Source: an uncultured Chloroflexia bacterium
GTDB taxonomy: Bacteria; Chloroflexota; Limnocylindria; Limnocylindrales; CSP1-4
Direction of reading: 5' to 3'
Assembly (NCBI GenBank): GCA_963813535.1
Contig: CAWEZH010000002.1
Span: 1,216,001 to 1,280,000, forward strand
DNA length: 64,000 nt
Shown: one piece after another, positions 1-64,000 of the stretch
Position numbering within the stretch: position 1 is the first letter of the stretch
Layout of the letters: every line of letters starts with the position of its first letter
The notes under the pieces: generated by a model
The model's database searches: none
What the model was told of the DNA's origin: nothing
The model's input: the letters and a program-made list of their open reading frames with translations, nothing else
Program-made: the position numbers and the translations under genes

Positions 1-535
1 CCATGACGTCGGAGAAGGCCGCATCGGCGACCGGCCGCTGCGTCGCCGCAAGGACGGCCGCCTGGTCGGCCGGCAGATCCGCGGAGAAAACGTCATGGAA
101 CTTGGCCGGATCGACGACGAACTCCGTGGCCATCCCACCGTTCGCCGCCGGATACTGATGTGCCACGAGGGCCGTGCCCAGGATCGCGTCCTTGGACGTG
201 GGTGTCACCTGGCCGAGGATCTCGCCAGCTTCGGGCGCGAATGCCGCGACGAACACGAGCCCGACCACGTTCGACGCGCGGTGGGCGGCGTCGGCGATCA
301 CGGCGCCGCCGTACGAGTGGCCGACCAGGACGACGGGACCAGGCGTCTGCTCGAGGACGCTGACTAGGTAGGCGGCGTCGAAGGTCAGGCCGCGGAGGGG
401 ATTGGCCGGCGCCGTGACCTGGACGCCCTTGGCCTGGAGGCGCTCGATGACGCCGTTCCAGCTGGACGAGTCGGCGAAGGCGCCGTGGACGAGGACGACC
501 GTGGGCCGCCCGGGGATCTCCTTGACGTGACTCAT
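1..535 (-). CDS. Alpha/beta hydrolase (3' end runs off the window)
   Basis: Manual translation from ATG 535: MSHVKEIPGRPTVVLVHGAFADSSSW...VVLVGHSYGG. AAAGGAG RBS upstream. Missing from the ORF track because it is truncated. Confidence 0.9.
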   Translation of the reverse strand, partial: MSHVKEIPGRPTVVLVHGAFADSSSWNGVIERLQAKGVQVTAPANPLRGLTFDAAYLVSVLEQTPGPVVLVGHSYGGAVIADAAHRASNVVGLVFVAAFAPEAGEILGQVTPTSKDAILGTALVAHQYPAANGGMATEFVVDPAKFHDVFSADLPADQAAVLAATQRPVADAAFSDVM

Positions 536-561
536 CACGGAGCTCCTTTCGGGCCGGGGAC

Positions 562-596
562 GGGCGGGCGGCGGACCGATCGCCTGCCGCCCGCCC
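562..596. terminator. GC-rich stem-loop between co-directional genes
   Basis: GGGCGGGCGGCGG ... CTGCCGCCCGCCC inverted repeat. Confidence 0.5.
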
Positions 597-613
597 CTAT
601 CCCCTGTTCGCGG

Positions 614-1865
614 TCAGCGCACCGACCGGAATGACTTGCGCAACTCCTCGGAGAACACCTGTGGCTCCTCCCAGGCGGCGAAGTGACCGCCCTTCGGGGC
701 CTCGTTGAAATAAGTGAGGTTCGGGTAGACCTTCTCAGCCCAGCTTCGCGGGGCCTTGAAGAGCTCCTGGGGGAAGACCGTGAACCCGGTCGACACCTTG
801 AGCTCCGGCGGCTTCTGCCCCGAGGCGAGAGCAGCCACGATCGTTCTGGAAGTTCTCCCAGTAGAGCCGTGCCGCCGATGTCGATGTGTTGGTCAGCCAG
901 TACAGCGTGATGTTGTCAAGGACGTGGTCTCGGGTGAGGCCTCCGGTCGGCTTGCCTTCGACGAACGCCTTCGAGATCTTCGAGTAACTGTCGGGGTCAT
1001 GGTCGAGTATCCAGGCAGCCATCGCGAGTGGGTCCATCGAGCCGTAGCCGATCGTCTGCGGCTTCGTGTTCATCTCCGCGATGTACCCGGCCCGGAAGGT
1101 TCGCTCGATTCCTGCGAGCGCCTCTGGCTCCTTCTCGGCTTGCGAAGCGATGACGCCGACCACCGCGCGCTTGACGAGCCCCATCGCGAACGTGTCGCCG
1201 AAGAGCGCCGCGCCGACCGAGGTCGGGAACGCGCTGAGGAGGTTGAGGTGGATCCCGACCAGCCCGGCGGGCGCCTGGCGCGCCATCGCGTCGGTGACGG
1301 TGGCACCCTGGTCGCCGCCCTGTGCCACGTACCGCGTGTAGCCGAGGCGGGTCATCAGCTCGGCCCAGGCCTGCGCGATCTTGTTGCCGGTCCAGCCCAG
1401 CTCGGTCGGCTGGTCCGAGAACCCGAAGCCGGGCATGGACGGAATCACGACGTGGAATGCGTCGGCCTCGGTCCCGCCGTACGCGGTCGGGTCGGTTAGC
1501 GGGCCGATGACCTCAAGCATCTCGATGACCGAGCCCGGCCAGCCGTGGGTGATGATCAGCGGCAAGGCATTCTCGTGGCGCGACTTGACGTGGATGAAGT
1601 GGATGTCCAGCCCGTCGATCTTCGTCTTGAACTGCGGAAGCCCGTTGAGCCTCGACTCGACCTTTCGCCAGTCGTAGTCGGTGGCCCAATACTTTGCGAC
1701 CGCCTGGAGCGTCTCGAGCTGCACGCCCTGCGACGCGTCAGGCACGAGCTCCTTGGTCGGAAATCTGGCGGCCTTGATCCTCGCGCGGAGATCGTCGAGT
1801 TGCCCTTGCGGGATGTCGATCTGGAACGGGCGGATGTCGACACCCGCCTCGATGGTCATGGTCAT
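614..1865 (-). CDS. Epoxide hydrolase (EHN family), split by one frameshift near 843
   Basis: IRPFQIDI, HGWPGS and QGGDQG in ORF 735..1865; C-terminal GGHFAAWEEP in ORF 614..838. Removing one A restores LYWENFQTIVAALASG. Confidence 0.9.
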
Positions 1866-1912
1866 GGTGTCCTCCTCTAGGGTGAGCGGATGGATCTCAT
1901 GGACGCCGTCGC

Positions 1913-3127
1913 TCAGCGCAGCGAACGGAATGCAGCGCGCACCTCCTTCGAGAGAAGCTCAGGCTGCTCCCAGGCGGCGAAATGTCCGCCGCGGTCGACG
2001 ACGTTGAAGTGGATGAGCTTCGGATACGCCTTCTCGGCCCAGCTCCGGGGAGCGGGATACAGCTCGTCGGGGAACACGGTCACGCCGACCGGGATCTCGA
2101 CCCCCTTGGCGTCGAAGAACGCGAGATGGCTCTCCCAATAGAGGCGGGCCGACGAGACCCCGCTCTTGGTCAACCAGTAGTGGGTGACGTTGTCGAGGAC
2201 GTCATCGCGCGAGACGCCGCCGGGGTTGCCGGCGAACGCCCGAGCGATCAGCTCGTAGCTGGCGACGTCGTGATCGAGCATCCAGGCTGCGAGCCCGACC
2301 GGCGAATCGTCGATCGCGTAGAGGGTCTGGGGTCGGTTCGCCATCTCGTTCGCGTACCCGACGCCGGTCGCGAAGAAGTGCTTGAGGATGTCGAAGGCGC
2401 GGTCCTCTTCGGCCGACAGGCCCGCGGGCTTCGGGCCGCCACTGGCGAGTGCCTTGGAGACGTCCGGTGGCACGGTCGCCGGCATGTTCGTATGGATCCC
2501 GAGCAGGCCCTGGGGCTTCAGCAGCGCCATCTGCTCGGTCACGGCATTTCCCCAGTCCCCGCCCTGGGCCACGTACCGGGTGTAGCCGAGGCGCTGCATC
2601 AGCACGACCCATGCGCGCGCGATGCGGATGGGGTCCCAGCCGGTCACCGTCGGCTTGCTCGAAAAGCCGTGGCCCGGAAGTGACGGGATGACGAGGTCGA
2701 ACGCGTCGGCCGCGCTTGCGCCGCTGGCGGTGGGATCCGACAGCGGCTCGATGATCTTCAGTTGCTCGACCGTCGATCCCGGCCAGCCGTGGGTCACGAT
2801 CAGGGGCAGGGCGTCCTCGTGCTGGGATCGGACGTGGATGAAATGGATGTCGACGCTGTCGATCTCCGTGATGAAGTGCGGGAACGCGGCGAAGCGCGCC
2901 TCGAACTTGCGCCAGTCGTACTCGCTCGCCCAGTAGCGAGCCAGGGCTTCGATCGTCTCGAGCCGTACGCCCTGACTAGGGTCGGTCTCACGGTCGGGCA
3001 AGCGGGTGTTCGTGATTTGCTGACGCAGGTCGTCAAGCTCCGCCTGCCGCACGTCGATCTGGAATGGCCGGATCGTGTCTGCGATAGCCCGATCGGCGGG
3101 GCCCGACCCTGGCAGCGTTATCGACAT
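1913..3127 (-). CDS. Epoxide hydrolase (EHN family)
   Basis: HGWPGS, QGGDWG, GGHFAAWEQP. ATG 3127 follows an AAAGGAG RBS. Confidence 0.93.
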   Translation of the reverse strand: MSITLPGSGPADRAIADTIRPFQIDVRQAELDDLRQQITNTRLPDRETDPSQGVRLETIEALARYWASEYDWRKFEARFAAFPHFITEIDSVDIHFIHVRSQHEDALPLIVTHGWPGSTVEQLKIIEPLSDPTASGASAADAFDLVIPSLPGHGFSSKPTVTGWDPIRIARAWVVLMQRLGYTRYVAQGGDWGNAVTEQMALLKPQGLLGIHTNMPATVPPDVSKALASGGPKPAGLSAEEDRAFDILKHFFATGVGYANEMANRPQTLYAIDDSPVGLAAWMLDHDVASYELIARAFAGNPGGVSRDDVLDNVTHYWLTKSGVSSARLYWESHLAFFDAKGVEIPVGVTVFPDELYPAPRSWAEKAYPKLIHFNVVDRGGHFAAWEQPELLSKEVRAAFRSLR

Positions 3128-3210
3128 GGTCAACTCCTTTCGCGGGATGCACCTCGGCCGTCGTGATGCGGTGTGTCGGATACGCACAGCGTCGCGCGGC
3201 GCTGCTCCCA

Positions 3211-3233
3211 TCGCGCCCGGGAAACCCACTGGT
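3211..3233 (-). promoter_or_regulatory. Conserved upstream motif, copy A (ACCAGTG-GGTTTCC-CGGGCGCGA)
   Basis: Matches copies at 7897, 9638 and 12534; lies ~84 nt upstream of the epoxide hydrolase operon. Confidence 0.7.
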
Positions 3234-3364
3234 CGAGTCGCGGGTCAGCGGCCGCGTCGCACCGGTTGCTGCGCCGACCAACGAGGCTTGGCGGCAATAC
3301 GCCAGGGGCACCGCGGAGACAGGCCGTGCAATGACTGGTCCTATGCTGTCCAGGGAGGTCGGTC

Positions 3365-6124
3365 ATGAGGGAACTCCGGCCGGACATCCGTGGCCGTGCG
3401 GCCGAGCGCGCGCGCCTGGGCGAGCTTCTCGCCGGCGTTCGCGCCGGGCAGAGCGCCGCGGTCGTCGTCCGAGGAGAGGCGGGGATCGGCAAGACCGCGC
3501 TTCTTGAATACGCCGCGGATCGCGCCCGGGGTTGCCGTCTTATGCGCTCGACCGGGGTCGAATCAGAGATGGAGTTACCGTTCGCCGCGCTGCAGCACTT
3601 TTGCTCGCCGCTCCTGGCCGGGCTCGAGCGACTACCACCGCCACAGCGCGATGCTCTCGGGACGGCGTTCGGCCTGATATCGGGGCCGCCTCCCGACCGC
3701 CTTTTTGTCGGCCTTGCTGTCCTCGGGCTCCTGTCGAACGCCGCGGAGGTCCAGCCGCTCGTCTGCCTGGTGGACGACGCGCAGTGGCTCGATCATTCGT
3801 CGGCGCAGGCCCTGTCTTTCGTCGGGCGGAGGATCGACGCCGATTCCGTGCTGCTGGTGTTCGGGCAGCGTGACCATGACGGAACCGACGTTTTCGCCGG
3901 GCTTTCGGAGATCCGGCTCCGCGGACTCTCCGACGCTGATGCCCTCGAGGTGCTCGCGATGCGGGCGATCGGTCCGATCGATGAACGCGTCCGGAACCGG
4001 GTCATCCAGGAGGCCCGGGGCAATCCGCTGGCGCTTCTCGAGGCCTGGCATGCCGCGTCGGTCGGCGGCCTCGCTGGTGGATTTGGACTCCCGGTCGAGC
4101 CTCCCGGCGACGTCGAAGCAACCTACAGGCGGCGGGTGTCAGAACTGCCTGCGGAGACGCAGCAACTCCTCCTGCTCGCCGCCGCGGAACCGCTCGGTGA
4201 CCCCGCCCTGCTTTGGCGCGCGGCGACCGCTGCCGCCATCCCGGTGGAGGCGGCCTCGCCGGCACAGGGCGAGGGCCTCATCGACATTGGCGTGCGGGTC
4301 GCGTTCCGGCACCCCCTCCTCCGGTCCGCCATCTATCAGGCAGCACCACCGGGCGCGCGTCGGGATGCACATCGTCGGCTCGCGGAGGCGACAGACCCCG
4401 ACCTCGACCCGGACCGCCGCGCCTGGCACCGAGCGCTCGGGACAGTCGCTCTCGACGAGGAGGTGGCCGTCGAGCTCGAGCATTCGGCGGGGCGAGCGAG
4501 GGCCCGGGGAGGTTTCGCAGCCGCTGGCGCGTTCCTCGAGCGAGCCTCGGAGCTAACCCCGGACGGCGCGGACCGAGCTCGACGCACTCTTGCGGCCGCC
4601 CGGAGCAAGCACCAAGCGGGCGACCCGGAGGCGGCACTCCGACTCCTTGCGATCGCCCAGGCTGGCCCTCTCCTCGACTTGGAGCGGGCCAGGGCCGAGC
4701 TCCTCCGCGGCCAGATCATGTTTGCGGTGAACCGTGGGCGTGACGCCCCGCCGCTTTTGCTGAAGGCCGCGAAGCGATTGGAGCCGCTCGATCCTAACCT
4801 TGCTCGAGAAACCTACCTTGAAGCATTCGCAGCGGCGCTGTTTGCGGACCGTCTCGCGCATGAAGTGGGAGTACGTGAAGTCGCGGAAGCGATCCTCTCC
4901 GCGGACTGGACAGCTTCCTCGCAACGAGCGCCGCGCGCGTTCGACCATCTTCTCGACGGCATGGCCGTGCTGATGACGCGGGGATACGCCTCCGGCGCGC
5001 CCATGCTCAAGCGTGCCCTCGCTGCGTTCCGCGACGAGCCGATGGCGGATGAGGAAGCGTTGCGCTGGCTCTGGCTCGCGTGCCGAGTCGCACGGGCGAT
5101 GGGCGACGACGCGGCATGGGACGAGCTCACCGATCGCCACGTGCGGCTCGCCCGTGGCGCGGGTGCCCTCTCCGTGCTCCCGATCGCACTGACCGAAAGG
5201 TTCAGCGTCCAGCTCTTCCTTGGGGACCTGACCGCCGCCGCGGCGCTGATGGCAGAGGCGGAGGCGCTCGTCCATGCGACGGGCAGTCATCTTGCGCCGC
5301 AGGGCGCGATCTCACTGGCCGCCTGGCAGGGACGTGATGAAGAAGCGACCAGGCTCATGGCCGCAAGTCGTGATGCAGTCGAATACCGAGGCGAGGGCCT
5401 GTGGCTGACATCCACGGAGTGGACGACGGCGGTGCTGTACAACAGCCTCGGCCGGTACGAGGAGGCCCTGGCTGCCGCCGAGAAGGCCGCGGAGCATCCG
5501 CATGAGCTCGGCGTGTCGACGTGGGTGCCCACCGAGCTCATCGAGGCAGCTGCTCGGACGGGACAGATCGACCGCGCACTCGGCGCGCTCGAACGGCTCC
5601 ATGAGATCAGCGCGGCGAGCGGCACCGACTGGGCACTGGGAGTCGAGGCCCGCTCGCGAGCGCTTTTGTCCGAGGGAGCCGTGGCCGAGCGCCTCTATCT
5701 CGAGGCGATCGAGCGGCTTGGACGAACGAGAATTCGAGTGGCCCTCGCCCGCGCTCAGCTGCTGTATGGCGAGTGGCTCCGACGGGAGCAGCGTCGGCTG
5801 GAGGCGCGGGACCAGCTGCGAGCCGCACATCGTGCGTACTCAGCGATGGGGATGGAGGCTTTCGCGGAGCGTGCGCGGCGCGAGCTGATGGCGACAGGAG
5901 AGAAGGTTCGCAAGAGGAGTCTGGTCGCCGCCGAGGATTTCACCCCGCAGGAGGTCCAGATCGCGCGGCTCGCCAGCGACGGCCGAACCAACCCCGAAAT
6001 CGCAGCGCAGATGTTCCTCAGTCCGAGAACCGTCGAGTGGCATCTGCGCAAGGTGTTCAGCAAGCTCGACATCAGCTCGCGACGGGAACTTGCCGGGGCG
6101 CTCCAAAGCCGGGGGCGCGGATAG
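3365..6124 (+). CDS. LAL-type regulator (AAA ATPase plus C-terminal LuxR HTH)
   Basis: Walker A GEAGIGKT, Walker B LVDDAQWLD, GNPLALLE, FRHPL, and LuxR HTH TNPEIAAQMFLSPRTVEWHLRKVFSKL. Confidence 0.95.
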   Translation: MRELRPDIRGRAAERARLGELLAGVRAGQSAAVVVRGEAGIGKTALLEYAADRARGCRLMRSTGVESEMELPFAALQHFCSPLLAGLERLPPPQRDALGTAFGLISGPPPDRLFVGLAVLGLLSNAAEVQPLVCLVDDAQWLDHSSAQALSFVGRRIDADSVLLVFGQRDHDGTDVFAGLSEIRLRGLSDADALEVLAMRAIGPIDERVRNRVIQEARGNPLALLEAWHAASVGGLAGGFGLPVEPPGDVEATYRRRVSELPAETQQLLLLAAAEPLGDPALLWRAATAAAIPVEAASPAQGEGLIDIGVRVAFRHPLLRSAIYQAAPPGARRDAHRRLAEATDPDLDPDRRAWHRALGTVALDEEVAVELEHSAGRARARGGFAAAGAFLERASELTPDGADRARRTLAAARSKHQAGDPEAALRLLAIAQAGPLLDLERARAELLRGQIMFAVNRGRDAPPLLLKAAKRLEPLDPNLARETYLEAFAAALFADRLAHEVGVREVAEAILSADWTASSQRAPRAFDHLLDGMAVLMTRGYASGAPMLKRALAAFRDEPMADEEALRWLWLACRVARAMGDDAAWDELTDRHVRLARGAGALSVLPIALTERFSVQLFLGDLTAAAALMAEAEALVHATGSHLAPQGAISLAAWQGRDEEATRLMAASRDAVEYRGEGLWLTSTEWTTAVLYNSLGRYEEALAAAEKAAEHPHELGVSTWVPTELIEAAARTGQIDRALGALERLHEISAASGTDWALGVEARSRALLSEGAVAERLYLEAIERLGRTRIRVALARAQLLYGEWLRREQRRLEARDQLRAAHRAYSAMGMEAFAERARRELMATGEKVRKRSLVAAEDFTPQEVQIARLASDGRTNPEIAAQMFLSPRTVEWHLRKVFSKLDISSRRELAGALQSRGRG

Positions 6125-6131
6125 TTCCTGC

Positions 6132-7743
6132 CTAGGTCACCATCCAGGCGAGGAGCGGTGTCGACTGCAGCCAGACGAGCACCCCCATCAGGAGCGTCAA
6201 CCCGATGCTCCAGCGCAGCAGCCGCCGGAAGACATCGCCCTCCTTCCCTGACATCCCGACCGCCGCAGCAGCGATAGCCAGATGTTGAAGAGAGCACATC
6301 TTCCCGAGAACTCCACCCGAGCTGTTGGCGGCTGCCATCAGCGTGGGTGACAGGTGGGCCTCCGTCGCGGCCTCGACCTGAAGCGCGCCGAATAACGCAT
6401 TGGACGCAGTGTCCGAACCCGTCACCGTGACGCCGAGCCAGCCGATGATCGGCGAGATGAACGCGAAGGCGCCACCCGTAGTCGCGAGGAACGAACCTAG
6501 CGCCAGAGTCTGGCCCGATGCGGTCATCACGGTGGCAAGCGCGAGCACCGCAGATATCGTGACGATAGTCCACCGCATCCCCCGCACCGTGTCCGCGTAC
6601 GCCGTCAGCGCCGTGCGTGGCGCGATCCGGAGGACTGCGACTGTCGCGAGGCCGGCGAACAGCAGCATCGTGCCCCCGGCAGAGAGCCAGTCAAATGTGA
6701 ACGTCGACGATCCCGTCGGATCGCTGCCGGCATCGATCGCGGCGAGGCCGGGCCATGGGATCCGTTGGGTAGGAGCGCCGAGGAATCCCTTCACGAGGGT
6801 CCAATTGGGCGAGCGCAAAGACGGCAACGATGATGGCGTACGGCGCGTACGCCATCGCGATCTCGGCCGGTCCGTGCTGGCCGTCCTCGTGGCGCTGGGG
6901 GGGAGGATGGGAGTCCCGGCGAGCACTGTTCGTGGGCTGCCAGACCCGGAGCAGGACCATGACAGCCGTTAGGGAGATCAATGACGCGGCGATGTCCGTC
7001 AGCGCCCATGGTCCGAAGTTCGACCAGAGGAACTGTCCGATCGCGAACGATGCCCCCACGACCAATGCCAGGGGCCAGACCTCACGAACGCCGCGACGGC
7101 CATCGATCACGAAGACGAGGATCAGCGGCAGGAACAGCGCGAGGACGGGCGTCTGGCGCCCGATGATCGCCGCAAGCTGATCCGGCGGCAGGCCCGTGAC
7201 GCCGGCCAGCGTGACGACGGGAGTGCCGATGGCGCCGAATGGCACTGGAGCCGTGTTCGCCAGTAGCGCGACGGCTGCTGCCTTGATCGGCTCGAAGCCG
7301 ATGGCGATCAGCAACGCGGAACAGATCGCGACAGGGGCTCCGAAGCCAGTGAGTGCCTCCAGCATCGCCCCGAACGAGAAGGCGATGACGACGCCTTGGA
7401 CGCGGCGGTCGTCGCTAATGGACGCGAACGACCGCCGGACCACGTCGAAGTGACCCGTGACCTCGGTCATCCGAAAGATCCACAACGCGTTCACCAGGAT
7501 CCATACGATCGGGAATATGCCGAACGCTGCCCCGCGCGTCGCGGCGGCCAGCACGCGCGGCGGCGGCGTCTGCCAGACCGCCACCGCGAGGAGCGCTGCC
7601 ACCGCCAAGGCGATTGTGCTCGCCCAGTGGCCTTTGGTGCGGAATCCGCCAAGCAGCACGAATAGCACGACAAGCGGCGCTGCCGCCAAGACCGCCGTTA
7701 ACCAGAGCGACCCTCCGACGGGGTCATCGACTTGCCCGTACGT
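6132..7743 (-). pseudogene. lctP: L-lactate permease (LctP/LldP family); frameshift near 6796 and ACG where the start codon is expected
   Basis: EALTGFGAPVA, ANTAPVPFGAIG, GSDTASNALFG and AANSSGGVLGKM spread over two ORFs. The typical N-terminus YGQVDDPVGGS is preceded by ACG 7 nt after GAGGT. Confidence 0.8.
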
Positions 7744-7882
7744 CCGACCTACCTCGCGGCGCGCGAGACCGGCGACCTGCTCGGCGATCTCCGGTGTCTA
7801 GGGTGCCACTGTACCGAGCCCTTCGAAGGCGTCGTCGGCGTGCAGGCGGACCACGGGACCACAACCCGGGATAGAGCGCCCC

Positions 7883-8057
7883 TGTCCCGTACACGTACCA
7901 GTGACCCCGACGGGCGCGACCCACAGAAGACCCAATCCACCGTGAGGATCGTGATCCCCCGGTGCCGCGACGCCTAGTCCGGGATGGCGGGGCATCGGCA
8001 CGGAAAGGAGAACCACCGTGGACTTCGACAAGGAACTCGGCGACCTTGGCGTGAAGG
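7883..8057 (+). repeat. Duplicated promoter/RBS/first 13 codons, left arm of an inverted repeat
   Basis: 7951-8057 aligns without gaps to the reverse complement of 9500-9606 (about 15 mismatches in 107 nt, 38-nt identical core). Patchy similarity extends to 7883/9672. Confidence 0.9.
7897..7919 (+). promoter_or_regulatory. Conserved upstream motif, copy B (ACCAGTG-ACCCCGA-CGGGCGCGA)
   Basis: Lies ~99 nt upstream of GTG 8018. Confidence 0.7.
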
Positions 8058-8848
8058 CGCCCCGCGTGTTCCGGTATGGCGCCCTCATCGCGGCCGCCCT
8101 GCTGCTCTCGATCTCAGTCTTCTCCACCACTGCCCGAGCGGCCGCGTCGGGTCCGACCATCGTGTTCGTGCACGGTGCCTTCGCATCGCCTGCGGGTTGG
8201 AGCCGGGTGGTCGACGCGCTGCACAAAGACGGCTACCAGACGGCGACCCCCACACTAGGTCTCGAATCCGTGGCGCGCGACGTGGCGATCGTGCGGTCGA
8301 CGCTGGATTCGATCCCAGGAGACAAGATCCTGGTGGGACATTCCTACGGCGGGTTCGTGATCACCAACGCCGCCGCTGGGCGCGGCGACGTCCGCGGACT
8401 GGTCTACACCGCGGCCTATGCCCCTGATGTCAATGAGACGATCACGACCCTGGGCGAGGGCTACACGCCCGGGACGTTCCTGGACCATCTGGTGCCCGCC
8501 CCCCCGTCGTTCCCATGGTTCATCGTCGATCCACGATTCTTCCCCCAGGACTTCGCCCAGGACTTGAACCCGAAGCTGGCCGCCGCGATCGCAGCCCAGC
8601 AACTCCCGACGAGCCTGGGCCTCTTCGTCACTCCATCCGGACCGCCCGCCTGGGACGGTCTCCCATCGTGGTATGCCGTCTCGGGCGAAGACCGCGCCAT
8701 CGACCCCGAGTTGCAGCGGTTCATGGCCCGGCGCGGTGGATCGACGACCGTCCAGTTCGACGAGGCGAGCCACGTGGGCGGCCTCACGCACTACGCGGCA
8801 CGCTTCGTGAAGCTGATCGAACAAGCGATCGACGCGACCACATGGTGA
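8018..8848 (+). CDS. Alpha/beta hydrolase with a signal-like segment and a chimeric N-terminus
   Basis: VFVHGAF, GHSYGG, DRAI, ASH. AAAGGAG RBS. The first 13 aa match ORF 9105..9539. Confidence 0.9.
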   Translation: MDFDKELGDLGVKAPRVFRYGALIAAALLLSISVFSTTARAAASGPTIVFVHGAFASPAGWSRVVDALHKDGYQTATPTLGLESVARDVAIVRSTLDSIPGDKILVGHSYGGFVITNAAAGRGDVRGLVYTAAYAPDVNETITTLGEGYTPGTFLDHLVPAPPSFPWFIVDPRFFPQDFAQDLNPKLAAAIAAQQLPTSLGLFVTPSGPPAWDGLPSWYAVSGEDRAIDPELQRFMARRGGSTTVQFDEASHVGGLTHYAARFVKLIEQAIDATTW

Positions 8849-9104
8849 TCTGATAGCTCCGCAGACTTGAACCGGGCTGCGCGGATGGCGTTCTGCCGTC
8901 CGCGCAGCGCCGCAGGTCCGCTTCTGGTCGTGGGGCGCCAGCCGCGACCCGATCGCTGTGCGACGCGGGTTTCGGCCCTCGTCGCCTGCCGGGGAGCGGT
9001 CCTGGCCGCCAGTGGGCGCAAGCCTACGAACGCCGCCAAGCCCAATGACTTGGCGGCGGCTCGGCGGTCGCTGATGCCGGCCCGTGCCGGCTCGAATTGC
9101 TGGG

Positions 9105-9539
9105 TCAGGCTGGTCGCACGGCTGCGGCCTTGTGCCCGGCATAGACGCGGGCGTCGATCGCGTCGAGGATCGCGACACGCGCACTCTCGACGGCATAGGC
9201 AGCGAAGTCGATCGCCGCCTCGGCGTCGCTCTCGGCCCACGCGGCGTCCCTGTCGGCGATATCGGCGTCGACCTGGTCGCCACGGTGGTCGATGTCGCGC
9301 TTCCCCTTGGCGACCCGGGCCGCGAATTCGGCCTTGACCCTCTGCCACTGGTCCTGGGCCTGATCGCCGACCTGGTCGGCCTGCGCCTGGGCTGCCCTGG
9401 CCTCCTTGTTCAGCATGGCCTGTGTCTCGCCGATCCGTTCCTGGATCTGGTCATGCGTCTCGCTCGCGGCTGCCTTCACGGAGGCCTGTACGTCGGTCAC
9501 CTTGACGCGAAGATCGTCGAGTTCCTTGTCGAAGTCCAC
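9105..9539 (-). CDS. Hypothetical helical/coiled-coil protein
   Basis: 144-aa Ala/Gln/Asp-rich ORF with a strong RBS and a C-terminal WAESDAEAAIDFA...AILDAIDAR segment. Confidence 0.8.
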   Translation of the reverse strand: MDFDKELDDLRVKVTDVQASVKAAASETHDQIQERIGETQAMLNKEARAAQAQADQVGDQAQDQWQRVKAEFAARVAKGKRDIDHRGDQVDADIADRDAAWAESDAEAAIDFAAYAVESARVAILDAIDARVYAGHKAAAVRPA

Positions 9540-9672
9540 GGTGGTTCTCCTTTCCCTGCCGATGACCCGGGCTCCCCGACCCCGCGTCGCGGCTCCGGCG
9601 GATCACCAGCGCTTACCGTGACCGCGTTTCCGATGGGTCGCGCCCGTCAGGTCACTGGTTGTGCGCGGGACA
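9500..9672 (-). repeat. Duplicated promoter/RBS/first 13 codons, right arm of the inverted repeat
   Basis: Reverse complement of 7883-8057 (see above). Confidence 0.9.
9638..9659 (-). promoter_or_regulatory. Conserved upstream motif, copy C (ACCAGTG-ACCTGA-CGGGCGCGA)
   Basis: Lies ~99 nt upstream of GTG 9539. Confidence 0.7.
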
Positions 9673-9754
9673 CGGGTCCCGACGCCGGACATTCCAGCTT
9701 GGGACCCGAGTAGGCTGTCCGCGACGACGGACCTGGGAGGAAACAGCGAACGTC

Positions 9755-12502
9755 GTGGCAAGGACCCGAAACGCGGCGAGCGCGCTCATCGACCGGCATG
9801 CCGAGCGAGCGCATCTCGACTCCCTCATAGCCGAAGCCCGAACCGGGACGAGCGGTAGCGTCGTCATGCGCGGTGGGGCCGGCGTCGGGAAGAGTGCGCT
9901 CCTCGAGTCTGTCCCCAAACAGGCGGCCGGCTGTCGCCTGGTGTGGGCGGCAGGCATCGAGTCCGAGATGGAGTTGCCCTTCGCAGGCCTGCACCAGCTC
10001 TGTGCGCCGCTCCTCGACGAGCTCCCGCGACTGCCGGGTCCGCAAGCCGATGCGCTGGCAACCGCGTTCGGGCTGCGGAGTGGCCCGCCGCCGGATCAGT
10101 TCCTGGTCGGGCTGGCCGTGTTGACGCTGCTCGCCGACAGCGCCGAGCGGAAGCCCCTGATCTGCGTCGTCGATGACGCGCAGTGGCTCGACCGGGTCTC
10201 CGCGTTGGTCCTGGGTTTCGTCGCGCGCCGCCTCGCCGCCGAGTCCGTCGTCATGATCTTCGCGATTCGCGAGCCGTGGGAGTCCCGGGACCTGGCGGGC
10301 CTTCCGGAGGTGACGATCGGGCCACTCGCAGAGCGGCACGCGCGCGAACTCCTCCGCATGGCCATCCTGGGCCGCGTCGATGCGTCCGTTCGGGAACGGA
10401 TCCTGGCCGAGGCGCGGGGCAATCCGCTCGCGTTGTTGGAACTGCCGCGCGCCTGGTCGCCGGCCGCCATCGCCGGCGGTTTCGGCCTGCCCGACAGCGT
10501 GTCCGTCTCCGAGCGGATCGAGGAGAGTTTCCGCCGGCGTCTCGCGCCGCTCCCGGACGACAGTCGGCACCTCCTGTTGGTCGCGGCGGCGGAACCGGTC
10601 GGTGACCCAGCCCTCGTCCTCGCGGCCGCCGACAACCTCGGGATCCCGGCCGACGCAGCAGGGCCTGCGATCGCCACCGGTCTGCTGGACATCGGAAGCG
10701 AGGTGCGGTTCCGTCACCCGCTTGTTCGCACTGTGGTCTATCGGGAGGCCTCGGACGACGACCGGCGACGGGTCCATGCCGCCCTAGCGAGCGCGACCGA
10801 CCCGGCACGCGAACCGGATCGCAGGGTGTGGCACCTCGCCGCGGCCACCGTCGGACCGGACGAGGAGGTCGCGATCGAGCTGGAAGAATCAGCCGATCGG
10901 GCGCAGGCGCGTGGCGGGATCGCAGCCGGCGCAGCCTTCCTCGATCGTTCCGTCGAGTTGACGGGCGATCCCGCGCGCAGGGCGGAGCGCGCGCTTGCCG
11001 CTGCGCAGGCGAGCCTCCAGGCCGGAGCGAGCGAGATGGCGCTCCGTAGGCTGGCCACCGCCGAGGCGGCCGCAACCAACGAATTCCAGCGTGCCCGGGT
11101 GGCCCTGCTGCGCGGCTATGCGACCACAGCTGCATTCGGGAGCGACGGACCTGCCCTCCTGCTCGATGCCGCCAAGCGGCTCGAGCCGTTCAGCCTCGAG
11201 CTCGCGCGCGAGACCTACCTCATCGCGTGGGGAGGGGCCGTCGTCGCCGGCGACGAAGATGTCGGTCTCGATATCTGCCGGGCGGTTCAGGCGCTGTCGC
11301 CGTCGCAGCCCCGGGGTGCCCTCGATTTGGTGGTCGATGCCGTCACGCGGTTGACGATGGACGGACCCGCTGTCGCGATCCCTGCGTTGCAGCGTGCGGC
11401 TCGGGCGACGGTCGAGCTCCCAGTGGAGGAGGTGCTTCGTTGGGGGTGGGCGGCGGTGGCGGCCAGCCATGCCGTGTGGGATGACGACCTCCAACGCGAG
11501 ACGCTCGAGCGGCAGATACGCCTCCTTCGCGACGTTGGCGCGCTCGGACAGCTGGTGATCCCGCTGTCCGCGTTGGGCGTGGCCACGGCCTCGACGGGCG
11601 ACTTCGCCGGTGCCGCCGTCCTCTTCGCGGAGGCTCAGAGCGTTGCCGCGGCGATCGGAAGCCCGATCGCGCCCTATACCAGGCTCAGGATCGCGGCCCT
11701 CCGCGGACGCGAACCGGAGGTTTCACCGATGATCTCGAGCGCGCTCGAGCAGGCAGCGGCCACGAGTCAAGGGCTCGCCTCGAGGCAGGCCCACGGTGCA
11801 GCCGCAATCCTCTCCAACGGTTTGGGCCGATACGAGGAAGCAATGACAGCCGCCCGGGAGGCCGCCGGCAACCGGATGGACCACCCGTCGGCGATGCTCG
11901 GACTGCCGGAGCTTGTCGAGGGTGCCGCGCGATCCGGCGACGTCGAGGTCGGACGTGACGCCCTCGATCGGCTGTCGGCGATGACCCATGGCTGCGGGAC
12001 GGACTACCCGCTCGGCATCGAGGCGCGCTCACGGGCGCTGCTAAGCAACGACGCCGACGCCGAGATGCTCTACCGCGAGGCGATCGAACGGCTCGGCCGC
12101 ACTCGGCTGCGCCCCGATCTCGCGCGCGCCCATCTCGTCTACGGGGAGTGGCTGCGGCGCGAAAGCCGCCGGGTCGATGCGCGCGAGCAACTCAGGACAG
12201 CCCACGACCTGTTCCAGAAGATCGGCATGGAGGCATTCGGGGAGCGCGCCCGCCGGGAATTGCTGGCGACCGGGGAGCGGGTCCGCAAGCGGAGCGTCGA
12301 GACGCAGGATCAGCTCACGCCGCAGGAGTTGCAGATCGCCCGCCTCGCGGCCGACGGGAAGACGAACCCCGAGATCGGCGCCCAGCTGTTCCTGAGCCGG
12401 CGGACGGTCGAGTGGCATCTCCACAAGGCCTTTACGAAGCTCGACATCGACTCCCGACGCGCCCTCCCGGCCGCGCTCGAGGGGGTAGCGCCGACGCCCT
12501 GA
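9755..12502 (+). CDS. LAL-type regulator (AAA ATPase plus LuxR HTH), paralog of 3365..6124
   Basis: GGAGVGKS, VVDDAQWLD, GNPLALLEL, LTPQELQIARLAADGKTNPEIGAQLFLSRRTVEWHL. Start placed at GTG 9755 after GGGAGG (uncertain). Confidence 0.93.
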   Translation: MARTRNAASALIDRHAERAHLDSLIAEARTGTSGSVVMRGGAGVGKSALLESVPKQAAGCRLVWAAGIESEMELPFAGLHQLCAPLLDELPRLPGPQADALATAFGLRSGPPPDQFLVGLAVLTLLADSAERKPLICVVDDAQWLDRVSALVLGFVARRLAAESVVMIFAIREPWESRDLAGLPEVTIGPLAERHARELLRMAILGRVDASVRERILAEARGNPLALLELPRAWSPAAIAGGFGLPDSVSVSERIEESFRRRLAPLPDDSRHLLLVAAAEPVGDPALVLAAADNLGIPADAAGPAIATGLLDIGSEVRFRHPLVRTVVYREASDDDRRRVHAALASATDPAREPDRRVWHLAAATVGPDEEVAIELEESADRAQARGGIAAGAAFLDRSVELTGDPARRAERALAAAQASLQAGASEMALRRLATAEAAATNEFQRARVALLRGYATTAAFGSDGPALLLDAAKRLEPFSLELARETYLIAWGGAVVAGDEDVGLDICRAVQALSPSQPRGALDLVVDAVTRLTMDGPAVAIPALQRAARATVELPVEEVLRWGWAAVAASHAVWDDDLQRETLERQIRLLRDVGALGQLVIPLSALGVATASTGDFAGAAVLFAEAQSVAAAIGSPIAPYTRLRIAALRGREPEVSPMISSALEQAAATSQGLASRQAHGAAAILSNGLGRYEEAMTAAREAAGNRMDHPSAMLGLPELVEGAARSGDVEVGRDALDRLSAMTHGCGTDYPLGIEARSRALLSNDADAEMLYREAIERLGRTRLRPDLARAHLVYGEWLRRESRRVDAREQLRTAHDLFQKIGMEAFGERARRELLATGERVRKRSVETQDQLTPQELQIARLAADGKTNPEIGAQLFLSRRTVEWHLHKAFTKLDIDSRRALPAALEGVAPTP

Positions 12503-12533
12503 CTCACGTCCAAGGCCAGATGTCACGGCACGG

Positions 12534-12555
12534 ACCAGTGAGTCCACGGGCGCGA
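12534..12555 (+). promoter_or_regulatory. Conserved upstream motif, copy D (ACCAGTG-AGTCCA-CGGGCGCGA)
   Basis: Lies ~77 nt upstream of the VOC gene start. Confidence 0.7.
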
Positions 12556-12631
12556 ATCCGTCCGCCTCGGTGCCAGCGTGTTCCAATCGCGCGGCGCGAT
12601 GGTGCCGCGCTCGCGGACAGGAGCGGTGCTC

Positions 12632-13057
12632 GTGGACATGAAGCTGGCGGTCTTGGTGCTTCCAGTCTCGGACGTCGAACGCGCCAAGCGGTTCTACCGT
12701 CTCGTCGGATTCCGCGAAGACATCGACCACGCCTCGGGCGAAGACTTCCGCGTGGTCCAGTTCACGCCGCCAGGATCGGAAGCCTCCATCATCTTCGGCA
12801 CGGGGATCACCACCGCGGCGCCAGGCTCGGCGCGAGGACTCCACCTGGTCGTGACCGACGTTGAGGCGGCTCAGACCGAACTCTTGGCGCGCGGCGTCGA
12901 CGTCAGCCACATCTTCCACGACCTGGGCGGTGTGTTCTACCACGCGTCGCCCGCGTTCGAGGTTCCCGGCCCGGATCCGGCGCGGCGCGACCGTGGCTCT
13001 TTCGCCCGCTTCAGCGATCCGGACGGAAACGCGTGGGTGCTCCAGGAGGGCACGTAG
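12632..13057 (+). CDS. VOC/glyoxalase family protein
   Basis: PVSDVERAKRFY, VQFTPPGS, FSDPDGNAWVLQE. GTG follows an AGGAG RBS. Confidence 0.92.
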   Translation: MDMKLAVLVLPVSDVERAKRFYRLVGFREDIDHASGEDFRVVQFTPPGSEASIIFGTGITTAAPGSARGLHLVVTDVEAAQTELLARGVDVSHIFHDLGGVFYHASPAFEVPGPDPARRDRGSFARFSDPDGNAWVLQEGT

Positions 13058-13224
13058 CCCCCGGCATCACCGCGCCCCGACCCGCCATCGACCAGTGACG
13101 GAGCAGGGGTCTTCGCGGATGCGAACCGGTGGCGACGTCATCCAACCTGCAGGACGCGGACAAGAATGCACGGCGATCGGTGTCAGTGCATCGCCCGCGC
13201 AGGAACCGATTGGAGGTTGGGACC

Positions 13225-13797
13225 ATGCTTGCCTCGCTCGCCGGTCAAAGCTGGGGAATGTTCGTCGTCCGCGGGTTGCTCGCGCTGACCCTCGGCGCGC
13301 TTGCGTTCGTCGCCCCTGGGCCGACGCTCGCCGCCTTGATCCTCGTCTTCGCGGCCTACGCGATCGTTGACGGCCTGATCGCCATCGGGCTCGGATTTGC
13401 GGTGCCACGTGGGCCGAGCTGGTGGCTCGTGGTTGGCGGCGTTATCGCTGTCGCGATCGGCATCTACACGGCATTCAACCCGGAAATCACAGCCACCGCG
13501 CTAGTCATCCTGATCGGGGCGTTCGCGATCGTTCGCGGCGTCGCCGAAGTCGCGTCGGCGGTTGTCCTGCGGAACGTCATCGACAACTCATTGCTCTACG
13601 TGTTGAGTGGCGTCGTCGGGATCGCCTTCGGCGCGTACCTCGTGGTGTCGCCCGGCGACGGCGCGCTGGCCGTCCTCTTCGTCATCGGGTTCTATGCGCT
13701 CTTCGCCGGCGTCATGTACCTCGCGATCGGAATGCGCCTGCGAAGTTTCGCCAAGACGACGCAGACCGAAGCGACCGGAGCGCAGACAGCTTCCTGA
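13225..13797 (+). CDS. HdeD/DUF308 family membrane protein
   Basis: WGMFVVRGLLALTLG...YAIVDG pattern with six hydrophobic segments. GGAGG RBS. Confidence 0.88.
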   Translation: MLASLAGQSWGMFVVRGLLALTLGALAFVAPGPTLAALILVFAAYAIVDGLIAIGLGFAVPRGPSWWLVVGGVIAVAIGIYTAFNPEITATALVILIGAFAIVRGVAEVASAVVLRNVIDNSLLYVLSGVVGIAFGAYLVVSPGDGALAVLFVIGFYALFAGVMYLAIGMRLRSFAKTTQTEATGAQTAS

Positions 13798-13830
13798 CTG
13801 GCGACAGACGGTTTGGCTCGGGCTAGTCGT

Positions 13831-14238
13831 ATGGATCCGGACGCGGCGGTGCCCGTTCAGTTCTATCAGTCCACGATTGCGATCGAACTGGCGGTCACCG
13901 GCGCGCTCTTGTTCCAGATCCGCTACTTCGAGCCGCGGGAGTCGGACACCGAGAGGGAGCTTCCCGATCCTCGGCTCCGGCTGCTGGTAGCGGTGATCCT
14001 CGGGGCGACCGTGTTCGGCTCGCTAGATGCGATCGTGCACCGCGCGGGGCTGGAGGTGGCGATCGCCGTCGCAATCGGCGTTGCGTTGTCGGTCCTGCCG
14101 ATTCTCACACGCGTGCTACCGCCGCTTGTCGGCGAGGCACATCCTGACGGCCGACGATCGGTTTCCACCGTCACGGCCATCGGCTTAGTGTTGTACGTGG
14201 TCGCGGTCGGTGGCCTGGTGGTCGTCCTGAATCGCTAA
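13831..14238 (+). CDS. Hypothetical membrane protein
   Basis: ORF with about four hydrophobic segments (FYQSTIAIELAVTGALLFQ). Confidence 0.65.
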   Translation: MDPDAAVPVQFYQSTIAIELAVTGALLFQIRYFEPRESDTERELPDPRLRLLVAVILGATVFGSLDAIVHRAGLEVAIAVAIGVALSVLPILTRVLPPLVGEAHPDGRRSVSTVTAIGLVLYVVAVGGLVVVLNR

Positions 14239-14334
14239 CCGGCCTTCAATCGCCGACACGCCCGGCAGGAGGCTAGAGCCCCGCTGCGAACGATTCGAGG
14301 GCGACATCGAACTGTAGTCGCGAGCAGGACCAGT

Positions 14335-14490
14335 CCAGCTTGACTGCCAGCTCTACGGTCAGCTCGCGTCAATCAGGTGATCACGGAGCGTGCACCTGAT
14401 ATCCGCAGCGGCGAGTCACCTGATTCGTCGAAAACCATCGTCTTGACGGTTCGCGTTCACGCACGAAACTCGTCCAACGAGCACGAAAAG
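14335..14490. repeat. Short repeats next to the att core (possible integrase arm or accessory-protein sites)
   Basis: CAGCT x3 at 12-nt spacing (14336/14348/14360). CACCTGAT at 14393 and 14417, inverted at 14372. GCACGAAA at 14461 and 14481. Confidence 0.45.
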
Positions 14491-14501
14491 CGGTCACCTT
14501 C

Positions 14502-14546
14502 CTCTGGATCAGGAGATCGAAGGTTCAAATCCTTCCTCGCCAGCCA
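14502..14546 (+). mobile_element. att site: duplicated 3' half of tRNA-Gln(CTG)
   Basis: CT-CTG-GA anticodon loop, TCAGG, T-arm GAAGG-TTCAAAT-CCTTC, acceptor strand CTCGCCAG-CCA. No 5' half (TGGCGAG...D-arm) upstream. Confidence 0.85.
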
Positions 14547-14620
14547 TTACCCCACGAGGCTCCGCAACGTCGCACTCGCCCAGTCGTGGACCGATTCGGC
14601 GACCATGGGAGGGGAAGGGT

Positions 14621-15115
14621 ATGGCGGGTCGGATGAAGGCTGCGCTTGGCAGTCTCGCCTTCCTGGTCCTCGCCCCCGGCGTGGTCGGCGGCCTGATGCC
14701 CTGGCTGATCACCCACTGGCGCCCGCTGCCGCCGGGCGACCTCCCTGGCGCCCTCCGCTGGACTGGTCTCATCCTGATCGCGGCGGGCCTCGCCGTCGTC
14801 CTTGAAGCCTTCGCCCGCTTCGCATGGGTGGGGCTTGGCACTCCGGCCCCGGTCGCGCCCACCCGCACCCTGGTGGTCAGCGGCTTCTACCGATTCGTCC
14901 GCAACCCGATGTACGTCGCGGTCACCGCCCTGATCTTCGGCCAGGCCGTCCTCTTCGGCAGCTGGAGCGTCGCCCTCTACGGGGTGGTGATCGCCGCCGC
15001 GTTCTACACCTTCGTGCGTCTCTACGAGGAGCCGACCCTGCGCCGGGCCTACGGCGAGGAATACGCCGCCTACTGCGCCGCCACACCCCGCTGGATCCCC
15101 CGCCTCAGGCGCTAG
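14621..15115 (+). CDS. Isoprenylcysteine carboxylmethyltransferase/PEMT family protein
   Basis: GLGTPAPVAPT, LVVSGFYRFVRNPMY, YEEPTLRRAYGEEY...PRWIP. Confidence 0.92.
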   Translation: MAGRMKAALGSLAFLVLAPGVVGGLMPWLITHWRPLPPGDLPGALRWTGLILIAAGLAVVLEAFARFAWVGLGTPAPVAPTRTLVVSGFYRFVRNPMYVAVTALIFGQAVLFGSWSVALYGVVIAAAFYTFVRLYEEPTLRRAYGEEYAAYCAATPRWIPRLRR

Positions 15116-15156
15116 GCCGCTCTCACCAGGGTTCCTCGGCGTCGTACACTGGCGAC

Positions 15157-15319
15157 GGCGCGTTCCCGCGCCCGACTGCCAGACCGAGCCCCCACGCGGC
15201 GCGGCGAAGCGGCGGTAAAGGGGATCCGAATCCTCGGGACGAACCGGTCGACCATCCGACCGGCCGACGACGTGGCGGTGTGGGCGTGTGCGTCGACGGC
15301 CGTGACGGAGAACAGACCG
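15157..15319 (+). ncRNA. Candidate structured cis-regulatory 5' leader
   Basis: TACACT -10 box at 15145. Hairpins at 15220-15235 and 15244-15263. Long-range pairing 15188-15197/15278-15285, and 15162-15179/15290-15313 covering the SD. Confidence 0.5.
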
Positions 15320-16675
15320 ATGACCACCCACAAGGCCTTCAAGCGGCTGGTGCGCGCGCGCATGGCCAAGACCGGGGAGCGATACGCTGCCGCCCGACGG
15401 ACCCTGGTCGAGGGCGCCACGGACGGACATCACGCGGAGTCGACGGCGGCCGCCACCACCTCGTCGGGCTATCTGATGCGCGGCGGCCTCCACCCGGAGA
15501 CGGCAACGCTGGCCAACGTGCTGGCGAACCAGGGCGTCATTTCGGGCGTGACTGGCGAGCCCTTGACCGAGGCCGCGATCCTCGGCATCGGCGGCGGCCT
15601 GGGCGCCGGCTACATCCTCTGGGAGTTCAAGAGCCACGGCGGGCCGATCCTCACCCTCGGATTCCGGAATCAGTGGCAATACCCGTCGATCCCCGGCTGG
15701 ACCGGCAAGACGCTCGAGCGCCTCGGCATCGAGCCCGACGTGCACGAGACCGGCGGCGCGAAAGGAGCTCGCGAGGCGCTCGATGCACGCCTGGACGTCG
15801 GCGAGCCCGTCATCGCCGCGATCGATCTCCAGTCGGTCGGGATCTGGGGACAAACCGACGCGCTGTCGGGGCACTTCGGTCTCGTCGTCGTCGTCTTCGG
15901 ACGTGACGCCGATGGCTCGTACCTCGTGGATGATCGTGGCCTGAGCCCGTTCCGAGTGCCACCGGCAGTGATGGCCGCCGCACGCGGACGGATCGGCTCA
16001 TTCAAGCACCGGATCGTCGGGTTGCGAACGTCGCCCGGACCGATCCCGGCCGAACGGCTTCGGGCGGCGATGCTCGCTGGCCTCGAGGACCAGGTGGATC
16101 ACCTGCGATCCCCCTCCGACTCCTTCTCGCTCCCGGCCTGGCGCAAGTGGGCCCGCCTGATGACCGACCAGCGGAACGCGAAGGCGTGGCCGCGCGTCTT
16201 CGCCGACGGCCACGGCCTATTCGGCTCGCTGTCCGCCCTCCACGAAAACGTCGATGGCGAGGTCGGGCCATGGGGTGGGCACTTGCGAGAGCTGTATGCC
16301 GCCTCACTCGATGAAGCGGCGGTCGCGCTCGACAACCCTGCGCTCTGCGACGCGGCGCGGGCGTGGCGGGGTGTCGCCGACCGATGGGAGGAGCTGGCCG
16401 ACGCAGCCGTACCGCCAGATCTCGACGGGGCAGCCGAGGCGGTCGAGGCGGTCGAGACACTTCGCGAGGCGGTGATGGCCGGCGAATCGGGACGGTCGCG
16501 TGTGAGCGTCGCCGCGGAGACCGCGTGGGCGATCCGTGATCGCTACGCCGAGGCCTTCCCGCTGCCACCAGACCGCATCGCGGCGATCCTCGAGGATCTC
16601 AGTGATCGGCTCGGCGCGATATACCAGGCGGAGGTCGAGGCGCTCGACACGACCGCCCAGGCCATCGGCAGATGA
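15320..16675 (+). CDS. BtrH-N/DUF4872-like protein with a basic N-terminal KRLVRARMAKTGERYAAARR module
   Basis: GGLHPETATLANVL, TEAAILGIGGGLGAGY, YLVDDR, WPRVF. GGAG RBS. Confidence 0.8.
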   Translation: MTTHKAFKRLVRARMAKTGERYAAARRTLVEGATDGHHAESTAAATTSSGYLMRGGLHPETATLANVLANQGVISGVTGEPLTEAAILGIGGGLGAGYILWEFKSHGGPILTLGFRNQWQYPSIPGWTGKTLERLGIEPDVHETGGAKGAREALDARLDVGEPVIAAIDLQSVGIWGQTDALSGHFGLVVVVFGRDADGSYLVDDRGLSPFRVPPAVMAAARGRIGSFKHRIVGLRTSPGPIPAERLRAAMLAGLEDQVDHLRSPSDSFSLPAWRKWARLMTDQRNAKAWPRVFADGHGLFGSLSALHENVDGEVGPWGGHLRELYAASLDEAAVALDNPALCDAARAWRGVADRWEELADAAVPPDLDGAAEAVEAVETLREAVMAGESGRSRVSVAAETAWAIRDRYAEAFPLPPDRIAAILEDLSDRLGAIYQAEVEALDTTAQAIGR

Positions 16676-16883
16676 GGCGCTAGCCGCAGGAGCGACGGTG
16701 ACTCCAGGAGCTCGTTAGGGTGTTGGCCCTATTCCAATCAGACGCATGACGCACCTACCCTTGTGTGCGCCCCGGTCATGGTCCTCGACGCGTGATCCCG
16801 CCCTCCCCCCGGCGGCCAGCCTGTCGAGGCCGACCGGGGCACTCCGTCTAGGTCGGGCGGGAACCGAGCTGGAGGGGACTCCG

Positions 16884-17636
16884 ATGGTCAGCCCGAACCA
16901 CTCGTCCGCCACAGAGCAGCTGGCTCTCCCGAAGCTGCTTGCGCTCTTCCTGGTCCCAGGCGCGCTCATGACGGTCGTGTATGTCGTGATCGCCCCCTTC
17001 ATCGAGACGTCCGGGTTCCCGCCGATCGCCGCTCTGCTAGTGGCGATCCTGATCGTGCTCGTGCCGTTCGAGCTCGGGGTGATCCTGCGGGCAAGCCGCG
17101 GCCGCCCAGGGGGAATCGGCTCTGTGATCCCGTATCGCCGGCCGCTGCCCTTCCGCGACTGGCTGTGGCTGGTACCGGTCCTCATCGTCGCCGAGTTCGT
17201 TGGTTTCGGCCTGTCGATGGCGATCGAACCGACGGTCATCGGTAGCCTGTTCGGTTGGGTGCCGGACTGGTTCGTACGCCCGATCGACCCGGACCGGGTC
17301 GGCGACTACACCCGCGAGGCGTGGCTCCTGACGCTGGGCGCCTACTTCGTCCTGAACGGCTTCGTTGGCCCGATCGTCGAAGAGTCGTACTTCCGCGGCT
17401 ATCTCCTCCCCCGCATGGAGTGGATGGGCCGCTGGGCCCCGCTTGTCAATGTCAGCCTGTTCTCGGTGTACCACTTCTGGTCACCGTGGCAGGTGCTCGG
17501 CCGGATCCTGGCGCTCGCCCCGACGGTCTATGCCGTGCGCTGGAAGGAGAATGTCTACCTCGGCATGGTCGTCCATTGCACGGGGAACATCCTGGGCATC
17601 GTCCTGGTGGGTAGCCTGGTCCTCGGTCGGCTCTGA
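16884..17636 (+). CDS. CPBP (CAAX protease/Abi) family intramembrane metalloprotease
   Basis: EESYFRGYL, FSVYHFW, VHCTGN motifs. Confidence 0.92.
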   Translation: MVSPNHSSATEQLALPKLLALFLVPGALMTVVYVVIAPFIETSGFPPIAALLVAILIVLVPFELGVILRASRGRPGGIGSVIPYRRPLPFRDWLWLVPVLIVAEFVGFGLSMAIEPTVIGSLFGWVPDWFVRPIDPDRVGDYTREAWLLTLGAYFVLNGFVGPIVEESYFRGYLLPRMEWMGRWAPLVNVSLFSVYHFWSPWQVLGRILALAPTVYAVRWKENVYLGMVVHCTGNILGIVLVGSLVLGRL

Positions 17637-17644
17637 CAGTGATC

Positions 17645-17679
17645 CAAGATGGCCCACGAGTCGAATCGCGTAGGGAGCA
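17645..17679 (+). pseudogene. Possible degenerate tRNA 3'-half remnant (Glu-like)
   Basis: CAAGATGG-CCC-ACGAG-TCGAAT-CGCGT-AGGGAGCA resembles an anticodon-stem 3' strand, a T-arm (ACGGG-TTCGAAT-CCCGT) and an acceptor strand, with several mismatches. Confidence 0.3.
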
Positions 17680-17689
17680 GGACTCGCGT

Positions 17690-17776
17690 CTAGAGACCAC
17701 CCCGCTTGAACCAGCACATGCGTAGCGCGATCAGGAAAACGATGGCCCAGATCGACGTTGATACGACAGGTTCCAC
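17690..17776 (-). CDS. Putative 28-aa single-TM microprotein (MEPVVSTSIWAIVFLIALRMCWFKRGGL)
   Basis: GGAGG 6 nt before GTG; hydrophobic core with a basic tail. Confidence 0.5.
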   Translation of the reverse strand: MEPVVSTSIWAIVFLIALRMCWFKRGGL

Positions 17777-17939
17777 GTCCGGCCTCCGATGCCCCCTGTC
17801 ATGTGACAGCATCCCGCGTGGCGTCAAGCACCGCGACGCCAGTCCCGTGTTGCGCTTGTTGCGATACGGCGAGCCTCGTTGCGGCGTCGTGCAAGGTCGT
17901 TGATGCCACTCTTTGCGTTGAACCGAGGAGGCGAGACGC

Positions 17940-18257
17940 ATGGAAGACCAGCATCCGATCCGAAGAGCGCTCGACCCCGACGAAGAGATCCACGTCGAGG
18001 CTCCGGCCGGCGACAGTGTGGTCGTCGTGACGAGCCGGAGGCTCGCCATCGGGTCGAACGAGCGGCTCGCGCTCGATGTGCCGATCGACAATCTCCGTCG
18101 CATCCAGTTCGATATCGAGCGCGACCGGCCCGCGACACTCGTGGTGGTTCCCCAGCGCCCGACCGATGAACCGCAGGTCCTCGCCGTACGACCGTCTGAC
18201 TATCCCGGTGTCGCTAACGCGTTGGTGGTCATCGGTCAGCGGCTGGCCGGGATCTAG
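17940..18257 (+). CDS. Hypothetical protein, bacterial PH-domain-like
   Basis: GAGGAGG RBS. LDPDEEI...VVVVTSRRLAI...VPIDNLRRIQF pattern. Confidence 0.75.
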   Translation: MEDQHPIRRALDPDEEIHVEAPAGDSVVVVTSRRLAIGSNERLALDVPIDNLRRIQFDIERDRPATLVVVPQRPTDEPQVLAVRPSDYPGVANALVVIGQRLAGI

Positions 18258-18285
18258 GCGCTGCCCCGATCCACTCACGTCCCCA

Positions 18286-18375
18286 TCAACTAGCCACGCA
18301 GCCACCCACCAGGGCCCAGAACACACCGCCGCCGAGCAGCAGGATCGCCAGGAAGACCAGGATCCCACGCGCCAT
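18286..18375 (-). CDS. Putative 29-aa single-TM microprotein (MARGILVFLAILLLGGGVFWALVGGCVAS)
   Basis: AAGGAGGT RBS just before ATG, GC3-rich codons, hydrophobic helix. Confidence 0.65.
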   Translation of the reverse strand: MARGILVFLAILLLGGGVFWALVGGCVAS

Positions 18376-18571
18376 GCCGACCTCCTTCGCCGGTGGGGAG
18401 TTTTTCGAGACATGGTCGGGCCAGCGCCTTACGCAGCAACGTCGAACGACCTGCGCCGCGCATGCATCGACATGGCAATCTGAGTCCCGGCGCGTGCCGA
18501 TACGACGTCAACGGCTTGGCCGCGCTCCCATCCACAGTGGCCACGGATGCGCAAGGAACGGTGAGGATCAG

Positions 18572-18937
18572 GTGAGTGATTTCTTCCGACGGCTGGCACA
18601 CCGGGTCACGCTCGGAGCCGGTTCCTGGCAGTTCTTCCTGATCTCCCTGGTGCTGATCGCCGTCTGGGCAGCCAGCGGTCCGTTCTTCGGGTTCAGCGAC
18701 ACGTGGCAACTGGTGGTGAACACCTCGACCACGATCCTGACCTACATCCTCGGGATCCTGATCCTGCTCGAAGCCAACCGGCAGGCACGGGAATCGAAGG
18801 TCGTCCACGACGATCTCCTCGAGTCGATCCGTGGCACCAACGCAGACCTCGTGAACATCGATGAGATGTCCGAGGAACAGATCGATCGCATCGAGGAGAG
18901 GCTGCGAGCTCGCGCGAGACGATCCGAGAAGTCCTGA
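18572..18937 (+). CDS. Low-affinity iron permease family protein
   Basis: WAASGPFFGFSDTWQLVVNTSTTILT signature. Confidence 0.85.
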   Translation: MSDFFRRLAHRVTLGAGSWQFFLISLVLIAVWAASGPFFGFSDTWQLVVNTSTTILTYILGILILLEANRQARESKVVHDDLLESIRGTNADLVNIDEMSEEQIDRIEERLRARARRSEKS

Positions 18938-19045
18938 CAGACGGCGACGCGAGGCGTCGTCAGGGAGCCGCAACACAAAGTCGGCCGCATGCAATGCGCC
19001 TGAAATCTGCGCTCACGCGGCGTCCGTCGATGATGTCGGCTGCCG

Positions 19046-20122
19046 ATGGTCACCAACGCCCGCGTGGCAGAGCCCGCGCTCATCACGATCCCCGGCTCCG
19101 ATGCTGCCTTCCGTCAGCACGTCAACGCCATGGAACGGACGGGGACGCCCGCGGACCTCGAAGCGAGGCTGCGCCGGATGTTCCCGCGGGTGGTCGTGCG
19201 CGAACGAAGCATCTCGGGCGCGCCAGCCTGGTACGTGTACAGGGACGGCTCGTGGAGCTCGTCCCTGGCCGGCGACTGGTGGGACGGTGCGGCACTCCCC
19301 CGGGTGCGTGTCGATCGACAGGGCTGGATCACCGATGCGGACCCGACAGCCCTCGGCATCCTCGGGATCGGCGCATCGGATATGGGCACGAGCCATATCA
19401 CTGACTTCGTCGTCCCGGGAACCCTCGATGACGCACTCGGACTGTTCCGGATCATCAGCGAGGGGCACACCCTCGACGCGACGGTCGTGCTCCGACCGAC
19501 GACCGGCGATGTCATCGCGGTCGACCTGCACGCCCACCTCGAGGATGACCATGTCGTCGGCGTCATCCGGCTGGCCGATGATGTGGACGTGGAGGAACCT
19601 GGGACCGTCGTCGGTCAACCTGCCGAGGTCGAATTCGTCCCTCCGACGGATGTCGCCTTTCGCGGCTACGTCATGCGCTCGATGGATCGGATGCCGGAAG
19701 TCACGCCCGACGGACTCGTCCTCCGGCTTCGCCGGCTCTACCCCCATGCCACACTCGAGATCGACGACCACCGGTGGGTCGCCCGTCGTGACCGGGGCAC
19801 GTATGACCAGCAGTCCAAATGGTGGGAAGAATCCGACGTGCCCCTGGTCCGGTACGACGCCCAGGCCCTGATCCTCGAGGCGAACGACGCGGCTGAGGCC
19901 TTCTTCGGCCGGTCGATGGTCGGCCACTACTGGCAGGAGTTCGTGACACCCGGATCGACCGACCAGGTCTCGGTCATGCTGGACATCCTCACGGAAGTCG
20001 GCGCCGCCGAATCGCGGTTCCGCATGCCACGCGGAGACGGCACACTGGTCGAGTTCGATTCCTACACGGAAGTCCGCGGTGAAGAGTTCGTGACCATGTT
20101 CCGTCGCGCCAGCGACGCGTGA
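19046..20122 (+). CDS. Tandem [unknown domain + PAS]x2 protein with no output domain
   Basis: PAS-like segments VDRQGWITDADPTALGILG and YDAQALILEANDAAEAFFGRSMVG...FRMPRGDGT, each preceded by a PxxDxAF...RLRRxxP...W module. Confidence 0.8.
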   Translation: MVTNARVAEPALITIPGSDAAFRQHVNAMERTGTPADLEARLRRMFPRVVVRERSISGAPAWYVYRDGSWSSSLAGDWWDGAALPRVRVDRQGWITDADPTALGILGIGASDMGTSHITDFVVPGTLDDALGLFRIISEGHTLDATVVLRPTTGDVIAVDLHAHLEDDHVVGVIRLADDVDVEEPGTVVGQPAEVEFVPPTDVAFRGYVMRSMDRMPEVTPDGLVLRLRRLYPHATLEIDDHRWVARRDRGTYDQQSKWWEESDVPLVRYDAQALILEANDAAEAFFGRSMVGHYWQEFVTPGSTDQVSVMLDILTEVGAAESRFRMPRGDGTLVEFDSYTEVRGEEFVTMFRRASDA

Positions 20123-20880
20123 CCCGGCTGCGCTGGCTCGGCCACGCGACAGTCAGACTCGAGACGTCAGGCATCCGGCTGCTGTTCGACCCGCTCCTCG
20201 CGGGCGGGATCGGGCCCGTACGTCGTCGCCGGAAGTCGTCCGACCTCGAGGTCGCACCCGTCGACGCGGTCGTGATCTCGCACGCCCACCAGGACCACCT
20301 CCACCTCGCCAGCCTGCGGCGAGTCGGCAAGGACGTCCGGATCATCGTGCCGCGGGGTGCAGGATCCCTCGTCCGTGCGGCGGGCTTCGGCCACGTCACC
20401 GAGATGGACGTGGGTGACAGCACGACGATCGGCGACACGGTCATCCGGGCAGTCCCTGCGGCGCACGACGGTCGGCGCATGCCGTTCGGTCCCGCGGCAC
20501 CGGCGCTCGGCTACGTCGTCGAGGGCGAGGACCGCGTGTACTTCGCCGGCGACACCGACCTGTTCCCGGGGATGGCCGACATCGCGTCGGACCTTGACCT
20601 TGCGATCCTGCCGGTGGGTGGGTGGGGACCGACCCTTCGCAGCGGCCACCTCGACCCGATCACGGCCGCCGCGGCGCTCACCCTCTTGCGACCGCGTGTG
20701 GCCATCGCCGTCCACTGGGGCACGCTCTGGCCGATCGGCATGAATCGGGTGCGACGCTACCGGTTCGAGGAGCCGGGGGGCAGGTTCATCGAGGCTGCCA
20801 AGCGCGTCGCACCTACGGTCACCGTGCCGGCGCTGCTGCCGGGTGACGAATTCGAGTTGCCGTCGAGGTCGTTGCCCTAG
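20119..20880 (+). CDS. MBL-fold metallo-hydrolase (UlaG/NAPE-PLD-like)
   Basis: WLGHAT, LFDP, SHAHQDHL, YFAGDT, LPVGGW, VHWGT. GTGA overlap with the upstream gene. Confidence 0.93.
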   Translation: MTRLRWLGHATVRLETSGIRLLFDPLLAGGIGPVRRRRKSSDLEVAPVDAVVISHAHQDHLHLASLRRVGKDVRIIVPRGAGSLVRAAGFGHVTEMDVGDSTTIGDTVIRAVPAAHDGRRMPFGPAAPALGYVVEGEDRVYFAGDTDLFPGMADIASDLDLAILPVGGWGPTLRSGHLDPITAAAALTLLRPRVAIAVHWGTLWPIGMNRVRRYRFEEPGGRFIEAAKRVAPTVTVPALLPGDEFELPSRSLP

Positions 20881-21017
20881 CGGGCCGGGTGGCCGTCGCC
20901 CCGCACCGCACGTTGGGCCCCTGATTGTGACGGCCCTGCAACGGCACGACGGGGAACGGGCGGCTTCATGGGCACGCCCGCCGTTCCACGATAGCCGGAC
21001 GCACCTGAGGTCTGGTT

Positions 21018-21236
21018 GTGGTGCCGAATGCACTCGTTCTGAATCCGCGTGACGATCGAGACTTCGTCTCGTTCGCGGAGGCGCTTCTCGCTGAGGGACC
21101 ACCCACGCCCCAGACCTTCGAGAGGCGCCTGCGTGAGCGCTATCCCATGGCCGTCGTTCGACCGCGCGACCTCGCCAGCGAACCGCTCACGCTCTGGTAT
21201 TGCTACCGCGACGGCCGGTGGACGCGCCCGTCGTAG
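21018..21236 (+). CDS. Small stand-alone protein made of the same unknown domain as in 19046..20122
   Basis: LNPRDDRDF...PQTFERRLRERYPMAVVRPRDL...WYCYRDGRW aligns with IPGSDAAF...PADLEARLRRMFPRVVVRERSI...WYVYRDGSW. Confidence 0.8.
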   Translation: MVPNALVLNPRDDRDFVSFAEALLAEGPPTPQTFERRLRERYPMAVVRPRDLASEPLTLWYCYRDGRWTRPS

Positions 21237-21280
21237 GCGGCACTGTGGTCGCAGATCCCTGGAGAGGCTGACGCCGCCGA

Positions 21281-23473
21281 CTACGGTCCGGCTGCGGAGG
21301 GCACGGGCGTGCCCTGTGCCACGTCATCGATCGGCGGCTGGTCGCCGGCGATGGACGTCTGTGTATCGCCGCCCGGATCGAACATGTGGAGCACGAGCCT
21401 CCAGGTCGCCGCGACCACGCCGAGGAACGGGACGACCAGGAACATCCCCACGATGCCACCGATCTGCCCGCCTGCCGGGATGGCGAGAAGCACGATGGCC
21501 GGATGGAGGCTCACGGTCTTGCCGTAGACGAGCGGAGCGACGAAGTTGCCCTGGACGATATTCATGACGAGCGTGTAGATGGCCATGATCACGATGTCCG
21601 AGGTGCTGCCTGCCGCGACTGCGACTAGGAACCCCAGGAACGTCGTCACGAACCCACCGATGTAGGGGATGAAGTTCCCGAAGAACGTCAGGACACCGAT
21701 CGGGAACGCGAGCGGCAAGCCGAGCAGCGCCATGATCAGGAACTGCGTCACCCCGGCGAACAATGAGATGGCCCCGGTCCCGACCATGTACCCGTTGAGG
21801 ACGGATGCCGCACGCGTGCCGGCTTCACGGACGACGGCCCGCCGGCGGACCGAGACCGCAGATAGCGCGCTCTCCCACCATCGGTCGCCCTCACGGAGCA
21901 GGTGGTACGTGAGAAGCCCCGCCAACAGGATCGCGATCGACAGCCCGACGAGGCTGCCGAGTATCGCGGTCACCTCGCTTACAAGCCCGGAACCGACCGA
22001 ACGGACGAAGTCCACCGGCGCTGCACCCACGTTCGCGCGCTGCGCGCCCGCCGCCGCGAGGTCCGTGGTGTCGGTGATCGATCCACCGATGGCGATGACG
22101 GCAGCGGCCATGGCGGCGAGGGCGATCGTGGCGCTGACCACGGTGATTGCGAGCGCAGACTGGGATCGTCCCAGGCCGCGGGCCCGCAACAGTTGGACAC
22201 CGGAGTTCAGCGTCGCGGCGAGGACGAGGGCGAGGACGAGGGGGAGGGTGACGCCTGGGAACTGGAGGGCGGCTCCGACGACGATCGCACCGACGCCCCC
22301 GATCACCAACGCCCGCCATGCCCATTGCGCCAAGCGGTCGAGCCAGACCGGCACGAGCGCCCCGGCGGCCGCGACCTCGCGACGCCCGGATTCGAGCGTG
22401 GCCACGATCGCCGGCGCGAACGTCTCCGCGACGATGACCGCCGGGACTGCCGCGATCAGCCCGATCAGCCCGAACAAGGCGGCTCCGGCCGGCAGGGCGA
22501 TGACGATCAGTGCTGGTTGGGTCGGCATGGTCTGCCGCACGTAGCGCGAGAACACTCGCCGCTGGAAAAGGCTCGTGGCGACGATCAGGGCGAGAAGGAT
22601 GACCGTGGAAACGAGGTCACGGGCGGCCAGCGTGACCAGCAGCACGAAGGCGGTCGAGACCACCGGCCCGATATACGGCATGAACCCCGCCAGGAACACG
22701 AACACGGCGATCGGGCCTGCCAGTGGCACGCCCAGAACCTGGAGGTATAGCCAGGTGGTGAGCGCTCCGACGCCGGCGTTCAATGCCGTGCCCCGCAGGT
22801 ACTCGCCGACGCGTTCGAGCGCGACGACTCCTCGGGCGGTCAGCGTCTCCTGCCGCCAGTCGTCGAGGTCACGGATCGCCATCGCCCACGCCTTGTGGCC
22901 GTCCTGGATGACGTAGAAGGTCAGGAAGCCGCCAAGGATCAGCACCGTGACGGCCTCGGCGATCGGGCCGACCAGCTGACCGATCGCATCGGTGATCCAG
23001 GCCTCGGTCGCCTCGATCGATCGACTGAGAAGCACCGTGGCCGTGTCGGGCACCCCGGCCGACGCTGCGTAGGCGGTGAGCTCGGTGACGCCCGCTTTGA
23101 GCGCCGCAACGAGTTCCACCAGGTATGGCGCCACGACCAGGACGACGACCGTGACTGTGATGATCAGGGCCGACAGCGCTACGAGGCTCAGCACGGCTGC
23201 CGCTTTCGTTGTGCTCCAACCCCGGTCCACCCGGACATGTCGATAGAGGGGTGCGACCGCGGCGGCAAGCAAGGCCGCGAAGATGATCGACAGCGTGACG
23301 GTCGAGAGCCGGACCGCCAGCGTCCCGATGAGGACCGCCATCGCGACGACGACAAGGATCCGCCAGCCGAACGCGCCGAGCAGGCGCAACCAGCCTGGGA
23401 CGAGGGTCCCACCCGCCTCGTCCAACGCAGTGCCGACGGGCGACGGATCCGGCGCCTGCGAGTCGACCGCCAC
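21281..23473 (-). CDS. Double-length AI-2E family transporter (two fused AI-2E units)
   Basis: Two repeats: GFMPYIGP...QPALIVIAL and NFIPYIGG...HPAIVLLAI. GTG follows AGGAGGT. Confidence 0.88.
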   Translation of the reverse strand: MAVDSQAPDPSPVGTALDEAGGTLVPGWLRLLGAFGWRILVVVAMAVLIGTLAVRLSTVTLSIIFAALLAAAVAPLYRHVRVDRGWSTTKAAAVLSLVALSALIITVTVVVLVVAPYLVELVAALKAGVTELTAYAASAGVPDTATVLLSRSIEATEAWITDAIGQLVGPIAEAVTVLILGGFLTFYVIQDGHKAWAMAIRDLDDWRQETLTARGVVALERVGEYLRGTALNAGVGALTTWLYLQVLGVPLAGPIAVFVFLAGFMPYIGPVVSTAFVLLVTLAARDLVSTVILLALIVATSLFQRRVFSRYVRQTMPTQPALIVIALPAGAALFGLIGLIAAVPAVIVAETFAPAIVATLESGRREVAAAGALVPVWLDRLAQWAWRALVIGGVGAIVVGAALQFPGVTLPLVLALVLAATLNSGVQLLRARGLGRSQSALAITVVSATIALAAMAAAVIAIGGSITDTTDLAAAGAQRANVGAAPVDFVRSVGSGLVSEVTAILGSLVGLSIAILLAGLLTYHLLREGDRWWESALSAVSVRRRAVVREAGTRAASVLNGYMVGTGAISLFAGVTQFLIMALLGLPLAFPIGVLTFFGNFIPYIGGFVTTFLGFLVAVAAGSTSDIVIMAIYTLVMNIVQGNFVAPLVYGKTVSLHPAIVLLAIPAGGQIGGIVGMFLVVPFLGVVAATWRLVLHMFDPGGDTQTSIAGDQPPIDDVAQGTPVPSAAGP

Positions 23474-23672
23474 GGCCTCACCTCCTGTGTCACCCATCAT
23501 CGAGGCCCGGCGACTCGCTCGTAAGGCTGGCGGGCACCCGTTTGTTCCGGGGGCGCGCTGGCGCGGGTGGGCCCTGTCCGGAGGGAGTGACACCCCCGAC
23601 ACATAGTGGCGTGCGCCCCATTGTCCCCGCTGATGGCCCGCTCAGACTCAGGCGATCAGCAAGGGAGATCCG

Positions 23673-24131
23673 ATGGAAGACGATGCGCTCGACCGGCTCG
23701 GACCGGTCGACTACCTGGTGGTCGAGTTCCCGGTCGGGACACAGAACTTCACCGGCGAGGTCGCGGAGCAACTCATCAAGCTCCACGATTCCGGGGCGAT
23801 CCGGATCATGGACGTGGTCATCCTGGTCAAGGGTGAGAACGGAGCTCTCGACGCGCATGAGCTCTCCGACTTCCCCGAGCTGGGCGACATGCAGCGGATC
23901 GAGACGCAGCTCGCCGAGACGCTCGCCGAGGAGGACATCGTGAACCTCGCGGTCGCGATGGAACCCGGCAGCGTGGCCGGGGTGCTCATCTACGAGAACC
24001 TCTGGGCCGCGCCATTCGCATCAGCCGTGCGTCACGCGGGGGGTCAGCTGATCGCCCAGGGTCGCATCCCCATCCAGGCGATCATCGCCGCCATCGAAGC
24101 CGACGAAGCACTCCAGCCAGCAGGAGCCTGA
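23673..24131 (+). CDS. DUF6325/DUF1269-like protein
   Basis: LGPVDYLVVEFP, IRIMD, YENLWAAPFASAVR...GRIP. Confidence 0.85.
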   Translation: MEDDALDRLGPVDYLVVEFPVGTQNFTGEVAEQLIKLHDSGAIRIMDVVILVKGENGALDAHELSDFPELGDMQRIETQLAETLAEEDIVNLAVAMEPGSVAGVLIYENLWAAPFASAVRHAGGQLIAQGRIPIQAIIAAIEADEALQPAGA

Positions 24132-24132
24132 C

Positions 24133-24342
24133 ATGCCGCTACGAGCATCCCGCATGGGTCGCGCCGGAGTCGTCGGCGGACCGGTGGCCAAGGCCGCCGT
24201 GGTCGGCGCCGCGGTGTCCCCCGGGCCATCGCCCGTTGCCAAGGCCGCTGTCGTGGGGGCAGCAGCGTCACCCGGCCGCTCCCCAGTCGCCAAGGCCGCG
24301 GTCGTCGGCGCCGTCGTCACGCCGGGCAGACGCCGTTTCTGA
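24133..24342 (+). CDS. 69-aa peptide with three PVAKAAVVGA repeats
   Basis: AGGAG RBS; starts 1 nt after the DUF6325 stop. The repeats are conserved in protein but synonymously diverged in DNA. Confidence 0.7.
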   Translation: MPLRASRMGRAGVVGGPVAKAAVVGAAVSPGPSPVAKAAVVGAAASPGRSPVAKAAVVGAVVTPGRRRF

Positions 24343-24351
24343 GACGGCGGA

Positions 24352-25803
24352 GTGACCGCATTGCGCCTGCGACCCATCGCGCTGTTCCTCGTCGCCACGG
24401 CGCTCCTCGCTGCCTGCTCATCCGGACCCGGGTCTGGTGGCACGCTCGAGGGCACCAAGTGGGTCCTGCGCTCCTTCGAGCAGGCTGGTGAGCTGGTCCT
24501 GGTACCGGACGCTGAATACGCCGACGCCGAGTTCGGCGCGAGCCGGGTCCGCGGCTTCGGGGGCTGCAATGACTTCACCGCGGCATACCGCGCCGGCGGT
24601 CGCACCCTCCTGATCTCGCAGACGGCGTCGACACTGGCGGCCTGTGCCGAGGGATCGATGACGTTCGAGCAGACCTACCTGGCCTTGCTCGACAGCAGCC
24701 GCTTCTACAGCGCGCGGCGCGACACGTTGACGATCTACGACGAGATCGGATCGACGGTCCTCGTGTTCGATGCGGCGCCGCGCAACGCCCTGCTGGGGCA
24801 CTGGCGGGTCGACTCGTTCGCGACCGGCCCCGGCGCCGTATCCGCCGTCCTGCCGGACACCGAGCTCGAGGTCGTCTTCGGCATCGGCAGCGTCGGCGGG
24901 TCGGCAGGCTGCAACTCGTTCAGCGGCACGTACGGGACCAACGGCAATGTCGTCCGCGTGGGCCAGTTGGCGACGACGCGGAAGGCATGCCCCGAGGAGG
25001 TCATGGCCCAGGAGGCAGCATTCCTCGAGGCCCTCCAGGGCATCGCGTTGATCGACCCCCGCGCCGAGAGCGTCAACCTGACCGACCTCGACGGAGCGCT
25101 GGCAGTCGCCCTCATCCGCCCGGGAGCTGCCGGTGTGGAGGCGTCACCGTCTCTTGGGTCGCCACCGCCCTCCGCATCGTCCTCACCGTCCGAGGTCCCG
25201 TCCGGGACACCGGCACCGACGAAGTCGTCGACGCCTGCCCCGACGAAGACGCCGGCGCCGACGACCGCACCGAGCGCTCCGGCTCCGTCGACCGCACCGA
25301 CCGCCGCGCCGAGTCCGCCACCGACTGCGGCGCGCTGCGATCTCATCACCATCACCGGGGCCACGGTCGCGAGCATCGCCTATCCGGGCAGCTGGTACAC
25401 CGTCACAGAGCCGACAGACCTTGCGTGCCGGTACTTCGACCCGGCGCCGATCGAGGTGCCGGCCGACCCAGCCACCCTCACGACGACCGTCCAGGCCTCG
25501 GTCACCGACACGACGTTCGCGGATGCCGTCGCGGCGGCGACCGATCCCGCCGCATGGAACGTCACGCAACAGAACGATCTCACCCTCGGTGGCCTCGCGG
25601 CGACGCAGGTGATCGCGACAGCGACCTCCGACGCCTCCGGGATCCCCGTCGGGATGTCGCGTGTCGCCTACATCGTTGATGTCGGGGCCGCGGGTTCGAT
25701 CACCCTGTGGACCGTCGGTGATGCGGCCGATGAGACGTTCGCCCAGCAGGCCGCCCTCGTGGGCCTCATGACCGCGTTCTCGGAGTTCACGGCGCCGACC
25801 TGA
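24352..25803 (+). CDS. Lipoprotein with two META domains, a Pro/Thr linker and a C-terminal domain
   Basis: Lipobox LAAC; GFGGCN and GSAGCN META motifs; TLAAC/TRKAC. Confidence 0.88.
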   Translation: MTALRLRPIALFLVATALLAACSSGPGSGGTLEGTKWVLRSFEQAGELVLVPDAEYADAEFGASRVRGFGGCNDFTAAYRAGGRTLLISQTASTLAACAEGSMTFEQTYLALLDSSRFYSARRDTLTIYDEIGSTVLVFDAAPRNALLGHWRVDSFATGPGAVSAVLPDTELEVVFGIGSVGGSAGCNSFSGTYGTNGNVVRVGQLATTRKACPEEVMAQEAAFLEALQGIALIDPRAESVNLTDLDGALAVALIRPGAAGVEASPSLGSPPPSASSSPSEVPSGTPAPTKSSTPAPTKTPAPTTAPSAPAPSTAPTAAPSPPPTAARCDLITITGATVASIAYPGSWYTVTEPTDLACRYFDPAPIEVPADPATLTTTVQASVTDTTFADAVAAATDPAAWNVTQQNDLTLGGLAATQVIATATSDASGIPVGMSRVAYIVDVGAAGSITLWTVGDAADETFAQQAALVGLMTAFSEFTAPT

Positions 25804-26029
25804 GCAGCGGCCCGAACCGTCCTTCCGTCGCCGCGACCTGTAGGATCGCTTGCCATGGCCCTCGCGCAGCCGTCGTTTGAGCGCGCCGTTCCGCAATGGT
25901 CCGGAAACATGCCCCAGGCAGGATGGAGGACGACACCGTGCACAGATCGCCTATGTCGGGCGAGACACGGACGGCGATCTCGACATGGGATCGTATGCTG
26001 GTCCGGCGCGCGCCAACGAGGGGTGGTAC

Positions 26030-26800
26030 ATGATCGGCACCCGGGATCGTCGATCAAGCACGATCCGCAAGGTCATCCGTCACGCCAAGGCGAGCCAGGC
26101 CATCGGTCGAGGGCCCGGCGCGCACGGTGGCGACTCGATCCGGGTCGCGATCGCGGACGACTCGTACCTGATCAGGGAGGCGCTTGCCGAGCTCATCGGT
26201 TCGGCCGACGGCGTGGAGATCATCGCCTCGGTCGAGGATGGCGACGCTCTGCGGTCGGTCGTGGAGACCGAGCACCCGGACGTGGCCATCGTCGACATCC
26301 GGATGCCGCCCTCGGGCGACAACGAGGGGATCGAGCTCGCCCAGGGATTGCGCGGTACGCATCCCGATGTCGGCGTGATCGTCCTGAGCCAGTACGCCGG
26401 GCCGGCCTACGCCATCGCGCTGCTCGAGGACGGCGCTGAAGGACGCGGCTACATCCTCAAGGAGCGGATCCACGACCGAAGCGAGCTCCTCGCCGCGATC
26501 AAGGTCGTGGCAGGCGGTGGAACGACGATCGATCCGACCCTCATCGACCAGCTCATCGCGGCTGACCGCCACCCTGGTGCGTCGCCGATCGACGAACTGA
26601 CGACGCGCGAACGCGAGGTGCTCGGCGAGATGGCCGAGGGCAAGAGCAACGCGGCCATCGCTGAGTCGCTGGTGCTCACCAAGCGCGCCGTCGAGAAGCA
26701 TGTGGGCTCGATCTTCCAGAAGCTCGGCCTCGAGGACGACGAGGTCGTCAGCCGGCGCGTCACGGCGGTACTGCTCTATCTCGCCGACGCTTCCGCATAG
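26030..26800 (+). CDS. NarL/FixJ family response regulator
   Basis: IADDSYLIRE, VDIRMPP, LSQY, LTTREREVL...KSNAAIA...VEKHV. Start uncertain. Confidence 0.92.
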   Translation: MIGTRDRRSSTIRKVIRHAKASQAIGRGPGAHGGDSIRVAIADDSYLIREALAELIGSADGVEIIASVEDGDALRSVVETEHPDVAIVDIRMPPSGDNEGIELAQGLRGTHPDVGVIVLSQYAGPAYAIALLEDGAEGRGYILKERIHDRSELLAAIKVVAGGGTTIDPTLIDQLIAADRHPGASPIDELTTREREVLGEMAEGKSNAAIAESLVLTKRAVEKHVGSIFQKLGLEDDEVVSRRVTAVLLYLADASA

Positions 26801-26817
26801 AGGCTCGAGGTGATCTC

Positions 26818-27207
26818 GTGAGGTCGTTCCTCCTCAGCACCGTCGCGACCGCGATCGCCTTCGCGATCGTCACACGGCTCCTCCCCGACTACCTCGGCTA
26901 CAACGGCGAGCTCGTCGGCCTGCTCGTGCTGGCCGTGATCTTCGGCGTCGTCAACGGGCTGATCAAACCGATCGTGCGGCTCCTCGCGCTGCCCGTGCGC
27001 ATGATGACGCTCGGTCTCATCGGTTTCGTCATCAATGCGGCGATGCTGCTGCTCACCGCGTGGATCGCCGACCTCGTCGGGTTGGCCTTCACCGTTGGCG
27101 ACTTCCCGCCGACCTTGCTCTCCGTGAACACCTTGATCGGCGCCATCATCGGCGCGGTCGCGCTCAGCATCGTCAACTCGCTGACGCACGTCGTCGCGCC
27201 CGACTGA
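26818..27207 (+). CDS. YvlD/DUF360 (phage holin 4_2) family membrane protein
   Basis: IFGVVNGLIKPIVRLLALP..TLGL..FVINA.ML signature. Confidence 0.9.
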   Translation: MRSFLLSTVATAIAFAIVTRLLPDYLGYNGELVGLLVLAVIFGVVNGLIKPIVRLLALPVRMMTLGLIGFVINAAMLLLTAWIADLVGLAFTVGDFPPTLLSVNTLIGAIIGAVALSIVNSLTHVVAPD

Positions 27208-27221
27208 CCCGGTCCGATCGA

Positions 27222-27257
27222 TCGCGGGTGACCGACCTGGGGGCCGGTCACCCGCGA
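27222..27257. terminator. Bidirectional hairpin between convergent genes
   Basis: TCGCGGGTGACCG / CGGTCACCCGCGA perfect 13-bp stem. Confidence 0.75.
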
Positions 27258-27267
27258 GGTGGCGTCG

Positions 27268-27906
27268 TCAGAACTGGTAGCCCGAACGGTCGATCGCGTT
27301 CGCGAAGCGCGCGACGCCCCGGATCTGGTACGCGATCGCGACCGCCGCTATCACCGCCGTCGCCGCGATGCCGATGAAGGAGTCGGTCAGCAAGCCGCCG
27401 AGGAGCCCATCCTGCAGATCCTCGAGCTGGACGCGACCCAGGAAGATCAGCACGCCATCGACGACCGCAGCGGCCCCGCTGATGGCCGAGACGATGACGA
27501 CCAGCCAGGCGGGCACGCCGAGCACGAACGCCGCGGCCGCGAACAGACCGCCGACGACGAGCCCGAGCAGGATGGCGAGGAATCCATCGCCGATGCCCAG
27601 CCACGCCATGAACCCGACGCCAAGGGTGTAGCCGAGGACGCCCACGGCCAAGGTGACCGCGGCGTAATACCAGAAGTACGAGATCACGGCGAATGCGACC
27701 GCGACCACGATGGCGATGCCCCACGACACGATCGTCGCGAAGAATCCCTGGCCGAAGATGTCCTGACCCAATTGCGCGCCGATCAGGAGGCCGGCAAAGG
27801 CGGCCCAGATCGGCAGCAGGATCGTGAAGAGCCGTAAGCCGTAGAACGCCCAGGCTGCACCGATGACGACGGCCAGCAGCCCGACGATGATCCCTTCGAT
27901 CGACAT
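27268..27906 (-). CDS. DUF4203 (TM7S3/TM198-like) membrane protein
   Basis: FYGLRLFTILLPIWAAFAG...SAISGAAAVVDG...YQ, multi-TM. AGGAGG RBS. Confidence 0.82.
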   Translation of the reverse strand: MSIEGIIVGLLAVVIGAAWAFYGLRLFTILLPIWAAFAGLLIGAQLGQDIFGQGFFATIVSWGIAIVVAVAFAVISYFWYYAAVTLAVGVLGYTLGVGFMAWLGIGDGFLAILLGLVVGGLFAAAAFVLGVPAWLVVIVSAISGAAAVVDGVLIFLGRVQLEDLQDGLLGGLLTDSFIGIAATAVIAAVAIAYQIRGVARFANAIDRSGYQF

Positions 27907-28056
27907 GTCGTCCCTCCTACCTCGAGGCGAGTCTAGGACCCATGTCCGCCATGCGGCGCTGGTGCAAGCCCCAACCGCGAAGGCATGCCGACACGACTAG
28001 CGAGCGCTACGCCGGCTGCTAACGTCAGGGGCCTGAGTACGCATCGGGGCCCTGCC

Positions 28057-28500
28057 GTGCGGAATGGCGACGATCCTCTCACCACGCCATCGCCGACCGA
28101 ACATCCCGACGTCGGCCCGCTACCGCTGGGCTTGTGGTTCGCGGCGATCCTGCTGGTCATCTCCGGCGTCGTCTTGCTGCTTGCCGCGCTCGGACTGAGT
28201 CAGGGGATCCTGACCGGCGGGCTCCTGGGACTGGCGGGGTTCGTCGAGGGCCGTATCGCCATCGGCCTGATCGGCGGCACGAGCATCGCCGCCGGCATCG
28301 GGATGGCCCTGCGCGTGCCCGTCGCATGGGGCGTCGGGATGCTCGTGGTCGGGCTCGGGCTCGCGGGGCAGCTCGTCTCGTACTTCCGGGGCGATCCCAA
28401 CCTCGTGCGGCTGGCGATCTACGTCGCGATGGCCTTCTACCTCAATCAGCGCCCGGTTCGCGAGGTGTTCCTCCGTCGGCCGTCCACGAGAGAGGTCTGA
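28057..28500 (+). CDS. Hypothetical membrane protein
   Basis: Four TM segments and a C-terminal FYLNQRPVREVF. Start uncertain. Confidence 0.7.
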   Translation: MRNGDDPLTTPSPTEHPDVGPLPLGLWFAAILLVISGVVLLLAALGLSQGILTGGLLGLAGFVEGRIAIGLIGGTSIAAGIGMALRVPVAWGVGMLVVGLGLAGQLVSYFRGDPNLVRLAIYVAMAFYLNQRPVREVFLRRPSTREV

Positions 28501-28501
28501 G

Positions 28502-30398
28502 GTGACCCCTGCTGCCGCACGGGCACCCGCGACCGACGACCTCGCTCTCCTGCGCTCCTACGAGCCGATCGTCCGCTACAACGACGGCGAACTGTTCTTC
28601 CCGACCGACGTCGAGGCCTACCTGGCGGCCTGCGATCTCCTCGTCGGTTCATCCGAGCGCGACCGCGACATCATCGTGCCGGTCGGCGAGCTGACGGCTG
28701 CGAAGCTGGCCGAGATGCGGGCACCACCGGGTCAGACGCTCTATCTGCGACTCGTCCAGCGACCACTGGCCCCGATCGAGCTTGCCCGCTGGCGGAACCG
28801 ACCCGATCGCCGCGCCTTCCATGCCCCGGGGCGACTGGCCAGGGTCGGCCTGTTCGCCCGCCTCGTCGACGCAGCGTTCGCCGCATCCCTGCTGCTCCGC
28901 GGTACCGTGCCTGGGGGTACCGCAGCGGCGGCACAGGTCAAGTACGCGGCCACCCTGAAGCGCGACCCACGCTACGTCTATTTCGGTCGCGTCGTGCGTC
29001 TCGAGGGCTGGATCGCCCTCCAATACCTGTACTTCTACTTCATGAACGACTACCGCTCCACGTTCCAGGGCGCGAACGACCACGAGGCGGACTGGGAGCA
29101 GGTGTTCGTCTATCTCGATGATGCACCGACCGGCCCCCGGCCCGTCTGGATCGCTGCGGCCGCGCACGACTACGTCGGCGATGAGCTCCGTCGTCGCTGG
29201 GACGACCCGACATTCGAGAAGTCCGGCGATCACCCGATCATCTATGCGGGCGCGGGATCGCATGCATCGTATTTCGAGCGCGGCGAATACCTCACCGAGA
29301 TCCCCCTTCCCGGTATGCGCGGGGCGCGCGGCTTCCTCGAGGCGATGCGGAGCTTCTGGCGGGAGTCCTTGCGACAGCCCGATCCGGGTGACCTCGCCGC
29401 GGCCCTGGCAAAGGCGCTGAGCGTCCCCTTTGTCGACTACGCGCGAGGCGACGGCCTGACGATCGGCGTACCCGGCGGGGCGCAATGGAGTCCGGAACTC
29501 ATCGACGACACCACGCCGTGGGTCGATGGCTACCGCGGCCTCTTCGGCCTCGACACCTTCGACCGACTCGGTGGTGAGCGTGCGCCGGCCGGCCCCAAGT
29601 ACGGGCGGTCCGGAACCGTCCGGATGTCGTGGAACGATCCACTGGGCTTCGGCGGGCTGGACAAGGTCGCACCCCCATCGCGCGAGCCGGACGAGATCCG
29701 GCAGAGGATCAGCCAGCAGGAGGGCCAGCTCGACGAGCTCGACGCGGAGATCGAGCGGCGTTCGGCGCACGCTACCGGGCCTCGATCTCGAGGCACGCGG
29801 CCTGGCCGCCGACGGGGCCACGAAGGCCCTCCACGAGGTGCGTTCGAAGCAGCTCGCATCGGAGACTGCCGAACTCCAACGACTCCGTCGTGATCGCGCG
29901 TCGACATCGGACGCCGTACGGGCCATGCGCGGGGAGCTCGACCGGATCGAGGCGGGCGACATCGGCGACCCGCGCGCGCACCTCCACCAGCCGCACCGAC
30001 CCGTGCCGGAGGCGGACATCCGCTACGGGCGGCTCGTCGAGTTCTGGTCGGCGCTGAGCGTGGGACTGTTGCTGCTGACGATCGCTGCGCTCGTCTGGTT
30101 CGCCATCGTGCCGTGGTGGGGAGCGCTGCTGATCGCGCTCGCGGCCTACGTCGTGCTCGAGGCGGCGTTCCGGCGTCGGCTGATGCTGCTCACGTTGCGC
30201 GTCGAGCTCGCGCTGGCTGTCGTCGGCGCCGTCATCCTGGTGTGGGAACTCCGGTTCGCATTCATCATCGGCGCCATCGTCGCGCTCGCCCTGCTGATCC
30301 TGGCGGATAACCTGCGCGAGCTCAGGACGGGGACGCAGCCCGTGCCACCGGCGCCCTCGATCGATCCCGCCGAGGACGCCGGCCCACGGAACGCCTAG
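28502..30398 (+). CDS. Vps62/NPP1-like domain plus coiled coil plus C-terminal TM helices; frameshift near 29766
   Basis: LQYLYFYFMND...HEADWEQV...HPIIYAGAGSHASYF. ORFs 28502..29893 and 29526..30398 join in the coiled coil. Confidence 0.75.
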
Positions 30399-30417
30399 AC
30401 GGTGCGGTCGACGCCGA

Positions 30418-30999
30418 TCAGCCGGCGAGGGGTGGGGCGGACACCCGTGTCGCAGAGCGGGCCATCCACCCGCCGATGATCCAGATGATGCCCGCCATCA
30501 ACAGCTGGAGACCGACGAAGAAGCCGATGGCGAGTCCGCTCACGGGGATGTCGCTGAACAGCCAGGCGCCGAGCAGGATGTTGATGATCCCGATGGTCGC
30601 CACGAGCCCTCGATGCGGGGTCTCGCCGTTGAACGCGCTGATGAGCCGGATGATGCCATCGACGACCAGCACGATCGACACCACGATCGTGAGGGTGATC
30701 GTGCCTTGCAGCGGGTCGGCGACGATGTCGAGGCCGACGATCACGTACAGGATGCCGAGGAGGATCATCAGGATGCGGCTGCCGACGCCGCCGTTCGTGG
30801 TGAACGCCCCGACGATCTGGGCGATGCCGCCGAAGACCAGCAGCCAGCCGACGAAGATGGTCGTGATCAGGGTGGCATCGACCACGTTGTAGAGAGCGAG
30901 TAGCCCGAGGATCACGAGGATCACGCCGAACGCGACGAACCACTTCCAGCGACCGGCGATCTCCGCCGCGCTGGGCATCGACAGGTAACTCACGGTCAT
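30418..30999 (-). CDS. HdeD/DUF308 family membrane protein
   Basis: WKWFVAFGVILVILG...GWLLVFGG...IGFFVGLQLLMAG. Confidence 0.88.
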   Translation of the reverse strand: MTVSYLSMPSAAEIAGRWKWFVAFGVILVILGLLALYNVVDATLITTIFVGWLLVFGGIAQIVGAFTTNGGVGSRILMILLGILYVIVGLDIVADPLQGTITLTIVVSIVLVVDGIIRLISAFNGETPHRGLVATIGIINILLGAWLFSDIPVSGLAIGFFVGLQLLMAGIIWIIGGWMARSATRVSAPPLAG

Positions 31000-31089
31000 C
31001 CACCTCCATCCCCCAGCCTCGATCTGGGCGCGCTGGGTCCGATGGTCTCACCGGTGGCAATGGTGTCGACCCGCTTGACCGCTGTCCGT

Positions 31090-32250
31090 CTAGTCGGGGC
31101 GCTCACCCCTGAACGGAAGCGCGAACCCGAACTCCGATCCGCCACCCTCTCGGGGCTTCGCCCAGATCCGCCCGCCCAGGATCGCGACGACATGCCGGCT
31201 CGCGCTGAGCCCGATCCCCAGGCCGCTGCTCATCCGGCGGGCCGCGTCGGTGCGGTAGAAGGCTGTGAACAGCAGATCCGCGTCGTCCGGGATACCGATC
31301 CCGCGGTCCCTCACTGTGACGCGTGCTTCGTCGCCGACGCGCTGGAGGACGACCTCGATCGGCTCGGACACCGGACTGTATTTGTCGGCGTTGCCGAGCA
31401 GGTTCCCGACCAGCAACTCGAGATAGCCCTGATCGCCGTCGACGATCAGCTCGTCCCGCTCCATGACCAGTCGGATCTCGCGCCCCGGATGGTGGCGCCG
31501 GAAGACGTCGACGATCTGGCGGACGGCATGGCCCAGGACCTGCGGCTCGAGATCGATCTGCTCCTGCTCGCTGGCGGCGCGTGTCATGAGGAGCAGGTTC
31601 TCGACGAGTCCGAGCAGACGCTCCGCGTCGATCGCGATATCGGCGACCATCGCGCCGGTGCGCTCCGGCAGCTCATCGGTCCGCTGAAGCAGCCGCGCAT
31701 TACCGAAGATCGTGGTCACCGGCGTCCGGAGCTCGTGTGACACCAGACCCAGGAACTCGTCCTTCACGGCATTCGCGGCGCGAAGGGAATCCTCGGCACG
31801 ACGGCGCTCGGTGACGTCGACCAGGACGTTGATGGCCCCGATCAGGCGGCCGTCGCCATCGAAGACGACCGTCGGATACGGGACGAAGGCCGCGCGCGTG
31901 CCGTCCGGCCGCTCCGCCACCCCCTCGATGCCACGCACCGACCGCGCTTCCTTGAGGGCGATCGCCATCGGGCATTCGTCGTGGGGCATCGGTCGACCGT
32001 CGGGCCAGAACAACTTCCACGAGCCGCACCATTCCTCGCCGATCTCGGGACGACGACCCCAGAAATCGGCCGCCGCCTCATTGAAGAATGTGATGCGGCC
32101 GTCGGCGTCGGTCGTGTACACGGCAACCCCGAGTGCCTCCAGGAACTGGCGGTAGCTCGGGCTGTCGATCGACGGCGCGTCGAACATGGGACCGAGCCTG
32201 GGATCGGCATCGGCCGGCCGGACGGCGGTCGTCGCCGGTTCGGGGGTCAC
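31090..32250 (-). CDS. Cytoplasmic PAS-domain sensor histidine kinase
   Basis: PAS (YTTDADGRITFFNEAA, PDGRPMPHDECPM), H-box SHELRTP, NLLGNADKY, DRGIG, GLGIGL. Start uncertain. Confidence 0.93.
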   Translation of the reverse strand: MTPEPATTAVRPADADPRLGPMFDAPSIDSPSYRQFLEALGVAVYTTDADGRITFFNEAAADFWGRRPEIGEEWCGSWKLFWPDGRPMPHDECPMAIALKEARSVRGIEGVAERPDGTRAAFVPYPTVVFDGDGRLIGAINVLVDVTERRRAEDSLRAANAVKDEFLGLVSHELRTPVTTIFGNARLLQRTDELPERTGAMVADIAIDAERLLGLVENLLLMTRAASEQEQIDLEPQVLGHAVRQIVDVFRRHHPGREIRLVMERDELIVDGDQGYLELLVGNLLGNADKYSPVSEPIEVVLQRVGDEARVTVRDRGIGIPDDADLLFTAFYRTDAARRMSSGLGIGLSASRHVVAILGGRIWAKPREGGGSEFGFALPFRGERPD

Positions 32251-32547
32251 CCGCGGTGCATACCACACGCCCCCCGGCTGCGATAGCCCTGGCGACGCGT
32301 TGCGATGCGCCTGCAACGTTAGCCCCCGAGAACCCGGCGTGCGCGAGTACTCCCTAGCCACGCCGCTCGCTGCCGGTTCCGGGGCGGCGCATCGTGCGGC
32401 TGTTGCCACGCGGTTCGACACGTTCTCGATCGCGCGCCATGTGCATGCACCTCATGGCGTCATCGTCAGCGAGAGGCGGCTACAGGCCGTCGCCACATCG
32501 CAACCCCCCGCGGCTTGCAGGGGGCTGGCGGACGACCGTCACGTACG

Positions 32548-32946
32548 ATGCGTCGCGTGCTTCGGATCCTCGTCGCATCCGTCATGGCGCTCGTTGTCGC
32601 GGGATGCGGTCTCTCGTCGGTCGTCGTCGACGATGGCGGACCGCCGGTGCCGCCCGGCCCACTCGGCCCGGTCGTGCAACCCGATGGCGGCGGTCCGCCG
32701 GTCGAATGCCGAGGTGTCCCGCTCGAGGAATGCAAGGGATTCGGCAACATGGATGGCGCGGGCGACGTCGTCCGCTACATCGTCACCTGCACGTCGGTCT
32801 GCACACCCCAGAAGGGCGACGTCCGTATCGACGCATTGCGATCGAATGGGAGGACCGAGCAGCTCGGCCAGGGCACCTGGGAAGGGGCCGAAGCTGCGCC
32901 GGAGGTCCCGCCGGCACCCGGATCCAGTCCGCCGGGTCCCAGCTAG
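32548..32946 (+). CDS. Hypothetical Cys-containing lipoprotein
   Basis: Lipobox VAGC; ECRGVPLEEC and CTSVC. Confidence 0.7.
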   Translation: MRRVLRILVASVMALVVAGCGLSSVVVDDGGPPVPPGPLGPVVQPDGGGPPVECRGVPLEECKGFGNMDGAGDVVRYIVTCTSVCTPQKGDVRIDALRSNGRTEQLGQGTWEGAEAAPEVPPAPGSSPPGPS

Positions 32947-33779
32947 GGTGAGTGTCGGCCCTGCAGCTCGATGGCCGCATCGGAGAACGCCGGCCAGCGT
33001 TCGAGTGCCCATGGTCCGAACTCGCGGTCCGTCAGGCAGACGAGTGCCACGTCGAGGACGGGGTCGACCCAGATGAATGTCCCCGCCCCGCCGAAATGAC
33101 CGAAGGTCGCCGCTGAGTTTCGGTCGCCTGTCCAGTGGGGAACCTTGCTGTCACGGATCTCGAACCCGAGCCCCCAATCGAGCGGGTCGAACGGGCCGAC
33201 GCCCGGCAGGACGCCCTTCAGGCCCGGGAATGCGACCGCCTTCGCAGCACTCGACGTGCCGCGACCCACGAGCGTCGGCCGGAGCAGCTCCAGAGCGAGG
33301 ACAGCAGCATCGCCGATCGGTCCCTGCAGGCCCTGGGACGGTCGCTCGACGAGCTCCGTGGCGGCCATACCCAGCGGAGCCAGCACGCGGTCCGCCAGGG
33401 CGACCGCGAATGGGCGGCGGTCGCGCTCCTCGAGGAGCGCCCCGAGCGCGTCGAACCCCGCGTTGGAATAGATCCGACGGGTCCCTGGCCGGGCGAGGAT
33501 CGTCGTGCCATCGAACGGGAGACCTGAGGCATGCGCGAGCAGGTGCCGTACGGTCGATCCCGGCGGTCCGGCGGGCTCGTCGAGATCGATGGTCCCGTCA
33601 TCGACGGCCGTCAGGAGCGCCAACGCCGTCGCGAGCTTCGTGACGGATGCCCAGCGAAAGCCTCGATCGGCGTCGCCGTGCTGGGCGAGCACACCGCTCG
33701 GGCCAACGAGAGCAGCGGCAGCATGCTCGGCGTCCCAATGGTCGATCGCGGCCAGGGCAGCATCGAGGTGGGTCGTCAC
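32943..33779 (-). CDS. Serine hydrolase (beta-lactamase-like)
   Basis: SVTK, LLAHASG, YSN, FGHFG. Confidence 0.92.
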   Translation of the reverse strand: MTTHLDAALAAIDHWDAEHAAAALVGPSGVLAQHGDADRGFRWASVTKLATALALLTAVDDGTIDLDEPAGPPGSTVRHLLAHASGLPFDGTTILARPGTRRIYSNAGFDALGALLEERDRRPFAVALADRVLAPLGMAATELVERPSQGLQGPIGDAAVLALELLRPTLVGRGTSSAAKAVAFPGLKGVLPGVGPFDPLDWGLGFEIRDSKVPHWTGDRNSAATFGHFGGAGTFIWVDPVLDVALVCLTDREFGPWALERWPAFSDAAIELQGRHSP

Positions 33780-33839
33780 GGCCCCGGGATGCTAGCCCAC
33801 CGTCATGGGATCGACGCACGCCGGGAATAGACTTCGGGC

Positions 33840-34517
33840 ATGCAGTTCTTCGCTTCCAAGCCCAAGTCCATCCCATCCCCCGACAAGGCGCTGCCCGGCC
33901 GGCCCGATCCGATCATGGAGCCCGGGGTCCACACGATCCTCGGGACGCCCCTTGCCGGACCCTGGCCCGAGGGCACCAAGACCGCCATCTTCGGTCTCGG
34001 CTGCTTCTGGGGTGACGAGAAGGACTTCTGGCAGCTCCCCGGCGTGGTCACCACGGCGGTGGGCTATGCCGGCGGTTCGACGCCGAACCCGACCTACCAG
34101 GAGACATGCACCGGTCAGACCGGCCACGCCGAGGTCGTCCTGGTCGCGTACGACCCGCAGCGGATCTCCTACGAACAGCTTCTCAAGACGTTCTGGGAGC
34201 ATCACGACCCGACGCAGGGCATGCGCCAGGGGAACGATGTCGGCACCCAGTACCGATCGATCATCCTCGTCGCGGACGACGAGCAGCGGGCAGCCGCCGA
34301 GGCATCCAAGGCGATGTACCAGGAGCAGCTGTCGAAGGCGGGCTACGGGGAGATCAAGACCGAGATCGTCGACGCCGCGTCGAACCCGTTCTACTACGCC
34401 GAGGACTACCACCAGCAGTACCTCGACAAGAACCCTCGCGGCTATTGCCCCAACCACTCGACCGGCGTCAAGCTGCCGGCCGACTTCGTCGTCACCCCGC
34501 TGCAGTACGTGGACTGA
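33840..34517 (+). CDS. msrA: Peptide-methionine (S)-S-oxide reductase
   Basis: [49 protein letters not shown]. Confidence 0.97.
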
Positions 34518-34660
34518 CTCGCTGCGGGTCGGCCGCGCATGGCTAGCCCACTGGGAGGCGTCCTCAGACGATGAACGCCCTGACCGCCGTTGGCCCTGCT
34601 CCAGTAGGTCCTTGGCGGTCTTGTCGCGTTGTGGGCGGAACTGAATCCCTATTGTGTGCG

Positions 34661-34699
34661 AAATCATATATTGACAAATCATATACCGCCTCCCATCGT
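34661..34699 (+). promoter_or_regulatory. Sigma70 promoter with a direct-repeat operator
   Basis: AAATCATATA (34661), TTGACA (34671), AAATCATATA (34676), and CATCGT 17 nt after the -35. Confidence 0.7.
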
Positions 34700-34737
34700 G
34701 TCCTCGACAGGGGTCGCATCAGCACGGAGGCACGGAC

Positions 34738-35013
34738 ATGCAGGACATCCTCATCCGGATCGAGACCGACGACTTCGGGGCCTGGGCGGAGCAGCACTAC
34801 CTCCACGCCGTCAACCGAGCAACCTACGGAATCGAGGACGGACCGGCCTATCGGGACATGGACAATCCCAACGCGGCCATGTTCCACATCAGGACCGAGG
34901 ACGTCGATCGGGCGATGGGATGGTTCCAGTCCGATACCTTCAGGGCCGCGACCAAGCTGGCGAAGGTCACGGGCAGGTCCTTCTACGACGCCCAGCCTCG
35001 CAGCCGAACCTGA
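34738..35013 (+). CDS. Small hypothetical protein (dimeric alpha/beta-barrel/cyclase-like)
   Basis: GGAGG RBS; DDFGAW...YRDMDNPN pattern. Confidence 0.75.
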   Translation: MQDILIRIETDDFGAWAEQHYLHAVNRATYGIEDGPAYRDMDNPNAAMFHIRTEDVDRAMGWFQSDTFRAATKLAKVTGRSFYDAQPRSRT

Positions 35014-35043
35014 CGCAACCCGATCGCGGAAAGGGAGCGACTC

Positions 35044-35523
35044 CTGGTTACACGCCGCGTCGGAGACGACGAACGCCTTTCGGCCTGGCGGGATCTGCAG
35101 TGGGCGACGAGTCTGATCATGAGCCGCTTCGCCCACGACCTCGCCGAAGAGGGCCTGACGCTCGAGGAGTTTGACGTCGTGGTCCACTTGGCGTGGGCTC
35201 GAGACGGCGTGCTGCCGTTGCGTGCACTGGTCGCCTCCATCGTCACGGGCTACCAGTTGAGTCGAAGTGGGCTCACCCGCCTGCTCGACCGGATGGAACG
35301 AGACGGCCTCGTCGAACGAAGCCTGAGTCGTGATGATCGGCGACAGTTCGACGTCGCGATCACCGGCCACGGCCGAGAGGTCTTCGACCGGGTTTGGCCC
35401 GGCCATCTGCAAGGGATCCAGAGCTCCTTCTCGGAGCCACTGACCGACCACGACGTGACCGTCTTGAAGCGGGTCCTTGCCAAGCTGATCCGCGCCAACG
35501 AGGGGCCGAACGGCCGGCGATAG
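35044..35523 (+). CDS. MarR family regulator (probable CTG start)
   Basis: LSRSGLTRLLDRMERDGLVER...DRR...ITGHG. The in-frame first helix (RLSAWRDL) lies upstream of ATG 35119, with CTG 6 nt after AAGGGAG. Confidence 0.88.
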   Translation: MVTRRVGDDERLSAWRDLQWATSLIMSRFAHDLAEEGLTLEEFDVVVHLAWARDGVLPLRALVASIVTGYQLSRSGLTRLLDRMERDGLVERSLSRDDRRQFDVAITGHGREVFDRVWPGHLQGIQSSFSEPLTDHDVTVLKRVLAKLIRANEGPNGRR

Positions 35524-35536
35524 GCTGACCTGTTTG

Positions 35537-35624
35537 AGAATCCGCGGGGCTATTGCCCGAACCACGCTACCGGCGTGCAGCTCCCGGATGCCTTCGTCGT
35601 CACGCCGCTTCAGTACTGGACTGA
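35537..35624 (+). repeat. msrA 3'-end copy 1
   Basis: Translates as [26 protein letters not shown], versus native 34429-34517 [28 protein letters not shown]. Confidence 0.95.
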
Positions 35625-35648
35625 CAGTAGGCGCAACTATCCGGTGCT

Positions 35649-35732
35649 CGAACGGCTACTGCCCCGAACCGCGCAACCGGAATGATCCTTCCATCCAACT
35701 TCAAGGTCTCAGGGCTTCAATACCTGCAATGA
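35649..35732 (+). repeat. msrA 3'-end copy 2 (most diverged)
   Basis: NGYCP(+1)NRATGMILPSNFKVSGLQYLQ*. Confidence 0.85.
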
Positions 35733-35860
35733 CCTTAGAGGAGTTCCTGGGAACCGGCGGCGGGGCTCGTCCATGGTCGAAGTCCAAGCCCGGGCGGACT
35801 CCAAGCTGCGCGTTAAACTCCTGCGAAACTCAAGTGTTCATCTAGAGGGAGCCCGCGGGC

Positions 35861-36697
35861 GTGGATGCGGATCGTCATGCCGAGGAGAGCGGTTCCGATC
35901 CCGACGCGAACCCGAACGAGGCCATGTGGCGGGCGATCCTCGACGGCACGGATCCCGTATATGCGCGAACTCGGGGCCGGCTGAAGCACCTCCCGGGAAC
36001 GCCGCGTTGCAAGATGTGTGCCGCGCCTTTCGGGGGCCCTGCCGGCATCCTGATGCGGTGGCGGGGTCGAGCGCCGTGGCCGAAGAACCCCGACTACTGC
36101 GGTGCCTGCTTCCAGCTGCTTGATCGATACCACGGCGGCGCGGAGATTGAATTGTCCTTCCTGTTCGCCGACATCCGCGGCTCGACGACCTTGGCGGAGG
36201 GGATCTCGCCGACGGCGTTTCGAACGCTTCTCGACCGCTTCTACGACGTCGCCGCGCGCGTCCTCGTCGCCCATGACGGCATCGTCGACAAGTTCGTCGG
36301 CGACGAGGTCGTTGGAATCTTCATTCCGGCGCTCGCCCACGGCGAGCATCCCGCGCAGGCAATCGCTGCTGGGCGGGCGCTGCTCGACGCGACGGGCCAC
36401 GGGGAACCCGATGGGCCGTGGCTGCCAGTTGGAGTCGGCGTGGCTACCGGAACCGCGTTCGTCGGGTCGGTCGGAGAGACGCACACGGCGGCGATGACGG
36501 CCCTCGGCGACATCGTGAACGTCACCGCGCGGCTTGCATCCGCCGCCGGGCCTGGCGAAATCCTCGTCAACGACAGGGCGGCAGAACGGGCCGGCCTTGA
36601 GACACGATCACTCGAGCTGCGCCGGCTCGGACTCAAGGGAAAGACGCAGCTGACTACCGTCTACGTCGTTCATGCCGGACGCGGATCAACCCCCTGA
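35861..36697 (+). CDS. Class III adenylate/guanylate cyclase with an N-terminal CxxC...CxxC domain
   Basis: CKMC, CGAC; FADIRGST, DKFVGD, TALGDIVNVTARL. Confidence 0.93.
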   Translation: MDADRHAEESGSDPDANPNEAMWRAILDGTDPVYARTRGRLKHLPGTPRCKMCAAPFGGPAGILMRWRGRAPWPKNPDYCGACFQLLDRYHGGAEIELSFLFADIRGSTTLAEGISPTAFRTLLDRFYDVAARVLVAHDGIVDKFVGDEVVGIFIPALAHGEHPAQAIAAGRALLDATGHGEPDGPWLPVGVGVATGTAFVGSVGETHTAAMTALGDIVNVTARLASAAGPGEILVNDRAAERAGLETRSLELRRLGLKGKTQLTTVYVVHAGRGSTP

Positions 36698-36722
36698 TGC
36701 CGACAGTAGCTTGAGCGGTTTC

Positions 36723-36810
36723 AGAACCCCGCGGCTATTGCCCCAACCACTCGACCGGCGTGAAGCTGCCGGATGACTTCAAGGCGACCCCGCTTCAATA
36801 CGTGGAATAG
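36723..36810 (+). repeat. msrA 3'-end copy 3
   Basis: NP(-1)[26 protein letters not shown]. Confidence 0.95.
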
Positions 36811-36839
36811 GCCTCGTCACCCAGACGCTCCGACATGAA

Positions 36840-36866
36840 GAGACCCGCCCACGATGGGCGGGTCTC
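36840..36866. terminator. Hairpin terminator after the last msrA-end copy
   Basis: GAGACCCGCCCA-CGA-TGGGCGGGTCTC perfect 12-bp stem. Confidence 0.8.
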
Positions 36867-36922
36867 GCCTTATCTTCGGGCTCGGTCAGGTCCCTTGAGA
36901 GTCGTTCGACTCGTCTGCGCGA

Positions 36923-37801
36923 TCACGCCATCGCGCCGTCGGCGACCTGGCGACCGATCGACGGCTCCGACCCATACCCCAGCCGGCCACGGGTGGCGAC
37001 GAGGACCGCCGCCGCGAGGACCGCGAAGCCCGCGTAGACGACCACCGGGTCGACCGACGGCGCGAGCACCGGGATGAATGCCGAGCCCGTGGCGACGCCA
37101 AGGCCCGCGTGGTACAGCCCGACGATCGGCACGCTACGACCCGAGCGGTTGTAGATCCAGGTCAGCACCAGCCGCACCGAGATCGGCAGGACGAACAGCG
37201 CGACGAGGTAGAACGGCACCTGCTCGGCGGTCACACGGCCATCGGTGACGCCGCCCGCGATGAACACCAGCGGGACGTGGATGAGGGCCTGCAGCCAGGT
37301 CGTCACGACGCTGGCGGCGATCGGGCCCAAACGCGGCTGGAGCCGCTCGAGCACGAACCCCGTCCACGCGGTCTCTTCCCACCAGTTGACGAGCGCGAAG
37401 GCGACGACAGCGCCGAGCACGATCGTCACGATGACGGCCGGGTTCGAGGCGAGGGCCGAGATCGGCGAGAGCCCTGCGACAGCGACCGCGGCCACCAGAC
37501 CGGCAGCCGGGAGGAGCAGGACGGCGACCGCATACCACGCCGGGTTGACTCGGAAATGGAAGACGCGGCGACGAAAGGCACGGACGCCTTCACGGCCTTC
37601 GGCGAGGGCGGTCGCGATGAACGCGGCGCCGGCGAGCGAGATGGCCGATAGGAGGATGAATGGCGCGATGCCCGGCAGCTCGAGATCGATGATCCCGATG
37701 CCGTTCGTCGATGCCAGTGGCACCGCGAAGATGGCCGCGCTCGCCGCGTAGGCGATGGTCAGGAAGACGGCGAGTGGATGCCGTCGTGCGATCGATCGCA
37801 T
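36923..37801 (-). CDS. CPBP family intramembrane metalloprotease
   Basis: WEETAWTG, ALIHVP, YNRSGRSV...YHA. Confidence 0.88.
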   Translation of the reverse strand: MRSIARRHPLAVFLTIAYAASAAIFAVPLASTNGIGIIDLELPGIAPFILLSAISLAGAAFIATALAEGREGVRAFRRRVFHFRVNPAWYAVAVLLLPAAGLVAAVAVAGLSPISALASNPAVIVTIVLGAVVAFALVNWWEETAWTGFVLERLQPRLGPIAASVVTTWLQALIHVPLVFIAGGVTDGRVTAEQVPFYLVALFVLPISVRLVLTWIYNRSGRSVPIVGLYHAGLGVATGSAFIPVLAPSVDPVVVYAGFAVLAAAVLVATRGRLGYGSEPSIGRQVADGAMA

Positions 37802-37944
37802 CTGGTGTGTCCCCTTTCGTGGGCTTCTGTGGAGCTGCGGATCAAGCGATCCGTGTGCTTCCCAGACTCGCCTCGCGGGGACGCCACGTCGTCGGTCCAC
37901 GGGCCCGAACGGACACGCGACGTTCGGCGCGACGGGACCGTCCG

Positions 37945-37964
37945 AGCGATACCCGGGTATCGCT
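37945..37964. promoter_or_regulatory. Perfect 20-bp palindrome between the divergent CPBP and TCS genes (probable response-regulator site)
   Basis: AGCGATACCCGGGTATCGCT. Confidence 0.65.
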
Positions 37965-38046
37965 GCGATCTCATCCCACAGGCGGACGCCGAACTCCTGC
38001 CCGAGCGCTACCGTTCGGCACTGGAACCAGCCCTACCGAGGTGTCG

Positions 38047-39240
38047 ATGCTCGACCGACAACCGTCACCGATCGATCGGATACGCCGTGCGCACACCGAG
38101 TCGCCGCGACCCATCGATGTGGCGGTCGCACTCGGCCTCGCCGCGCTGTCCTTTGCCTCGTTCGTCGCTGGCGCGACGACGATCGGCCCTCGCGATGGCA
38201 TCACGGTCGTGCTGCTGCTCCTCGAGAGCCTTCCGCTCATGGTCCGTCGGCGCTATCCCCTCGAGGTGTTCCTGGTCGTGGTCGCCGCCAGCATCGCCCA
38301 CATCGCGATCCTGCCGTCGGATCAGGAACTGCAGTCCGGGCTGGGCATCCTCGTCGCGATGTACACGATCGGAGAGCGGCTCGACCGTCAGGTATCGATC
38401 CCGCTAGCCGTCCTGGCGGGGACGATGATCGCCGTGCTCCTGATCGGCCGCGCCGGTATCCCGGAGGGGCTCCAGAGCCTGATCCAGACCGAGCTCGTCC
38501 TCGGCGTCGCCTGGCTGGTCGGTGACACCTCGCGGATCCGCCACCTGTACACGAAGGCACTCGAGGAACGGGCTCGAATGCTCGATCGCGAACGCGAGGA
38601 GCGCACCAGACGCGCAGTCCTCGAGGAACGTGAGCGCATCGCGCGCGAGCTCCACGACGTCGTCGCCCACCACGTCAGCGTCATGGTCATCCAGGCCGGC
38701 GGCGCGTCGAGCGCCATCGACAAGCGACCCGACCAGGCACGGACCGCGTTGACCGCCATCGCAACGGCCGGGCGTCAGGCGCTGACCGACATGCGCCGGC
38801 TCGTCATGATGCCGGGGACAGGCGAGGCCGTCGAACCCATGCCGGGTCTGGGCCAGCTCGAAATCCTCGTCGACGAGGTCCGCTCGGCGGGGCTGCCGGT
38901 CGAAGTCACCATCCAGGGCGACCCGCGAGTGCTCGACCCCGGGCTCGACCTCTCTGCCTACCGGATCATCCAGGAGGGCCTGACGAACTCGCTCAAGCAC
39001 GCCGCGGGCGGCACGGCCAGGGCGACCGTCAACTACGCCACGGACGCCATCGAGATCACCGTCGAGGATGAGCGTGGCAGCGACAGCACGCCGCACCTGG
39101 AGCCCGACCATGAAGGCCGAGGGCTGCTCGGGATGCGCGAACGTGTCGCGATGTTCCGGGGCACCTTGGATGCCCGTCCGACCCCCACCGGCTATCGCAT
39201 CTTCGCGCGCCTCCCCGCCGCGGACGGAGGTACGCCGTGA
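38047..39240 (+). CDS. Membrane sensor histidine kinase (HisKA_3)
   Basis: ERERIARELHDVVAH, YRIIQEGLTNSLKHA, GLLGMRER. Confidence 0.95.
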   Translation: MLDRQPSPIDRIRRAHTESPRPIDVAVALGLAALSFASFVAGATTIGPRDGITVVLLLLESLPLMVRRRYPLEVFLVVVAASIAHIAILPSDQELQSGLGILVAMYTIGERLDRQVSIPLAVLAGTMIAVLLIGRAGIPEGLQSLIQTELVLGVAWLVGDTSRIRHLYTKALEERARMLDREREERTRRAVLEERERIARELHDVVAHHVSVMVIQAGGASSAIDKRPDQARTALTAIATAGRQALTDMRRLVMMPGTGEAVEPMPGLGQLEILVDEVRSAGLPVEVTIQGDPRVLDPGLDLSAYRIIQEGLTNSLKHAAGGTARATVNYATDAIEITVEDERGSDSTPHLEPDHEGRGLLGMRERVAMFRGTLDARPTPTGYRIFARLPAADGGTP

Positions 39241-39908
39241 CCATCCGCGTCCTCCTCGTCGACGATCAAGCACTCGTCAGGACGGGCTTCCGGATGATCC
39301 TCGAGGACGAAGCCGACATCGACGTGGTCGGCGAAGCCGCGAACGGGCGCGAGGCCGTCGAGGCGAGCGCGCGCCTTCGCCCGGACGTCATCGTCATGGA
39401 TATCCGCATGCCGGTCATGGATGGCGTCGAGGCCACCCGCAGCTTAGCCGGCGACGAAGCGACGTCCGGGGCCCGCGTCCTCATCCTGACGACGTTCGAC
39501 GCCGACGAGCTCGTCGTCGAGGCATTGCGGGCCGGCGCCAGCGGTTTCCTCCTGAAGGACGTGACACCGGAGGAATTCGTTCGCGCGATCCGCGTCGTCG
39601 CGACTGGCGAGGCGCTACTCGCCCCATCCGTGACGCGCCGCCTCATCGCCCGCTTCGCGCGCCTTCCGGTCCCTGCCGACGAGGTCCACGCGGACGCCTT
39701 GCGCGAGCTGACCGATCGCGAGAGGGAGGTGCTCAAGCTCGTGGCGCTCGGCCTCTCGAACCGGGAGATCGCCGGGCACCTCACGCTGGCCGAACCCACC
39801 GTGAAGACGCACGTCTCGCACCTTCTGCTCAAGCTCGACCTGCGAGATCGGGCGCAGCTGGTGGCATTGGCCTACGAGACCGGCGTCGTCCGTCCCGGCT
39901 CGGGCTAG
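39237..39908 (+). CDS. NarL family response regulator
   Basis: VDDQALVRTG, MDIRMP, LTTF, LTDREREVL...TVKTHV. Confidence 0.96.
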   Translation: MTIRVLLVDDQALVRTGFRMILEDEADIDVVGEAANGREAVEASARLRPDVIVMDIRMPVMDGVEATRSLAGDEATSGARVLILTTFDADELVVEALRAGASGFLLKDVTPEEFVRAIRVVATGEALLAPSVTRRLIARFARLPVPADEVHADALRELTDREREVLKLVALGLSNREIAGHLTLAEPTVKTHVSHLLLKLDLRDRAQLVALAYETGVVRPGSG

Positions 39909-39958
39909 GGGCCCTCGCTCGGCCGGCCACTCGGCGCGCCGCCGGTTCGCATGCGACG

Positions 39959-40192
39959 ATGGCGTCCACCATGACCGGAAAGCATTCGCGCGAGCTGGGC
40001 CCGAAGATCGCCGCCGACTACCGGCTGCTCAACTACCTGCGGGGACGGTCGACGTCGTCGGTCGATGCGATCGAGCCCGGGAGCACTCGGATCGACGTCG
40101 AAGGTGGGGTCCTCGCGAGTCGCTGCGAGGAGGACCACGACGAGGTCCTCGAGTGCTGGTACTTCTACCGACGCTCGGGGAAGCCGAACTAG
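39959..40192 (+). CDS. Short hypothetical ORF or gene remnant
   Basis: Non-repetitive, protein-like 77-aa frame (IAADYRLLNYL...ECWYFYRR) in a 340-nt gap; no clear RBS. Confidence 0.3.
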   Translation: MASTMTGKHSRELGPKIAADYRLLNYLRGRSTSSVDAIEPGSTRIDVEGGVLASRCEEDHDEVLECWYFYRRSGKPN

Positions 40193-40249
40193 GTCCACCT
40201 TGGCTCGGCCGCGTGCGTCACGGGCGGGTCGGTCGGTCATGATGCATGT

Positions 40250-41233
40250 ATGGGCGACGGTGGGCCGGAGGTCATCACCCTTGGCGAGTGCCTTGCCTCG
40301 CTCCTGGCCTCCACGCCCGGATCGCTGGCCGAGGCGACCTCGTTCGAGCGCCATGTCGCCGGAGCCGAAGCGAACGTCGCGGTCGGGCTCGCGCGGCTCG
40401 GACATACGGTGGGGTTCATCGGCCGCGTGGGTGACGATGGCTTCGGGACGGCGATCGTACGCAAGCTCCGCGGCGAGGGCGTCGATGTGGCCCATCTGGT
40501 CGTCGACCCGGCTGCGACCGGCGTCATGTTCCGCGAGCGCCGGCTCCTCGGGACGAGCGCGGTCGTGTATCACCGCGCGGGTTCCGCCGGGTCTCGGCTG
40601 GCCGTCGATGACGTCGAACGAGCGGCGAATGACGGCGCGTTCGAGGCCGCCAGGTGGCTCCATCTCACGGGCATCACGCCAGCCCTGTCGGCCACGGCTC
40701 GAGCGGCAACGTTTCGGGCACGCGAGCTGGCGCGGGCAGCGGGCCTCACGATCAGCCTCGATATCAACCTGCGGCGCCGCCTCTGGTCGGACGAAGAGGC
40801 CGCGTCGGTCCTGCGCGAGCTGGCGGCAGGCGTGGACGTCGTCCTCGGCGGCGATGAGGAGCTCGCAGTCCTGACAGGCCTGGATCCCGCTGCGGCGGCT
40901 GAGGAGTCGGTCGCGGCGGTCACCCGACTCGGGCCGTCGATCGCCATCGCCAAGCTCGGAGCCGAAGGTGCCCTCGCGCTCGAGACCGGCGCGACGCCCA
41001 TCCTCGAACCGGCGATCATGGTCGGGACGGTGGTCGACCCTGTCGGGGCCGGCGATGCCTTCTGCGCCGGCTTCATCGCAGGCCGCCTCGATGGCACGGA
41101 CCTGCCCACGGCCGTCCGGATGGGCAACGCCTGCGGCGCACTCGCCGTCGCCGCCAGCGGCGATCAGGCGGGCTTGCCCGACCGAGCCGAGTTGGCGCGG
41201 CTCCTCGGCGGAGGACCGGACACGCTGCGCTGA
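40250..41233 (+). CDS. PfkB family sugar kinase (KdgK-like)
   Basis: GAEANVAVGLARLG, VGDDGFG, DINLR, DPVGAGDAF. Confidence 0.93.
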   Translation: MGDGGPEVITLGECLASLLASTPGSLAEATSFERHVAGAEANVAVGLARLGHTVGFIGRVGDDGFGTAIVRKLRGEGVDVAHLVVDPAATGVMFRERRLLGTSAVVYHRAGSAGSRLAVDDVERAANDGAFEAARWLHLTGITPALSATARAATFRARELARAAGLTISLDINLRRRLWSDEEAASVLRELAAGVDVVLGGDEELAVLTGLDPAAAAEESVAAVTRLGPSIAIAKLGAEGALALETGATPILEPAIMVGTVVDPVGAGDAFCAGFIAGRLDGTDLPTAVRMGNACGALAVAASGDQAGLPDRAELARLLGGGPDTLR

Positions 41234-42219
41234 ACATCGGCGTCCCAGGCGCCGATCGCATCACGGACAGCCGCGGAGATGGATCCCGACGCCGTCGCAC
41301 CCGTCAGTCGATCGAGCCCGAGCAAGGCCGACCCCGCGACGGGCGGCGCCATCAGCCCCGTCACATCGGCAGCCGGCGCGATCGCCGCGATCCCGGCCGC
41401 GATGCGTTCCCGAAAGGCGGCGTCGCGCGTCCGGAACACGCCTCCTGCCAACACGACGTCGGGGTCGCGGCGCGTCAGATGCAGTCGCCGGATCATCGCT
41501 CCGGCCATCACGACGATCTCGTCGGCGAGGCGGTCGACGATGCGGCGGGCGGCCGCATCTCCGGCTCCCGCCGCCGCGAACACGACGGGTGACAGCTCTC
41601 CGATACGTGCCTCGGCGATGCGGCCCGTGTACATCGCCGATGTCACCGCGGCCGGCGACGACAGACCGAAATGGGCCGGGACGTCCTGCTCCAGGCGAGT
41701 GCGCGGTCCCCGGCCGTCACGTGCCCGGACGGCCGCCGCCAGACCCTCCCAGCCCACGTCCGTCCCGCCGCCCCAGTCACCCGAGATATCGCCAAGCGCG
41801 TCGAGGCGGACACTCCGGCCGTCCGGCGCGACCCCGGCGGCGTTGACGCCCTGGCCGCAGATGACCACGACGCCCCACGAGCGATCCGTTCCGGCACGTA
41901 GCGCTCCGAACGCATCGTTGAGCACCACGAGCTGCTCGGCGAAACCGCGCTCGTCGAGGGCGGCCGTCAGGGTGTTGACATCGTCACGGGTGTCCGCGCC
42001 CGCGAGCGTGTACACCGCGATGTCGGGGCGCGCGTCCAGCCGGGCCCCAGCGGACGCCTCCGCCACGAGCCCCGCCATCCGCTCCATGCCCGCGCCCAGG
42101 CCGACCGCCTGGTGCGAGCTCGTCGACCCGCGTGCCGCCGCCAGCAGGCGCCCGTCCTCGTCGACGATCGCCACATCCGTCTTCGAGTTCCCGCCGTCGA
42201 CGGCGAGGACCGTCCTCAC
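41164..42219 (-). CDS. BadF/BadG/BcrA/BcrD family (GlcNAc-kinase-like) sugar kinase
   Basis: LAVDGGNSKT, LNDAF, GDWGGG, LAGGVF. GTG overlaps the upstream stop. Confidence 0.92.
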   Translation of the reverse strand: MRTVLAVDGGNSKTDVAIVDEDGRLLAAARGSTSSHQAVGLGAGMERMAGLVAEASAGARLDARPDIAVYTLAGADTRDDVNTLTAALDERGFAEQLVVLNDAFGALRAGTDRSWGVVVICGQGVNAAGVAPDGRSVRLDALGDISGDWGGGTDVGWEGLAAAVRARDGRGPRTRLEQDVPAHFGLSSPAAVTSAMYTGRIAEARIGELSPVVFAAAGAGDAAARRIVDRLADEIVVMAGAMIRRLHLTRRDPDVVLAGGVFRTRDAAFRERIAAGIAAIAPAADVTGLMAPPVAGSALLGLDRLTGATASGSISAAVRDAIGAWDADVQRSVSGPPPRSRANSARSGKPA

Positions 42220-42818
42220 CCCAGCGCGTCCAGCCGTACGAAGCTGGCACCGGCATCTCGCAGACCGCTGATGAGCGGCGCGAGGCCGAGGCCCGTGGCC
42301 ATCGTCCAGGGGTGGAGCAGAAGGATCGCACCGTCGCCACGCGCGACCGCATCTCGCGTCATCTGGCGGGCCATCCCCCGCCCGCGCATGCTCGGGCGCC
42401 AGTCGGCGCCGTCCACGTCCCAATGGACCTCGCGGTAGCCCAGCCGCTCGATACCGGCCCGTACCCTCGCATCGTCGGTCCCGGCGCCGAACGGGCAGCG
42501 GAACCAGGGTTTGGGGTCGACCCCCGTGGCCGCGACGATCGCCCGTTCCGCGGCGCGGATATCGGTGGCCAGACCGGACGGTGACAGGAGCGGCATCCGC
42601 GCATGGTAGAAGGAGTGGTTGCCGATGAGGTGGCCTCGCTCCGCGACCGAGCGCGCCAGGTCCGGGTAGGCCTCCGCCCAGCGACCCTGGATGAAGAACG
42701 TGGCCTTGACGCGCTCTTTGTCGAGCAGGTCCAGGACGCCCTCGGTCCCGCCGGAGTTGTGCGGGCGGTCGGGATGCTCGGCGTCGAAGGTCAGCGCGAC
42801 GCGGAACGTCATCGCCAC
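42216..42818 (-). CDS. Polysaccharide deacetylase (CE4/NodB)
   Basis: ALTFD, ATFF, IGNHSFYH, FRCPFG, DW, ILLLH. Confidence 0.92.
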   Translation of the reverse strand: MAMTFRVALTFDAEHPDRPHNSGGTEGVLDLLDKERVKATFFIQGRWAEAYPDLARSVAERGHLIGNHSFYHARMPLLSPSGLATDIRAAERAIVAATGVDPKPWFRCPFGAGTDDARVRAGIERLGYREVHWDVDGADWRPSMRGRGMARQMTRDAVARGDGAILLLHPWTMATGLGLAPLISGLRDAGASFVRLDALG

Positions 42819-42842
42819 ATCGCTCGAGAGGTCACCCCGGCG

Positions 42843-43946
42843 TCACTTCTCGACGCCGGTGATGACGATGCCGCGGGTGAAGAACCGCTGGGTCAGCAGG
42901 AAGGCGACGACCGGGATGATGAGCGTCATCAGGGTGCCAGCCTGGATCAGCCCGGGCTCGCGATAGTAGATCCCGTTGAACCGCTGCAGGCCCAGAGCGA
43001 CGGTCTGCAGATCGACCCGCCCGGCCGTGTACAGCAGCGGCCCGAAGAAATCGTTCCACGAGTAGACGAGGTGGAAGACCGCGACGGCCACCACGACCGG
43101 CCATGCCTGCGGCAGGACGACCGAGATCAGGGTCCGGAACGGACCGGCACCGTCGATGGCTGCCGCCTCGTCCATGTCGGTCGGGATCGTCATGAAGTAC
43201 TGGCGCATCAGGAACACGTCGTAGGCGTTCGCGAAGAAGGCCGGTACGAGCAATGGCAGCCAGGTCCCGACCCAGCCGATCTTCTGGAACACGGTGTAGG
43301 TCGGGATGATCGTCACAGCCGCCGGCAGGAAGATCGTCGCGATCAGGAGTGTGAAGAGAAAGCCCCTGCCCGGGAACCGGAACCGGGCGAATCCGTACGC
43401 CACGAGGATGCACGAGATGAGCGTGCCGATGGTCGACACGACCGCGATGAAGATCGTGTTGAACAGCAGCCGCGGGTAGTCGATCAGGTCCCAGACCTCG
43501 GCGAAGTTCTCCCAATGCGGCGCGAACTGCCAGGCGGGCTCCAGCGTCCGCCACGATCCCACCCATTCGATGGGCGGGGCTGTCGGAGCCACCGGGTCGA
43601 TGAACGTGCTGCGCCGGCGCGCCGGCTCGAACAACGCGAGCTGGCGCGTCGTGCCGTCCGGCAGCGGGACGTTGAGGATGGGCAGTTGCTCGCCCTGGTA
43701 CTCGAACGTCACCGGGTCGGCCGGGTAGAGCGGCGAATGTGCTTGCGTGATCTGGTCGAGGCTCTTGAGCGAGTACGAGATCGAGCGGAGCATCGGCGAG
43801 AGGAATGCGGCCACCGTGAGGACCGCGATCAGCGTCAGCAGGAAGGACTTCGTGTTGTCGCCCTTCTCGCGCGGGGGCCGGCTACCGGCGGCTCTCCTGC
43901 CCCGCCGTCCCACGAGGCCACGACCGGCCACCGAGAAGGCGGTCAT
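42843..43946 (-). CDS. Carbohydrate ABC transporter permease (MalG-like)
   Basis: EAAAIDGA, WNDFFGP, QRFFTRGI. Confidence 0.94.
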   Translation of the reverse strand: MTAFSVAGRGLVGRRGRRAAGSRPPREKGDNTKSFLLTLIAVLTVAAFLSPMLRSISYSLKSLDQITQAHSPLYPADPVTFEYQGEQLPILNVPLPDGTTRQLALFEPARRRSTFIDPVAPTAPPIEWVGSWRTLEPAWQFAPHWENFAEVWDLIDYPRLLFNTIFIAVVSTIGTLISCILVAYGFARFRFPGRGFLFTLLIATIFLPAAVTIIPTYTVFQKIGWVGTWLPLLVPAFFANAYDVFLMRQYFMTIPTDMDEAAAIDGAGPFRTLISVVLPQAWPVVVAVAVFHLVYSWNDFFGPLLYTAGRVDLQTVALGLQRFNGIYYREPGLIQAGTLMTLIIPVVAFLLTQRFFTRGIVITGVEK

Positions 43947-44890
43947 CGTGCGTCACCCGCGTAGTAGACCCATCGCCGGGCGGTCCCGAACAGCAGCAAG
44001 GTGATCGCCAGGGTGATCACGAACAGGAGCCACGCCAGCGTCGCGCCGTACGACATGTTCTGGAACGTGAAGAAGTTCTTGTAGAGATAGAGGTTGTAGA
44101 ACATCGTCGAGCCGCCCGGTTCGCCGGTGCCCTCCTGCAGGACGAGCGGCACGAGGAAGTATTGGAGCACCTCCACGACCGACAGCACGATCGTGTAGAA
44201 GATGACCGGGGTGAGCATCGGCACCGTGATATGGCGCAGCGACTGCCAGGCGCCGGCCCCGTCGATCTTGGCCGCCTCGTACAGGTCCGTCGGGATCCCC
44301 TTGAGCGCGGCCAGGTAGACGATCATCCCGGCGCCGATCCCCCACACGCCGATGAGCGCCAATCCCGGGTAGACCCACGACGGGTCCTCGAGCCAGCCGG
44401 GCGGGTCCTGCACGCCGATGGCCTCGAGCGCAGCGTTGATCCAACCGGTCTCCGGGTTGAGCATCCCGCCCCAGATGAACACGGTCGCCACGAATGGCAC
44501 CACGAAGGGCAGGAAGAACAGGATCCGGAAGGCGCCGGATCCGCGGAGATGCCGCGAATGCAGCATCAGCGCGACCAGCAGGGGCAGGATCACGGCGAGT
44601 GGCAGGGCCAGCGCCGCGAACTTGAACGTGATCCCCAGGGAGGTCCACGTCTGCTGGTCGCGCAGCAGCGTCTCGTAGTTCTTGAGCCCCACGAACTGGA
44701 GCGGCTGGGACTGGGTGAGATTGATATTGGTGAACGAGAAGACGAGCGTCGCGACCATCGGGAAGGCCGTGAACAGCACGAACCCGATGAGCCAGGGCGC
44801 GATGAAGACGTACCCCCAGCGCGCGCGCCGCCAGCCGAGACCGGAGAAGCGGGGCAGGCTGCGCGGGCGCGCGACGCTGGGGGCGACCAT
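43943..44890 (-). CDS. Carbohydrate ABC transporter permease (MalF-like)
   Basis: FVGLKNY, LYEAAKIDGAG, ITVPMLTP. Confidence 0.94.
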   Translation of the reverse strand: MVAPSVARPRSLPRFSGLGWRRARWGYVFIAPWLIGFVLFTAFPMVATLVFSFTNINLTQSQPLQFVGLKNYETLLRDQQTWTSLGITFKFAALALPLAVILPLLVALMLHSRHLRGSGAFRILFFLPFVVPFVATVFIWGGMLNPETGWINAALEAIGVQDPPGWLEDPSWVYPGLALIGVWGIGAGMIVYLAALKGIPTDLYEAAKIDGAGAWQSLRHITVPMLTPVIFYTIVLSVVEVLQYFLVPLVLQEGTGEPGGSTMFYNLYLYKNFFTFQNMSYGATLAWLLFVITLAITLLLFGTARRWVYYAGDAR

Positions 44891-44893
44891 CGA

Positions 44894-46381
44894 TCAGCTG
44901 CCGCCCGCGTCCCAGGCGGCTTGCATCTCCTTACGCATCGCCTCGATCTCGGCCGTCAGGTCGAGACCGGGCGTGGTCTGCCACTTGGTGCCGTACGTAT
45001 TGATCAGGTCCAGCGTCTTGTTGTACGCCGGCATGTAGGACTCGAAGTTCGGGACGTCGGCGAACGCAACGCCCTCCTTCGGGACTTTCGTGTCGATGCC
45101 CTGTGCGTAGTCCTTGAACTGGGCCTCCAGGAACGCATCCTGCTTGGACTCGACGGCCGGCATGCCGCCGTACAGCGACAACAGGTCCTCGTTGGCCAGC
45201 AGGTACTGGAGCACCTCGAACGCCTGATCCGGATTCTTGGTGGTCTTCATGATCCGCCACGTATCGGCGTTGAACGCCGCGGTGGTCTTGCCCTTGTAGG
45301 CGGGCGTGGCCGCCATGTTCCAGTCGTCGCCCGCGTCGGAGACGCAGTAGGTCGACCACAGGTAGTTCGTGCTCATCGCGACTTTGCCCGCGCAGAACGG
45401 ATAGCCCGCGGGGTTGAGGTCGGTGGTCTCGAACTGCGGACCGGTCATGCTGAAATGGTCGGTCCAGATGCCGTCATAGAAGTGCTTCCACGCCGCCGCC
45501 CACGCCTCTGGGATCTGGGCGGTCTTGCCGTCCGCGGCCATGAACCCGCCGGCTCCGAAGTAGGCGCCCGTCTGACGCAGGTCGTCACGCTGTGGCTCGA
45601 AGCCCCACTGGACGATCTTCTCAGGATCGAAGTCAGCCTCGGAGGCATCCGCGCCGTTCTCGTCGACGGTCAGGATCTTGGCGATCTCGCGGATCGTGTC
45701 GTAGTCCCACGGCCGCTTCGAGCCGTCGGGCATCGTGTACTCGGCGTTCCAGGCGTGGGGCGGCTCTTCGAGACCCGCCTCCTTGAACATGTCGGCCTTG
45801 TAGAACAGGACGGATGGGTAGATCGCATACGGGATGCCGACCTGGCCTTCGCCGCCGGCGTTGTAGAGCTCGACCGTCGACTCGGGGAACTGCGACATGT
45901 CGAAACCGGCCTTGTCGATGTACGGCTGGAGATCGAGCCACTGGCCGTGGAAGGCCTCGGCACCACCGATGCCCACCGGGCCGACGATATCGGGACCGTT
46001 TCCGGCTCCGAGCTGGACCGCGAGCGCGTCACGCGCGGCCGCGTAGACGAATCCCTCGAACTGGAGATGGATGCCTGGGTGCGAGGCATTGAAGTCCTCG
46101 GCCACCTTGCGTTCCACCTCGACCTGTTCTGGCGCGTCTCCGGTGCCCAGGCAGCAGTACCAGCGGATGATCACGTCACCCGGCTTGGCCTGCGAGTCCG
46201 TGTTGGGCAGCGGCGTCGGCGGCGGCGGACTACCCGACGCGGACGCGCCGGCGGACGGGTCGACCGATGCGACCGCCGTCGAGCCCGACGGCGCCACGCT
46301 CGACGTCGGCTGTCCGCAGGCCGCGAACAGAAGCGCCAGCACGGCTAGAAGGACGGCGAACCGTCCCAGACCCACTCTCAT
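44894..46381 (-). CDS. Carbohydrate ABC transporter substrate-binding lipoprotein
   Basis: Lipobox FAAC; FNASHPGI, GPDIV, LFYKADMF. Confidence 0.92.
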   Translation of the reverse strand: MRVGLGRFAVLLAVLALLFAACGQPTSSVAPSGSTAVASVDPSAGASASGSPPPPTPLPNTDSQAKPGDVIIRWYCCLGTGDAPEQVEVERKVAEDFNASHPGIHLQFEGFVYAAARDALAVQLGAGNGPDIVGPVGIGGAEAFHGQWLDLQPYIDKAGFDMSQFPESTVELYNAGGEGQVGIPYAIYPSVLFYKADMFKEAGLEEPPHAWNAEYTMPDGSKRPWDYDTIREIAKILTVDENGADASEADFDPEKIVQWGFEPQRDDLRQTGAYFGAGGFMAADGKTAQIPEAWAAAWKHFYDGIWTDHFSMTGPQFETTDLNPAGYPFCAGKVAMSTNYLWSTYCVSDAGDDWNMAATPAYKGKTTAAFNADTWRIMKTTKNPDQAFEVLQYLLANEDLLSLYGGMPAVESKQDAFLEAQFKDYAQGIDTKVPKEGVAFADVPNFESYMPAYNKTLDLINTYGTKWQTTPGLDLTAEIEAMRKEMQAAWDAGGS

Positions 46382-46421
46382 GATCCGTTCCTCCGAATGC
46401 GATGGCCGATGGATCTCGTCG

Positions 46422-47216
46422 TCATTCGCTCGCTCCTCCGATGCGTGCCATGGCTTCGACCGCGACCGACCGGATCGGCCGGTCGACCTCACGTTCGACG
46501 TAGTACCTGGAGCGATCGCCGCGGACGAACGTCCGGCCGAACTCGACCGGATCGCCGTCGGCGTCGAACGCGATGCCTTCGATGAGCAGCGCCGGCGAAC
46601 CCGGTCGCTGATCCAGGAGGCGAGATTCTCGAGCCCGGAGGAGGACGGGCTCGAGAGCCTCGCGTGCGCGAACGACCTGCGTCGAATAGCGCGTGGACAG
46701 GAGTTCGTAGAGGGAGCCGTGCTCGAGGTCGCTCGCGAGAAGACCGGGGAAGCGCTCCGCCGACAGGTGGACCTGCTCGAGCAGGTAGGGCTCGCCGCTG
46801 GCCAGACGGAGACGCTCGAGGTACAGGATCGGCGAACCGGTCTCGAGAGCGAGCGCACCGGCCACCGTGACGGATGCCGACTCGGGTCGAGCCGAGATCA
46901 GCCGTGTCTCGGGATCCAGGCCACGCTGACGCATCTCCTCGGAGAAGCTGGCACGACCGGCGATGTCGCGATCCATCCGTGGATGGAGCACGAACGTGCC
47001 GCGGCCGCGGGTCCGTTCGATGCGGCCCTCGCGCACGAGCTCATCGAGCGCTCGCCTGATGGTGATCAGGCTGCAGCCGTAGTCCTGGGCGAGCTCGCGT
47101 TCGGTCGGCAGTTGATGGCCTGGCGCCCATCGACCCGAATCGAGGGAGGCGCGCAGGTCGAGATAGACCTGGTGGTGCATCGGGACGGGGCCGAGCTCGA
47201 GCCGGAACCGAGCCAA
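46422..47216 (-). CDS. GntR family (HutC/UTRA) regulator
   Basis: LPTERELA...TIRRAL...GRGTFV plus a UTRA domain (GSLYELL). TTG follows AGGAGG. Confidence 0.94.
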   Translation of the reverse strand: MARFRLELGPVPMHHQVYLDLRASLDSGRWAPGHQLPTERELAQDYGCSLITIRRALDELVREGRIERTRGRGTFVLHPRMDRDIAGRASFSEEMRQRGLDPETRLISARPESASVTVAGALALETGSPILYLERLRLASGEPYLLEQVHLSAERFPGLLASDLEHGSLYELLSTRYSTQVVRAREALEPVLLRARESRLLDQRPGSPALLIEGIAFDADGDPVEFGRTFVRGDRSRYYVEREVDRPIRSVAVEAMARIGGASE

Positions 47217-47277
47217 CGGAAGCGCTCCTCCTCCTGGATCCGACCGTCCATCTGATGGGTATTGCGCGAGGTCCGAA

Positions 47278-47297
47278 TGCTGATAACGTTATAAGCA
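47278..47297. promoter_or_regulatory. Palindromic operator between the GntR operon and the GH4 gene
   Basis: TGCTGATAACGTTATAAGCA (one mismatch from perfect), adjacent to a minus-strand TTGACA at 47302-47307. Confidence 0.75.
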
Positions 47298-47323
47298 ATC
47301 GTGTCAAGACCCCCGGAGGTGGG

Positions 47324-48592
47324 ATGGGGACGAAGATCACGGTCGTCGGGGCCGGGAGCACGTACACGCCCGAGTTGGTCGAGGGCTTCGCGCGTCGTGG
47401 GGACCGTCTGCCCATCGACGAGCTCGTGCTGCTGGACATCGATCCCGAGCGCCTCGAGATCGTGGGCGGTCTGGCGCAGCGCATGCTCGACCGGCTGGGC
47501 TGGACGGGTCGGGTGACGCTCACCGGCGATCGAGACGCAGCGATCGACGGGGCCGACTTCGTGCTCCTCCAACTGCGGGTCGGCGGTCAGGCCGCACGTC
47601 TGGTCGACGAGACGCTGCCGCTTCGGTACGGGGTCATCGGTCAGGAGACGACCGGGGCGGGCGGGTTCGCCAAGGCGCTGCGGACCGTGCCGCGCGTGCT
47701 CGAGCTCGCGGAGCTCACCGCGAAGCGGGCGGCCAAGGACGCGTGGATCGTCGACTTCACCAATCCGGTCGGGATCGTCACCCAGGCACTCATCGACGAT
47801 GGCCATCGAGCGCTCGGGCTGTGCAACGTGGCCATCACGCTCCAGCGTCGCCTTGCGGCACGGTTCAACGTGGCCCCGGAGCGGGTCGAGCTCGAACACG
47901 TCGGGCTGAACCACCTGAGCTGGGAGCGGGCCGTCCGCGTCGATGGGGAGGACCGACTCGCGGACCTGCTCGACGAGGATGCGGACGAGCTCGCCGAGGA
48001 ACTGCGGATGCCGGCGGACATGATCCGCTGGATGCGCGCGATCCCGTCCTCCTACATCCGCTACTACTACATGACGCGGACCGTGCTCGCTGAGCAGCAG
48101 GACGGCCACACTCGAGCTCGTGATGTGATGGACATCGAGGCTCGTCTCCTCGAGATGTACCGCGACCCGGCGCTCAACGAGAAGCCCGAGCTCCTCGATC
48201 ATCGCGGCGGGGCGTTCTACAGCGAGGCCGCGGCGCAGCTCATCGCATCCCTCCACGACGGCGCCGGCGACGTGCAGGTCGTCGACGTTCGGAACGACGG
48301 CGCGATCCCGGACCTGCCCGACGACGCGGTCGTCGAGATCCCGGCCGTCATCGACCGTGATGGCGCCCATCCCATCCGGCTCGCGCCGCTGGCGCCCGAG
48401 CAGCGCGCACTCGTGCAGGCCGTCAAGGCCTACGAGGAGCTGACGATCGAGGCAGCGAAGAGCGGCGACCGAACGGTGGCATTGCGCGCGCTGGCCACGA
48501 ACCCGCTCGTCGGAGCTGAGGTCGCGGGACCCCTCCTCGAGGCGATCCTCGAGGCCGACGCCCACCATCTGGAGCGGTTCGCCACCCGCTGA
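47324..48592 (+). CDS. Glycoside hydrolase family 4 (6-phospho-beta-glucosidase-like)
   Basis: VVGAGSTYTP, GQETTGAGG, FTNP, GLCN, GLNH, RGGAFYS. Confidence 0.95.
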   Translation: MGTKITVVGAGSTYTPELVEGFARRGDRLPIDELVLLDIDPERLEIVGGLAQRMLDRLGWTGRVTLTGDRDAAIDGADFVLLQLRVGGQAARLVDETLPLRYGVIGQETTGAGGFAKALRTVPRVLELAELTAKRAAKDAWIVDFTNPVGIVTQALIDDGHRALGLCNVAITLQRRLAARFNVAPERVELEHVGLNHLSWERAVRVDGEDRLADLLDEDADELAEELRMPADMIRWMRAIPSSYIRYYYMTRTVLAEQQDGHTRARDVMDIEARLLEMYRDPALNEKPELLDHRGGAFYSEAAAQLIASLHDGAGDVQVVDVRNDGAIPDLPDDAVVEIPAVIDRDGAHPIRLAPLAPEQRALVQAVKAYEELTIEAAKSGDRTVALRALATNPLVGAEVAGPLLEAILEADAHHLERFATR

Positions 48593-48720
48593 CGGGACGT
48601 CGGGACGCAGGCTGCCGATAGACATCCGTCACGAAGCGGGGGCCCGGCTCGTCCACCTCTTCGCGTGTCTTGCGCCATCCTATGCGCCGACATCGCCCCT
48701 TCCGCCGCCCGGAGATCCTC

Positions 48721-51523
48721 TTGTCATCCAGCTCTCGTTCGCACGCCTACCCGCGCCGCCCGGACCGTCCCTACGCCCCCCGCCGGTCGACCACCGGCTG
48801 GCTGGCGGTCATCGTCTTCGTCTTCCTCGCCGGCATCGGCATCATCGGCGCACTCTCGGCAGTCAGCGTCTATGCGGCCCTGGCGAACGGCCTCCCGCCC
48901 GTCTCCCGCCTCGAGGAGCTGCGCCTGCCCCAGGAGATCGTCGTTCTCGACCGGACCGGCACGACCGAGCTCGCACGGTTCGGTGAGTTCAAGCGCGAGG
49001 TCGTCCCGTTCGAGGAGATCCCGCCGGTGCTGCTCGACGCGACCACGGCAGTGGAGGACAAGACGTTCTGGGAGAACGCGGGCTTCGACCCGGCGGCCAT
49101 CGTGGCGGCCGGCCTGGATTCGATCCGAGGCGACAGCCGTGGTGCCTCCACCATCACGCAGCAGCTCGTCCGCGCCCGCCTGCTCGAGGACGATCTCGTC
49201 CAGGATCCCACGCGGACGGTCGAGCGGAAGCTCAAGGAGATCATCCAGTCGATCCGCCTGACCCGGGCGTATCCGGACGATGCGGGCAAGCGCCGGATCA
49301 TCGCGGCCTACCTGAACAACAACTACTACGGCAACCAGAGCTATGGCGTGAAGGCCGCCGCTCAGTCGTACTTCGGCAAGTCGCTCGACGAGCTGACGCC
49401 GGGCGAGGCGGCGACCCTCGCGGCCCTGCCGCAGTCCCCGTCGAACTACGACCTGGTGCGGAATGCGGTGTCGACCTGCGACGTCGAGCTGAACGACGAA
49501 GGTGTGTGCCCGCCTGCCGAAGAGCACCTGACCCTCGAACCGGACACCAAGATCGCCCAGCGGCGGGACGCCGTGCTCGAGCTGATGGCGGGCGGCCGCA
49601 TGCCGATGTCGGACGGGCAGTTCACCCCGGAGCAGCTCGAGGCCGAGAAGGGCAAGCCGATGGAGCTGGCGCGCCAGACGACACCGCCCTGGAAGGCGCC
49701 CCATTTCGTGTGGGCCGTCCAGGCGGAGCTCGCGAGGAAGGTCTGCGGCCCCGACACGCCGACCTGCACGCCGCTCGAGGAAGGCGGGCTCCGCGTCACG
49801 ACCACCCTCGATTGGGGACTGCAGCAGATCGCCGAGAAGTGGGTCAAGGCGTCGACCATCGCCCCGCACAACCGCAACCCGGAGCGGTTCGCGACGCGCG
49901 GCCTAGGATTTCGACGAGTATCCCGCCTGGATACGCAATCTCGAGAACAAGGACGTCCGCAACGGGGCGCTCGTCGCGATGGACTACCAGAGCGGCGAGA
50001 TCGTGGCCCACGTCGGTTCGGCGAACTACTACGCGTCGTCGAACAACCCGAAGTTCCAGCCGCAGTACGACGTCGTGACCCAGGGCTTCCGACAGCCGGG
50101 ATCCGCGTTCAAGCCGTTCAACTATGCCGTCGGCATCGACGAAGGCGCATTCACTGCCGGCGACATGCTGATGGACGTCGCGACCGACTTCGGTGGTGGC
50201 TACTCACCGACCGATGCCGACAACCTCGAGCGAGGCCCGGTCAGGGTCCGCGACGCGCTGCAGTTCTCGCTCAACATCCCCGCCGTCAAGGCCATGGCGC
50301 TCAATAGTCCCGAGCACATGTTCGCGCGGGCCAAGGACTTCGGGATGACCTTCCAGAGCGAGACCACCGATGCCGGCCTCGCGCTCGCGCTCGGCGTGGC
50401 GGAGACCCGCCCGATCGACCTCGTCGGTGCGTACGGCACGCTGGCCAATGGCGGCGTCCGCGTGGAGCAGACCTCGATCCTTCGCATCCAGGACGCCTCG
50501 GGCGAGGACATCGAGCTTCCCGCGCAACGTGAGCCGGTCCAGGTCATCAAGCCGCAATCGGCCTTCATCCTCACGGACATCCTCAGTGGCAACACCAACC
50601 AGCGCATCAACCCGTTCTGGGGCAAGTTCCGGGTCGTGGGCCCGGAGGGAGCGCGCCGGCCGGCCACTCTCAAGACCGGCACCAACAACGACGCCAAGGA
50701 CCTCAACGCCTACGGCTACATCGCGCCACCGACCGAGCAGGGCCGGCAGGACGGGGCGTACGCGCTGGCGGTCGGTGTGTGGAACGGCAACAGCGACAAC
50801 ACGCCGGTGTCGACCCCGGCTCGACCCGTGTTCTCGATCGACGTCTCCACGTTCGTCTGGCAGGGCTTCCTCCAGGAGGCGACCGAGAAGTGGGAGATCA
50901 CCCGCTTCTCCCGACCGGACAACGGGCTGACCCAGGTCGCTGTCGACCCGCTCACCGGGATGCTCCCCTCCGGGCAGACCGAGGGCGTCGACGAGTGGTT
51001 CCTGGCCGGCTCCGAGCCGACCACCAGGCTGCCGGCGGCTCGGTGCGGGATCCAGGCGCTGGAGGCCACCCGGCACGAGCCCAAGTTCCCGAACTGGATG
51101 GATGCGGACCGCGACTGGTTGCGACGCGCCCAGCGTGGTGTGGGGGTCGCCGGTGGCCCGGATCGGACCAGGACGGCGTACTTCTACAACGGCCAGTTCA
51201 GCCCCTACGGGCGGACGTGGCGCCCGTTCGTGACCCGCAACAACTGCGGCGCGTCTCCCAGCCCGACGCCGAGCTGCATCCCGTTGCCCACCCCGGACGA
51301 GAATGGCGTGATCCCATCGATCGCGATCCCGTCGCCATCCGGTTCCGAGGTCGCGGCGATCCCGTGCCCACCGGCATCGGGGGAGCCCAGCCCGAGCGAG
51401 GAGGTGCCTCCGACCCCGGAGCCCACCTCGGAGCCGACGCCCGAACCGACTCCGGAACCGACGGCCGAGCCGACCCCGGAGCCCACACCCGAGCCGACCG
51501 AGCCACCGGCCGAACCCTCCTGA
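48721..51523 (+). CDS. Class A penicillin-binding protein (PBP1A-like); frameshift near 49910
   Basis: Transglycosylase EDKTFW, GASTITQQ, RKLKE; transpeptidase SAFK, SLN, KTG; PTPE tail. Removing one T at 49909-11 gives GLGFDEYPAWIRNL. Confidence 0.93.
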
Positions 51524-51564
51524 CGCGTCACGCGACCGTCATCGGGTGACGCCACGATGAGCGC

Positions 51565-53093
51565 GTGAACGGATCAGCTCGACCCATCGCGCTCGCCGGG
51601 CTCGCCGGCGCGGCCGCGGCCGCACTCGGCATCGGCGTGTCCGAGGCGATCGCGGGGGTGATCGCCGGCGCGACGTCTCTGGTGGACGCCATCGGCCAGG
51701 TGGTGATCGACCTCCAGCCGCCCGGTGCCAAGGACTTCGTCGTCGAGATATTCGGGACGAACGACAAGCTCGCCCTCGAGATCGTGGTGACGCTCGTCGC
51801 GCTCGCGCTCGGCGCGGCGTTCGGCATCCTGGCCGCGCGTCGGTTCCTGTTCGGCGCCCTGGGCTTCGCCGCGTTCGGTGTGGTCGGGTTCCTGGCTGCA
51901 CTCGGCCAGCCGCTGGCGATGCCCGCCATCGTGGCGGTCCAGGCCGCTGCCGCGACGGCGATCGCGATCCAGACGTTGTCGTGGCTGCTCGGCCGCCTCA
52001 TGTCGGCACCGTCCGCGCCGAGCATCCCGGACCCGGCGCGCCGGTCGTTCCTGCTACGGACCAGCGCGGTGGGCATCGGCGCCGTGGCTGCCGGGGTGTT
52101 CGGTCGGAACGCCATCGCGTCGGGCAACTCCGCGCCGGCACCGACGATCCCGCTGCCGCCGCCCGCCGAGGTGGTGCCGCCATTTCGGCGGCCGCCGACC
52201 TCTCCCCGACCACAGCGGGCCTCACACCGATCGTCGTACCCAATGACCAGTTCTACCGGATCGACACGGCGCTCCTGGTGCCCTCGCTCGATACCGCGAC
52301 GTGGCAACTCCGTATCCACGGCCTCGTCGATCGTGAGACCACGCTCACGTGGGATCAGCTGATCTCGCTGCCGATGTTCGAGCAGTACTGCACGATCGCC
52401 TGTGTCAGCAACGAGGTCGGTGGTCACCTGGTCGGCAACGCCAAGTGGACCGGCGTCCGGTTGCGGGACGTGCTCGATATCGCCGGCCCGACGTCGTCGG
52501 CGACGCAGCTCGTCGGCCGGTCGGTCGACGGCTGGACCGCCGGGATGCCGATGGCCTGGGTCACCGATCCGGATCGCGAGCCGATGATCGCCGTCGAGAT
52601 GAACGACGAGCCGCTGCCACGCGCCCACGGCTATCCCGCACGCCTCATCATCCCGGGGCTGTACGGCTACGTGTCGGCCACGAAATGGCTCTGGGAGCTC
52701 GAGCTGACCACGTGGGAGTCGTACGACGCGTACTGGGTGCCGCTCGGCTGGTCGAAGGAGGGCCCGATCCTGACGCAGTCGCGCATCGACACCCCCCGCG
52801 GGAACATCTCGCCCGGACGCGTTCCGATCGCGGGTGTCGCGTGGGCCCCCGACCGCGGCATCAGCAAGGTCGAGGTGGGGATCGACGGGGAGTGGCGCGA
52901 AGCGCAGCTGTCCGCACCCATCACCGACGCGACATGGGTCCAGTGGGTCTACACGTGGGACGCGACCCCGGGTCCGCACGACATCTCGGTCCGGGCCACC
53001 GACGGCACCGGAGCGCTCCAGGAGGAGATCCCGTCGCGACCGGCACCCGACGGGGCGCGCGGCTGGCACGCGGTCTCCGTCGACGTCGCCTGA
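51565..53093 (+). CDS. Membrane-bound molybdopterin oxidoreductase (sulfite oxidase family); frameshift near 52180
   Basis: FGTNDK TM domain, RRSFL, FYRIDTAL, IACVSN, GNAKWTGV, HGYPAR, GLYGYVSATKW. Confidence 0.9.
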
Positions 53094-53124
53094 CCCACGG
53101 GGCGTTTGGGTATAGAGTCGAGTC

Positions 53125-53706
53125 ATGCCGCGACGGCGCTACATCTTCGACCCGCCCGACCGATTCGTGGCCGGAACCGTCGGCCAACCGGGCGATCGGA
53201 CCTTCTTCCTCCAGGCCCGTGAGGGCGGTCGGGTCGTCTCGGTGGCACTCGAGAAGGTGCAGGTCGCGGTGCTTGCCGAGCGGCTTGGTGCCCTCCTCGA
53301 CGAGCTCGACCTGCGGGGCATCGCCGACCCCACCGACGACGAGCCGGTCGCCACATCGCCGGCCGAGGCCACCCTCGAAAGTGAGACGCTCGACGAGCCA
53401 CTGAACGAAGCGTTCCGGGCCGGGTCATTGACCCTCGGCTGGGACGGCGGGGCGGAGCGCGTCCTGGTCGAGGCACGCGCACAGGACGACGACGGCGAAG
53501 CCATCGATCCCGACGATGATGACGACGAGGACGACGATGGCCCGGACCTGCTGCGTGTCCGCATGACCGCCGCGGCGGCGCGCACGTTCGTCGCTCGCGC
53601 GACGCAGGTCGTGGCGTCGGGCCGTCCACCGTGCCCGCTGTGCGGCGCGCCGCTCGATCCGCGAGGGCACATCTGCCCGCGGCGCAACGGCCACTACGTG
53701 AACTAG
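53125..53706 (+). CDS. DUF3090 family protein
   Basis: FVAGTVGQPGDRTFFLQA, LEKVQV, GRPPCPLCG.PLDP.GHICPRRNG. Confidence 0.93.
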   Translation: MPRRRYIFDPPDRFVAGTVGQPGDRTFFLQAREGGRVVSVALEKVQVAVLAERLGALLDELDLRGIADPTDDEPVATSPAEATLESETLDEPLNEAFRAGSLTLGWDGGAERVLVEARAQDDDGEAIDPDDDDDEDDDGPDLLRVRMTAAAARTFVARATQVVASGRPPCPLCGAPLDPRGHICPRRNGHYVN

Positions 53707-53825
53707 CTTCTTGTCGCGACGGATGTCGCGAATGTCGAACAGAGCCTCAGGAGGCGGCTGCGATCGTCGGCCGGCCGCTCATTCGAGTCGGGGTCCCGGC
53801 GTCGAGACGATCCCCGCAGCGCCGC

Positions 53826-55163
53826 GTGAAGTACGATGCAACAACCGTGGCACTGCGCGTCCTCCGGCTAGTCGCCGTCGCATCGATCTTCGCCTTTGTG
53901 CTCACCGCGCGCACGGTCATGCCGACCTACGCAAACACGGATGACCCGGCCGCCGACCCGTTGCCCGCAGACGTCGATGTGTCTTCGACCGATCTCGGTC
54001 AGGAGCCACCGCCGCCCGATCCAACGCCGGTCGAGGAGGAGCCGCCTCCCGAAGACCCCGTCGAGCCGGCCCCGACGGACCCGCCACCCACCGACACGCC
54101 AGGGACTGTCTTGGTGCCGACGGATCCTCCGGTCGCGGCGGAGCCGCCACCCGCCGACATGGTCGAGCCGGCCCCGACCGACCCGCCACTCCCCGACGCG
54201 GTCGAGGCTGTCGAGCCGCCGCCGGTCGCGGCGGAGCCGCCACCCGCCGACATGGTCGAGCCGGCCCCGACCGACCCGCCACCCACCGACACGCCAGGGA
54301 CTGACTTGCTGCCGACCGATCCTCCGGTCGCGGCGGAGCCGCCTCCCGCAGACGCCGTCGAGCCGGCCCTGGCGGACCCGGCGGAATCGGACCCGACCCG
54401 ATCGCCAGTCCCCGACCCGGCCACCGCCATCCCCGATCCGGCTGACTCCGACCCGTCGGCGGCCGAGCCGGCTCCGCGGGTCCCGTCGACTCATCGGTCG
54501 CCCGAGCCTATCCCGCCCGTCGCCGACGATCCGGCGCAAACAGCGACGGCGCCCGTCACTGCCAACGCGAGCACCCTGGCGAAAGCGACGGACGGCGGGT
54601 CAGATGTACCAGCCCACACGATGACCCTCGATTCGGCGGTCGCCGCTGGGGCCGGGCTCGCGGTCGGATTTGTGGTCACGAACCAAGCCCCAAGCAGCGT
54701 GGCGGTCGCCATCGAGTTCGGACGCGCGGGCGGTGGGTGGGCCGGCGCGATCGTGTTCAACGTCTGGCTTCGCCGGCAGATGCGCATGCGTCGCATCAGC
54801 CAGCGTCAGCTCGCGGCCCTCGCCGGCATCGACCACTCCACGATCTCGCGGCTGCTCCGGGAGGATCGACGGCCGTCGCTCACGACGGCGACGAAGCTCG
54901 CCGGGGCCCTCAAGAAGGTGCCAGGCGAGCAAGCTGAGCCCGAAACGGCCGACTACTTCGAACGCAACCCGGAAGAAACGGTCTTCCCGGCGAGAAGGGT
55001 GGAGTTGGCCCTCAGGGCGGACGAGCTGCTCGACGAGGAACAGGTCCGGCGTCTGATGAACATCTATCTTGACGCCCGTCGGAGGCACCAGGCATTGGGG
55101 ACGAGCCCGTCCGCGCCCACCCGCGCCGGGCCAGCGCGCGCCGCCCCCGACCCGCGCCGCTGA
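53826..55163 (+). CDS. Signal/TM segment plus Pro-rich repeats plus C-terminal XRE HTH
   Basis: LRLVAVASIFAFVL, PTDPP repeats, SQRQLAALAGIDHSTISRLL...PSLTTA. Start uncertain. Confidence 0.75.
   Translation: MKYDATTVALRVLRLVAVASIFAFVLTARTVMPTYANTDDPAADPLPADVDVSSTDLGQEPPPPDPTPVEEEPPPEDPVEPAPTDPPPTDTPGTVLVPTDPPVAAEPPPADMVEPAPTDPPLPDAVEAVEPPPVAAEPPPADMVEPAPTDPPPTDTPGTDLLPTDPPVAAEPPPADAVEPALADPAESDPTRSPVPDPATAIPDPADSDPSAAEPAPRVPSTHRSPEPIPPVADDPAQTATAPVTANASTLAKATDGGSDVPAHTMTLDSAVAAGAGLAVGFVVTNQAPSSVAVAIEFGRAGGGWAGAIVFNVWLRRQMRMRRISQRQLAALAGIDHSTISRLLREDRRPSLTTATKLAGALKKVPGEQAEPETADYFERNPEETVFPARRVELALRADELLDEEQVRRLMNIYLDARRRHQALGTSPSAPTRAGPARAAPDPRR
54060..54370 (+). repeat. Intragenic tandem repeats (~93-102 nt units) encoding VEPAPTDPP...PVAAEPPPAD
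   Basis: GTCGAGCCGGCCC recurs at about 54060, 54162, 54255 and 54357. Confidence 0.85.
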
Positions 55164-55336
55164 GCGCGGCGCACTGCGATCGTTCTGGGACGTCCGCCAT
55201 CCTTTCCCTCAGTGCCCGGTCGGCCCGGACCCGTTGGCCGCCGAGACGGGCCTAGGACGGCCCAAGGCGCTGTGCTGTGCCGTGAGTTCGTCTTCGCAGA
55301 TATGATGCTGGAAGTGATGCAAACGGCTCATCCCCG

Positions 55337-55360
55337 CACGATGCCCAGTACGTGACCTAG
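55337..55360 (+). repeat. Degenerate copy of the DUF3090 3' end
   Basis: CACGATGCCCAGTACGTGACCTAG versus 53683-53706 CGCAACGGCCACTACGTGAACTAG (18/24, same stop position). Confidence 0.55.
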
Positions 55361-55368
55361 GCGACCGC

Positions 55369-56106
55369 GTGCTCGATCGCGCTTCGGCGCTTGAGGTGCT
55401 CCGCGACGGCGAGATCGAGGTCGTCGGGCGCATCCTGGGGTCGAGCAACAACGCGCTCTTCGTGACCGTGTCGCTGCCCTGCCCGGATCCCGCCGAGCCG
55501 CCGCGCGTCCTCGAGGCGATCCACAAGCCGACGATCGGCGAGCGGCCGCTCGACGATTTCCCCGACGGGACGCTCACCCGCCGGGAGGTCGCCGCCTACC
55601 TGGTCTCGGAGGCGAGCGGATGGGACGTCGTGCCACCGACCGTCTTGCGCGACGGGCCGTTCGGCGAGGGCATGGTCCAAACCTTCATCGAGCCGGACCC
55701 CAGCGTCGATGTCATCGGCTGGATCAACGACGACGACCCTCGGCTGCGCCGGATGGCGACGTTCGACGCGGCCGTGAACAACACGGATCGCAAGGGTGGC
55801 CACATCCTGCCGGTCGACGGCGGACAGCACGTCTACGGCGTCGATCACGGGGTGTGCTTCTCGGTGGTGCCGAAGCTACGGACCGTGCTGTGGGCCTGGC
55901 GCGGCGACCCGATGCTCCCCGACGAGCTGGCAGGGCTCGAACGGATCCGCGATGCACTCGACGGCGGTCTTGGCGCGGACCTGCGGTCGCTCCTCAGCCG
56001 GGCCGAGGTACGGGCGACGATCAGGCGGGTCGACGACCTGCTCGCCCGGAAGGTGTTCCCGCTCCCCTCCCCCACCTGGCCGGCGATCCCCTGGCCGCCG
56101 ATCTGA
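55369..56106 (+). CDS. SCO1664 family protein (PI3/4-kinase-like fold)
   Basis: SSN, KP..GERPL.DFPDGTL.RREVAAY, VPPTVLRDGPFG, NNTDRKGGH, DHG, PWP. Confidence 0.93.
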   Translation: MLDRASALEVLRDGEIEVVGRILGSSNNALFVTVSLPCPDPAEPPRVLEAIHKPTIGERPLDDFPDGTLTRREVAAYLVSEASGWDVVPPTVLRDGPFGEGMVQTFIEPDPSVDVIGWINDDDPRLRRMATFDAAVNNTDRKGGHILPVDGGQHVYGVDHGVCFSVVPKLRTVLWAWRGDPMLPDELAGLERIRDALDGGLGADLRSLLSRAEVRATIRRVDDLLARKVFPLPSPTWPAIPWPPI

Positions 56107-56140
56107 CGGTTCGTCCAGGAAAGGTCCCCGGAAACGAAGA

Positions 56141-56170
56141 GACCCGGCGGACTTGGGCGTCCGCCGGGTC
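56141..56170. terminator. Bidirectional hairpin
   Basis: GACCCGGCGGAC / GTCCGCCGGGTC between convergent genes. Confidence 0.8.
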
Positions 56171-56184
56171 GTCGTTGCTGCGGA

Positions 56185-56657
56185 TCAGGCCCGACCGAAG
56201 AGGGCCTTGATGTTCGACTGGAACAGGTAGTACAGGATGATCACATTGATGGCGACGCTGATGACCTGGCCCGAGATGTCGCCTCCGCCGACGATGGTGG
56301 CGGCGGACAGCCCCAGGCTGATGATGGACAGCGCCACGCCCAGGGGCCACGCCCAAGGCTGGAGGGTCCACGCGCCGTAGGCGAAGGCCAGGCTCGCGAT
56401 ACCCGTGACCAGGGCGACGATGCCGAAGACGGCCCCGAGGCCGAACAGGCCCGCGGTGCCGGTCGAGGCAGCGAGGAACCCGCCGAGTCCCACGAGGGCG
56501 ACGCCGCCGAGGATCCCGAGCACGCCGCCGATCGCGGAGAGGACCGCCAGTACGGTGATGCCGGTCGGGCGAGCGGACGTCGATGCAGGTGCAGGAGTAG
56601 GCGTTGGTGTCGATGAAGGTGTGGCGTAGGCGTAGGCGTAGGCGTAGGTTCGGCCAT
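56185..56657 (-). CDS. Small 4-TM membrane protein; frameshift near 56622 after a (CCTACG)4 tract
   Basis: GGGAGG RBS and MAEPTPTPTPTP in one frame; RPTGITVLAVL...LQPWAW...YYLFQSNIKALF in another. Confidence 0.8.
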
Positions 56658-56772
56658 GCTGTGTTGTGCCTCCCTCTGATGACCGCGCTGTGGCGGCCTC
56701 CGGGCATGGTAGACCCAAGTCCCGGTCTGACAAGGCCCTCTTCGGGGCCCGACGATGGTCCTGTGGTAGCGA

Positions 56773-57282
56773 TCAGTCGATGAGCTCGTCCGCCAGGAGT
56801 TCCATCAGCATGGCGTCGACCCACGTGCCGTCGGCCATGCGCTGATAGCGACGCATCCGCCCGACCAGCCGGAATCCGACCTTCTCGTACGCGCTGATCG
56901 CACGTTCGTTGTCGGCGGCCGGGTCGATGGTGATCCGATGGTGGCCGTCCTCGTCGATGAGGCGGCGTGCGAGGAGCCGGATCGCGGTGGGGCCGATGCC
57001 GTGACCCTGGGTCTCCTCGTCGAGGAACAAGTCGATCCCCGCGTGGCGGAACTCCGGTTCGGTCTCCTCGGCGCTCTGGATGGCCCCGACCAGGCGGCCA
57101 TCGACCTCGATGGCGTACACGCGCACGTCGGGCTCGCCGACGATGATCTCGCGCTCGACGCGTTCGTCGTCCCATTCGCCCCACCAGCGCGCCACGCTGG
57201 GCTGCGCGAGCATGGTCGCGAGGGCTGGCGCATCCTCGGGCAGGATGGGACGGATCGTGATGGCGGGTGCGAAGACGGTCAT
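56773..57282 (-). CDS. GNAT acetyltransferase (AAC(6')-like)
   Basis: PSVARWWG, GIDLFL...QGHGIG, IDPAADNERAISAYEKVGF. Confidence 0.9.
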   Translation of the reverse strand: MTVFAPAITIRPILPEDAPALATMLAQPSVARWWGEWDDERVEREIIVGEPDVRVYAIEVDGRLVGAIQSAEETEPEFRHAGIDLFLDEETQGHGIGPTAIRLLARRLIDEDGHHRITIDPAADNERAISAYEKVGFRLVGRMRRYQRMADGTWVDAMLMELLADELID

Positions 57283-57377
57283 GCCCGGCAGGGTAGCGGG
57301 TCGATGCAAGTCCCGACGATCGAGCATGGGACGATGGTCCCGGAGCGTCGAAGCTGCGCATGCGCTATAGTCGTTAG

Positions 57378-57530
57378 GTCACCGGTCCGCAGCGACGGCC
57401 CCGGTCGAGCGCCTCGATAACGGACGCTCCCGGTACTCCGCCCGGACCACCACTACCGCTCCGCCCCCGATATCGGCATGCGATGCGGAGAAACAACCAG
57501 GGTCGCTGCCCAGGCACAGATCGCCTGAGG
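57378..57530 (+). ncRNA. Candidate structured RNA leader upstream of a zinc-ribbon microprotein
   Basis: TATAGT at 57366. Stems 57389-96/57502-09, 57407-13/57422-29, 57459-64/57485-90 and 57511-15/57523-27. Confidence 0.45.
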
Positions 57531-57561
57531 CGCGCCAGAAAGAACGAAGAACAACACTCGA

Positions 57562-57777
57562 ATGATGACCCGAACAGCGACGGCGACGTACGCCGGTCGC
57601 GCCAGTTCCATGCGTCGATTGCGCCGCCGCGCCGGCGCCGCCCACACCAACCCGGATCGACCCTTCTGTCGCACCAATGGCTGCGCCAGTTTCCTTGAGG
57701 TCGATGCCTCCGCCGGTACGGCTACGTGCGCCGTCTGCGGCTCGACGCAGCGATCGCGCTCGCGTCGCACTGACTAG
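57562..57777 (+). CDS. Small basic zinc-ribbon protein
   Basis: CRTNGC...CAVCG with an Arg-rich N-terminus. Confidence 0.7.
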   Translation: MMTRTATATYAGRASSMRRLRRRAGAAHTNPDRPFCRTNGCASFLEVDASAGTATCAVCGSTQRSRSRRTD

Positions 57778-57885
57778 TACCAAGGATCCGTCCCGCGCGA
57801 TGTTGACGCAGGCGGCAGACCTCGCCAGCATCCTCGCATCGACGCATGCCGCCTCAGCGCATGCTGCAACGATCGAGGTGGCCCG

Positions 57886-58197
57886 ATGACCGACCCCACG
57901 CGTGACCCGGCAGCACCTGCGGATGGCGCCATGGACGACTTCGTCCAGTCGGCCAAGGATGCGGTCTCCGGCGTCGCGGATGCTGTCGGTGGTGCGGTGC
58001 ACGACACCGCCGGCGGCGCCGGCGGCGCGATCGATCAGGCCGGCGACGCGGCACAGGACATCGCCACAGACGCAGGCGCAACGGCGCAGGGCGCAGCTGC
58101 CAAGGCCGGCGACATCGCTCAGGACGCCGCGGGCTCCGCGCAGGAGGCTGCGGGCGGCTTCATGGGCTGGTTGCGCGGCCTCTTCGGCGGTCGCTGA
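57886..58197 (+). CDS. Ala/Gly/Asp-rich small protein (LEA/hydrophilin-like)
   Basis: GAGGT RBS; ~11-aa AGDAAQD-like repeats; amphipathic GFMGWLRGLFG end. Confidence 0.7.
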   Translation: MTDPTRDPAAPADGAMDDFVQSAKDAVSGVADAVGGAVHDTAGGAGGAIDQAGDAAQDIATDAGATAQGAAAKAGDIAQDAAGSAQEAAGGFMGWLRGLFGGR

Positions 58198-58231
58198 CCG
58201 GCCCTACTCCGACCCGGGCGGCTCGCCCCGG

Positions 58232-58451
58232 CCGGCGCGACGCCGGCATTCCTGAGTATCCGATGGGCCAGCGCGCGGTCCCCGGCCGCTGTGTCGTCCT
58301 CGAGCGGGAGTCGCTGCCCCGTATACGGCAGGTCGTCGAATCGGCCGTCATCCATGGCCTCGCGGATCTGCCGTTCGACCAACGTCTCTCGCACCCTCTC
58401 GCGCGACGGTTCGGTGGGGTCGGGGCGCTCGGGATCCCGTTCGAAACCCAT
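58232..58451 (-). pseudogene. Truncated DUF1992 (DnaJ-like, DJC28 domain) gene
   Basis: LVERQIREAMDDGRFDDLPYTGQRL...RILRNAGVAP, then homology is lost where PWI is expected. Confidence 0.75.
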
Positions 58452-58514
58452 GGCCCGAGCGTAGCGCAGGGCGCCGACAGGCAACCTGTCGCTGAGCGAG
58501 GCTAAGGTTTCGGC

Positions 58515-61500
58515 GTGCAGTCGATCGACGGACGACCCGTCTACGCCGCCACGGACCTGGTCGCCTATCTCGCCTGCGAGCACCTCACGGAGCTCGAACG
58601 CGCGGCGATGGCGGGCCTGGTGAAGCGGCCGATGCGTGCCGATCCCGAGCTCGACGTGATCCGCAAGCGCGGCTTCGAGCACGAGCAACGCTATCTCGGC
58701 GAGCTCGAGGCGGCCGGGCGGACGATCAGACGCATCGAGCTCGATGGCTCGATCGAGGACGATGGCACTCGACTCCGTGCTGCGGCCGACCAGACGATCG
58801 CGGCGATGGCCTCGGGCGTGGACGTCGTCTTCCAGGCGACGTTCTTCGACGGCACGTGGCGCGGTCACGCCGACTTCCTGCTCCGCGTCGACGATGTCGA
58901 CCGGCCGTCGGTCTGGGGCGATTTCCACTACGAGGTGGCGGACACCAAGCTGGCCCGACACGTCAAGGCGAGCGCGGTGCTCCAGATCTGCTCGTATGTC
59001 GACCAACTCGAGCGGATCCAGGGCGTGCGGCCCGAGTGGTTGCGTGTGGTGCTGGGCGGGTCGGCGCGGGCCGTCGAGCGGCTCCGGGTCGACGACTACA
59101 TGGCGTATTACCGGGGTGCACGCGATCGGTTCCTCGCCGCCGTCTCCGATGGCCGGCCCGTGGCGTACCCGCCACCCGAGACCTACCCCGAGCCCGTCGA
59201 TCATTGCGATGTCTGCCGGTGGGCCGCGGAATGCGCCCAGCGACGCAGGGACGACGATCACCTCAGCCTCGTCGCCGGGATCTCGGCGCGTCAGCGTCGC
59301 GCGCTCGGCGAGCGCGGGATCGCGACGCTCGAGGCCCTGGGCGACCTCGAGCTGCCGATGACCCCGCGGCTCGACGGGACGTCGGAGGGTGCCCTGACCC
59401 GGGTCCGGGAGCAGGCGCGCATCCAGCTGGAGGGCCGGCGCCAACGCCGGATGCGCTACGAGCTGCTGTTGCCGCCACCGGGCGAGCCGTACGAGGCCGA
59501 GCGCGGTCTCGCCTCGCTTCCGCCGCCGTCGCCCGGTGACCTCTTCTTCGACATCGAAGGGGACCCCTATGCGTTCGAAGACGGCCTCGACTACCTCTTC
59601 GGTGTCCTCGACGTCGACGGCCAATTCGAGGCCATCTGGTCGCGCGATCCCGACGGGGAGTTCACACTCCAGGCCGAACGCACGGCGTTCGAATCCTTGA
59701 TGGATCTCCTGATGGCGCGGCTCGATGCCGACCCGTCGATGCACGTCTACCACTACGCACCGTACGAGCCGACCGCGCTCAAGCGCCTGATGGGTCGCTA
59801 CGGGACGCGCGAAGCGGAGGTCGATCGACTGCTCCGCGAGGGTGTGCTGGTCGACCTGTTGCGCGGAGTCCGCCAATCCCTGCGGGCGTCGGTCGAGAGC
59901 TACTCGATCAAGAAGATGGAGGCCTTCTACGATTTCGAGCGCGAGGTCGACCTCCGCGATGCCGGCTCGAGCGTGGTGGCGTTCGAGACGTGGCTGGAGC
60001 TGGGCGAAGGGGAACGGCCCGAGACGGACATCCTCGAACGGATCCAGCGCTACAACCGCGACGACGTCGTGTCGAACCAGCGATTGCGCGACTGGTTGGA
60101 ACAACGGCGCGACGAGCTGATCGCCACCGGAATCGACGTGCCCCGCCCGGCACCTCGCGAGACGCCTCTGCCGGAGGACGTGACGGAGACGCAGGCACGC
60201 GTCGAGGCGCTGGCCGCACGTCTGATCGACCGGGACTATGTGCCCGGGGATGGCGACGAGCGACCGACACACGTCCATGCTCGCTGGCTCCTGGCACAGT
60301 TGCTGAGCTGGCATCGGCGCGAGGACAAGGCGATGTGGTGGGACTTCCATCGGCTGATGGACCTCACGCCCGAGCAGCTCGTCGACGAGTCGGATCCCAT
60401 CGGCCTCCTCGAGCCGGTCGCTGCGCTCGACGAGGAGGTGAAGGGCAAGCAGACGTGGCGGTACGCGTTCCCGCCACAGGATTTCGATCTGACGCGCGAG
60501 GTGTACGACCCTGCCCAGAAGCAGGCCCGACCGGATGACTCGCCGTTCCGCTGGGACGTCGGCGAGGTCGTCGCGCACGACATCGCCTCTGGCACCGTCG
60601 ACATCAAGCGTGACACGAGCAAGCCGCATCCGCGGGCGATCGTTCCGCTGCCGTGGGTCCGGGCCAAGGCGCACCAGGAACGGCTCATCGAGATCGGCGA
60701 GTGGGTCGCCGAGCACGGGATCGAAGGTCCCGGGGCACACCGCGCGATCCGCGAGCTCCTCCACGGCATGCCGCCACGCGCGGGCCAGTCGCCTGGTGAG
60801 TCCCTCGCCCGACCGGACGAGTCAAACGTCGAGGCCGCCCGACGGCTTGTGCTCGCTCTCGACCACTCGACGCTGGCGATCCAGGGCCCACCCGGGTCGG
60901 GCAAGACGTTCAGCGGTGCCCGGATGATCTGCACCCTGCTCGCTGCCGGAAAGCGGGTCGGCATCACCGGGACGAGTCACAAGGTTATCGGCAACCTGCT
61001 CGCGGAGGTGCTGCGTGCCGCCGTCGATGAGGGCATCGAGGTCCGCCCCGTCCAGCACGGCCAGCCGCACCAGCTGCTGGAAGACGAGCGGGTCGTCCGG
61101 GCCAAGGATGCCGACGACGTGCGCCATCGATTGGAGGACGGCCGCTCGAATCTCGCCGCGGGGACGTCATGGTTGTGGGCCTCGTCCAAGGTCGCCGATG
61201 GACTCGATGTGCTGTTCGTCGACGAGGCCGGCCAGATCTCGCTCGCCAACGTGGCTGCGATGTCGACGGCCACCGCGAGCATCGTCCTGCTGGGAGACCC
61301 GCAGCAGCTCGACCAGCCACTTCGCGGCTCGCACCCGCCCGGCGCCGAACGGTCGGCGCTCGCCCACGTCCTGGGCGGGGCAGCCACGATCGCCGCCGAT
61401 CGCGGCCTGTTCCTCGAACGGACGTGGCGGTTGCACCCGCGGCTGTGCGCCTTCACGTCCGAGGTCTTCTACGACGATCGGTTGGAGCCCGAACCGCACC

Positions 61501-62108
61501 TGGTCGCGCAGCGTGTCCGGAGCCCGCTCGACCTGGTCGACGGTGTCGGGCCGCGCGTGCTGCCACTCGCCACGGTCGGGGCGGACAGCGACTCGCCGGT
61601 CGAGGCGGCAGCGGTGGCCGACCTGGCGCGGTCGATCGTCGGCGGCTCGTGGACGGATGCCGCGGGCATGGCCCGGCCGCTCGAGTGGCGGGACATCCTG
61701 ATCGTCGCCCCGTACAACGCCCAGGTCGGCGCCATCCAGCGGCTGCTGCCGGCCGAGGCACGCGTCGGCACGGTCGACAAGTTCCAGGGGCAGGAGGCAC
61801 CGATCAGCATCTACTCCCTGACGACGTCTTCGCCCGAGCTGGCGCCGCGCGGCATGGACTTCCTCTACAGCCGGAACCGACTGAACGTCGCCACATCGAG
61901 GGCGCGCTGCGTGGCGATCGTCGTGGGCTCGCCGGACCTGTGGCGCGTGCGGGCCAGAACGCCCGCCCAGATGCGGCTCGCCAACGCCTTCTGCCGATTC
62001 GTCGAGCTCGCCGGCCACGTCGGCACCGGGCCAGCGCCCGGGGAGGATGCACTCGCCAGGGCGAGCGGCCGGGGCGACGTCGAGTACCTGACGCTCGACC
62101 TGGTCTGA
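58515..62108 (+). CDS. TM0106 family RecB-like nuclease / RNase H-like / SF1 helicase fusion
   Basis: ATDL...CEH, GHADFL..EVADTK, FFDIEGDP, YHYAPYE, YSIKKME, YNRDDV, QGPPGSGKT, VDEAGQ, GDPQQL, PYNAQ, TVDKFQGQE, NRLNVATSRA. Confidence 0.95.
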   Translation: MQSIDGRPVYAATDLVAYLACEHLTELERAAMAGLVKRPMRADPELDVIRKRGFEHEQRYLGELEAAGRTIRRIELDGSIEDDGTRLRAAADQTIAAMASGVDVVFQATFFDGTWRGHADFLLRVDDVDRPSVWGDFHYEVADTKLARHVKASAVLQICSYVDQLERIQGVRPEWLRVVLGGSARAVERLRVDDYMAYYRGARDRFLAAVSDGRPVAYPPPETYPEPVDHCDVCRWAAECAQRRRDDDHLSLVAGISARQRRALGERGIATLEALGDLELPMTPRLDGTSEGALTRVREQARIQLEGRRQRRMRYELLLPPPGEPYEAERGLASLPPPSPGDLFFDIEGDPYAFEDGLDYLFGVLDVDGQFEAIWSRDPDGEFTLQAERTAFESLMDLLMARLDADPSMHVYHYAPYEPTALKRLMGRYGTREAEVDRLLREGVLVDLLRGVRQSLRASVESYSIKKMEAFYDFEREVDLRDAGSSVVAFETWLELGEGERPETDILERIQRYNRDDVVSNQRLRDWLEQRRDELIATGIDVPRPAPRETPLPEDVTETQARVEALAARLIDRDYVPGDGDERPTHVHARWLLAQLLSWHRREDKAMWWDFHRLMDLTPEQLVDESDPIGLLEPVAALDEEVKGKQTWRYAFPPQDFDLTREVYDPAQKQARPDDSPFRWDVGEVVAHDIASGTVDIKRDTSKPHPRAIVPLPWVRAKAHQERLIEIGEWVAEHGIEGPGAHRAIRELLHGMPPRAGQSPGESLARPDESNVEAARRLVLALDHSTLAIQGPPGSGKTFSGARMICTLLAAGKRVGITGTSHKVIGNLLAEVLRAAVDEGIEVRPVQHGQPHQLLEDERVVRAKDADDVRHRLEDGRSNLAAGTSWLWASSKVADGLDVLFVDEAGQISLANVAAMSTATASIVLLGDPQQLDQPLRGSHPPGAERSALAHVLGGAATIAADRGLFLERTWRLHPRLCAFTSEVFYDDRLEPEPHLVAQRVRSPLDLVDGVGPRVLPLATVGADSDSPVEAAAVADLARSIVGGSWTDAAGMARPLEWRDILIVAPYNAQVGAIQRLLPAEARVGTVDKFQGQEAPISIYSLTTSSPELAPRGMDFLYSRNRLNVATSRARCVAIVVGSPDLWRVRARTPAQMRLANAFCRFVELAGHVGTGPAPGEDALARASGRGDVEYLTLDLV

Positions 62109-62133
62109 GTCGTCTCCCGTACCATCGGCCGTC

Positions 62134-63387
62134 ATGGTCGATGCCCGACAGCTGAGTCCCGCGGAACTCGAACGACTCCGCCGGCGCACGGTGGCGACCC
62201 TCATCGGTGGCGTGGCCCTTGGCAGCACCGGGCACATCGCAGCCGTGACGGTGGCGACGATCGTCGCCACGCACATCGCCGGCGGGACCACCATCTGGAG
62301 CGGGGCTCCGACGGCGACGGTCGTCCTCGGCGCTGCCGCCGGCGCGAGCGTCCTGTCGTGGCTGATGGTCCGTCGCGGGCGTCGGGCCGGACTGGCGACC
62401 GGCTACCTGGTAAGCGTGATCGGTGCCTTGATCGCTACGACCTCGGTCGTGATCCTGTCGCTGCCGTTGCTCTTGATCGGCACGGTGCTCATCGGCTTCG
62501 GGAACGCCTCGAACCAGCTGTCCCGCTACGTCGCGGCGGATCTCGCGCCGCCCGACAGGCGAGCATCGGCCATCGGGCTCGTCGTGTGGGGCGCGACCAT
62601 CGGGGCCGTCGCCGGGCCGAACCTCGCAGCACCCGCCGGCCAGGTCGCCGTGGCACTCGGACTCCCCGAGCTCAGCGGCCCATACCTCGTGCCGATCCTC
62701 TTCGTCGGTGCCGCTGCCGTCCTGTCGTTCGTGATGTTGCGACCCGATCCGTACGAGCTTGCCGATGTGTCGTCACGGCACGAGGACGCGGGCGAGCGAT
62801 CGGTCGCCGTCTCGCTGGCAAGCGTCCTCGCCCGCCCGAACGTGCCCGTCGCGATCGTCGCCCTGGTCGCGGGGCAATTCGTCATGGTGTTGATCATGAC
62901 GATGACCCCGCTCCACATGGCCGGCCATGGCCACGACCTGGCGGCTGTCGGGGTCGTCATCAGCGGCCATACCTTCGGGATGTTCGGGCTGTCACCGATC
63001 TCCGGCCGGCTGACCGATCGATTCGGGAGCGTCCCGGTCATCCTGGCCGGTCTCGGTGTGGTGGCGATCGCCTCGATCCTGGCCGCCGTGGCACCACCGT
63101 CGGGCGGCGTGCTGCTGTTTCTCGCGCTCTTCCTGCTGGGATACGGCTGGAACCTCGGGTACGTGGCGGGTTCGGCCCTCTTGACACACGGCCTGTCGCT
63201 CGCCGAGCGGACGCGCATCCAGGGATTGACCGACACGCTCATCTGGAGCTCGGCGGCGGTCGCGAGCCTGGGGTCTGGGATCGTCCTCGCGTACGCGGGC
63301 TACGCGATCCTGGGTCTCATGGGTGCTGCGCTGGTCATCGTGCCGGCCATGCTGGTCATGGCACGCCGCTCGGCCGTCACGGGCTAG
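62134..63387 (+). CDS. MFS transporter
   Basis: RRGRRAGL, RYVAADL, GRLTDRFG; about 12 TM segments. Confidence 0.93.
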   Translation: MVDARQLSPAELERLRRRTVATLIGGVALGSTGHIAAVTVATIVATHIAGGTTIWSGAPTATVVLGAAAGASVLSWLMVRRGRRAGLATGYLVSVIGALIATTSVVILSLPLLLIGTVLIGFGNASNQLSRYVAADLAPPDRRASAIGLVVWGATIGAVAGPNLAAPAGQVAVALGLPELSGPYLVPILFVGAAAVLSFVMLRPDPYELADVSSRHEDAGERSVAVSLASVLARPNVPVAIVALVAGQFVMVLIMTMTPLHMAGHGHDLAAVGVVISGHTFGMFGLSPISGRLTDRFGSVPVILAGLGVVAIASILAAVAPPSGGVLLFLALFLLGYGWNLGYVAGSALLTHGLSLAERTRIQGLTDTLIWSSAAVASLGSGIVLAYAGYAILGLMGAALVIVPAMLVMARRSAVTG

Positions 63388-64000
63388 CCCGGCAACGAGC
63401 CGCCGATCTCGCTGCGGACCCACTCGACCAGCACGAGCGCGCAGGTTTCGACCTCGTCGAGCGGGACGAACTCGTCGGCGCTGTGCGCGACCCGGACATC
63501 CCCCGGCCCGAAGATCACGCACGGCGTGTCGCCGTGGTTAATGAACATCTGCATGTCGGCGCCGTACGGCTCCCCGAGCAACGCCGGTCGGCGGCCCGTG
63601 ACACGTTCGGCTGCTGCTGCCAGACCGACCGGCAACGGATGATCCGACGGAACCCTTGCCGACCCGAACCGCCCGCCCGTGATCTCGACCGTCGCCGGGT
63701 GATCCCGTAGGAAATCGTCGCTCGGCGCACGCCGTATCGACGGCCGACCGGAGATCGGCCTCGGCCTCGGCCGGGGTCTGGCCGAGTCGCACGCCATACC
63801 GACCGTATGCCACGACGCGGTCGAGGACGGTCGATGCCCACTCCCCGCCCTCGACGATGCCGATGATCGTGGGATACGGGAGGCCGAGCGCCGTCATCAG
63901 CGGATCCGTCTCGGCATCGTTCCGCTGTCGCTCGTCTGCTTCGAGCGCCTGCGTGAGCACGAAGAGCTTGTCGAGCGCTGATACCCCTTCGCGACGCTGC
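63384..64000 (-). CDS. ArgE/DapE family M20 deacylase (5' part outside the window; frameshift near 63725)
   Basis: GGEWASTV, PYGADM, FGPGDVRVAHSADEFV. Confidence 0.9.

Follow-up and report, generated by a model that had tools for sequence, protein, structure and literature searches.

At the 3′ end of msrA in this stretch of DNA, three same-strand copies of the last ~30 msrA codons lie downstream of the gene, with small genes between them and no recombinase gene in sight. How did a coding-gene end come to be repeated in this way, and what became of the end of MsrA itself? A preliminary description, made from the sequence, had proposed serial site-specific integration at msrA, with each incoming unit supplying a replacement C-terminus. 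We analyzed the locus within the window (the whole stretch of 64,000 nt) and compared it with 401 genomes of the family (records titled Chloroflexota, incomplete MAGs).

msrA and its repeated ends

The msrA gene is intact and encodes 225 aa. Its PF01625 match covers profile positions 1–152 of 153, giving a full-length PMSR domain, and the catalytic GCFWG cysteine is visible in the translation. The three copies were found where they had been described, at 35537–35624 (copy 1), 35649–35732 (copy 2), and 36723–36810 (copy 3). A search of the whole 3.28-Mb genome with the msrA tail returned copy 3 (over 85 nt, E 1.2e-22) and copy 1 (83% over 89 nt, E 1.6e-19), the next best match having an E value of 0.011, while copy 2, the most diverged, was seen at the protein level only (52% over 21 residues, E 7.5e-4). 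Copy 2 is out of frame, with a one-base insertion 3′ of the GYCP codons.

The short motifs reported earlier can be read directly in the sequence: AGAAY opens copies 1 and 3 with GTTT[G/C] just before it, and GACAGTAG stands exactly 23 nt 5′ of GGC-TAY-TGC in copies 2 and 3 (35623–35630 and 35654; 36702–36709 and 36733). AGAAY had been taken as the start of the copies; the motif is present, but the msrA homology begins further upstream, at CAGTA[C/G], a motif that includes GACAGTAG and corresponds to the Gln-Tyr codons in msrA. Within msrA, the module begins with the CAGCAGTAC (Gln-Gln-Tyr) codons, takes in the GYC cysteine codons, and ends at the stop; it would constitute the left attachment site. 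The features are listed in Table 1.

Table 1. Features of the msrA array in the window.
Feature	Position	Strand	Basis
msrA	33840–34517	+	ORF; PF01625, E 1.2e-62; orthologues 72–96% identical in same-genus genomes
Exchangeable tail, currently read in frame with msrA	34413–34517	+	Start CAGTAC shared by all copies; jump in mismatches vs closest relative
Spacer after msrA stop	34518–34636	+	Alignment of eight unit copies
Unit 1 cargo: promoter/operator, 91-aa protein, MarR	34637–35536	+	90.7% identity to G020; Pfam
Unit 1 promoter/operator	34661–34685	+	10-nt direct repeat flanking TTGAC
91-aa protein	34738–35013	+	No Pfam or NCBIfam family
MarR-family regulator	35119–35523	+	PF12802, E 2.4e-7
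Leader 1 and tail copy 1	35516–35624	+	Leader TAG is the MarR stop codon; one base lost near end
Leader 2 and tail copy 2	35625–35732	+	CAGTAG abuts copy 1 stop; +1 frameshift
Class III nucleotide cyclase, unit 3 cargo	35861–36697	+	PF00211, E 2.1e-11
Leader 3 (GACAGTAG) and tail copy 3	36702–36810	+	87% to native tail; frame intact
Terminator hairpin	36840–36866	+	12-bp stem; −34.3 kcal/mol, z −3.9

The cargo that had been described between the copies was recovered: the small protein with its MarR-family regulator, the slot between copies 1 and 2, which is empty, and the cyclase, whose two N-terminal CxxC pairs lie upstream of the catalytic domain. Unit 1 has a TTGACA region of its own, conserved in the alignment of eight copies, and leader 1 remains joined to marR in G020 and G207. 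The first ~70 nt of the spacer after msrA are common with the spacer ahead of the same cargo in G236, and a CAGTAG leader-like remnant lies within it (34602–34607). A cyclase homologue of 50% identity adjoins msrA on the opposite strand in G014.

The hairpin 3′ of copy 3 is the sole intergenic terminator-like hairpin between 33700 and 37000, in agreement with the earlier statement that a terminator follows the last copy only; the scan's other hit falls within the cyclase gene, and a total of two is about the shuffle expectation (mean 1.8). The hairpin is presumably the original msrA terminator, and copy 3 is probably the original msrA end, displaced by insertions. A tail followed by the same terminator type recurs in other genera (tail 1 of locus L084, tail 4 of L078 and of L081, and tail 5 of L082). 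Exact short contigs from three soil runs, which may include the source sample, span the junctions marR/copy 1, copy 2, and copy 3/terminator.

Arrays across the family and shared cargo

With the last 31 aa of MsrA as a query, a match was obtained in 284 of the 401 family genomes, and 56 of the 401, by our count, gave 2–7 matches; variable copy number and cargo in relatives, proposed earlier as a check, were thus found. Extra tails occur at 7 of 20 same-genus loci, and an array is present as well in one genome from another family of the class. We mapped 28 arrays, 18 of the mapped loci having been chosen for their several tails. Every one of the 115 mapped tails has the same strand as msrA, the longest array holding nine, and the 73 intervals between tails (median 787 nt) mostly contain one small gene, 15 of them being empty. 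The 79 cassette genes are oriented with msrA in 52 cases and against it in 27, and the cargo includes VOC, ABM, SnoaL, esterase, and YecM. These observations support repeated insertion at the msrA 3′ end as a hotspot, where both copy number and cargo vary.

Unit 1 (the small protein and MarR) was present in 8 of the 401 family genomes, in six genera, at 80–92% nucleotide identity. Its block is 90.7% identical to that of G020, compared with 67–68% for the flanking genes, and many further units are common to different genomes at 88–97%. In two genomes of one genus, the unit 1 cargo lies away from msrA, or the contig is too short to tell. As judged from these identities, cargo units have been exchanged horizontally between genomes and genera.

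Exchange of the MsrA tail

Within a genome, copies differ from the native tail with a pS of 0.34 and a pN/pS of 0.22–0.23, computed on the 23 intact copies of 73, while native tails of different genomes give a pN/pS of 0.20, with synonymous divergence as high as that of within-genome copies. This supports tail copies that differ like functional alleles, as had been claimed, and the within-genome pS together with the pN/pS resembling that between genomes indicates that the copies are foreign alleles rather than local duplicates.

Identity in the three closest genome pairs is 93.8–94.2% over the final 400 nt of the msrA body and 79–85% in the tail, the first differences falling at −1 to +14 relative to CAGCAGTAC. 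Between the window and its closest relative, mismatches rise from 21 of 330 upstream to 14 of 96 in the tail, and the sequence downstream is unrelated. The contrast between body and tail gave Fisher p values of 0.012 and 0.0013 in two of the pairs, and of 0.095 in a fourth pair. This break in identity after the Gln-Gln-Tyr codons indicates that the working tail was swapped.

The same unit can also occupy different places. The working tail of G293 with the following 800 nt corresponds to the third tail of G085 with its 800 nt at 96.7% identity, and the YecM unit lies behind the working tail in three loci and behind an internal tail in four, with the common sequence beginning at the GYC codons. 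Because a unit of tail and cargo is working in some genomes and displaced in others, incoming units replace the MsrA C-terminus, including the GYC cysteine, which bears out the proposed replacement. Working tails with one and with two C-terminal cysteines both occur within a single genus.

A fixed left breakpoint in relatives had been named as a sign in favor of the model: the break lies just after the Gln-Gln-Tyr codons, but the boundary of exchange shifts within about 25 nt between cases. Across 66 copies, conservation drops to background on both sides, 5′ of the CAGTA motif and 3′ of the stop. The typical leader differs from native msrA by six extra bases and Glu for Lys, a form never seen in native msrA, so that a simple crossover at CAGTAC is an inadequate explanation. 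The tails are also mosaic: the tails that precede unit 1 here and in G236 share their ends and spacer but differ mid-tail, and this requires extra homologous exchange. The tails carry 20–30-nt runs of identity.

Search for recombinases

The absence of an integrase or transposase from the array, noted earlier, extends to its relatives. The sole two PF00589 matches of the window's genome are a XerC/XerD-like pair, 430–470 kb from the array; none of 15 array-bearing genomes has a PF00589 match on or near the array, and most have the Xer-like pair only. A tblastn search with three recombinase queries (E ≤ 0.01) gave no match at any of 44 loci. PF00239, PF01797, and PF01609 gave no match in the window's genome and PF00665 one broken match, about 965 kb from the array, the genome being very poor in mobile-element genes. 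By PF00589, tblastn, and cargo annotation, the units are without integration or transfer genes, and no integrase pseudogene marking decayed elements was found at the arrays.

A recombinase beside msrA in relatives and excised circles had both been suggested as checks. Neither turned up: the family loci searched showed no such neighbor, and no excision or circle junction was seen in the contigs (not raw reads) of public runs. No integrase-bearing element for an msrA attachment site was found when the 401 family genomes were searched with the msrA-targeting phage integrase described below; the genomes are incomplete MAGs, so that absence is no proof. Large-serine-recombinase elements have a serine recombinase gene and short att identity, and usually leave the target gene split; we rejected an element of this kind, since PF00239 is absent from G000, G176, and G210, the repeats extend over ~110 nt, and the target gene is made whole again.

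Integrases that target msrA in Actinomycetota

A complete 124.5-kb phage with terminal repeats encodes a PF00589 integrase of 444 aa whose gene converges with an isolated fragment of msrA (residues 184–215); the msrA body is absent from the phage. Homologues of this integrase (70–77%) adjoin and converge on a full msrA in two MAGs of Actinomycetota, two further MAGs have integrase fragments adjoining msrA, and one genome has an integrated element bracketed by two tail repeats at a distance of 31 kb. The tyrosine integrase beside an msrA tail fragment in phage and prophages shows that the msrA 3′ end is a true integrase target, and that the attP of these elements holds a replacement msrA tail. 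Within the limited coverage of the literature searched, we found no earlier report of msrA as a phage or prophage attachment site.

The likeness of this phage and these prophages to the arrays consists in the same target, the replacement end in attP, the flanking tail repeats, and integrase remnants beside msrA. They differ in belonging to another phylum, in size (31 kb and 124.5 kb), and in carrying an integrase, and their msrA homology starts ~33 nt further upstream, without the six-base leader insertion. Close relatives of their integrase are lacking in the window's family: in the 401 genomes, the phage enzyme had matches of 29–32% in five only, none of them near tails. Viral contigs scanned for the common tail type and for the leader gave no match to either.

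Comparison with known systems

At the fda 3′ end of Streptococcus thermophilus, a review describes tandem accretion of CIMEs (cis-mobilizable elements) and ICESt1/ICESt3-related islands at a coding-gene end, in which elements without integration genes retain flanking att repeats and new arrivals stack alongside (PMC5704250). The msrA arrays share with CIME accretion the protein-gene 3′ end as target, the flanking repeats, the stacking, and the lack of integration genes; here direct repeats of the msrA 3′ end flank each unit, and msrA is intact. Unlike the fda CIMEs, the msrA units are about 0.5–1.3 kb, with one or two genes and up to nine tails in a row, are without an integrase-bearing partner in the lineage searched and without integrase remnants, and follow a pattern that spans a whole Chloroflexota family. 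Tycheposon islands of Prochlorococcus are described as showing serial integration at one site, with partial target-gene copies between elements, newcomers that push older elements inward, and cargo of small adaptive genes; tycheposons have their own tyrosine recombinase and mostly tRNA-gene targets, and their islands hold fragmented integrases (10.1101/2020.12.28.424599). The msrA array resembles tycheposon islands in serial integration, partial target-gene copies, and small-gene cargo, and differs in its target, msrA, and in units with no recombinase or fragment of one.

Integrons and CALINs consist of small, mostly single-gene cassettes with a ~100-nt repeat between them, and CALINs are without a recombinase gene. 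The msrA arrays are like CALINs in all of these respects. Integron cassettes are promoterless, share one orientation, and depend on a common promoter, and attC sites fold as imperfect hairpins on a single strand. Unlike in integrons, the repeat here is taken from the target gene's own coding sequence, at its end, the first repeat lies inside a working gene, gene orientation is mixed, and at least unit 1 carries its own promoter region. No intI was present beside the msrA primary site in the 15 array-bearing genomes (PF00589), and an attC-like hairpin was not detected, the mean z of −0.54 and −0.70 on the two strands of 66 copies being the same as in 42 native tails; the integron-like nature proposed earlier thus amounts to an analogy. 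IMEX elements and the dif modules of Acinetobacter plasmids are cargo without its own recombinase, bounded by repeated recombination sites, and the msrA units share both properties. Such Xer-dependent modules are bounded by dif-like sites of ~28 bp to which XerC/XerD bind; in the msrA element, no match to a dif-like core, which may not be the lineage's own, was recognised and there is no AT-rich 24-mer. The msrA locus is not at a skew extreme, and nothing ties Xer to the site.

Proposed mechanism and alternatives

Accretion at an attachment site, with tail replacement and horizontal exchange, is in our judgment highly probable, and the fuller reading, site-specific accretion at msrA that leaves integrase-less CIME-like cassettes, is the one we favor with some confidence. 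The msrA 3′ end would be the attachment site for site-specific integrative elements, each of which would bring its own msrA end, beginning at about the Gln-Gln-Tyr codons and including the stop. Crossover within a ~25-nt window between the CAGTAC motif and the GYC codons would fuse the host msrA body to the element's tail, with msrA remaining whole and the older tail being displaced downstream. Repeated events would produce stacked units of tail, short spacer, one or two cargo genes, and leader. In the window, the working tail would belong to the unit with the small protein and MarR, copy 1 to an empty unit, and copy 2 to the unit with the cyclase, and the array would end with the original tail (copy 3) and the original terminator. 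The integrase-less units would most likely have been moved by a tyrosine-type integrase acting in trans from a transient element, although supply in trans is a proposal to which we give slightly less than an even chance, and reshuffling and gene conversion between tails would have followed. What we observed directly is the repeats and how far they have spread, the exchange of units between genomes, the tail swap, the lack of recombinase genes, and integrases with an msrA target in another phylum; it is the site-specific step in this lineage, the supply in trans, and the exact crossover point that we infer. Serial integration at msrA, as originally proposed, is consistent with the hotspot, the shared units, and the tail swap, but a recombinase of this specificity was not found in the family.

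The main rival needs no dedicated recombinase: after a few founding integrations had produced the tail repeats, units between 80–95% identical tails would have been excised as loops, passed on, and put back by RecA-type recombination and gene conversion. It agrees with the lack of a recombinase near any array, the scarcity of mobile-element genes in the genome, the mosaic tails and their runs of identity, the varying linkage of unit 1 to its flanking tails, and the shifting boundaries. With a relative's DNA as donor, homologous crossover would, however, be possible anywhere in the conserved msrA body, yet the change starts in one short window past CAGCAGTAC in the three closest pairs and in six YecM units; the repeat ends are sharp and shared, the leader form is absent from native msrA, and RecA-dependent single crossovers on ~90 nt at 80–90% identity are inefficient. 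The origin of the first tail copy and cargo would also be left unexplained, and we consider this rival unlikely, if still a serious contender. Direct, close, and partly broken repeats (copy 2 frameshifted, copy 1 one base short) could suggest that the msrA end was duplicated locally in tandem and then decayed, or that the assembly is at fault. Such an origin is contradicted by the pS between native tail and copies, as high as between genomes, by the same units in other genera, by the recurrence of the pattern in dozens of independent assemblies, many of few contigs, and by the exact junction-spanning contigs from other runs, and we rejected it as extremely improbable. Absence of cargo variation or of a shared breakpoint, neutral divergence, and misassembly had been named in the preliminary description as grounds for abandoning its model; we encountered none of them.

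A dedicated cassette platform could instead be served by an unlinked host recombinase such as the XerC/XerD-like pair, as a functional analogue of integrons or dif modules, in which the msrA end would serve as the primary site and the tail-derived repeats of ~110 nt as the cassette sites. The pair provides the sole tyrosine recombinases in G000 and most array genomes, the units are small (by the median interval), mostly of one gene, and of integron-cassette-type cargo, the arrays are long, and the leader GGCAGTA is an inverted repeat of TACTGCC in the GYC codons. Against this, single-strand folding is not in excess (z −0.5 to −0.7, like native tails), covariation of leader and GYC codons, judged by eye, is not systematic, no AT-rich dif-like motif occurs in the element or elsewhere in the genome, msrA lies ~130 kb from the contig's only clear GC-skew extreme in a weak skew, 27 of 79 cassette genes are reversed, and unit 1 has its own promoter; a platform of this kind seems to us improbable. 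Somewhat less doubtful, though still rather unlikely, is a true gene-cassette system in this class of Chloroflexota with the end of msrA as its primary site. Units of tail, gene, and leader would be captured and reshuffled in circular form by a recombinase that the host encodes at another place, either the Xer-like pair or an unrecognised enzyme. Such a platform would be integron-like, with a cassette site made from the end of the coding sequence of a functioning stress gene, and each capture would alter the C-terminal recycling cysteines, with one-Cys and two-Cys tail types being exchanged.

Implications

Integration into gene ends and tandem accretion are textbook phenomena. What is unusual at msrA is that the product is regular and widespread, the units are tiny, no recombinase is nearby, and the genome is almost without mobile-element genes. 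The phage and prophage results add msrA to the known protein-gene attachment sites, and the arrays present a conserved repair enzyme as the bearer of exchangeable ends, where C-terminal tails with one or two cysteines could alter MsrA recycling. The tail repeat is also an easy metagenome marker for flexible gene cargo in this group. If the units move as such, they would represent a cheap trade in single accessory genes among abundant uncultured soil bacteria, and a natural case of enzyme-less cassettes beyond integrons.

Copies of the msrA tail in the window

The window's msrA gene is followed on the same strand by three extra copies of its last ~30 codons (hereafter the tail), at the positions given in the preliminary description, and the spacing motifs listed there were all found in the sequence. 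When the native msrA end was compared with the whole 3.28-Mb genome by BLAST, it matched copy 3 (87% over 85 nt, E 1.2e-22) and copy 1 (83% over 89 nt, E 1.6e-19), and the next best match had an E value of 0.011. Copy 2 is far more divergent, being detectable at the protein level only, and carries a one-base insertion directly 3' of its GYCP codons. The cargo between the repeats comprises, in order, a 91-aa protein of no known family with a MarR-type regulator (unit 1), an empty slot of 24 nt, and a class III cyclase. The sole intergenic terminator hairpin lies 3' of copy 3, again as described.

Coordinates of the msrA array and of related features (window positions unless a locus, genome or contig is named)
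Feature	Location	Strand	Description
msrA	33840-34517	+	Intact, ordinary PMSR-domain gene
Copy 1	35537-35624	+	
Copy 2	35649-35732	+	
Copy 3	36723-36810	+	
Unit 1 promoter/operator	34661-34685		Perfect 10-nt direct repeat flanking TTGAC
Protease and two-component block	36923-39908		CPBP-type membrane protease, histidine kinase and LuxR-type response regulator, located between the array and the pfkB-type kinase
Tandem direct repeats	54011-54380 (G000:C2:1270011-1270380)		~100-170 nt, 85-86% identity
GC-rich element, three copies	G000:C2:1121531, 1123528, 1128861 (outside the window)		~60-70 nt, 85-93% identity, 2 and 5.3 kb apart
Weak match to the core	G000, C1:207614		Within an unrelated gene
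Two-Cys working tail	L052 (genome G018) 3574-3648		Same genus as the window
Working tail without the GYC-motif Cys	L117 (genome G642) 3771-3848		
Phage integrase and msrA fragment	L096 (phage genome G431) 5366-6886		444-aa tyrosine integrase convergent with msrA residues 184-215
Element between two msrA tail repeats	G742:C47:275112-306147		Actinomycetota MAG, ~31 kb, integrase 73% identical to that of the phage

The window and genome G020 share 90.7% identity over the block that runs from the small-protein promoter to the end of marR, together with the leader that follows it; the flanks of the two are 67% (upstream beta-lactamase-like gene) and 68% (downstream sugar kinase) identical, and msrA is 83% identical. 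Unit 1 occurs in 8 of the 401 genomes of the window's family, in six genera and at 80-92% identity. It occupies the interval from msrA to a tail in three genomes, follows the second tail in one, lies 0.8 kb after msrA in another and is apart from msrA in one more, while one further contig is too short to judge. Its TTGACA region is kept in all eight copies, and its promoter region is the sole 24-mer with at least 19 A/T in the 3.28-Mb genome. Many other units are likewise common to different genomes and genera, at 88-97% identity in an all-versus-all comparison of loci.

Prevalence of the arrays in the family

We took the msrA neighborhoods of 19 same-genus genomes, giving 20 loci with the window. 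Extra tails were present in seven, and the intervening and following genes varied by genome, which supports the model proposed earlier. When 401 family genomes were searched with the last 31 MsrA residues, 284 had at least one tail match and 56, by our own count, had 2-7; these counts take in the unpublished genomes G121 and G231, with one match each, and the unpublished G593, also with one match, is in the denominators, no claim being based on any of the three. Among 331 genomes of the phylum, searched with a query less sensitive to distant tails, multi-tail genomes belonged to the window's family only, apart from one sister-family genome in which msrA is followed by two tails ~1 kb apart.

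We mapped 42 loci, 18 of which were picked for having several tails, so the figures are not those of a random sample: arrays of 2-9 tails were present in 28 loci, and all 115 mapped tails share the strand of msrA. Median interval length is 787 nt, and the 73 intervals contain one called gene (46 intervals), none (15) or two to five (12), with 52 cassette genes oriented with msrA and 27 against it. Small enzymes and membrane proteins make up the cargo: YecM, DUF2652, SnoaL, ABM monooxygenase, VOC, esterases, a TMEM175-like channel, RibD_C, adenosine deaminase, cyclases and DUF1269+HhH.

The protease and two-component block beyond the window's array is also present in genome G021 and missing at the same place in G024, and the region past the array is therefore variable as well. 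A 388-aa DUF1269 and helix-hairpin-helix protein is encoded on the opposite strand near arrays (nine copies in seven loci), at or beyond the array ends in L043, L078, L082, L084, L086 and others, and is often adjoined by a 146-228-aa protein of no known family. Local repeats elsewhere in the window's genome were rejected as gene-tail arrays, tracing instead to domains of paralogs or to a 65-nt element of another kind, with no tRNA involved. The tandem repeats within the window are probably a repeated protein segment, and ARAGORN called no tRNA in the GC-rich element outside it.

Anatomy of the repeat

Across 66 non-native copies, conservation was at background 5' of the motif GGCAGTA[C/G] and 3' of the stop codon, delimiting an element of ~115 nt. 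The motif, listed in the preliminary description as GACAGTAG, corresponds to the Gln-Tyr codons of msrA and marks a short leader at the head of the displaced copies; in most copies it is followed by a six-base insertion and by Glu in place of the native Lys, a form never present in native msrA. Only three GTDB records matched the leader pattern, because it was strict, and a looser expression found no match in the window's genome, whose leaders deviate. Elements of ~125 nt folded no better than shuffled sequences on either strand. An attC-like folded site was considered; the leader GGCAGTA pairs with the GYC-codon TACTGCC in the consensus fold, but the covariation was not systematic and the candidate was dropped. 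In other genera, a terminator of this type again follows a tail (the first, the fourth or the fifth), which fits copy 3 with its hairpin being the original msrA end in the window.

Replacement of the working tail

Over the last 400 nt of the msrA body, the three most closely related genome pairs are 93.8-94.2% identical, but their tails are 79-85% identical and the 100 nt past the stop codon are unrelated. Two of these pairs have 21/330 mismatches in the body versus 14/96 in the tail (p 0.012) and 17/330 versus 15/96 (p 0.0013); the tails of the third are of different types, and a fourth pair has 22/330 versus 11/96 (p 0.095). The first differences fall at -1, +11 and +14 relative to the end of the CAGCAGTAC codons. 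Genomes G293 and G085 have identical msrA sequences for 70 nt up to the end of these codons, past which the working tail of G293, taken with the 800 nt that follow, is 96.7% identical to the third tail of G085 taken with the 800 nt after it, and does not match the working tail of G085. A YecM unit lies 75-81 nt 3' of the working tail in three loci, whereas in four others it follows tail 2 or tail 5, and the sequence common to these units runs from the GYC codons to the leader, which stays with YecM. Together, the discordance of tail and body, the G293/G085 case and the YecM cases indicate that the unit is tail, spacer, cargo and leader. The earlier proposal that an incoming unit replaces the msrA C-terminus was thus borne out by the G293/G085 and YecM evidence, the tail in use being that of the newest unit.

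Working tails also differ in their cysteines: one same-genus relative has a two-Cys type, versus one Cys in the others, and in genome G642 the working tail lacks the GYC-motif Cys, which both displaced copies retain.

The pN/pS ratio was 0.20 among 31 native tails, 0.23 among the 23 of 73 non-native copies of the common type whose 25-codon frame is intact, and 0.22 between native tails and copies of the same genome, agreeing with the suggestion that the copies are functional alleles, although the selection of intact copies biases this test towards low values. The pS between a native tail and the copies of its own genome was 0.34, equal to the between-genome level. The low pN/pS and this level of pS therefore argue that the copies diverged under selection as working msrA ends in different hosts, and by this comparison they are not recent local duplicates.

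Search for a recombinase, circles or vectors

PF00589 matches in 15 of 15 array-bearing genomes were either off the contig of the array or 350 kb or more from it, in agreement with the preliminary description, which noted no integrase in the window's array, and most of the array-bearing genomes have just one Xer-like gene pair, 40-50 kb apart. A tblastn search of 44 loci with two Xer-like proteins and a phage integrase gave no match. Profile searches of the window's genome found no PF00239, PF01797 or PF01609 and a single broken, distant match to PF00665. The recurrent neighbors (DUF1269+HhH and proteins of 228, 351, 252 and 302 aa) were rejected as recombinases, since neither Pfam nor NCBIfam suggested one and every NCBIfam match was far under cut-off. 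No dif-like core was found in the genome; the AT-rich 24-mer at the unit 1 promoter was rejected as dif, being a direct repeat without a dyad. GC skew was weak, and the contig's one clear extreme lies ~130 kb from msrA.

Contigs from four soil runs showed no circle junction in the parts that they covered. The one joint over unit 1, which links 34430 to 35548 through nine intervening letters, was discarded as an excision, because it comes from a foreign msrA alignable with both tails. Viral contigs scanned for the common-type tail end and leader gave no matches, the sole match among cultured phages was an unannotated faecal record, and plasmid matches were native msrA genes on large replicons.

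msrA as a phage attachment site in Actinomycetota

Scanning viral contigs for the GYC core returned a single record (IMG/VR), the complete genome of a phage, 124.5 kb long and bearing terminal repeats. Its tyrosine integrase gene is convergent with an isolated piece of msrA, and the msrA body is absent. This is the arrangement of a classical attP that brings a replacement for the gene end. Homologs of the integrase (70-77%) were found in MAGs of Streptosporangiaceae and other Actinomycetota; a full msrA is adjoined by a convergent homolog in two Actinomycetota MAGs, an integrase fragment lies beside msrA in two more, and in one genome an integrase-bearing element is bracketed by two msrA tail repeats 31 kb apart. 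The phage and the bracketed element show that msrA serves as a phage attachment site, and with the other MAG cases they establish that msrA-end integrases, and elements decaying there, exist. We found no paper naming msrA as an attachment site in a literature collection with few subscription journals. In the window's family, the phage integrase had no close relative: five of the 401 genomes gave matches, at 29-32% identity and all away from tails.

Origin of the arrays

Accretion at an attachment site with tail replacement accounts for most of what was found. It explains why the repeats are direct and all oriented one way, why msrA is intact, why a displaced tail retains its terminator, why the copies look like foreign alleles, and why body and tail are discordant. 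The phage and prophages give it a direct precedent. As to how the small units move, we favor site-specific movement in trans, because the element ends are sharp and shared, the leader is special, and the change points fall in one ~25-nt window though the whole msrA body is open to homologous exchange. This preference is weakened by the absence of a candidate enzyme or decayed integrase from the lineage, by the mosaic nature of the tails, and because no junction read was seen. Homologous recombination from tail to tail surely contributes to the shuffling, and may even be the main process. The boldest reading, in which the host encodes a recombinase for a dedicated cassette site, we consider unlikely, and hairpin folding, likeness to dif and chromosome position give it no support.

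Among the nearest cases described for accretion of this kind are cis-mobilizable elements with tandem accretion at the fda end in streptococci (PMC5704250) and the tycheposon islands of Prochlorococcus, in which stacked elements are separated by partial tRNA copies (10.1101/2020.12.28.424599). Compared with these systems, the msrA arrays use another target gene and are without any recombinase or remnant; their units are very small and regular, and they are spread across a family of uncultured soil Chloroflexota.
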